From a virus (lineage: Duplodnaviria > Caudoviricetes), in IMG/VR virus record IMGVR_UViG_3300009058_000007, positions 1 through 28,473 of that record: DNA of 28,473 nt, one strand, 5' to 3'. The position numbers were made by a program, and so were the translations under genes. Shown piece by piece: positions 1 to 28,473 of the stretch. Every line of letters starts with the position of its first letter. Position 1 is the first letter of the stretch. Below the pieces are notes generated by a model. The model was not told the origin of the DNA and ran no database searches. It saw only the letters and a program-made list of their open reading frames with translations.

Positions 1-366
1 AAGCAACGTGTGTTTTTTTCCATTTGCATCTACTGTAGATAAACTCGTGATATTAACGTAGTCTTGCGGAAGGGGAAATGTTAAAGCATCGTTAAGTTCT
101 ATTTCAACGCTTTTTTCAGAATGCAATATATCATAGCTAAATTCTTGTAAGCCACGCTGGGCCCAGAAATCAACTTCATATCTTGGTACTTTAGCCAAAG
201 CTTTGTCTTCCCCTATATAAGCAACAATAAAATTGTTTATAACATCTTCTAAGCTTGTTCTACGGTAATACCCTAAACCTTTAAAACCCGCAGGCGTGTT
301 TGCTGCATCATTTTCAAATTGTGCAAAATACGCTTGATTAGTATATATTTTTTTTGATTCTGCCAT
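1..366 (-). CDS. Tail tubular/ring-like structural protein (3' end runs off the window)
   Basis: Not in the ORF track. Hand translation from ATG at 366 (TAATG overlap with the upstream stop) is open to the window edge: MAESKKIYTNQAYF...SLEDVINNFIVAYIGEDK...RGLQEFSYDIL...FPLPQDYVNI. The LPxDYV motif and position after the capsid resemble crAss-like ring proteins. Confidence 0.7.
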   Translation of the reverse strand, partial: MAESKKIYTNQAYFAQFENDAANTPAGFKGLGYYRRTSLEDVINNFIVAYIGEDKALAKVPRYEVDFWAQRGLQEFSYDILHSEKSVEIELNDALTFPLPQDYVNITSLSTVDANGKKHTLL

Positions 367-1070
367 TATCGTTCAGATTGTGTTATTTGTTGATCTTTTT
401 GTGCAGCTACCTGTGTAATATCTGCAGCTCTTATAATTACCCCAGCGTAGGCTAGTATTTTAATTACTAGTTCATGCTCTTCAGAAGCATGAAGCTCAAA
501 GTTTTTATAGTTATTATCACTAGGGTTAGGAATAATCTGTCCGCCTGCTGTTCCACCAACCCAATTAGGTATTGTTGGCTTTCTTACATAACTAATATTA
601 ATGCTAGATATGCCTGTAGTCGGATGAATTACGACTCCGCCTTCGTGCCTTACATGCACTGGGTTATTTATAGTAGGCTTTGTTAGTGGGGCTCTATTAA
701 CATATAAAAGATCTTTATTAGATATTTCTTCTACGTGTATAGCATTCGCCGCTACAGAGCCTAACCTATAAAAATTACCGGGGTAAGCATAATAACTAGA
801 AGTTGTATTACCTTCCGCGTTGGTAAAAGTACCCGCATTTATTGTTTCCTCGTTCTCAAATAAAGCTATTTTCTCTTCTACGTTTTTCTTTATATCTGAG
901 TAATCAGAATCATTAGAAACAACATAGTTTCTAAAAGAAAAGTAACCCTCAAAAATTTCATTCTGAGCTTGTGTAGCCAGAGTATTGAACTCTCTTGGTA
1001 CTATGTAACCTCTATTTTCTTTATTCAGTATGTTTAGTACTGTTTTATAAACGTTGTCTATGCTTACCAT
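366..1070 (-). CDS. Tail tubular/ring (head-tail adaptor-like) protein
   Basis: 234 aa with VYKTVLNILNKENRGY..P.EFN..A..AQ, YPGNFYRL, YVRKPT.P.W and FELHASEEHELVIKILAYAG; lies downstream of the major capsid gene. Confidence 0.65.
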   Translation of the reverse strand: MVSIDNVYKTVLNILNKENRGYIVPREFNTLATQAQNEIFEGYFSFRNYVVSNDSDYSDIKKNVEEKIALFENEETINAGTFTNAEGNTTSSYYAYPGNFYRLGSVAANAIHVEEISNKDLLYVNRAPLTKPTINNPVHVRHEGGVVIHPTTGISSINISYVRKPTIPNWVGGTAGGQIIPNPSDNNYKNFELHASEEHELVIKILAYAGVIIRAADITQVAAQKDQQITQSER

Positions 1071-1092
1071 TAGTTTTATTTATTTATTAGTT

Positions 1093-1120
1093 GGTTATGA
1101 TTAACCGAATAATCATAACC
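1093..1120. other. Perfect 11-bp intergenic hairpin
   Basis: GGTTATGATTA (1093-1103) ACCGAA TAATCATAACC (1110-1120). No U-tract follows it on the coding (-) strand. Confidence 0.75.
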
Positions 1121-1127
1121 TATTGTT

Positions 1128-1853
1128 TTATGAAAGTTTCTTTTCAATAGCTTTCATAACGTCTACGCCTTCATCTGTTTTTAAGAATCGTGCAAACGCT
1201 GCATATGGGTGTTCATCAAAAGGCACTGTCATAATTTTCTTACTATTAGTTGCCCATTTAAATACTGTGTTGTCGTCTGTTAGTTTAACGATATTAGCTT
1301 CTACGCATCGATTGGCTAAATTACGAAGTTTAATATCTTCATCATTAGCAACATCTATAAATAGTTTTGGTTCGCTTCTAGCAAACAAATAACAATCACG
1401 CTTAATTTCTTTTGAGGACATGTTAATAACATCAGAACCTATCTCTGTTCTCAGTATAGCTTCTAAATGCTCAATGTCTAACTCTTGAACTAGCTTTAAA
1501 GCTTCCAGTTCCAGTTCAATCATATCAATGTCATCCACTGCTTCTTTAGCATAATCAACTTCTTCAAACTTAATATCTTTACCTGGATGATAAATAGATA
1601 AAAGTTGTTGTAACAAAGGCTGATTTCTAGGTACAAAAAGAGAACCATCCGAAAATATAATATGTTCCATTTTAGCAAACCCATCTTGCTCTTCTACAAA
1701 TAGTGATCTTTGGTTAGTAGCATATCGAATTTCTTTATTAACCCCTGCTTTTTCATCAAACCAAAGAATGTTTGAACTTTTAATTTTATAAGTTAACGGA
1801 GACATTCCGTTTTTTAAGACATACGTTCTGTCTTTAATTTCCCAATTTTTCAT
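1128..1853 (-). CDS. Hypothetical protein following the major capsid gene (probably virion/assembly-related)
   Basis: 241-aa ORF with an AT-rich leader, inside the head module. Confidence 0.6.
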   Translation of the reverse strand: MKNWEIKDRTYVLKNGMSPLTYKIKSSNILWFDEKAGVNKEIRYATNQRSLFVEEQDGFAKMEHIIFSDGSLFVPRNQPLLQQLLSIYHPGKDIKFEEVDYAKEAVDDIDMIELELEALKLVQELDIEHLEAILRTEIGSDVINMSSKEIKRDCYLFARSEPKLFIDVANDEDIKLRNLANRCVEANIVKLTDDNTVFKWATNSKKIMTVPFDEHPYAAFARFLKTDEGVDVMKAIEKKLS

Positions 1854-1869
1854 AATATAATTTAATAAG

Positions 1870-1900
1870 ATAAAATAACCCCTGCCGAAACAGGGGCTAT
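1870..1900 (-). terminator. Intrinsic terminator after the major capsid gene
   Basis: On the minus strand: ATAGCCCCTGT-TTCG-GCAGGGGTTAT-TTTAT, a GC stem with a UUCG loop and U-rich tail, ~15 nt after the capsid stop. Confidence 0.85.
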
Positions 1901-1915
1901 ATTAATTATAAGCTA

Positions 1916-3322
1916 TTAAGCTTTTTTCAATAAGAAGAAGTTATTAGCTCCTTGCGTAATCAAACATCTTTCAGATAAGAAATTAACTTTCATTTCGTCA
2001 ACGTCAGAAGTGTAAGCTCCTCCAACAGATCCAGTAATCCAAGTTTTCATTTTTCTATCATCTGTTTCAGACGAACGGTAACGTACGTGTAAGAATGGAC
2101 GCTTGATGTTTTTACCAAGATCTTGATCGTACACAGTAGAAGTACCAGCAGGAATGATTGCCCCTTCAACATCTCCAAAACCACCTCTTGTAGCGAAGTC
2201 GTTTAAGTATTTCCAGTCAGTCTTATAAAAGTCATAAGATCCACGACGGAAACCAGAGAAGCCTAAGTTTAGTGCCATATCCTCAGAGTTGTTGAATACT
2301 CCGTAAGAAGTTCCACCAGCACCATAAGAATTTTTAGCAGCTAATCCATCATCAATAGATAGAGATAATGCGCGGTTAGCGTAAATCATGTTCTCTTCAA
2401 TTGAACCATTTTTATCTAATTGCTTTAAGATAACGTCAAAGTCAGAAAGATCAGCATCAGAAGATAAATCTTCAAATACATTTCCACGAGCTTCTAAAGC
2501 CGCAAAGAATCCTTCAGAACCAGTATAGCCAGCGCCTAAAGTAGATCCAGCACCTTTCTTAACAGATTCAACCATAGACATTTCTAGGTAGTCCTCAAAT
2601 CGTAAGCGAGTTTCGTGCTCAGACTTCAAGTACCATAGGTATCCAGAAGCTCCGTTCTCAGAAGTTACTTCAATCCATCCAATCTGAGCAGTGTCAGATC
2701 CGTTGATTTGGTAGTTATCTTTTAAGATAATTGGTTTGTTAGTGTAAGAGCTGTAGTCAGCATCAATAGATCCAGTCATTCCAGCAGAACCTTTAGCAAA
2801 CTCAGAACCGTAAACTACAGCAGTAGCTCCGTTACCTAGAGTTAATCCAGTCCAGTCAGCAGCAGTATAACATACAGCTGTGAAAGTTCCTGTAGATGCA
2901 GACGTATTAGCGCCCGCCACGGTAACAACACCTTTAAGTACTGGTCCAACAGGAGCGTTAGCTGCTGTAACACCTTGTACCATGATTGTTTGCCCTACAC
3001 GAATAGCAGGAGCAGAAGCTGTGTCTACGCCAGCTGGTAGAGTAACAGTGAATACGTTACTAGAAATAGCAACATCTTCGTAACGAGTATGTAAACGCCC
3101 TTGCTCTACCCAACGAATTTCGTCAGATGTAGAAGGCATTTCAGCTGATACCATACGTAAGAAAGAAGAGATAGAACGATTTCCATAAATCTCAGCTTCT
3201 TTTTCGTATACATCAGGTAAAAATTGCTTTGTAAAATCAAAGTCTGTAATGTAATTGTTTTGAAATAAAGACCCTTTAGTTTGTGAGGGTTGTAAGTTTT
3301 CAATGCCAGTTGTTAAAGCCAT
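1916..3322 (-). CDS. Major capsid protein
   Basis: 468 aa; follows portal and acidic scaffold and is followed by a strong terminator; motifs QFLPDVYEKEAEIYGNR, WVEQGRLH, LNLGFSGFRRGSYDFYKTDWKYLND and FLSERCL. Confidence 0.85.
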   Translation of the reverse strand: MALTTGIENLQPSQTKGSLFQNNYITDFDFTKQFLPDVYEKEAEIYGNRSISSFLRMVSAEMPSTSDEIRWVEQGRLHTRYEDVAISSNVFTVTLPAGVDTASAPAIRVGQTIMVQGVTAANAPVGPVLKGVVTVAGANTSASTGTFTAVCYTAADWTGLTLGNGATAVVYGSEFAKGSAGMTGSIDADYSSYTNKPIILKDNYQINGSDTAQIGWIEVTSENGASGYLWYLKSEHETRLRFEDYLEMSMVESVKKGAGSTLGAGYTGSEGFFAALEARGNVFEDLSSDADLSDFDVILKQLDKNGSIEENMIYANRALSLSIDDGLAAKNSYGAGGTSYGVFNNSEDMALNLGFSGFRRGSYDFYKTDWKYLNDFATRGGFGDVEGAIIPAGTSTVYDQDLGKNIKRPFLHVRYRSSETDDRKMKTWITGSVGGAYTSDVDEMKVNFLSERCLITQGANNFFLLKKA

Positions 3323-3339
3323 TGTAATAAATTTTTAAG

Positions 3340-4560
3340 TTATTGTTTTAGTTTCATTCTCAACTTAGAACTTGAATCTCCTGTAACAACTTTAAACTTT
3401 TGTCCGGTATTGGTTTTAATAATGCCTTCTTTTCTAGGATCCATATTAATATTTTTAGCCTCCTTAGCGGATGTGCGAAGAGCATCGGCACGGCCTTGCT
3501 CATAAAAATGTTCTGCTAATTTATCAGCATTTCTTGCTGTAAATAAAGCTTTATGGTATCCCTTAGCATCACTAAGTTGTCCATCTTCACCTATAAACTT
3601 TGAAACAAAATTGTTAATGTCTGACTGTTGCGTTTTTGTATCTGCAACATTATTAACTTTATAACGGTATTTATTGTCTCCAACTTGGAAATCAAAACCT
3701 TTAAAAGTTTCACCAAACACATTATCTGTTTTTTGTAAAAAAGTTTCAGTTTGTTGTTTATTCAATTCAACGCTCTGTTGATATTCATTATAATACGTAA
3801 AAGCCTCTTGGTACTCCTGAGGAATATCTTGTTGCTTTCTCAACTTGAGATCAGCATAATATTTCTCTTTGTTTCCTTCTAAGAACTTTCTTGCATTAAA
3901 TAATTCTTCTTTAAATGCTCTTTTCTTTGAGCGTATTTCTCGTGGGTCATCATCTTCATCAAACGAAAACTGGTCCTCCATGTATTCGTTTATATCTTGA
4001 CTATCCCAAGGTTTTGCTTGTTTATAATATTCACGTAATACTTGACCATCATCATAAGCCGAAATATCACGGTTTAAATTAACGTAGTCTTCTAAAGTAC
4101 CACCGGTTTCTTCCATAAACGTTAAAAGCTTATCAACGTTTTCTGGTAATTCAACTTTTGGTTGTTGAGGCTGCTCATTAACCTTAGCTGCATTTTCATC
4201 AACTTTAGGTTTTTCTGATTTCACTTCTTCAACTTCTTCTTCAGTAACGAGCTCTAACGGCGAGTTTTTTTCTTCTGCTTCTTCGGTTTTAGCTTGCTCT
4301 TGTACTTCTTCGACCACTTCTTCGCTATCTCCGGTTTCATTTTCCACAGAAACCTCCTCTGTTTTTCGCTCTTGAACGGCATCTTTTGGTTTATTTAGTT
4401 CGTCTAAATTAATTTTAGGTACGTCTTCTGTTTCTTGTCCAGCAGCTTCTGGGGCAATATCACCTTTTTCTACAGCTTTATCAAGTACAGCTTGTTCTTG
4501 TTCTTGTGCTGATTTAGTTTCTTCACCATCAACAGCACCTTTAATTTTCCATTCGCTCAT
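3340..4560 (-). CDS. Capsid scaffolding-like protein
   Basis: 406 aa between portal and capsid; Glu-rich low-complexity N-half, then LPENVDKL..FMEETGGTLEDYV.LN and a helical C-half. Confidence 0.7.
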   Translation of the reverse strand: MSEWKIKGAVDGEETKSAQEQEQAVLDKAVEKGDIAPEAAGQETEDVPKINLDELNKPKDAVQERKTEEVSVENETGDSEEVVEEVQEQAKTEEAEEKNSPLELVTEEEVEEVKSEKPKVDENAAKVNEQPQQPKVELPENVDKLLTFMEETGGTLEDYVNLNRDISAYDDGQVLREYYKQAKPWDSQDINEYMEDQFSFDEDDDPREIRSKKRAFKEELFNARKFLEGNKEKYYADLKLRKQQDIPQEYQEAFTYYNEYQQSVELNKQQTETFLQKTDNVFGETFKGFDFQVGDNKYRYKVNNVADTKTQQSDINNFVSKFIGEDGQLSDAKGYHKALFTARNADKLAEHFYEQGRADALRTSAKEAKNINMDPRKEGIIKTNTGQKFKVVTGDSSSKLRMKLKQ

Positions 4561-4590
4561 AATTTAATAATATATAATAGTTAATAATTT

Positions 4591-6951
4591 TTATCGTGGT
4601 TCAAATCTACTTAAATCTATTCCACCTAAAACATCATTACCACTTGATTCAAAACCTTTTTTAGGTTCTGGATTAGATGGTGGCTTTTGAAGTTCAATAT
4701 CTTTTTTTGAATCTAACTCCATTTGTTTTAGTTTCATGTTTAAATCAAACTCAAACTGCATTAACTCTTTCTTAGTTATTGCTTCGTTTTCTAGTTTCTT
4801 AATATCTAAAGCGGATTGTACCTGTGCTAAGTTAGCTTTTGCTTCTGCTTTAATATTTTCCGCTTGGGCTTTAGCCATTTCAGCTGCTTGCGCTGCTTGA
4901 GCATTAGCATCAGACTGTGCTGCAATATTTCTTTCTGCTTTGAGTTGATCTGTTGCTTCTTTCTTTGCTCTTCTATATTTTAATAATTGATTAGCTAATT
5001 TTGTATTTTTTACTAATCTTATATCAATAACATCTTCTAAATGTATTTGATCTCTTGATAAAGCTACTTGTATATTATTTTCAACAAGTTGTTTCTCTTC
5101 TTCATCTGGATCTAATTCTAAAAATAGTCCAAACTCATGCATATACAACCTACTAATTTCTTTTAACGCACCTACACTAAACCTACCGATACTACCTATC
5201 ATAGCATCTCTTTGTGGGTGAAACTCTAAAACATCTTTTATTCTTATTGAAATAGCCTCTGCTAGCTGAGTGGTTATATATAAAGAACTATGTAATATAT
5301 GTCTTGTTGCTGTATTAGAATTAGCTGCCGCTAATTTTTGAACACCTACTAATGCGTATGGGTCTGGATCACTTCCATCCCGAGCCTCATTAAGGCCTGT
5401 AACATCACGCATCATTTGTAAATAATAATTATATGCTTGTATTAACAATTGTGTCTGTTGACCACCGCCACCAGGTAATTCTTGAATAGGAACTTTTCCG
5501 GGGTTCATATCACCATCTACGGTCATAGATCTACCTATAACAGAACCTGTTTGGAAATACATATTAAGTGCTTCCTGCGGGTTATAGTTGGTGCCATTAC
5601 CTAAATCAATCTCAGCTAAACCATCAGCGTCTAAATAAACACCAGATGGTGTCATTCTTTGAATTGTTTGTTGTAACTTTAAATGTGTAAGCTGTATTAA
5701 ATCAGCGTAGGTTACCATTCTACTAACTAAGCTTTCTATCTTACCTTTATACAACCTAGGGGCGCTTACTGAATAGTTCATCATAACTTTATTAAAGTTA
5801 GAATCTGGACGAACCATATTAGACGCTTTTTCCCATTTTAACAGCTTGTTAGCACCAAGGACCATAACTCCTTCATAAACCACTTCTCGAGATTGAGCAA
5901 CTTTTTCAAATCTAGCTCTTTGATCTTTTGGCGGATCAAATGTATCATCTTTTTTAATAGCTTTTTTAGCTCCAGTAGATGTTTCTTTTATTTTATAAAC
6001 ACTTTTTTCCCAAGTCTTCCAGTTAAAATATAGTACAGTTAATGTATTGGAATCTGAACTATCAGCACTATCATTAGTAGTGTAATCATAATTATTATAA
6101 TTACTTGATTTTTTTACCGCATCTTCAAAGTCTTCTTCAGATAATCCTGGGAATTGTTTTTTAAGTTCATTACTTTTAATTTGTTTAACTTCTCCAAAAT
6201 AATAAACATCTTCAAAATTAGGGTCATCTGTGTAAGAATAAACTAAATTAGCTGGATCAACATAATCTAATTTTATACCATCTGTATTATTAAAAGAATG
6301 TTTAGCTGCTGCTATTCCTAAAACAGTTTGATCGTAATCTAATCTCTTTTTAAGCTCAGGATAATTATTATGCTTAAAAACATTATCAATAGCCTGCTCA
6401 TGAGCAATTTCAATAGACTGCTTATACCCTATTTGCATATGAAGTTCTAACTCTTCTGTGTTACTAGGTAAATCGCTTTTCTTAAAATTCCTAACATTAA
6501 CACCAAGCTTTTCGTCTATTTGTTCAATTAGATCTTGAGTATTCATGTCTTCAAGCATTGCTTCTACAAAACTTGTTCTTTCTTTAGTGGAGGTAGGGTC
6601 TTGTGCAAAAGCTTTTATTTTAAATAATCTATCTTGCATTCCATTAACAACTATATCCACAAACTTAGGTATAATTGGAACTGGTTTCCAATCTAAATTA
6701 AGATATGATAAATCCCCATTAATTGAAAATTCATCCTTGTATTTTTGAGTTGATTGCTCGCCTCTAGCATACAATCTTAATTTGTGAAAATCACGTTGAT
6801 TCTGAGTGAACCTACCCGATCCAGAGTTTTTTCTAAACCATTCGTTTTGGATACCTCGCGCCACTTCCATTCCGTATGATTTGCTATTTTTGGTAGCATC
6901 GTCAACCGATTGGCTGGGAAATTGGGTAACTTGTCCTGTAGCTTCTGCCAT
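4591..6951 (-). CDS. Portal protein
   Basis: 786 aa directly after terL; LDWKPVPIIPKFVDIVVNG, RDVTGLNEARDGS and a long C-terminal coiled coil. Confidence 0.85.
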   Translation of the reverse strand: MAEATGQVTQFPSQSVDDATKNSKSYGMEVARGIQNEWFRKNSGSGRFTQNQRDFHKLRLYARGEQSTQKYKDEFSINGDLSYLNLDWKPVPIIPKFVDIVVNGMQDRLFKIKAFAQDPTSTKERTSFVEAMLEDMNTQDLIEQIDEKLGVNVRNFKKSDLPSNTEELELHMQIGYKQSIEIAHEQAIDNVFKHNNYPELKKRLDYDQTVLGIAAAKHSFNNTDGIKLDYVDPANLVYSYTDDPNFEDVYYFGEVKQIKSNELKKQFPGLSEEDFEDAVKKSSNYNNYDYTTNDSADSSDSNTLTVLYFNWKTWEKSVYKIKETSTGAKKAIKKDDTFDPPKDQRARFEKVAQSREVVYEGVMVLGANKLLKWEKASNMVRPDSNFNKVMMNYSVSAPRLYKGKIESLVSRMVTYADLIQLTHLKLQQTIQRMTPSGVYLDADGLAEIDLGNGTNYNPQEALNMYFQTGSVIGRSMTVDGDMNPGKVPIQELPGGGGQQTQLLIQAYNYYLQMMRDVTGLNEARDGSDPDPYALVGVQKLAAANSNTATRHILHSSLYITTQLAEAISIRIKDVLEFHPQRDAMIGSIGRFSVGALKEISRLYMHEFGLFLELDPDEEEKQLVENNIQVALSRDQIHLEDVIDIRLVKNTKLANQLLKYRRAKKEATDQLKAERNIAAQSDANAQAAQAAEMAKAQAENIKAEAKANLAQVQSALDIKKLENEAITKKELMQFEFDLNMKLKQMELDSKKDIELQKPPSNPEPKKGFESSGNDVLGGIDLSRFEPR

Positions 6952-6954
6952 TTT

Positions 6955-9183
6955 CTATTGTATTATTTTACTATTTGATCCTGCGTTGTTGTATTTCGAA
7001 AACCCAAAATCTATTTTTTTAATCTCGCGTGTACTTTTAGATGCGTATAAATGTCTTTGACAAGCCATAATAGCTAGTCCAGAACTTATAGATGCATCAA
7101 ACTTAGTTCTTTTATTAATATCAAACTTCGACCAGTCTTCAAGCGTTCTTTGAAAATACATTCTACCACAAGTGCCATCTTCTTTGATGCCCACGTGGTT
7201 TTCAATATAACTTTCAATGGCAGCTGCATGAGCTTGTCTTATATCTTCTGAAGAGTTAGGTATACCACCCAATTCTTTTTCTGTTACAGAAAGCTTATTT
7301 CTAGACTTATCAGGCCTATTCATTGAATAACCTCTATAGCCTCTTCTTTTAATATGATATAATAGTCTAGGTTTATTGTTTTCCGCTAGTATTGGCATTC
7401 CGTAAAATATCATTGCCATAAGAACGTCTTCAAAAAATATTTCAGCAGTTTGGGGCCTAGCTACGTATTCTAAAAAGAATTGACTAGATGGCACTTCAGA
7501 TAACATATTAAATGTAGTTAATCCATGCAATGCTCCATTTGAACCACTACCGTCGGTTGTTCCAGATATATCATAACTATCGCAACCAAAAGCTCCCATG
7601 TCTTTATTACCAGGATATTTTATACCGTTCTTAACAATTATATTGTTTTGCATACTAACTGGAGGTATCCAAGATAATTTAAATCTTCCAGTTTTATTTG
7701 GGTGAAACTCTACTTCAGAATCTTTCACTCCGTTCTTCCAGCTAAATGATCCTCGGGTTACATAACCCTGCATAACCATTTCTTCGTTGAAATCTATTTG
7801 TTCGTATATTTTATTTAAATTAAATAAAGACTTTTCTATTTCATCTCTAAAGGCATGTTTCTCATATCTAGGAAACTGTCTGTAGAACTCATTAAGCCCA
7901 TCATTGTTTCCTTTAAGCCCATCTGCTTCATTCTCCCAATGCTCGATAACTCCGTAACTGATAAGCTCGCCATCGACTCCTTCGACTGGAGCTTTTGGAG
8001 TATCAAATACAGGGTATCCATATTTATCAATGAATCCTTCGTAGTTCCATTCCATAGGTATGAACAAAGCGTATAATCCACTAGCAGTCTGCCCATTGCG
8101 ATTTCGCTTCGTAACGTTTGAGTCATAGTATAATTTTTTAAAATTCTCACCACCTTTATCTAAAGCATTTGATGTAGAACCCATCATACATTTACCAACT
8201 ACTTTTGCTCCAAGCCTGAGGCACGTTTTTGTGACCCTCCAGTTGTTGAGTATGTTGTCCGGCTTCTCCCATTTTCCCGATTCGTCATGAACAAGTAATC
8301 TGAGTTTCTCCCCATCGTACGAGTTGTCCCCTGTATTTTTCCAATCGATCGTTGTGTCCAATCCTTTTTGGGTTTCGGTTGAGGCTTCGTTAATGGTACT
8401 CCTGGTGAGCCTTCTTGATGGGGTCTTGTATGATAATTCTGTTTTGGGACGTTCCATTCCGTCCTGTATTGGTTTAAAGAAAAACGGATAATTTGCTGAT
8501 ATTGGTACAACTTTATCTGTGAACATCTTCTTTGCATCTGATCCAGATTTAGATAAAATTCCGAATCTGGAATCCCTTGATACTGTAGCTTGATTAACAA
8601 CCTCTGAGCTTCCCATAAAGGAAAAACCAGACCGTCTGTTCTTGAGGTAGCACATTCCATAACTTCTTGAATCAGCTTTGCACGCTTCCCAGAAATAGTA
8701 GAATATCTTGTTTGCCTGCCTAAAGTCCGGTGATCCCACATCAATTTTTGTCCAATTGAGGTAGACATAGTGTGAGCCCGTAATGTAACACGGGATTTTG
8801 TTGCACATGAACCAATAGCCATCAGACCTACGACTAAACTCATTATCGATATAATCGTAGTACTGCTCTTTAAAATCGTCTGGAAGTATTTTGAAATCAT
8901 ATATTGTTTTAATTTTATTTAATGAAGATGGTCTTGGTGTCTTTATAAACACTTGTTCTTCTTTATTTAATTCTTGCCCAGCAATTTTATCTGGTGTTTG
9001 AGGTAATGCAATTCGTAATCCTTGAACTTCATATATTTCACCTATAACACCGGTTTTACTTATAACAACACAATCAATATCTTCGTTATAACCATATTTA
9101 AAAGCCTTAGCTTTATTGGTTTTCTTAACGTGCTTAAGATCTAAATGATCTGTAGTCGTTGTGTATAGCATTTGCTTATACAT
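6955..9183 (-). CDS. terL: Terminase large subunit
   Basis: Walker A-like LKNRRSGFS, Walker B LLVHDESGK, coupling motif GSTSN, nuclease motifs GCDSYD and FDASISSG. Start is placed at the ATG at 9183 rather than the non-ATG start at 9204. Confidence 0.92.
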   Translation of the reverse strand: MYKQMLYTTTTDHLDLKHVKKTNKAKAFKYGYNEDIDCVVISKTGVIGEIYEVQGLRIALPQTPDKIAGQELNKEEQVFIKTPRPSSLNKIKTIYDFKILPDDFKEQYYDYIDNEFSRRSDGYWFMCNKIPCYITGSHYVYLNWTKIDVGSPDFRQANKIFYYFWEACKADSRSYGMCYLKNRRSGFSFMGSSEVVNQATVSRDSRFGILSKSGSDAKKMFTDKVVPISANYPFFFKPIQDGMERPKTELSYKTPSRRLTRSTINEASTETQKGLDTTIDWKNTGDNSYDGEKLRLLVHDESGKWEKPDNILNNWRVTKTCLRLGAKVVGKCMMGSTSNALDKGGENFKKLYYDSNVTKRNRNGQTASGLYALFIPMEWNYEGFIDKYGYPVFDTPKAPVEGVDGELISYGVIEHWENEADGLKGNNDGLNEFYRQFPRYEKHAFRDEIEKSLFNLNKIYEQIDFNEEMVMQGYVTRGSFSWKNGVKDSEVEFHPNKTGRFKLSWIPPVSMQNNIIVKNGIKYPGNKDMGAFGCDSYDISGTTDGSGSNGALHGLTTFNMLSEVPSSQFFLEYVARPQTAEIFFEDVLMAMIFYGMPILAENNKPRLLYHIKRRGYRGYSMNRPDKSRNKLSVTEKELGGIPNSSEDIRQAHAAAIESYIENHVGIKEDGTCGRMYFQRTLEDWSKFDINKRTKFDASISSGLAIMACQRHLYASKSTREIKKIDFGFSKYNNAGSNSKIIQ
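7836..8126 (-). CDS. Putative second nested ORF in the +1 frame of terL (96 aa from ATG 8126)
   Basis: Same frame as 8199..8900; leader TTTTAAAAAATTATACT-ATG; terL uses CTT/ATC/GTC before purines here, which avoids +1-frame stops. Confidence 0.35.
   Translation of the reverse strand: MTQTLRSEIAMGRLLVDYTLCSYLWNGTTKDSLINMDTLYLILQKLQSKESMASLSVTELSSIGRMKQMGLKETMMGLMSSTDSFLDMRNMPLEMK
8199..8900 (-). CDS. Putative lipoprotein gene nested in the +1 frame of terL
   Basis: 233 stop-free codons; leader AATAAAATTAAAACAATAT-ATG; basic n-region, hydrophobic h-region (IISIMSLVVGLMAIG) and lipobox IGS-C32; terL shifts to CTC/GTC codons in this stretch. Confidence 0.6.
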   Translation of the reverse strand: MISKYFQTILKSSTTIISIMSLVVGLMAIGSCATKSRVTLRAHTMSTSIGQKLMWDHRTLGRQTRYSTISGKRAKLIQEVMECATSRTDGLVFPLWEAQRLLIKLQYQGIPDSEFYLNLDQMQRRCSQIKLYQYQQIIRFSLNQYRTEWNVPKQNYHTRPHQEGSPGVPLTKPQPKPKKDWTQRSIGKIQGTTRTMGRNSDYLFMTNRENGRSRTTYSTTGGSQKRASGLEQK

Positions 9184-9436
9184 TAGTGCGGCCCTCCACA
9201 CCAAAAAATTCTCTTTTCTCTTTTTCTCCTTCTTCTTTTATATTAGACAACTCTTCAACTCTATCTAACATTGTGATAGCGTCTTCCATTGCTAATCTAT
9301 ATGCAGAAGCAGATATTTTAACTTTTTCAGGATCTAATTCATCTGGATCCATTTTCTTATTCATAACTTTTATTAATTCGTTTATTGAATTTTCTGTAGC
9401 TTTAAGAATAAGTTCTCGTTTCTTTTTTATGTCCAT
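9176..9436 (-). CDS. Probable terminase small subunit
   Basis: 86-aa helical, charged protein that overlaps the terL start; the call is mainly positional. Confidence 0.5.
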   Translation of the reverse strand: MDIKKKRELILKATENSINELIKVMNKKMDPDELDPEKVKISASAYRLAMEDAITMLDRVEELSNIKEEGEKEKREFFGVEGRTNV

Positions 9437-9989
9437 AGTTGATAGTTATGTCTGTTGATAAAATTCTATATAATTTTTTATCATCTATGTTAAATTCGTA
9501 TTCTGAATCTGGAGTAAACCCTACTATATCGCCATAAGACAATCCTAAGGACTCCAAATAGTCGTTTGTATATGTAAGCTTTCCTAATAGTTTTTGTTCA
9601 CTCTCGGTGCTCCATATGTCTTCGTTTTCTAAAGGTTCTACAAAACAGTACATATTTGGGCAGTGCCACTTACTATTTTGTTTATAAGCAAACAGTTGAT
9701 CTGGTGCGACTATATATTTATCTTCGTCTATATAGCTACCCGAGTTTCTTTCAACTCCTCTCACATCAAACCATCTTCTAAACACATTATGATGTATAAT
9801 AACATCATCTCCTGGTTTTATAGGGGTAGTTATATTAATAGGAACATTAACTACAGTTCCAATTCTGTTAACAAACATATAATCACGTTCAGTAACCTCT
9901 GTGTTTAATATAAGTTCTTTGTTATCGATAGACACTTTATTATCGTATCGATTGGTTGTTGATATAATATAATTGTATAGTGATTTCAT
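9402..9989 (-). CDS. Tandem (two-domain) GroES-like protein
   Basis: Two GroES-like units: GTVVNVP...IKPGDDVIIH...YIV...QLFA and FVEP...GKLTY...LSYGDIVGF....YEFNIDDKKLYRILSTDI. Confidence 0.6.
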   Translation of the reverse strand: MKSLYNYIISTTNRYDNKVSIDNKELILNTEVTERDYMFVNRIGTVVNVPINITTPIKPGDDVIIHHNVFRRWFDVRGVERNSGSYIDEDKYIVAPDQLFAYKQNSKWHCPNMYCFVEPLENEDIWSTESEQKLLGKLTYTNDYLESLGLSYGDIVGFTPDSEYEFNIDDKKLYRILSTDITINYGHKKETRTYS

Positions 9990-10208
9990 TTAGTAGTCTA
10001 AGTTATATTCTATTGATACAGCCATGTTAGCATTAAAATGTTTCCAAGGTAACTGCGCCCCGTCTTTTTGAATATATATCTTGTAATTTCCCTCTTCTTC
10101 TAATATGTCACATATTTTGTGACCTCCGTAAACTTCTTGACCTACAGAGTAATGCATTGCCTCGTTTTTGTAATCTTGACCAATGCTTATCTTTCTAATT
10201 AATTTCAT
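9990..10208 (-). CDS. Hypothetical small beta-rich protein
   Basis: 72-aa ORF packed tightly into the operon (IRKISIGQDYKNEAMHYSVGQEVYGGH). Confidence 0.7.
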   Translation of the reverse strand: MKLIRKISIGQDYKNEAMHYSVGQEVYGGHKICDILEEEGNYKIYIQKDGAQLPWKHFNANMAVSIEYNLDY

Positions 10209-10218
10209 TGAATTTATT

Positions 10219-10575
10219 TTAGTATGTCCAAATAGTTGTGCTTGGTGCTCCAGGATAACCTATACCTACGTGTACAAAATTACTTTTTCTTGATATACCT
10301 ATTCTTTTAAAACCGCATTTTATTGCAGCAGCAACTAATAAGTATGTAGCTTCTCCTCCAACACATTTAATATCTACAGCCGCGCCGTGAGCATGCTCTC
10401 CAGGTTTATCTTTTTTAGCTTCAATTGGATGATCTGGTGATCTATAAGAAGAATTTATAGTTATAGGAAAACCATAGGTTTTTCTAAGAGCATCTAGCAT
10501 ACCTAAAAGCTTAGGGTCCATTTTATCTATGTTTCCTTTAAAATCTTCTTCGTCTGTAAAATATTTTAATTTCAT
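10219..10575 (-). CDS. Endolysin, zinc peptidase M15 family
   Basis: MD..LL..LD.LR...G.PI.INSSYRS..H, H..G.AVDI and FVHV Zn-ligand pattern; adjacent to holin-like genes. Confidence 0.88.
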   Translation of the reverse strand: MKLKYFTDEEDFKGNIDKMDPKLLGMLDALRKTYGFPITINSSYRSPDHPIEAKKDKPGEHAHGAAVDIKCVGGEATYLLVAAAIKCGFKRIGISRKSNFVHVGIGYPGAPSTTIWTY

Positions 10576-10576
10576 A

Positions 10577-10732
10577 TTATTTAAATTTTTTATATATATT
10601 GATTGAAGTATAAACTATTGTAAGCACTAACACAAGCGTTTGCAGCGTAGGGTTAACATTGTGTGCCATGTCTGAACTAGCAAATAATGCCGTTATATTT
10701 AAACCGTATATTTTCAAATCTGTATTTATCAT
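10577..10732 (-). CDS. Small membrane protein (holin/antiholin-like), 51 aa
   Basis: Not in the track. MINTDLKIYGLNITALFASSDMAHNVNPTLQTLVLVLTIVYTSINIYKKFK; ATGA overlap with the upstream gene; fills the gap exactly; hydrophobic helix with a basic tail. Confidence 0.7.
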   Translation of the reverse strand: MINTDLKIYGLNITALFASSDMAHNVNPTLQTLVLVLTIVYTSINIYKKFK

Positions 10733-11142
10733 TTATGTTTATTATTTCCGAACACCTTCTCGACTCCTCGTGATCCGAAATAGCCCCCAATAACTATTGT
10801 TAATAGTCCTGTTATATCATCTAATGGATAACCCATATACCAACCAGCAACATATGATGATGTTAAAAAAACTAACGTTAATGGCCGTACATTAGCGGCA
10901 AGCCAGCTTCCTGACCGAGCGTCTGCAACCCATCTTCTTGTTGTTCCATCAATTTCTGCTCTTTCAATATCTAATTTTTTAAGAGCAACTTCTTTATCTT
11001 CTGGCGACATATCACTACCACCGATTATAGCTTGTATTACAGAACCTACGGGCGTATCACCTGCAATGGCTCCAACAACGCTGGGAATCTTTTGTAATAA
11101 GAATTTCCCAACGTTGGTGTCTTTAAATTTTTTCTTAGCCAT
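10729..11142 (-). CDS. Holin (GTA/3TM-type)
   Basis: RW.AD..S.SWL..NVRPL followed by two hydrophobic helices and GGYFGSRG.EK, a pattern typical of this holin family. Confidence 0.75.
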   Translation of the reverse strand: MAKKKFKDTNVGKFLLQKIPSVVGAIAGDTPVGSVIQAIIGGSDMSPEDKEVALKKLDIERAEIDGTTRRWVADARSGSWLAANVRPLTLVFLTSSYVAGWYMGYPLDDITGLLTIVIGGYFGSRGVEKVFGNNKHK

Positions 11143-14100
11143 TAGTAACCTTCGTTATATAAAGCAGTTATTTCTGATTGAGTTAGTACTTTGCTATAAG
11201 CCTTTACTTTACTTATTTTACCATTAAACCACTGTATATTATTGTTTGCTGAACCTATTGTAGTTTCAGATAGTGTTCCCTCATCGCAATTACCTGTGAA
11301 TGATGAATCACTAGCTACAACAGCACCATTTAAGTATAAAGAATGACCTGAACTAGAACTTTTTACATAAGCCACGTGATACCAAGTACCTGCAGATAAT
11401 AATCCTGTGCTTGATACAAGATATTCCGCACCCCCTGTAGAATTTAAAGAGTACATTGATAATCCTGTACCTGTTACTTGTAGCCCATAATTTACGTGAC
11501 CTGCATTAGAAGTTATAATATTTTGATTAGCCACAGAAACAGTGTCAGCATTGAACCAAGCTGAATAAGTAAAGTTATTAACGCTAAGCGGATTTCCTGT
11601 AATATCAACATTATCATTACTACCATCAAAATCAAAGTATCCTGAAGCGTTCCAAGTAGCACCAGTTATATCCCCATGAAACACATTAGGATATTTAGGC
11701 TTAGTGTAGTTAAAGTTTTGACGTATTTGGTTTTGGGTGAGGGCAGATGAGTATATTCTCACTTGACCAGACTTACCCGCTGCAAATAGCCCTGTTGAAT
11801 TATAATGCCTTCCTATTCTTGAATTAGCCGAAGATAAGGAAGTTGTGGTCCCGGTTGCGGTTCCAACTTCATTTCCGTCAACATATTGAGTCCATGTTGA
11901 ACCCTCTCTTCTTAATACAATATGATGCCACGTATTAGCAATAAGCGCGCTTGGGCTAGTTAAAACATTTGTTGTTGATGATGATATGCTAACCCAGGTT
12001 TTTAAAGTGTCCCCATAAATATAATGTCCTAAGCCGGTTTGGGATTGATACCCAGAGCCGCCTAACAACATTTTGTAAGAAGAACTAGTGCTACTTATAT
12101 TGTACCACATTTCAATAGTGAAATCTGAATCTAACATATTAGCAGTTGAAACATCAACATAGTCACTGTCTGATGCTATGTTTAAGTAGTTGCCTAATTC
12201 AGAGTCAAATGTAGTGCCTGTAATAGTTCCGTTGTTTCCATTACCGCTTGAATCAGTCCAAGTTGAACCTGAAGTATATGTACTTGCATCTAAATGTAAC
12301 TCTAAGTCAGCGTTCTTTATAGCACCTTTCATATAGCTAAATCCAGTTGGCAAATAACTCGCTTCTGCTTCTCTATGTATTTTCCAAAATGCGTATCTTG
12401 CAGAACTACCACTCCAACTTCCGTCAAAAACTAAAGGTTGATAAACATTGTAGTTTGATGGTAATGTTAATAAGGGGTTAGTGCCTCCTGAAGGGTCTCC
12501 GCTATTGTACCAAGTAATACTCCCTGACACTACTCTTCCCATCCACACCTTTCTTGTTGCAACGTCAATAGCTACTGCAGTAACCTCACCAGTGGTGTTT
12601 GTTGAATTAGCAAATGTAGTAGAACTTGCATAACCTCCTGTTTGAATCCCACCTGAAGATAACCCCCAAAGTTGTCCATTTCTAAATGAACTTTGACTTG
12701 CTCCATTACCGCCAGTGTATTTAGTTGGGTCTGTAAAACCTAAACCCCCGTGACCACTTGAATCTAAGCATTTAATCTCAAAGTAGTATTTACCTGTATT
12801 GCCACTTTCAAAGTAGTTGTTTGCATAAACTTCTCCTTCATTCTGACCATTGCTCTTATTGCTATTAGCTTTCCATACAGTATTATCTTGTTCAAAAGCA
12901 TAAGTACCATAATAATTTACTTGAGTAGGGTCAAATATTAAGTCTGTTTCAACTTCTACTCCATCTGTGCTAGGTGTTAAAGAACCTGCATTAGTGTTTT
13001 TAGCTACAGCGTAGTAAATATAAGTATCTCCGCTTCTGTTAAATTCGTTATCCGCTCCATAGGTTAATCTAACTCCATCTCTCTCAAAGTCACAAGTCCA
13101 GTAAGCCGTTGTATTGTATTCCGCAGCATCACTATTTGCTAATAAAGTTTTTGAGTTTTCACCTCTGGCATTATCTTTTATGAGCCACCCAGTATTGTCT
13201 CTGCTTGTGTTTTTAATCATAAAAAAAGCAGGTTCAAATCCAGTATATATTTTATTATCTGTAGTCCCGTTTCCGATATAACTACTTACTTTTGATACTC
13301 CTCTTTTGGATGTGAAATTGTATGTTATTATTTCGTCATTATTTGCGTAGTTTAGATTTTGTCCTGCACCTGCCGTAAATACGCTACTTGTTGGACTAGT
13401 GTTGTTCATAAAAGCCGAACTAGATGCAGGGGCATTTCTGCTATTAAGTATCAGATAATTTGAAGCTCCTAAATCCTTGTGATATACCATCCAGTTATAA
13501 GCCTGATTTGTTGTTTTTGCTATAATCATTTCTGGAGCTGAATCTAATCCGTGTCCTACTGTTGCAGTAACTCCTGTAGCAGTATATGTAGCAATACTAA
13601 AACCTAAATCATTATTAACACTAACTTGAGAATCTATACCACCTCCTTGGTTTAACGATGCTGCACCACCTGCTTTAAAACACCAAGCAACCATAGTTCT
13701 GCCTGTATAATTTATAAAAGCATCACTACTATAAGCTGTTAAAGTAAATCCGTCATCATCAAAGGAGGATAAAGTATCTGTGGTGCGAGTGTTTTTAACA
13801 CTAGCACTGTTAGACATTATGAAATTATTTGCCCCCCTTACGGTATCAAAAAGTGCGTGGTTCTGTGCATTACTGCGTTGTTTCAGCCAAACTAAATCAG
13901 GTTCAAATCCAACTCCAGTTATTGCGTTTATTGCACTTGTTCCTGTATATAAGACAGCATTAAAATGCTCTGAAACGTTTGTGGCAGGGGCATATTCATG
14001 ATTATGTACATCATACCAAACATCTCCATCTCCATCATAAGAGTCAACATCATTAGCATCTAAGTGAAGCACCAACCCTTCTTCTTGATTACCCGTGCCT

Positions 14101-14150
14101 GTGCCCCCTCCTGCTGATGCGGTATGTACTAGACGTTCGTTAATAGCCAT
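11142..14150 (-). CDS. Multidomain receptor-binding/tail protein with LamG (ConA-like) and SPRY-like domains
   Basis: LHLDA...W.D, F/W.H...Y..G and R.YS.AL..EI LamG motifs; GKYYFEI...VA.D....KVW SPRY pattern; GVGFEPDLVWLK...FDTVRG repeat-type domain. Confidence 0.8.
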   Translation of the reverse strand: MAINERLVHTASAGGGTGTGNQEEGLVLHLDANDVDSYDGDGDVWYDVHNHEYAPATNVSEHFNAVLYTGTSAINAITGVGFEPDLVWLKQRSNAQNHALFDTVRGANNFIMSNSASVKNTRTTDTLSSFDDDGFTLTAYSSDAFINYTGRTMVAWCFKAGGAASLNQGGGIDSQVSVNNDLGFSIATYTATGVTATVGHGLDSAPEMIIAKTTNQAYNWMVYHKDLGASNYLILNSRNAPASSSAFMNNTSPTSSVFTAGAGQNLNYANNDEIITYNFTSKRGVSKVSSYIGNGTTDNKIYTGFEPAFFMIKNTSRDNTGWLIKDNARGENSKTLLANSDAAEYNTTAYWTCDFERDGVRLTYGADNEFNRSGDTYIYYAVAKNTNAGSLTPSTDGVEVETDLIFDPTQVNYYGTYAFEQDNTVWKANSNKSNGQNEGEVYANNYFESGNTGKYYFEIKCLDSSGHGGLGFTDPTKYTGGNGASQSSFRNGQLWGLSSGGIQTGGYASSTTFANSTNTTGEVTAVAIDVATRKVWMGRVVSGSITWYNSGDPSGGTNPLLTLPSNYNVYQPLVFDGSWSGSSARYAFWKIHREAEASYLPTGFSYMKGAIKNADLELHLDASTYTSGSTWTDSSGNGNNGTITGTTFDSELGNYLNIASDSDYVDVSTANMLDSDFTIEMWYNISSTSSSYKMLLGGSGYQSQTGLGHYIYGDTLKTWVSISSSTTNVLTSPSALIANTWHHIVLRREGSTWTQYVDGNEVGTATGTTTSLSSANSRIGRHYNSTGLFAAGKSGQVRIYSSALTQNQIRQNFNYTKPKYPNVFHGDITGATWNASGYFDFDGSNDNVDITGNPLSVNNFTYSAWFNADTVSVANQNIITSNAGHVNYGLQVTGTGLSMYSLNSTGGAEYLVSSTGLLSAGTWYHVAYVKSSSSGHSLYLNGAVVASDSSFTGNCDEGTLSETTIGSANNNIQWFNGKISKVKAYSKVLTQSEITALYNEGY

Positions 14151-14151
14151 A

Positions 14152-14394
14152 TTATTCTGTTTCTTTTTCTACAACATCATACGTAAAGTAATTGCCTGTA
14201 GGACTAAAGTGTAAATTATTTATTGCTTGTGTTTCTATATCATACTCTGGAACAACAATATTATAAAAACCAAACTCTTCTAAAACTTCATCAGAAGCTA
14301 CATTTGCGTTTGTAATGCTTTTATTGCTGTTAGACAATATATTTGGAATAGTATTGTACTTTACAACCTTTCCACTTTCTAAACGTGCTTTCAT
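14152..14394 (-). CDS. Putative fibre assembly chaperone (paralog of 24639..25103)
   Basis: MKA...IP...L.EFGFYNIVVPEYD..TQ aligns by eye with MKA...VP...LQEYGFYNLVTPEYNDSIQ. Confidence 0.6.
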   Translation of the reverse strand: MKARLESGKVVKYNTIPNILSNSNKSITNANVASDEVLEEFGFYNIVVPEYDIETQAINNLHFSPTGNYFTYDVVEKETE

Positions 14395-14714
14395 TATGCA
14401 GTGTAATTTGATATTGTTCCAAATATTTCAGTATCATTATTTGTTGATAATAACTGAATAATATTTTTTGTAGCTGTTCCGCTATATGTTCCATTTAACC
14501 ATTTAACGCCAGCTGGCCATGTTAATGCGTAATTACCATCGATAACCAATGTTTTTACCATACCGGTTTTTACATTAGAAAACGTAAGCGTAGTATCAGC
14601 AGTACATGTTTTTGTAAATACAGATGAAGCTGTCCAGTCAACGTTAGTTGTAATTACACTAGACGAAAAGAATTCATCTGCTAATAATTCGCTTTTTACT
14701 TTTGTTCTAGCCAT
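14394..14714 (-). CDS. Small fibre adaptor-like protein (MAxTK family, copy 1)
   Basis: MARTKV...VDWTASSVF...TLTFSN.KTG.V.T...LTWP. Confidence 0.6.
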   Translation of the reverse strand: MARTKVKSELLADEFFSSSVITTNVDWTASSVFTKTCTADTTLTFSNVKTGMVKTLVIDGNYALTWPAGVKWLNGTYSGTATKNIIQLLSTNNDTEIFGTISNYTA

Positions 14715-14716
14715 AA

Positions 14717-15073
14717 TTATGTTGCTTGTTGTGATATAGTATAAAAGAACTCTGGCGTACCATCATCGTCTGTACATACTATTTGTATAAAGTTTTTTGT
14801 TCCTGAAGTTGTATCCATTTCACCCCCTAATAAAATAGCCTCAGATGGAAATGTTAAAACATTAGCCGCTACACCATCTCCTGTTGCTACAATTATTTTA
14901 ACCATACCAATTTTAAAGTCAGTAAAGTTTAATGTTATTGGAGTATTAGGTGTAACTCTAAATACTTGAGATGCATTCCAATCAATCGTCTGTGGTGATG
15001 TGGACCCATTTATATTATGAGTAGACTGAAATTCATCATGAATAACGCCTGATGTTATTTTTGTTAATGCCAT
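14717..15073 (-). CDS. Small fibre adaptor-like protein (MAxTK family, copy 2)
   Basis: MALTKI...IDWNASQVF...TLNFTD.KIG.V.I...LTFP. Confidence 0.6.
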   Translation of the reverse strand: MALTKITSGVIHDEFQSTHNINGSTSPQTIDWNASQVFRVTPNTPITLNFTDFKIGMVKIIVATGDGVAANVLTFPSEAILLGGEMDTTSGTKNFIQIVCTDDDGTPEFFYTISQQAT

Positions 15074-15076
15074 ATT

Positions 15077-15859
15077 TTAAAATTTAAACCACATTTTACA
15101 GCTAAATTGTGAGTTAGTTCCTGGGTAGCTACTCTGACCAAGGTGAAATATCATATCTTGTGTTGTGAAAAAATCATAAATATACCCCGTCCCAATTCTA
15201 GAATGGTTATTTCCATTATGAGCGTACTGAACTGATTGTGCTAAACTAGTAACATTTGAATTAGGGTAAGAGTAACTAGTGGAATTTGACATATGTGATA
15301 CAAGAGTTTCTCCGTTTGTTGGAAAAGCGTAAGCGCCGGGATAATGATAACCACCATTACCACTTTGATTACCATACCAATCGCTTCTTAATGTGGTTGG
15401 TGAAAAATAAAAATAAAAAAAAGAGTAATTATACGAGCCGCCTGTTCCATTAACGTCAGAAAAACAAATTTTGCGAGCTTTAAAATATGTGTTGTTATAT
15501 CCTACGCCACAGCCTCCATGAGATGATGATCCTAGCCCTCCGTTAGAAACAGCTCTAACTTTCATTAACCCATTAGAATCTATGGTTCCTGTTCCACTAT
15601 AACATTCTTGGCCACTATAATTAGAACCCATAGACGTAGAATCTATTCTAGCCCAGCCGCCTGTTGATTGGCCCGCAGCTGTACCATCTATAGATATATA
15701 ATGTTCCCTAGTTCTAGTACCATCATTTAAATAGTACCTACCATCCGATAAGCCTGATGCCGCTATTTGAGCAAAATCAGTAAACGGATCGCTCGCACTT
15801 CCATCTGGTGCATTAGAAGCTATTTGTCCTGTTGATAGCAATTGCGTAACACCTATCAT
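15077..15859 (-). CDS. Putative receptor-binding/lectin-like protein (fibrinogen-like N-terminal motif)
   Basis: DGS..DP...DGRYYL...Y...DG...GGWARI; rich in Gly/Ser/Tyr. ATG at 15859 gives an ATGA overlap with the upstream stop. Confidence 0.55.
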   Translation of the reverse strand: MIGVTQLLSTGQIASNAPDGSASDPFTDFAQIAASGLSDGRYYLNDGTRTREHYISIDGTAAGQSTGGWARIDSTSMGSNYSGQECYSGTGTIDSNGLMKVRAVSNGGLGSSSHGGCGVGYNNTYFKARKICFSDVNGTGGSYNYSFFYFYFSPTTLRSDWYGNQSGNGGYHYPGAYAFPTNGETLVSHMSNSTSYSYPNSNVTSLAQSVQYAHNGNNHSRIGTGYIYDFFTTQDMIFHLGQSSYPGTNSQFSCKMWFKF

Positions 15860-16164
15860 AACCAAGGAAAGTTTGATTCGACTGTATCTTGTATATGTTC
15901 TTGAAGTTTTTTATCAATATCTATGGTTACGAATTCTTTTTGAATAATATCATTTTCATACCAAGATATTAAATCTGATTCTTGTAAATCTTGATATTCA
16001 GTAAAATCCATTTCTGGATCTGGCAAATTAATTTTATACTCTTCAGAAATTTGGTTTGACCCATCAGATACTGTTACTTCAATTACAAAGCTCTTAATCA
16101 TATTAAGGTAAACTCCATTTTCTTTTTTTAAAGAAATAATTTTATTTGTATATGTGTTTGCCAT
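15856..16164 (-). CDS. Acidic tail-fibre-associated protein
   Basis: 102 aa; MANTYT..I..L...FTEYQDL.E.DLISW...FPW pattern recalled from proteins beside marine phage fibres. Confidence 0.55.
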   Translation of the reverse strand: MANTYTNKIISLKKENGVYLNMIKSFVIEVTVSDGSNQISEEYKINLPDPEMDFTEYQDLQESDLISWYENDIIQKEFVTIDIDKKLQEHIQDTVESNFPWL

Positions 16165-16736
16165 TATTTTGTTGCTATTATTGTTACAATAGGCTTAGAA
16201 TAATCATAAGAGCCTGATCCGTCAAGATGGTATACTCTGTTTAGATACCACTCATAAGAAGCGCTGTACTCTCTACACATCCACTTCATTGTTCTAGGAC
16301 TATCCCAAGTTGCAATTTTTCCGTTTGGTATATCTTCGGTAGCCTCACCAACAGTATACGTACATTTTATTATTTGCCAACTGTCATAGCGATTTGCGCC
16401 GTAAAAAGTAGCTCTGCTTTCATTGTATTTTGTAGCGGTGCCATACGAATCATCAATATATGCATAAAAATGTCCAATATTATTACCATCTTTGTAAAGC
16501 GTTTTAAACTCAACTTGAAAATGTACATATTTTGTGTCATCGGGTGGTTGATATTCAATTACACTCCCTGTTAAATCTTGGTAAGAGGTAGTCATATCCG
16601 TATAATTAGTTACGCTTTGAACTGTAACATCTCCTTTGGTTGTTGTGATGGTTCTACCATCAGCCATATATTCTATATATTCTAGAACATTACTTCCACC
16701 GCCACCTCCTGAAAAGTGATCTGTTAAATTTCCCAT
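16164..16736 (-). CDS. Putative distal fibre tip/receptor-binding protein
   Basis: Short N-peptide MGNLTDHF plus a poly-Gly linker, then a beta-rich domain; directly follows the long fibre gene. Confidence 0.55.
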   Translation of the reverse strand: MGNLTDHFSGGGGGSNVLEYIEYMADGRTITTTKGDVTVQSVTNYTDMTTSYQDLTGSVIEYQPPDDTKYVHFQVEFKTLYKDGNNIGHFYAYIDDSYGTATKYNESRATFYGANRYDSWQIIKCTYTVGEATEDIPNGKIATWDSPRTMKWMCREYSASYEWYLNRVYHLDGSGSYDYSKPIVTIIATK

Positions 16737-16737
16737 A

Positions 16738-19700
16738 TTATTGTCCTATTATTATCCAGCCATTAGTTGCGTCAGTGTATACTAATTCAAAACTAGCTGA
16801 AGCTGTATCTAAAGTTAAATCTGTTGCAGCACCTAATATATTATTTCCATTTCTAAGTAGCTGACAAGTTGCAACACCCGATCTATTTGATATTTTTATG
16901 CTATCACCCATTGCTGGAGATGCTGGCAACGTTAAATTAAGATTAGCTGTTAAAACATATAAAGTATTAGCAACCGCTGTTGCACTTGCATTTATTACAG
17001 AAACGTTATGTTTAGAAGCAACCGTTACAGCCCCAACTTCACCATTAACACTTGTTACTGGAGAACCTGCCATATTAATAGCACTTATGGAAATAACCTC
17101 TATAATATCATTAATACTAGGTGTTCCAGCTGTAAATTGTATTTCACCAGAAACTAAATTATAATTTGATTTAGCCTGGTATACACCTTGAATAAACACC
17201 ATAGTAAGAGACTTACTACTTGGCGAACCATTGACTAAGGTAAAGTTATTTGTACTTCCGTTAGCTGTAAATGTATCTGTAACAAATGTTGTTTGTGTAA
17301 CACTGCTAGAGGCAATAGTACGCATAGTACTAACTTCAATGCTATAACCAGTAGGTACATTAGAACTAAATGTTATATTAGCTCCAGAAACAGTATAAGT
17401 TCCTTTTTCTTGATATACACCTTCTATGTATACGTTTGTATAATTTTCAGATTGTGGAGTAGCAGATAAAGCATAAGAAGCTGTACCATCACCCGTAAGC
17501 TCATCTAAAATAACTTCGCCTACATTTGTTAAATCTAAAACACCAGTAACATATTTTACTTCAACACTATATCCATTTGGAGGTGCTGTAGTAAAAGTAA
17601 TATTAGAACCTGCGATAGAATAATTTTCTTTTTCCTGGTATACACCTTCCAAGAAAACCATTGTGTGATCTGATGATCTTGGTGATCCACCTAAAGCAAA
17701 GGTTGTTGTTGAGCCATCGCCAACTAAACTTCCAGATGTGCTAAAAGCAGCACCCTCTGTTAAAGTTGTAGCTGTTACATTATGTCTTATATGAACGTTA
17801 TTAGTTCCTGACGCTGGTATTGAGCTAGGATTAAAAGTAACTGTATTACCGCTTACTGTATAATTAGATGGGTATTGATATACACCGCTAACATATACAT
17901 TTACATTATCTATGTCTACTATAGTATCCGATAAAGAAAAGCTCGCAGCACCTGTTGCACTAAACGTTTGTTTTACTATTTCACCAGAACCACCACCAGA
18001 TCCTGCAATTGCGCCCCATGCACCATCAGTATAACCTTCAAATTGGTTGTCATCGGTATTATATCTAAACATACCGTTCACACCAGTAGGTCTAGCACTT
18101 GTGTTTCCATCTGGAACGCGAATAGCTCCCGTGGTATCAATATTTACAACTTGACCTAACTCAGATATTACTGAATCAGTTATAGTATCAGAATCTGACA
18201 TTTTTGGTAATACACCTGGGGTTCCAGAACCATCTATCGCTGAAGTTAAATATGTACTTAAATCAGGAGGTGTATAAGTAAACACACCGGTTGTATTACT
18301 ATAGTTTATACCACCATCGCCTGAGGCTGTTTCTTCAGCTCCTACAGATAAATTAGTTAATTGTATTCCACCTGCGTCAGCTTGATTTTCCCACCTAGCA
18401 GTAGTACTATTGTATTTTAATATTTGGTCATTAGCTAAACCGCTAATACTAGTATCACTAAGATCAGACACTGTATCTACAATAGATATATCATTATAAG
18501 TAGAACTATCACTTGATATTTGCCACTTATCTGTTGATTCATTCCATATTAAGGCAGCATCACTAGCTGAACCTCTATTAATTTCTATTCCAGAGTTTTC
18601 ACTAGGAGCAGTCGAGCTATCTAAATCACTATTTAATGTTATAAGAGAATCACCTATATTCAACTCTGTTGTATTAACAGTAGTTGTTGTTCCCGACACG
18701 GTTAAGTCACCTTGTATGATTACATTGTTACTAAACGTTTCTTCTACATCTGTTCTAGCAAAATTGGCTAGGTAATCAAAGACTTGGTCGCCTGTTGTTA
18801 AAGTAGTCACACCATCCGCAACTGCACCAGTTGATAAATCTATGTCTATCGTTAGGTTCGACGAATTGGGTGTTAAAGTAACATTATTACCCGCTACAAT
18901 AGTTACATCGTCATTTGCTGATGAAGAATCTGTTAGTCTAATAATAGCGTTATCGCCACTATCTTGTACAGTTAAATCATATGTTGTATTAGTATCAACA
19001 GGTATTGTTGGTTTATTTTGTATAAATGCATCAGATGTATTGTCTGATTCATTCCAGTTGGCTTGAACGTTTTGTTCTGCATTGTTGGGCGCTAAAGACG
19101 GTTTATTTTGTATAAACGCATCACTAGCTGAATCTGATTCATTCCAATTAGCTTGAACGTTAACTTCCGCTCCGATTTCAATTCCAATTAACTTAGTTCT
19201 TTCAGCACCCGTTATAATAGCACCAGAACCTGCGCTTGTAACATCACGTAATTCGGTTACATCGTGGGTGCTTAAATTAGTTAAATCTGTTGGCTTGTTT
19301 AGGATCTGACTATCACCCGTAGAGGCTGTCCAATCCGCATTAACATTTACTTCAGCATTTTCTGCAATACCAGCTAACTTACTTTTAAGTATAGTAGTAA
19401 AGTCATTAGCGGATAAACCTTTACCAGCTTCTGTGTTTTGTTTTGAGTCTAAAGCTGTTTGTAGACCAGTTATATTAGATATACCTAAGTTATCTAAATC
19501 AGTACGGTTAGTTTCAATATAGTCTACAACTTCTTGTAAAGAATCAAGATTTGTATTATCGCTTGTTAAAAGCGTATTTATTGCATCAATTAAATCTTTT
19601 AATACTTTACCTTGAGCTGCAGATAAAGGAACATCTACAGCTGTTGAAGTAACGTTATTAACAACATCTGCGTGTATTAAACCATTATCAGTAAAGTTAG

Positions 19701-20304
19701 TTAAGCTAGTTCTTTCAGCTCCAGTAATAATTTGACCAGATCCAGCGTTTGTTACGTCGCTAAACTCAGTAACAGAATCATCTGAAAAATCTTGATCGTA
19801 TAGTGCTGAATAATTTGATACAAAAAATTCATCATTAGGTGTTAAATTACCGTTAGTACCTCTGGGTGTTACAGTTAATTTTTTATAAGCACCACCGTCA
19901 TGATCTACTACAGCTGTAACTTCATAAATACCAAATTGATTTATATTATCTCTTTTTGATATTTTAATAAAATCATCATTAGCGTTATTTAAATACTCAG
20001 CTATACTTAAACCTGATTTATCTAATACAGATATGTATATTTGATTTACAGCGCTAAAAGCCGCTTGAGTAGCAGAACCTGCATTTAAATTAATTATACC
20101 CTGTGGAGTTGTACTTCCAGCTTCATAACTTTTAAATGCGAATGACCCACCGTCAACTCTGTCAACTAAGTCCTCTTCATTGACTAAGCCTATCATTGAA
20201 TTAATAGAATAATTCTTAGTAGCACCAGTAGCACTGTCTGTACCTAATACCTTGTCTAGCTTATTTAAAGTGCCGTCTTGACCGTATGATGATATTCTAG
20301 CCAT
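16738..20304 (-). CDS. Long tail fibre/hub protein
   Basis: 1188 aa; PLSAAQGKVLK, LDSLQEVVDYI, GKGLS.NDFT, AEVNVQANW repeats, GDLTVSGTTTTVN, four GVYQ-containing ~70-aa domains, VTSVNG and a C-terminal LTLPASP..GD...GW domain. Confidence 0.85.
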   Translation of the reverse strand: MARISSYGQDGTLNKLDKVLGTDSATGATKNYSINSMIGLVNEEDLVDRVDGGSFAFKSYEAGSTTPQGIINLNAGSATQAAFSAVNQIYISVLDKSGLSIAEYLNNANDDFIKISKRDNINQFGIYEVTAVVDHDGGAYKKLTVTPRGTNGNLTPNDEFFVSNYSALYDQDFSDDSVTEFSDVTNAGSGQIITGAERTSLTNFTDNGLIHADVVNNVTSTAVDVPLSAAQGKVLKDLIDAINTLLTSDNTNLDSLQEVVDYIETNRTDLDNLGISNITGLQTALDSKQNTEAGKGLSANDFTTILKSKLAGIAENAEVNVNADWTASTGDSQILNKPTDLTNLSTHDVTELRDVTSAGSGAIITGAERTKLIGIEIGAEVNVQANWNESDSASDAFIQNKPSLAPNNAEQNVQANWNESDNTSDAFIQNKPTIPVDTNTTYDLTVQDSGDNAIIRLTDSSSANDDVTIVAGNNVTLTPNSSNLTIDIDLSTGAVADGVTTLTTGDQVFDYLANFARTDVEETFSNNVIIQGDLTVSGTTTTVNTTELNIGDSLITLNSDLDSSTAPSENSGIEINRGSASDAALIWNESTDKWQISSDSSTYNDISIVDTVSDLSDTSISGLANDQILKYNSTTARWENQADAGGIQLTNLSVGAEETASGDGGINYSNTTGVFTYTPPDLSTYLTSAIDGSGTPGVLPKMSDSDTITDSVISELGQVVNIDTTGAIRVPDGNTSARPTGVNGMFRYNTDDNQFEGYTDGAWGAIAGSGGGSGEIVKQTFSATGAASFSLSDTIVDIDNVNVYVSGVYQYPSNYTVSGNTVTFNPSSIPASGTNNVHIRHNVTATTLTEGAAFSTSGSLVGDGSTTTFALGGSPRSSDHTMVFLEGVYQEKENYSIAGSNITFTTAPPNGYSVEVKYVTGVLDLTNVGEVILDELTGDGTASYALSATPQSENYTNVYIEGVYQEKGTYTVSGANITFSSNVPTGYSIEVSTMRTIASSSVTQTTFVTDTFTANGSTNNFTLVNGSPSSKSLTMVFIQGVYQAKSNYNLVSGEIQFTAGTPSINDIIEVISISAINMAGSPVTSVNGEVGAVTVASKHNVSVINASATAVANTLYVLTANLNLTLPASPAMGDSIKISNRSGVATCQLLRNGNNILGAATDLTLDTASASFELVYTDATNGWIIIGQ
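17070..17985 (-). repeat. Four tandem ~70-aa beta domains in the fibre (approximate bounds)
   Basis: Consensus (G/A)xGxxxx(F/Y)xL...V(Y/F)xxGVYQxxxxYxxxGxxxxF...P...(V/I)E(V), occurring four times. Confidence 0.85.
19010..19161. repeat. Imperfect direct repeat with 90-nt period within the fibre gene
   Basis: ggtttattttgtataaa..gcatca...tctgattcattcca.tt.gcttgaacgtt at 19010 and 19100, encoding NVQANWNESDxxSDAFIQNKP twice. Confidence 0.9.
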
Positions 20305-20754
20305 TTATAATTTTTCTTTGTTAAATTTATCTATTGCGTTTGCATATACTTTATCAACATAAGTAGATCGTTTTCCAATCTTACTTCTTTTAGCTGATAT
20401 AGGCATATCTTCTTTACCAATCAATATTTTATATATTCTATTGATTAGCCGTTTGCCTTTCATAGATACTTTATATTTATTATGATCGCCTAAGCGTCCA
20501 TTTCCTTTATGTATTTTTTCTACCCAACCTTCTCGTTGAATTCTATAAAAGCGTTGCCGATCCCAATGATAATACATAGTACCGTTTTGAAAATCTTTTA
20601 TAGTAAAGTATTTAATAGGATCTAAATAAAATAACAATTCTAAATCTGATATAGTTATATCGTTTTCTTTGCAAGCCCATCTTGATACGAGCCTATAATA
20701 TTTAAGAAAGTCAACTTTTAATTCACCTCTTTCTAAAAAATCGCCCCTATCCAT
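20305..20754 (-). CDS. Winged-helix (MarR-like) DNA-binding protein
   Basis: ITISDLELLFYL...F.RIQREGWVEK...KYKVSMKGKRLI fits a wHTH wing and helix pattern. Confidence 0.55.
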   Translation of the reverse strand: MDRGDFLERGELKVDFLKYYRLVSRWACKENDITISDLELLFYLDPIKYFTIKDFQNGTMYYHWDRQRFYRIQREGWVEKIHKGNGRLGDHNKYKVSMKGKRLINRIYKILIGKEDMPISAKRSKIGKRSTYVDKVYANAIDKFNKEKL

Positions 20755-21014
20755 TATAATACAATTATAACGTCTTGCTCTTGTATAACTTTATATATAT
20801 CTTTACCAATTTCTATATTATGGCCAGCATGTCTGTCGTAATATATCTTGTCATTTTCATTTATACCTTTGATAGCCGCACCTACAGACTTTACATCTGC
20901 GGTACGGTATCTTATATCTTCTCGATGGTTCTCAGCCAATAATAAGCCACCATCTGTCTTTTTAATATCTTCCTTAATTTCGGATATGATAATATATCTA
21001 CCTATTGCCTTCAC
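20754..21014 (-). CDS. groES: Co-chaperonin GroES
   Basis: MKAIGRYIII, mobile loop KTDGGLLL, V.SVG, D.IYY and VIQEQDVI. Confidence 0.9.
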   Translation of the reverse strand: MKAIGRYIIISEIKEDIKKTDGGLLLAENHREDIRYRTADVKSVGAAIKGINENDKIYYDRHAGHNIEIGKDIYKVIQEQDVIIVL

Positions 21015-22596
21015 CTTCTCGTACGTTTGAAATTACACAATCAGTTGATAATATTGTAGTAGCTACAGATACTGCATTTAAAAGTGCAGACTTAGTAACT
21101 AATACTGGATCGATAATACCTGCTTTACGCATATCTTTAATCTCACCGTCTATAACATCAACCCCATTACCCCATTTACCTATCTTAGAATAGTCTTTAG
21201 GGTTTAAACCTGCATTACTTAATATGCGTAGAAACGGTGCGTATAACGCAGCCTTAAGTATCTCTACACCTTTAAGCTCGCCTGCATTCAGATTCATTTC
21301 CCAATCGGAGTTAGCTATGTGCACTAATGCACTTCCGCCTCCTGGTAAAATACCTTCTTTCTTTGCGGCACGCACGGCATGTATAGCATCATCAACACGA
21401 TCTTTCTTTTCAGAAACCTCAACGTCTGTATCGCCACCTACATATACAATAGATACACCGCCATTTAATATGGCTAGTCTATTTTCAATATGCGGTCGCA
21501 TTACATGATGCTCTTCACTTTCAAGTTGTTCACGTAAGTAATCAACTCTTTCTTGTACTTCAGCTGGTACTTCTTTAATTGCAATAGTAGTACCATCATT
21601 ATCTATAATAGCCTTATCGGCTGATCCTAGCACTTCTGGGGTGATGTTGTCAAGCGAGTCTCCTAAGTTCTCATCAATAACAGTAGCACCCGTTAGAAGG
21701 GCAATGTCATCAAGTATATCCTTTCGCTTTAGTCCGAACGAAGGAGGATCAATGATATTGCACTTAATATTGCCTTTTACGTGGTTCATCGCAAGAGCTG
21801 ATACAACCTGCTGATCGCAAGGGGCAATGAGTAATAACGACTTATTGGACTTAATCGCATACTCTAGTATTGTTTGTATACGCCTAACGTTGGCTACTTC
21901 AGACGCACATAAAAAAACGAGTGGCTTATCTAGCTCACTCAATTCTTTTTCTCTATTAGTATAGAAATGTATACTCTTCGATGTAGAATTTATATGTGTA
22001 CCATCTACTACATCTATGTATGTTTCATTAGACGGAGAAGTTTCCATTGTAACAACTCCGTTATCTCCAGCTGCTATAAAAGCATCTGCTATAAAATCAC
22101 CAAGCTCTGCATCATTATTTGCAGATATTCTTGATACTTGGTTTAATCTTTTGTCATCAACTGCAATTCCTTTTTTATCAAGGCTGCTTACCACATGCTT
22201 GCTAAAATTCGTAATACCACTTTTAATATCTCTAAAAGAATAGTCTTCGCCTTTTTGTAAGAAGTAATTGTGAATGAGCGCTTGAGCAAGTACCGTAGAG
22301 GTTGTTGTCCCATCTCCTGCTTTTGATGCTGTTTGTCGAGAAGCCTGCTTTAACATAGTAACACCTAGGTTTTCAACCGGATCTTCTAAGTTAATATAAT
22401 TTGCTACGGTAACACCATCTTTAGTAACGTGTGGGTTACCAAAGTCATCTTCAAGAACTACTGTTCTTCCTGAAGCCCCAAGTGTTGAACCTACAGCTTC
22501 TGCTAGTTTATCTATGCCTGCGATTAGTTTATCTTTAGCTTCTTCTTTAAAGCTTAATTCTTTAACTATCTTCGGCCCTCCAAATTGTATTGCCAT
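20998..22596 (-). CDS. groEL: Chaperonin GroEL
   Basis: TLGASGR.V, VTKDGVTVA, AGDGTTT, EKKDRVDDA..A..AA..EGILPGGG and GIIDP..VTK.AL; there is no C-terminal GGM tail. Confidence 0.97.
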   Translation of the reverse strand: MAIQFGGPKIVKELSFKEEAKDKLIAGIDKLAEAVGSTLGASGRTVVLEDDFGNPHVTKDGVTVANYINLEDPVENLGVTMLKQASRQTASKAGDGTTTSTVLAQALIHNYFLQKGEDYSFRDIKSGITNFSKHVVSSLDKKGIAVDDKRLNQVSRISANNDAELGDFIADAFIAAGDNGVVTMETSPSNETYIDVVDGTHINSTSKSIHFYTNREKELSELDKPLVFLCASEVANVRRIQTILEYAIKSNKSLLLIAPCDQQVVSALAMNHVKGNIKCNIIDPPSFGLKRKDILDDIALLTGATVIDENLGDSLDNITPEVLGSADKAIIDNDGTTIAIKEVPAEVQERVDYLREQLESEEHHVMRPHIENRLAILNGGVSIVYVGGDTDVEVSEKKDRVDDAIHAVRAAKKEGILPGGGSALVHIANSDWEMNLNAGELKGVEILKAALYAPFLRILSNAGLNPKDYSKIGKWGNGVDVIDGEIKDMRKAGIIDPVLVTKSALLNAVSVATTILSTDCVISNVREGEGNR

Positions 22597-22625
22597 TTAA
22601 TTTAATTTAATTGATATAATTTATA

Positions 22626-23012
22626 TTAGCAGTTCCATTTACGGCGTGCTGCTCTACCACGCTCTGATGTCCAGCTTTTACTTCTGGCACAAAATGCTTT
22701 ACGACGTTTAGCCGCTTTGCTTCCTTTCTTAAGTTTAGACGGCGGAGTTGTTACTGCTGTCTTTAGCTTAGAGCCTGGATTATCTTTGCGATACTTAGCA
22801 ACACCTTTAGCAGTCATGCCACCTCCAGCCTTGCCGCCAGTCCCGCTTCCCTTCTTTACTTTAGCATAATAGCCTTTTGACTTTTTGCGAGAAGGAGCTT
22901 TACGCTTTTTTCTACTCAGCGGGGAGCCATCACAACCACAGCTTGATTCGCACCCACAGCTTTGTTTTGTTTTATTAAATACAGTTTTCACTGTTGTTCC
23001 TTTAGTTCCCAT
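22626..23012 (-). CDS. Small highly basic protein
   Basis: 128 aa, Lys/Arg-rich; CGCESSCGC cluster; GGMTAKGVAKYR..NPGSKLKTAVT...RRKAFCAR...RRKWNC. Confidence 0.8.
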   Translation of the reverse strand: MGTKGTTVKTVFNKTKQSCGCESSCGCDGSPLSRKKRKAPSRKKSKGYYAKVKKGSGTGGKAGGGMTAKGVAKYRKDNPGSKLKTAVTTPPSKLKKGSKAAKRRKAFCARSKSWTSERGRAARRKWNC

Positions 23013-23251
23013 TATGCTGTATTGTATTTTTTAGTTCCTTTACCGTGACCACCCCTGTTTATTTTAACAGAGACAAACTTACCCTTGTTATGATCCCAAT
23101 CTTTACCTTTTATATTTATCCCCTTCTTAAGTGCCGAGCGTCTTTTCTTTTGATTCTCCGCCTTCATAGCTCTACGCCGGGGAGTTTTAGCATATGCAAG
23201 GTCACGGGCCGCTTTTTTCTTACGAGCCGCAGGAGATAATTTTTGTGGCAT
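23012..23251 (-). CDS. Small highly basic protein (possible degenerate HNH-like)
   Basis: 79 aa; GKDWDH......S...NRG; TAATG-coupled at both ends. Confidence 0.7.
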   Translation of the reverse strand: MPQKLSPAARKKKAARDLAYAKTPRRRAMKAENQKKRRSALKKGINIKGKDWDHNKGKFVSVKINRGGHGKGTKKYNTA

Positions 23252-23355
23252 TAAGGTCTTGGAGTAAGATCTGTTCCCGGTGCTACTTTAGGCGCAGCTG
23301 GTTTTGGAGCTGGTTTATCTTTTTTTATTTCTTTTACTTTTTTATCTTCTGACAT
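23251..23355 (-). CDS. 34-aa Lys/Pro-rich microprotein
   Basis: Not in the track: MSEDKKVKEIKKDKPAPKPAAPKVAPGTDLTPRP; fills the gap, with a TAATG overlap. Confidence 0.65.
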   Translation of the reverse strand: MSEDKKVKEIKKDKPAPKPAAPKVAPGTDLTPRP

Positions 23356-23359
23356 AATA

Positions 23360-23596
23360 TTATTTTTTATATGGTTTTGACATACCTCCGCAGAATCTAC
23401 TTAGCGGGGCGTTTTTAATTGCCTTCTGTAGATGCTCTGGCAGTTGATCTTGGTCACCTTTTAGTGGTCTCGTTGTTGGAGCAGGCTTAAAGTTATCTGG
23501 CTTAGCATAAGCAGACTTCCTTGGATAAGGTGATTGGAATCGCATAGCCATGCTTTGTGATGGCATTTCGTCGTCTCTTCTATCTATGTTTGGCAT
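23360..23596 (-). CDS. Small hypothetical protein
   Basis: ATG at 23596 (TGATG overlap); contains GDQDQLPEHLQKAI and APLSRF. Confidence 0.7.
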   Translation of the reverse strand: MPNIDRRDDEMPSQSMAMRFQSPYPRKSAYAKPDNFKPAPTTRPLKGDQDQLPEHLQKAIKNAPLSRFCGGMSKPYKK

Positions 23597-23706
23597 CACT
23601 TCTTAGTTTTATAAGTCATTCTTTTAATTGGCCCACTTTTTGCAGTAGAGCGCCCACCCATCTTTTTAATAACAGCAGGTATTACAGTTGTTCCTTTCTT
23701 TCCCAT
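23596..23706 (-). CDS. 36-aa basic microprotein
   Basis: Not in the track: MGKKGTTVIPAVIKKMGGRSTAKSGPIKRMTYKTKK; fills the gap between neighbours. Confidence 0.65.
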   Translation of the reverse strand: MGKKGTTVIPAVIKKMGGRSTAKSGPIKRMTYKTKK

Positions 23707-23708
23707 GA

Positions 23709-23972
23709 TTATTTCTTTTTACGTTTCTTTCTTATACTTGAGGTACGTTTACCCATACCAGTTCTTTTCTTTTCAGCTACAGCCTTCTTTTTCTCAGCTG
23801 AGCTCATTTGACCCCAAGTAACTGGAGTACCCGATGATATTCTAACCGAAGGTCTACACTTCTTTGTTTTCTTATTCTTAGCAGAACCACAAGGATTGCC
23901 TTTTTCGTCGGTCCACTTTTCTTTAAACCACCGTTTAAGATTTGCTCCTTTCTTTGTTTTACGTACTGCCAT
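23709..23972 (-). CDS. Small highly basic protein
   Basis: ATG at 23972; MAVRKTKKGANLKRWFKEKW....G.PCG...KCRPS.R.S..TP.T. Confidence 0.8.
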   Translation of the reverse strand: MAVRKTKKGANLKRWFKEKWTDEKGNPCGSAKNKKTKKCRPSVRISSGTPVTWGQMSSAEKKKAVAEKKRTGMGKRTSSIRKKRKKK

Positions 23973-23977
23973 GTTTT

Positions 23978-24637
23978 TTACCAAGTTTCTTGATATAATG
24001 CCGTAACTTCTGCGGCACTAACTGCTCTATTAAATACTCTTAAATTAACTAGTTTAGTTCTAGGAGCATCTTGCCCTTGTGAAAAAGAAGCTAGACTGGT
24101 TATATTAAGAGTTCCACCATTTCTGGTCATTGTGCCACCTAAGCTACCATCTATATAAACCTTAGTTTGGTTAGATCCGTTATAACTTACTACTAGATGA
24201 TGCCATGTACCTGTAGACATATTTCCTATTCCTGTAGAAGTGGCACCCACTGCATCAAACAACCAAACTCCATTATAAGATTCTCTTTCTATATCTAAAG
24301 AAAGTATTAGCGTGTCATCTGCATGACGTGCAGTTTGATACACCCAAAAAGATTCAGTTCTTTTTGTTGTTGGTAGACTTGTTGTAAAAGCCCCACTATT
24401 TGATGTTGATCCTGATCCCGTAGGAGCAAAGCTCTGTGTTCCGAATCTTACAATACTGGTAGTATAACCTTCAGCGGGTGTACCGTCTGCAGGTGCAGTA
24501 GCATTATAATTGCCTGATTCATCATTTAAGTTTCCTTGAAATTTATACCAAGCTATACCACTTCCATCGCCAAAAAAATCTAAGCTGGCTGCGGCTGCCG
24601 CTGCTGGTACAAATAATTTTTTACCGTTTACACTCAT
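23978..24637 (-). CDS. LamG/ConA-like lectin protein
   Basis: AWYKFQGNLNDESGNYN, SFWV, TWHHLVVSY...YIDG and LRVFNRAVSAAEV.ALY. Confidence 0.8.
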   Translation of the reverse strand: MSVNGKKLFVPAAAAAASLDFFGDGSGIAWYKFQGNLNDESGNYNATAPADGTPAEGYTTSIVRFGTQSFAPTGSGSTSNSGAFTTSLPTTKRTESFWVYQTARHADDTLILSLDIERESYNGVWLFDAVGATSTGIGNMSTGTWHHLVVSYNGSNQTKVYIDGSLGGTMTRNGGTLNITSLASFSQGQDAPRTKLVNLRVFNRAVSAAEVTALYQETW

Positions 24638-24638
24638 A

Positions 24639-25103
24639 CTAATAAGTTATTAAGTATGACATAACTGAAGCTTTGGTTGTTTTACTATTTATTGATGCTT
24701 CATGAGCATCACACGCTGTTCTTACCGCTGCTCTACTATCTAGAGTCGCTTGATCTGTGGTATTGCCTAGTTCAGTATCTCTTACTATTATCCAATCAGT
24801 AGTCCTTAATATAGACCCCGCATCTGATTTAGCTGATGCTATTTGCTGAGCTTTTAACTCTGCAAGAGTTTCTTCCCATGTAATATCTACAATAGTGTGT
24901 ACAAACTGATTGTTATCTGAATCAAATGATATATCCCCTAGCTCCTGTATTGAATCATTATATTCTGGCGTAACCAAATTATAGAATCCATACTCTTGCA
25001 GTTCGATGTCTGATAGCAAATTGAATCCTCCAATTATGTTTCCATATGATTTGGGAACTGCTGGGAACGTTTTTATAGTTCTGTTATAATCTTTTGCTTT
25101 CAT
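24639..25103 (-). CDS. Putative fibre assembly chaperone
   Basis: GFYNLVTPEYN domain plus a C-terminal L..TDW.I.R...R.AVR pattern typical of tail-fibre assembly proteins. Confidence 0.65.
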   Translation of the reverse strand: MKAKDYNRTIKTFPAVPKSYGNIIGGFNLLSDIELQEYGFYNLVTPEYNDSIQELGDISFDSDNNQFVHTIVDITWEETLAELKAQQIASAKSDAGSILRTTDWIIVRDTELGNTTDQATLDSRAAVRTACDAHEASINSKTTKASVMSYLITY

Positions 25104-25104
25104 A

Positions 25105-25548
25105 TTATGGTGTTGTATCTGATGCTGATGTAGCTATTGTGTATGCAAATACTGCATTTACGCTATTATCATCTAAACACTCTACTTGTAGTACGTTAGG
25201 ATCGGAAGATCCATCGTAGTCGCCGCCAACTTTATGAAATGTAGAGCTGCTAGTAGCGTTGGATGTCAATGTTAATGTTTGAGCTCCTTGCAAAGCATAT
25301 ATAGTTAATACTTGCCCTGTTACAAATCCTGTAAAGTTTAATGTAGCTGCACTGGTTAACGATGCTTCCATTTTATATACAGCAGCAGCAGACCAGTCTA
25401 TATTTATAGTACCTGAGGTACTCGTAATACTAGCCGCATTCTTATAGCGGTTATGTAACTGGGTATGTCCTATGGAACTATCTACTAATTGTGTAGATCC
25501 AACTGAGTTATCCTCGAGTACGTCTGCTGTTACTTTTGTTAATGCCAT
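25105..25548 (-). CDS. Small fibre adaptor-like protein (MAxTK family, copy 3)
   Basis: MALTKV...IDWSAAAVY...TLNFTG..TG.V.T...N.LQV.C.DD. Confidence 0.6.
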   Translation of the reverse strand: MALTKVTADVLEDNSVGSTQLVDSSIGHTQLHNRYKNAASITSTSGTINIDWSAAAVYKMEASLTSAATLNFTGFVTGQVLTIYALQGAQTLTLTSNATSSSTFHKVGGDYDGSSDPNVLQVECLDDNSVNAVFAYTIATSASDTTP

Positions 25549-25549
25549 T

Positions 25550-25966
25550 TTATTTGTTCTTTAATTCCTTATAAGCCGCTTCTCTGTCATCAAAGTCCAA
25601 TGCTGCTTTAAGGATAATCTTATCCATTACATTATCTTGGTTCTCCAAAATAGTTTTCTGTAGATCGATGATCATATGCTCTAAGTTGTCCTTAGCAGCA
25701 ATGAGCTGTTCTATCTGATGGTTCTTTTTCTCTAAGTCTGATTTAAGCGCGTTCACATCATCTGGTTTACTTCCAGTGATCGTAGACACAACTAAACCTA
25801 TCGATGCTGATATTGTACCGATAAGCATCATTACTACTTCCTTATTAGTGTCTAATACTGGATACTTCATCAGTATAAAGATAATCGACATTATAAGTAA
25901 AAATATAAATAAGGAACCAACATAATGCCTGATCTCCTTAGCTACTCCATTTTTAGGTAACTTCAT
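25550..25966 (-). CDS. Membrane protein with two TM helices and a coiled coil
   Basis: Hydrophobic YVGSLFIFLLIMSIIFILM and VVMMLIGTISASIGLVVSTI, then a heptad-rich region. Confidence 0.75.
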   Translation of the reverse strand: MKLPKNGVAKEIRHYVGSLFIFLLIMSIIFILMKYPVLDTNKEVVMMLIGTISASIGLVVSTITGSKPDDVNALKSDLEKKNHQIEQLIAAKDNLEHMIIDLQKTILENQDNVMDKIILKAALDFDDREAAYKELKNK

Positions 25967-26104
25967 TTATCTATTCTTTTTGCGGCACTTAGCAATAGCA
26001 CCAGATGCGTAAGCACTAGGGAATACCTTGTACTGTCTCTTTACCTTGTAATAGCACGAGTCTTTCTTTAGTAAAGGTGATACTGTGTGTTTTTGCTTTG
26101 CCAT
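25967..26104 (-). CDS. 45-aa basic protein
   Basis: Not in the track: MAKQKHTVSPLLKKDSCYYKVKRQYKVFPSAYASGAIAKCRKKNR; abuts the next gene. Confidence 0.8.
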   Translation of the reverse strand: MAKQKHTVSPLLKKDSCYYKVKRQYKVFPSAYASGAIAKCRKKNR

Positions 26105-26148
26105 ATTAATTAGTTTATCAATGTTCTAATTAAATTTAATAGTAGTAA

Positions 26149-26391
26149 TTATTTCTTCTTCTTTTTAGCAGCATCTAAGAATCCTCTCTCATACTCTAAC
26201 TGCTTCTCCATATCTAATATGCGATCTTCCAGATCGTTTATAACACGGATCTTCTTATCCAATCTCTCATGAACAGTAGTTAACTCATTCTTTATAGCAG
26301 TAAACTCCGCAAAGATACCACCAGCCGTAAATACAGCAACCAAGAACGATAACACCACTGACATATTGTTCTTTATAAACGTATCCGGCAT
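26149..26391 (-). CDS. Single-TM coiled-coil protein
   Basis: VVLSFLVAVFTAGGIFAEF then a coiled coil and a poly-Lys end; first gene of the late cluster. Confidence 0.7.
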   Translation of the reverse strand: MPDTFIKNNMSVVLSFLVAVFTAGGIFAEFTAIKNELTTVHERLDKKIRVINDLEDRILDMEKQLEYERGFLDAAKKKKK

Positions 26392-26984
26392 ATCAATTTA
26401 TTTTAATTAGTTGTAGAGAAGTAATGTGTTACGTTACGTTATTAGCAATAAAAACGTATATTTAAAGCCATATTCGCAACGTATGCCCCCTATTGTTACA
26501 TACTTTGCAGTGTTTGTATGTATTTGCTGCATTATTGTCAATGTACTTACTTAATTTGTACATTTGTGTATACCGCATTGTAATATACTCAGTTAATGCA
26601 CACATTCATTGTATATAATGCAACATATATACATTGTACTTATTATATTAGTGAATAATTCTAGTTATATTCGCAGTTAATACAATTGTCTTATATCTGT
26701 TTGCATTATTATTATTGTTTAATATGTTTTATCACATTATATTCAATAATACTTAAGTTTATTACTTATATAGTATATATTACATAAAAGTTTAAAAAGG
26801 TATATTTTTGTATTATTTCTTTAATAAAATACGTTACAAATCACATTATGATGTGATAATATATATGTAAGTAACAAAGTAACAGTCTTACGGAGTTTTA
26901 TAAAAGTGATTGCCTCTTGAATATTAATCATTGACCCTTAACCGGGAATAACTAAATAAAGTCCTAGAAATAGGCATTAAAATT
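26392..26984. other. Non-coding, very AT-rich divergence region between late (-) and early (+) genes
   Basis: No ORF in the track; the coding strand switches across it. Confidence 0.8.
26825..26867 (+). promoter_or_regulatory. Conserved phage early promoter, copy 1
   Basis: TAAAATACGTTACAAA-N12-GTGATAATATATATG. Confidence 0.8.
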
Positions 26985-27173
26985 ATGAGAATATTAAGAG
27001 AAAAAAGATTAAACCAAGAGTTAATAAACGGAGTTACACTCACTGAGTTAAGAGATAAATTATATGATGAGATGAATATCCTCCAAGACAATGATAGATT
27101 ATTGCAAGCAATAGGTGCTTATAAAGATATAAAAATAGTTGAAGAGTGGATTGAATTAGAAAATAATAACTAA
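26985..27173 (+). CDS. Hypothetical early protein (62 aa)
   Basis: ORF with a TAAAATT-ATG leader, downstream of promoter 1. Confidence 0.7.
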   Translation: MRILREKRLNQELINGVTLTELRDKLYDEMNILQDNDRLLQAIGAYKDIKIVEEWIELENNN

Positions 27174-27216
27174 TAAAATACGTTGCAAACCAACTAAGAT
27201 TGTGATAATATATATG
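27174..27216 (+). promoter_or_regulatory. Conserved phage early promoter, copy 2
   Basis: TAAAATACGTTGCAAA-N12-GTGATAATATATATG. Confidence 0.85.
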
Positions 27217-27235
27217 AATTAAAAATATAAATACT

Positions 27236-27412
27236 ATGAGATTTCCATCTAACTTTACTACAGAAAACAAAATAACTTTTTACACACAAAGAAAAAAAGA
27301 AATGACTAAACAGTTTAATAAATTTTCTAAACTAAATAAAATAGAACATTCTAATAAATTAAAAAAAGAAATAGAAATCTGTGAAGTAGAATTGTTAAAC
27401 TTAAATAAATAA
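27236..27412 (+). CDS. Hypothetical early protein (58 aa)
   Basis: Hand translation: MRFPSNFTTENKITFYTQRKKEMTKQFNKFSKLNKIEHSNKLKKEIEICEVELLNLNK. Confidence 0.65.
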   Translation: MRFPSNFTTENKITFYTQRKKEMTKQFNKFSKLNKIEHSNKLKKEIEICEVELLNLNK

Positions 27413-27416
27413 AAAT

Positions 27417-27515
27417 ATGAAAACAGAATATACTTTTGAAAGCTTAAATGAATGGAGTAGTGGTGACTTAATATGGTTAGTACTAGAAATGCAAGAAGAA
27501 TTAAAAAATAAATAA
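27417..27515 (+). CDS. Hypothetical early microprotein (32 aa)
   Basis: MKTEYTFESLNEWSSGDLIWLVLEMQEELKNK; tightly packed between neighbours. Confidence 0.6.
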   Translation: MKTEYTFESLNEWSSGDLIWLVLEMQEELKNK

Positions 27516-27516
27516 T

Positions 27517-27738
27517 ATGAAGGAATTAAAAGAATATATGGAAGCTAAGAAAAAAGCTAACGCTTTAAAATGGATGAACGTAGATGGCTACGACACTATC
27601 CAAGGATTCACACAGAGAGAGTTTAATGAGTCCGTGAAACAAATAAAGCGTAAGACCTCAACAACTAGAAGAAGTCACTCTAAAGGCAATTTATGGACTC
27701 ACAATAATTTGCCAAGAATTAAGCAAAATATCTTATAA
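27517..27738 (+). CDS. Hypothetical early protein (73 aa)
   Basis: In the ORF track; its stop codon overlaps promoter 3. Confidence 0.7.
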   Translation: MKELKEYMEAKKKANALKWMNVDGYDTIQGFTQREFNESVKQIKRKTSTTRRSHSKGNLWTHNNLPRIKQNIL

Positions 27739-27778
27739 AATACGTTGCAAAGCAAATAAACAAGTGATAATATAAATG
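27736..27778 (+). promoter_or_regulatory. Conserved phage early promoter, copy 3
   Basis: TAAAATACGTTGCAAA-N12-GTGATAATATAAATG. Confidence 0.85.
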
Positions 27779-27916
27779 ATGAAAACAAATAACCCATACG
27801 ACCAAAAGTTTGAACTATATCTAATAAAAAAAGGTTACAACTTAAACACAATAAGTCTAAACGAAAGTTTAAAAGAATTAAAAATATATAATAAAAAACA
27901 TGAAATACGAAATTAA
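27779..27916 (+). CDS. Hypothetical early microprotein (45 aa; alternative start 27776)
   Basis: MKTNNPYDQKFELYLIKKGYNLNTISLNESLKELKIYNKKHEIRN. Confidence 0.55.
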   Translation: MKTNNPYDQKFELYLIKKGYNLNTISLNESLKELKIYNKKHEIRN

Positions 27917-28013
27917 ATACAACTTAGCAATAGTAACTCCTGAAAAAGATGAAATGTGTAAGTATTCAGTATGGATTCCGTGTGAATGTACAAAATGTAA
28001 AAATTATGCATAA
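27900..28013 (+). CDS. 37-aa Cys-rich microprotein
   Basis: MKYEIKYNLAIVTPEKDEMCKYSVWIPCECTKCKNYA (C-x7-C-x-C-x2-C); overlaps both neighbours by a few nt. Confidence 0.55.
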   Translation: MKYEIKYNLAIVTPEKDEMCKYSVWIPCECTKCKNYA

Positions 28014-28182
28014 ACAAGAAGTAGTAGGTATTGCAAACTTTATAAGAAAGCAATTAGAAGAAAAAGTATTTGATATGATAATAGAAGATTTATTTGAATC
28101 AAGATTGATAACAGAAACAAACGAGGATGCTTTAACATTAGCAACAGTAATAAGAAACCAAGTATTTAATGAAACGGAATAA
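28006..28182 (+). CDS. Hypothetical early protein (58 aa)
   Basis: Start reassigned to ATG 28006 (AAAAATT-ATG leader): MHKQEVVGIANFIRKQLEEK... Confidence 0.65.
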   Translation: MHKQEVVGIANFIRKQLEEKVFDMIIEDLFESRLITETNEDALTLATVIRNQVFNETE

Positions 28183-28300
28183 AAAGAATACAAGAAAAAC
28201 AATAGCAAAGCTAACACAAGAAAAAATAAAAGTTATTGAGCAAGAATATTGGGAAAAATACAATGCAAATATTCCACAATGGCAACAAGAAATGTACTAA
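28169..28300 (+). CDS. Hypothetical early microprotein (43 aa)
   Basis: MKRNKKNTRKTIAKLTQEKIKVIEQEYWEKYNANIPQWQQEMY. Confidence 0.6.
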   Translation: MKRNKKNTRKTIAKLTQEKIKVIEQEYWEKYNANIPQWQQEMY

Positions 28301-28301
28301 T

Positions 28302-28473
28302 ATGAAAACAAAACAAACATGGGTATTTTACGGAGGAACTAACTTTGATTTATCAGTAAAAACAATATACTTCATTAAAGAATGTAAAAACCCAACAAGA
28401 ACAAAAGAATATAGAAAAATGATGGAATTACTTGAAGATAATACTTTCAAAACAGTTGGGCATATGACTTCAA
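28302..28473 (+). CDS. Hypothetical early protein (partial)
   Basis: MKTKQTWVFYGGTNFDLSVKTIYFIKECKNPTRTKEYRK...; open to the window end. Confidence 0.6.
   Translation, partial: MKTKQTWVFYGGTNFDLSVKTIYFIKECKNPTRTKEYRKMMELLEDNTFKTVGHMTS

Follow-up and report, generated by a model that had tools for sequence, protein, structure and literature searches.

A putative lipoprotein gene overprinted on the large terminase gene of marine tailed phages, with a possible role in outer-membrane lysis

Results

Organization of the terminase locus

The window, i.e. the whole stretch of 28,473 nucleotides that was analysed (IMG/VR record IMGVR_UViG_3300009058_000007), carries on its minus strand the gene for the large terminase subunit (terL, 6955–9183; 742 residues from the ATG at 9183; phrog_6681, E = 3e-164). 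Codon numbers of terL are counted here from the TTG at 9204. The protein is 45% identical to that of Elemovirus and 31–41% to those of other flavobacterial phages, and ~7,100 stored IMG/VR stretches match it. Both its family and the gene order GroES-terL-portal are those of the Elemovirus, Pachyviridae and Pervagoviridae flavobacterial podophages (see also PMC8776804). A sequence search of the PDB with the terminase gave no match, and the positions of its Walker motifs therefore rest on the general motifs of such enzymes.

The lysis genes are on the same strand. They encode an M15 peptidase endolysin (10219–10575; PF08291, E = 4e-13; phrog_894), a 51-residue holin-like membrane protein with a weak match (10577–10732; phrog_920 holin, E = 0.0014) and a holin (10729–11142; phrog_3427, E = 1e-12). 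Two other membrane proteins are coded on this strand. One, of 138 residues and two hydrophobic segments (25550–25966), occurs in genomes with and without the open frame described below, and its gene adjoins that of the endolysin in G020 and G022. The other, a possible i-spanin of 80 residues (26149–26391), has one hydrophobic segment followed by a charged, helical-type tail, and no homologue of it was found in the fetched records.

A long open frame within terL

ORF1 (8199–8900, minus strand) is a probable overprinted gene for a predicted lipoprotein of 233 residues and overlaps terL codons 102–335 in their +1 frame. It had been proposed in a preliminary description of this DNA, and both the frame and its quoted sequence are indeed present, within a stop-free run of 239 codons. 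None of 20,000 synonymous shuffles within the gene reached 233 codons (maximum 200), nor did any of 20,000 resamplings from the codon usage of the window (maximum 170). The alternative frame is thus longer than synonymous shuffling allows, as expected of an overprinted gene. As also claimed earlier, other large genes lack long alternative frames, with +1/+2 runs of 57/31 codons for the portal gene, 55/50 for the gene of a 1002-residue protein and 45/45 for that of a 1188-residue protein; the gene of a 468-residue structural protein (68 codons) and a second +1 run in terL (107 codons) had escaped that description.

Among the relatives selected by their terL, the +1 frame over the core of the overlap (terL 121–231) has no stop in 51 of 70 cases, one stop in 0 of 70 and 2–8 stops in the other 19, a bimodal distribution. 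The open loci comprise the clade of the window (hereafter type A) and a group defined by the absence of stops (type B), and their own codon usages would predict 0.00 stop-free sequences out of 19 and 0.11 out of 46, respectively. Among type-A loci selected by their endolysin, all 35 are open. Stop counts fall to zero in the +1 frame only, among the five alternative frames. As for the proposed check of terL homologues, the frame stays open in diverged relatives and is broken in the outgroups, namely the elemo isolate L161 and MW202828 (L160), the two flavobacterial podophage isolates included, both of which encode stand-alone lipoprotein-like products close to the lysis genes. At least five changes of state are forced across the relatives, indicating repeated loss.

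All seven of the CTC/GTC-type triplets quoted in support of the frame are found, at terL codons 149, 187, 266, 301, 319, 324 and 329. In type A, stop-making xTA codons are used in 0 of 124 cases before a purine vs 47 of 84 before a pyrimidine, and the corresponding figures for broken lineages are 70/123 and 83/117; the Fisher p-values of this test take no account of kinship, and the 0/294 of type B is circular given the definition of that group and does not count as evidence. Because xTA is avoided only where a +1 stop would arise, a GC-richer segment was ruled out as the cause of the open frame.

Pfam and PHROG searches with ORF1 gave no match, and the best ESM Atlas hit (0.77) was below threshold and disregarded. 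Twenty homologues retrieved by protein searches apparently all stem from gene prediction on this very frame of terL and are therefore not independent of terL. Contigs from RNA libraries span the ORF1 stretch; such contigs show neither frame, strand, level nor transcription. We found no paper on this +1 frame of terL in the literature.

Start site and lipoprotein-type signal

The ORF1 start is preceded by an A-rich translation initiation region (8901–8920, score 5.3), as had been noticed. When 18,653 out-of-frame internal ATGs were scored for comparison, 99.5% of them fell below this value, which among 1,060 real starts ranks at the 60th percentile; the A-richness stems in part from Lys and Ile codons of terL. 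Of 61 type-A loci, 54 have a Met here, and a start codon is present 12–48 codons before the signal Cys in all type-A (19/19) and type-B (46/46) sequences.

Residues 1–31 (8808–8900) form the predicted signal peptide at the type-A site (maximum 15-residue hydropathy 2.48), and residues 2–30 form the sole confident helix of the AlphaFold model of ORF1. It is followed by the predicted lipidation site, Cys32 (8805–8807), in the motif IGS-C-AT. Every one of the 61 open type-A loci has this Cys, which is given by terL Met133 (Met-Cys) and is found in the broken-frame outgroup L160 as well. The Ser at –1 is obtained through a Phe TTC codon in 54 of the 61 loci, compared with 60 of 598 Phe codons elsewhere. 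IGSC deviates by its Gly at –2 from the lipobox consensus [LVI][ASTVI][GAS]C quoted in PMC6139136, where exceptions such as FVGC are listed as well.

A second signal site with a Cys pair, 14–16 codons away, is used by the type-B clade. The equivalent segment (8754–8804) is polar and devoid of Cys in the clade of the window: the +1 hydropathy over terL 134–146 is –0.07 in type A (null 1.34) and 2.29 in type B (null 0.98). Cys149 occurs in 43/46 type-B, 0/19 type-A and 7/20 broken sequences, Ser150 in 40/46 type-B vs 5/20 broken ones and Leu142 in 44/46 vs 8/20. In type B, Cys149 depends on synonymous choice in terL (TTG in 35 and CTG in 8 of 46), broken lineages having Tyr or Phe instead, which argues that this Cys is itself selected. 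Its neighbour Cys147 is provided free by a terL Met codon, and the type-B lipobox is atypical in having Thr at –1. The type II signal peptide of the preliminary description is thus borne out as a predicted Sec/SPII signal, with a basic n-region, a hydrophobic h-region and a Cys selected in relatives, and in each of two separate clades its features accompany an open frame.

The suppression of synonymous variation anticipated for an overlapping gene is present over the signal, where four-fold sites give 0.37–0.38 vs 0.58–0.61; it does not extend over the tail. The synonymous ratio over the signal is 0.78–0.83 in close type-A pairs, and broken pairs also give 0.78 at codons 96–135. No suppression was found over the region as a whole (median pair ratio 0.99–1.02).

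A polar tail of drifting sequence

The mature tail (8202–8804) is polar, has a net charge of +20 and harbours no C-terminal membrane helix. Its maximum 15-residue hydropathy is 0.96, and its FILMV fraction is 0.22 vs 0.41 expected. Hydrophobic residues are depleted in this part in 19/19 type-A, 46/46 type-B and 2/20 broken sequences. The K+R content is no higher than in the null, and the basic charge thus comes largely free from terL. No confident fold is predicted, the mean pLDDT of ORF1 being 39.5, with values <50 for 202 of 233 residues.

The two additional Cys residues reported earlier, Cys83 and Cys126, are present but are forced by Met codons of terL and are also found in 19/20 and 20/20 broken-frame relatives, respectively. 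They were rejected as evidence, as were the alignment columns of ORF1 that look 'invariant', likewise forced by terL. The description of a Pro-rich stretch holds locally, with 10% Pro over terL 232–300 vs 3% expected, but not for the mature part as a whole (4.5%); the Pro/Lys-rich stretch proper (8364–8411) lies over a terL loop that is variable and carries indels. Tail length varies as well, 18 of 46 type-B representatives stopping at or before terL 279. The C-termini are polar in all 20 aligned proteins, and the C-terminal end is free to vary.

Synonymous divergence over the tail is 1.24–1.45 times the background in 24 close type-A pairs, which may follow from a more even third-base composition. 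The preliminary description had regarded unsuppressed synonymous rates as speaking against a gene, and such rates are found over the tail and not over the signal. Judged from these comparisons, the tail sequence is not conserved beyond the constraint of terL, and selection on ORF1 targets three other features, namely its start site, its lipoprotein-type signal and a polar tail.

Mutual exclusion with u-spanin-type genes

Some relatives have a u-spanin-type gene, coding for a lipoprotein with a C-terminal transmembrane domain. In all 20 loci with both a window-type terL and such a gene, the ORF1 frame is broken. These loci fall in approximately three separate clusters of the tree among open relatives; as they are related, counting them as three clusters with a base rate of ~0.3 leaves, by our estimate, only p ~0.03. 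Conversely, the 32 open records, of which 9 are ≥85% complete, yielded no member of either u-spanin family (the near-complete G records of the survey number 11). Because the relatives found with a one-piece spanin-type gene have the frame broken, ORF1 may well do the job of a spanin.

A u-spanin was found in just one of 15 broken-frame records, 12 of the other 14 being <76% complete; motif and Pfam searches, covering 38 of 87 cluster representatives and 10 others, detected no endolysin in those 12. Neither a u-spanin nor a lipoprotein was found in the complete broken-frame genome G020, which has the same M15/holin cassette as the window. Among open genomes, L234 has a stand-alone 88-residue lipoprotein near the holin, and small lipoproteins are encoded at other places in G031 and G029. 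The two short, hydrophobic and Cys-rich ORFs flagged in G014 and G016, which are open as well, were judged spurious.

A second overlapping frame

Downstream in terL, ORF2 (7836–8126, minus strand; conserved core 7990–8142) is a candidate overprinted +1 frame of 96 residues from an ATG at terL 360, with a start score of 9.2. It is open over terL 349–426 in 62/62 type-A loci, and its synonymous divergence ratio is 0.60 in type A, 0.51 in type B and 0.63 in broken lineages. It could be a cis element instead of a gene; RNA structure in the core is weak (mean z of –0.1 to –1.2, 12 sequences per group). Pfam and PHROG searches with a 105-residue form gave no match, and the best ESM Atlas hits (0.83, Snf7 fragments) were below threshold and disregarded.

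Discussion

The comparison of relatives lends good support to an overprinted gene with a lipoprotein-type signal at this locus. The opposite view, that the open frame encodes no protein and is a by-product of codon bias, of a GC-richer segment or of an RNA or DNA element in terL, might draw on the unsuppressed synonymous sites of the tail and on a mild excess of RNA folding over terL 121–157 (mean z of –2.2 in 12 type-A sequences, –1.3 in type-B and broken ones). The next-base dependence of xTA avoidance, the bimodal stop counts with zero reached by the +1 frame alone and the tracking of the open state by signal features in two clades make it highly improbable.

As for function, we tentatively favour, at slightly less than an even chance, a gene that arose by overprinting and whose product substitutes for a spanin through a tail predicted to be lipid-anchored, basic and unstructured. 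ORF1 would be translated from a late message that also carries the holin and endolysin genes, 1.3 kb upstream. The residue at +2, Ala or Asp, is relevant to the sorting of lipoproteins to the outer membrane. With Ala rather than Asp at this position, the protein would be lipidated at Cys32, cleaved and sorted to the outer membrane. After the action of holin and endolysin, the polycationic tail of ~200 residues might bridge or destabilize the membranes through how charged and how long it is, and not through a fixed fold; a selected composition with drifting sequence and length would then be understandable. Lineages that acquire a conventional u-spanin would then let the frame decay.

ORF1 does not qualify as a u-spanin and is at most a candidate o-spanin. 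It resembles u-spanins (T1 gp11 type; L059 and G002 in this group) in its N-terminal signal ending in SC-A, the type-A SC-AT matching the SC-AS start of the group's u-spanins, but it has neither their C-terminal transmembrane helix nor sequence similarity to them. Lambda Rz1, embedded in Rz, belongs to the two-component spanins described in the available part of PMC6139136. Similarly to Rz1, ORF1 is a lipoprotein-type gene in the +1 frame of a late gene, with a disorder-promoting composition and near the lysis cassette. Its host gene is terL rather than that of an i-spanin, the nearest single-transmembrane candidate being 17 kb away, and its mature part has ~200 residues with 4.5% Pro, compared with 40 residues including 10 Pro. 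The preliminary description had suggested an o-spanin-like role. The exclusion with u-spanins favours the spanin-like part of it; the likeness to Rz1 is weak because the extra Cys come from terL, the tail is unsuppressed, the C-terminus is variable and no i-spanin partner is established. A functional precedent is gp28 of phiKT, a cationic amphipathic disruptin of 56 residues with its own gene that replaces spanins in a phage without them, as presented in the available part of 10.1101/515445. ORF1 would be a cationic polypeptide for the same job but is four times longer, overprinted and provided with an export signal and its Cys.

ORF1 might alternatively be an o-spanin proper, belonging to a two-component system of the separated kind, with a partner such as the 26149–26391 product or a family coded beside the endolysin in relatives. 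Separated architectures account for 118 of 528 systems in the available part of PMC6139136, the same exclusion with u-spanins would hold, and in type B a second Cys, two residues away from the first, is maintained by selection. Of the 9 near-complete open genomes, 6 encode single-transmembrane helical proteins, which are absent from all 41 u-spanin loci and from the complete G002. These candidates are nevertheless also found in three broken-frame records and missing from three of the nine open ones, and the one in the window has no homologue. Within families, o-spanins keep periplasmic homology, according to the same partial source, whereas neither the tail sequence nor the C-terminal end of ORF1 is conserved and Cys83 and Cys126 are imposed by terL. 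We consider this reading rather unlikely.

T5 Llp and Cor are receptor-blocking lipoproteins, small, folded and encoded by their own genes. The idea that ORF1 serves exclusion or receptor masking in the same way, its fast-evolving tail tracking host receptors, appears somewhat less probable again. ORF1 is similarly a phage-encoded, though predicted, lipoprotein in which no acidic stretch follows the Cys, and both the raised divergence of the tail and the repeated loss would suit a host-interaction gene. It shows no Pfam or PHROG match to the Llp/Cor sequence family and has no confident fold, its divergence may merely reflect third-base composition, and the exclusion with u-spanins would be left unexplained. 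A slightly smaller chance still goes to a real protein cut by signal peptidase I or held by an inner-membrane signal anchor, with another role such as lysis timing: the S-C-A of type A and the T-C-S of type B would suit a small-x-small site as well, two of the Cys residues (Cys32 and type-B Cys147) come free from terL Met codons and the type-B Thr at –1 is atypical for a lipobox. The dependence of type-B Cys149 on synonymous choice, and hence its selection, argues against it.

In its broadest form, the spanin-substitute reading would define a new class of outer-membrane lysis proteins, lipid-tethered disordered polycations, arisen de novo in the terminase ATPase gene of abundant marine phages. 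Its signal would have been moved by 14–16 codons through terL recoding, it would be interchangeable with captured u-spanins and it would be followed by a second, older overprinted gene, making ~40% of terL dual-coding. We regard this extension as doubtful.

If the function proposed here is correct, a spanin substitute would lie hidden in terL of an abundant marine group, invisible to gene callers. ORF1 would also let one follow, in a natural series, how overprinting gives rise to a gene in a tailed phage, being absent in outgroups, with two alternative signal sites, a variable tail length and repeated loss beside a captured u-spanin. As terL is the standard phage marker for phylogenies and selection tests, a third of it being dual-coding would matter for these analyses.

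Genomic context of terL

The late genes of the window, a virus record of 28.5 kb, lie on the (-) strand. The late operon includes genes for a holin (10729-11142, -) and an M15 endolysin (10219-10575, -), with a 51-aa holin-like membrane protein between them (10577-10732, -); the latter gene falls below the usual ORF cut-off and is present in 47 loci, 42 of which belong to type A, the clade of the window (see below). The endolysin gene is followed by a 72-aa gene, a GroES-like gene, an 86-aa gene, terL (a phrog_6681 match), the portal gene and structural genes. Two GroES-like genes and one GroEL-like gene were found (9402-9989, 20754-21014 and 20998-22596, -), and in almost every relative one GroES-like gene (phrog_13932) immediately precedes the 86-aa gene and terL. 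In the Elemovirus isolate L161, the annotated terL (876 aa; 5518-8148) starts directly after GroES and apparently takes in the region that the window carries as a small gene of its own. At 26400-28473, where the late operon gives way to the arm encoded on the opposite strand, the GC content drops to 24-28% and the skews change sign. TerL shares 45% identity with that of Elemovirus, 41% with Maribacter phage Panino, 37% with the Cellulophaga phi19:3 group, 36% with Calle/phi38:1 and 31% with Gundel. As these named relatives are flavobacterial podophages, we infer that the phage has a Flavobacteriia host. At least half of the stretch's words are present in 14 marine DNA runs.

A long open +1 frame in terL

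ORF1 (8199-8900, -; 233 aa) occupies the +1 frame of terL codons 102-335, counted from TTG 9204, in a stop-free run of 239 codons. The preliminary description considered this length exceptional, and indeed none of 20,000 synonymous permutations and none of 20,000 codon-usage resamplings reached 233 codons. Its comparisons with alternative ORFs in other genes, its codon examples and its A-rich leader were also borne out, and it overlooked a second terL +1 run of 107 codons. After the terL runs, the longest same-strand alternative is a 68-codon +1 run in a 468-aa structural gene (3106-3303, -), which is probably due to chance.

The preliminary description proposed checking homologues, and the frame stays open in many of them. 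A search with the window's terL gave 70 distinct loci, among which the core of the overlap (terL 121-231) has no +1 stop in 51, a single stop in none and two to eight stops in 19. Open loci fall into types A and B, which differ in their signal sites; the others are called broken. Pooling 202 loci from four queries gave no stop in 135, one in 3 and two to nine in 64, counts that mix queries and do not represent a prevalence, and a broken-frame terL query yielded 26 open loci of 73. With each sequence's own codon usage, approximately four stops are expected per sequence, and 0.00 of 19 type-A and 0.11 of 46 type-B sequences should be stop-free. Stop avoidance is context-specific: xTA codons represent 0/124 before a purine, where they make stops, and 47/84 before a pyrimidine in type A, and 70/123 and 83/117, respectively, in broken lineages. 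Of the five alternative frames, +1 alone drops to zero stops. The frame is broken in the outgroups L160 (62%) and L161. When the endolysin served as the query, so that ORF1 had no influence on the selection, 35 type-A loci were collected, and every one is open. ORF1 is almost certainly a real gene.

Two signal sites and a polar tail

On a tree of terL beyond residue 340, which was midpoint-rooted only, type A forms one side of a branch (40/40, SH-aLRT 98), and type-B and broken loci are intermixed. The type-A start at terL 102 is Met in 54/61 loci, with Tyr in TerL at this position and mostly Phe in the others. The type-A signal ends with xGSC-AT, with the Cys at terL 133. The Ser before it requires the Phe codon TTC, found in 54/61 loci versus 60/598 Phe codons elsewhere; the Cys itself (Cys32) is given free by a TerL Met-Cys pair common to the broken L160. 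Type B has a hydrophobic stretch at terL 134-146 and C-x-C-S at 147-150. Cys149 is present in 43/46 type-B versus 7/20 broken loci and absent from 19/19 type-A loci, Ser150 in 40/46 versus 5/20 and Leu142 in 44/46 versus 8/20. In type A the 134-146 stretch is more polar than chance (hydropathy -0.07 vs 1.34). Type-B starts are less uniform, and approximately half have scores that do not exceed those of ordinary internal ATGs. Most simply, the type-A signal would have moved upstream; given the midpoint rooting, the two signals might also have arisen separately on one frame.

Over terL 151-300, hydrophobic residues of the +1 product are depleted in 19/19 type-A, 46/46 type-B and 2/20 broken representatives, and Ser/Thr/Pro/Gln rises from ~0.16 to 0.30-0.32, with no shift outside the overlap. 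The window's mature part has a net charge of +20 and no membrane helix, its Lys and Arg content not exceeding the null. Across relatives the ORF1 stop varies from terL 232 to 336. The expected suppression of synonymous variation was not found over the tail, with divergences of 1.24 and 1.45 times the background across 24 close, disjoint pairs of type A and 1.13-1.15 times across 15 pairs of type B. The additional Cys residues pointed out earlier are present (Cys83 and Cys126), but they are forced by terL, as are the invariant Trp residues. In the AlphaFold model (mean pLDDT 39.5), confidence is confined to the signal helix, and no Pfam, PHROG or credible ESM Atlas match was obtained. Selection thus maintains a polar chain that is exported and anchored, rather than a fixed fold.

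Relation to u-spanin-type genes

In the broken locus L059, a gene (395-829, -) coding for a 145-aa protein with a lipoprotein signal and a C-terminal membrane helix, the u-spanin layout, directly follows the endolysin gene. The complete broken genome G002 harbours a 162-aa u-spanin-layout gene directly after a DUF5675 gene, presumably coding for the endolysin. The u-spanin-type gene of L316 (18841-19326, -) likewise combines a lipoprotein signal with a C-terminal TMD; the L059 and L316 families are mutually unrelated and follow different endolysins. Neither has a Pfam family, and one matches phrog_5885, of unknown function. Outward searches from the L059 and G002 genes collected 41 loci. TerL is present in 20, two being the query contigs and two covering the core only partly, and all 20 have the ORF1 frame broken; the fetched stretches of the remaining 21 have no terL. 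In L442 and L451 the single +1 stop is located within the type-B signal. The 15 u-spanin-bearing rows on the tree form three clusters among open relatives, and a search of 32 open records, nine of them at least 85% complete, found no member of either family.

There are counter-cases. The complete broken genome G020 has the window's M15/holin cassette, yet no lipoprotein was found in it, and 12 more broken records, incomplete, revealed neither endolysin nor u-spanin. The open L234 encodes an unrelated 88-aa lipoprotein beside the holin, and thus mutual exclusion holds here for u-spanin-type genes, not for any lipoprotein. Single-TM helical proteins, possible i-spanins, were seen in 6 of 9 near-complete open genomes and in three broken records as well. 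Given the exclusion, these cases and the counts of i-spanin candidates, we consider a spanin-equivalent role for ORF1 fairly likely. It might act as a partner-free tethered polycation standing in for a spanin, to which we give slightly less than an even chance; that it is an o-spanin is less likely.

Further genes were noted in these phages. Two broken-frame outgroups carry stand-alone lipoprotein-like genes near their lysis genes (L160, 1482-2105; L161, 4171-4716), annotated as hypothetical, with beta-strand-type C-termini and no TMD. In a large broken-frame group (G001, G008, G009, G011, G012, G013, G036, G037 and G048; records 42-75% complete), no recognisable endolysin or spanin was found, although several members retain a holin-like gene ahead of terL. 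A module coding for a protein of 350-365 aa, whose signal contains a Cys, and for a single-TM helical protein was found in L367 (3950-5907) and L416 (2413-3756), with an added thioredoxin-like gene in G011.

A second +1 frame

ORF2 (7836-8126, -) may be a second overprinted gene or a cis element. Its frame is stop-free over terL 349-426 in 62/62 type-A loci and over terL 349-405 in 61/73 type-B and 55/65 broken loci. Synonymous divergence over terL 355-405 is 0.60, 0.51 and 0.63 of the background in type A, type B and broken loci, respectively, a stronger suppression than anywhere in ORF1. In the window, the ATG at 8126 scores 9.2 as a start, and TerL-altering changes that keep the +1 residue exist (Ala/Ser379, both giving Leu). 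However, only 33 of 62 type-A loci have this ATG (31 have one at 363 in a weak context), a stop could arise at few sites, and RNA folding is only weakly raised. We lean towards a small protein; otherwise ORF2 would be a cis element. Because it lacks a clean membrane helix and is retained in most loci with a u-spanin-type gene, ORF2 was excluded as a dedicated partner of ORF1.

Comparison with known systems

Like lambda Rz1 (PMC6139136), ORF1 is a +1-embedded gene for a predicted lipoprotein, but it failed the o-spanin tests of placement and conservation. ORF1 also fails the TMD test for u-spanins. In proposed action the phiKT disruptin is nearest (10.1101/515445). U-spanins are annotated in Ingeline and Nekkels, and the portion of text consulted names none for either Calle or Gundel (PMC8776804). 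Our search of mainly open-access literature brought up no report of any gene overprinting terL. ORF1 is almost certainly a hidden gene; it would be a variant of the embedded lysis lipoprotein with a probable function in lysis, and, as far as that search reached, its nesting in terL is a previously undescribed location for an overprinted gene.
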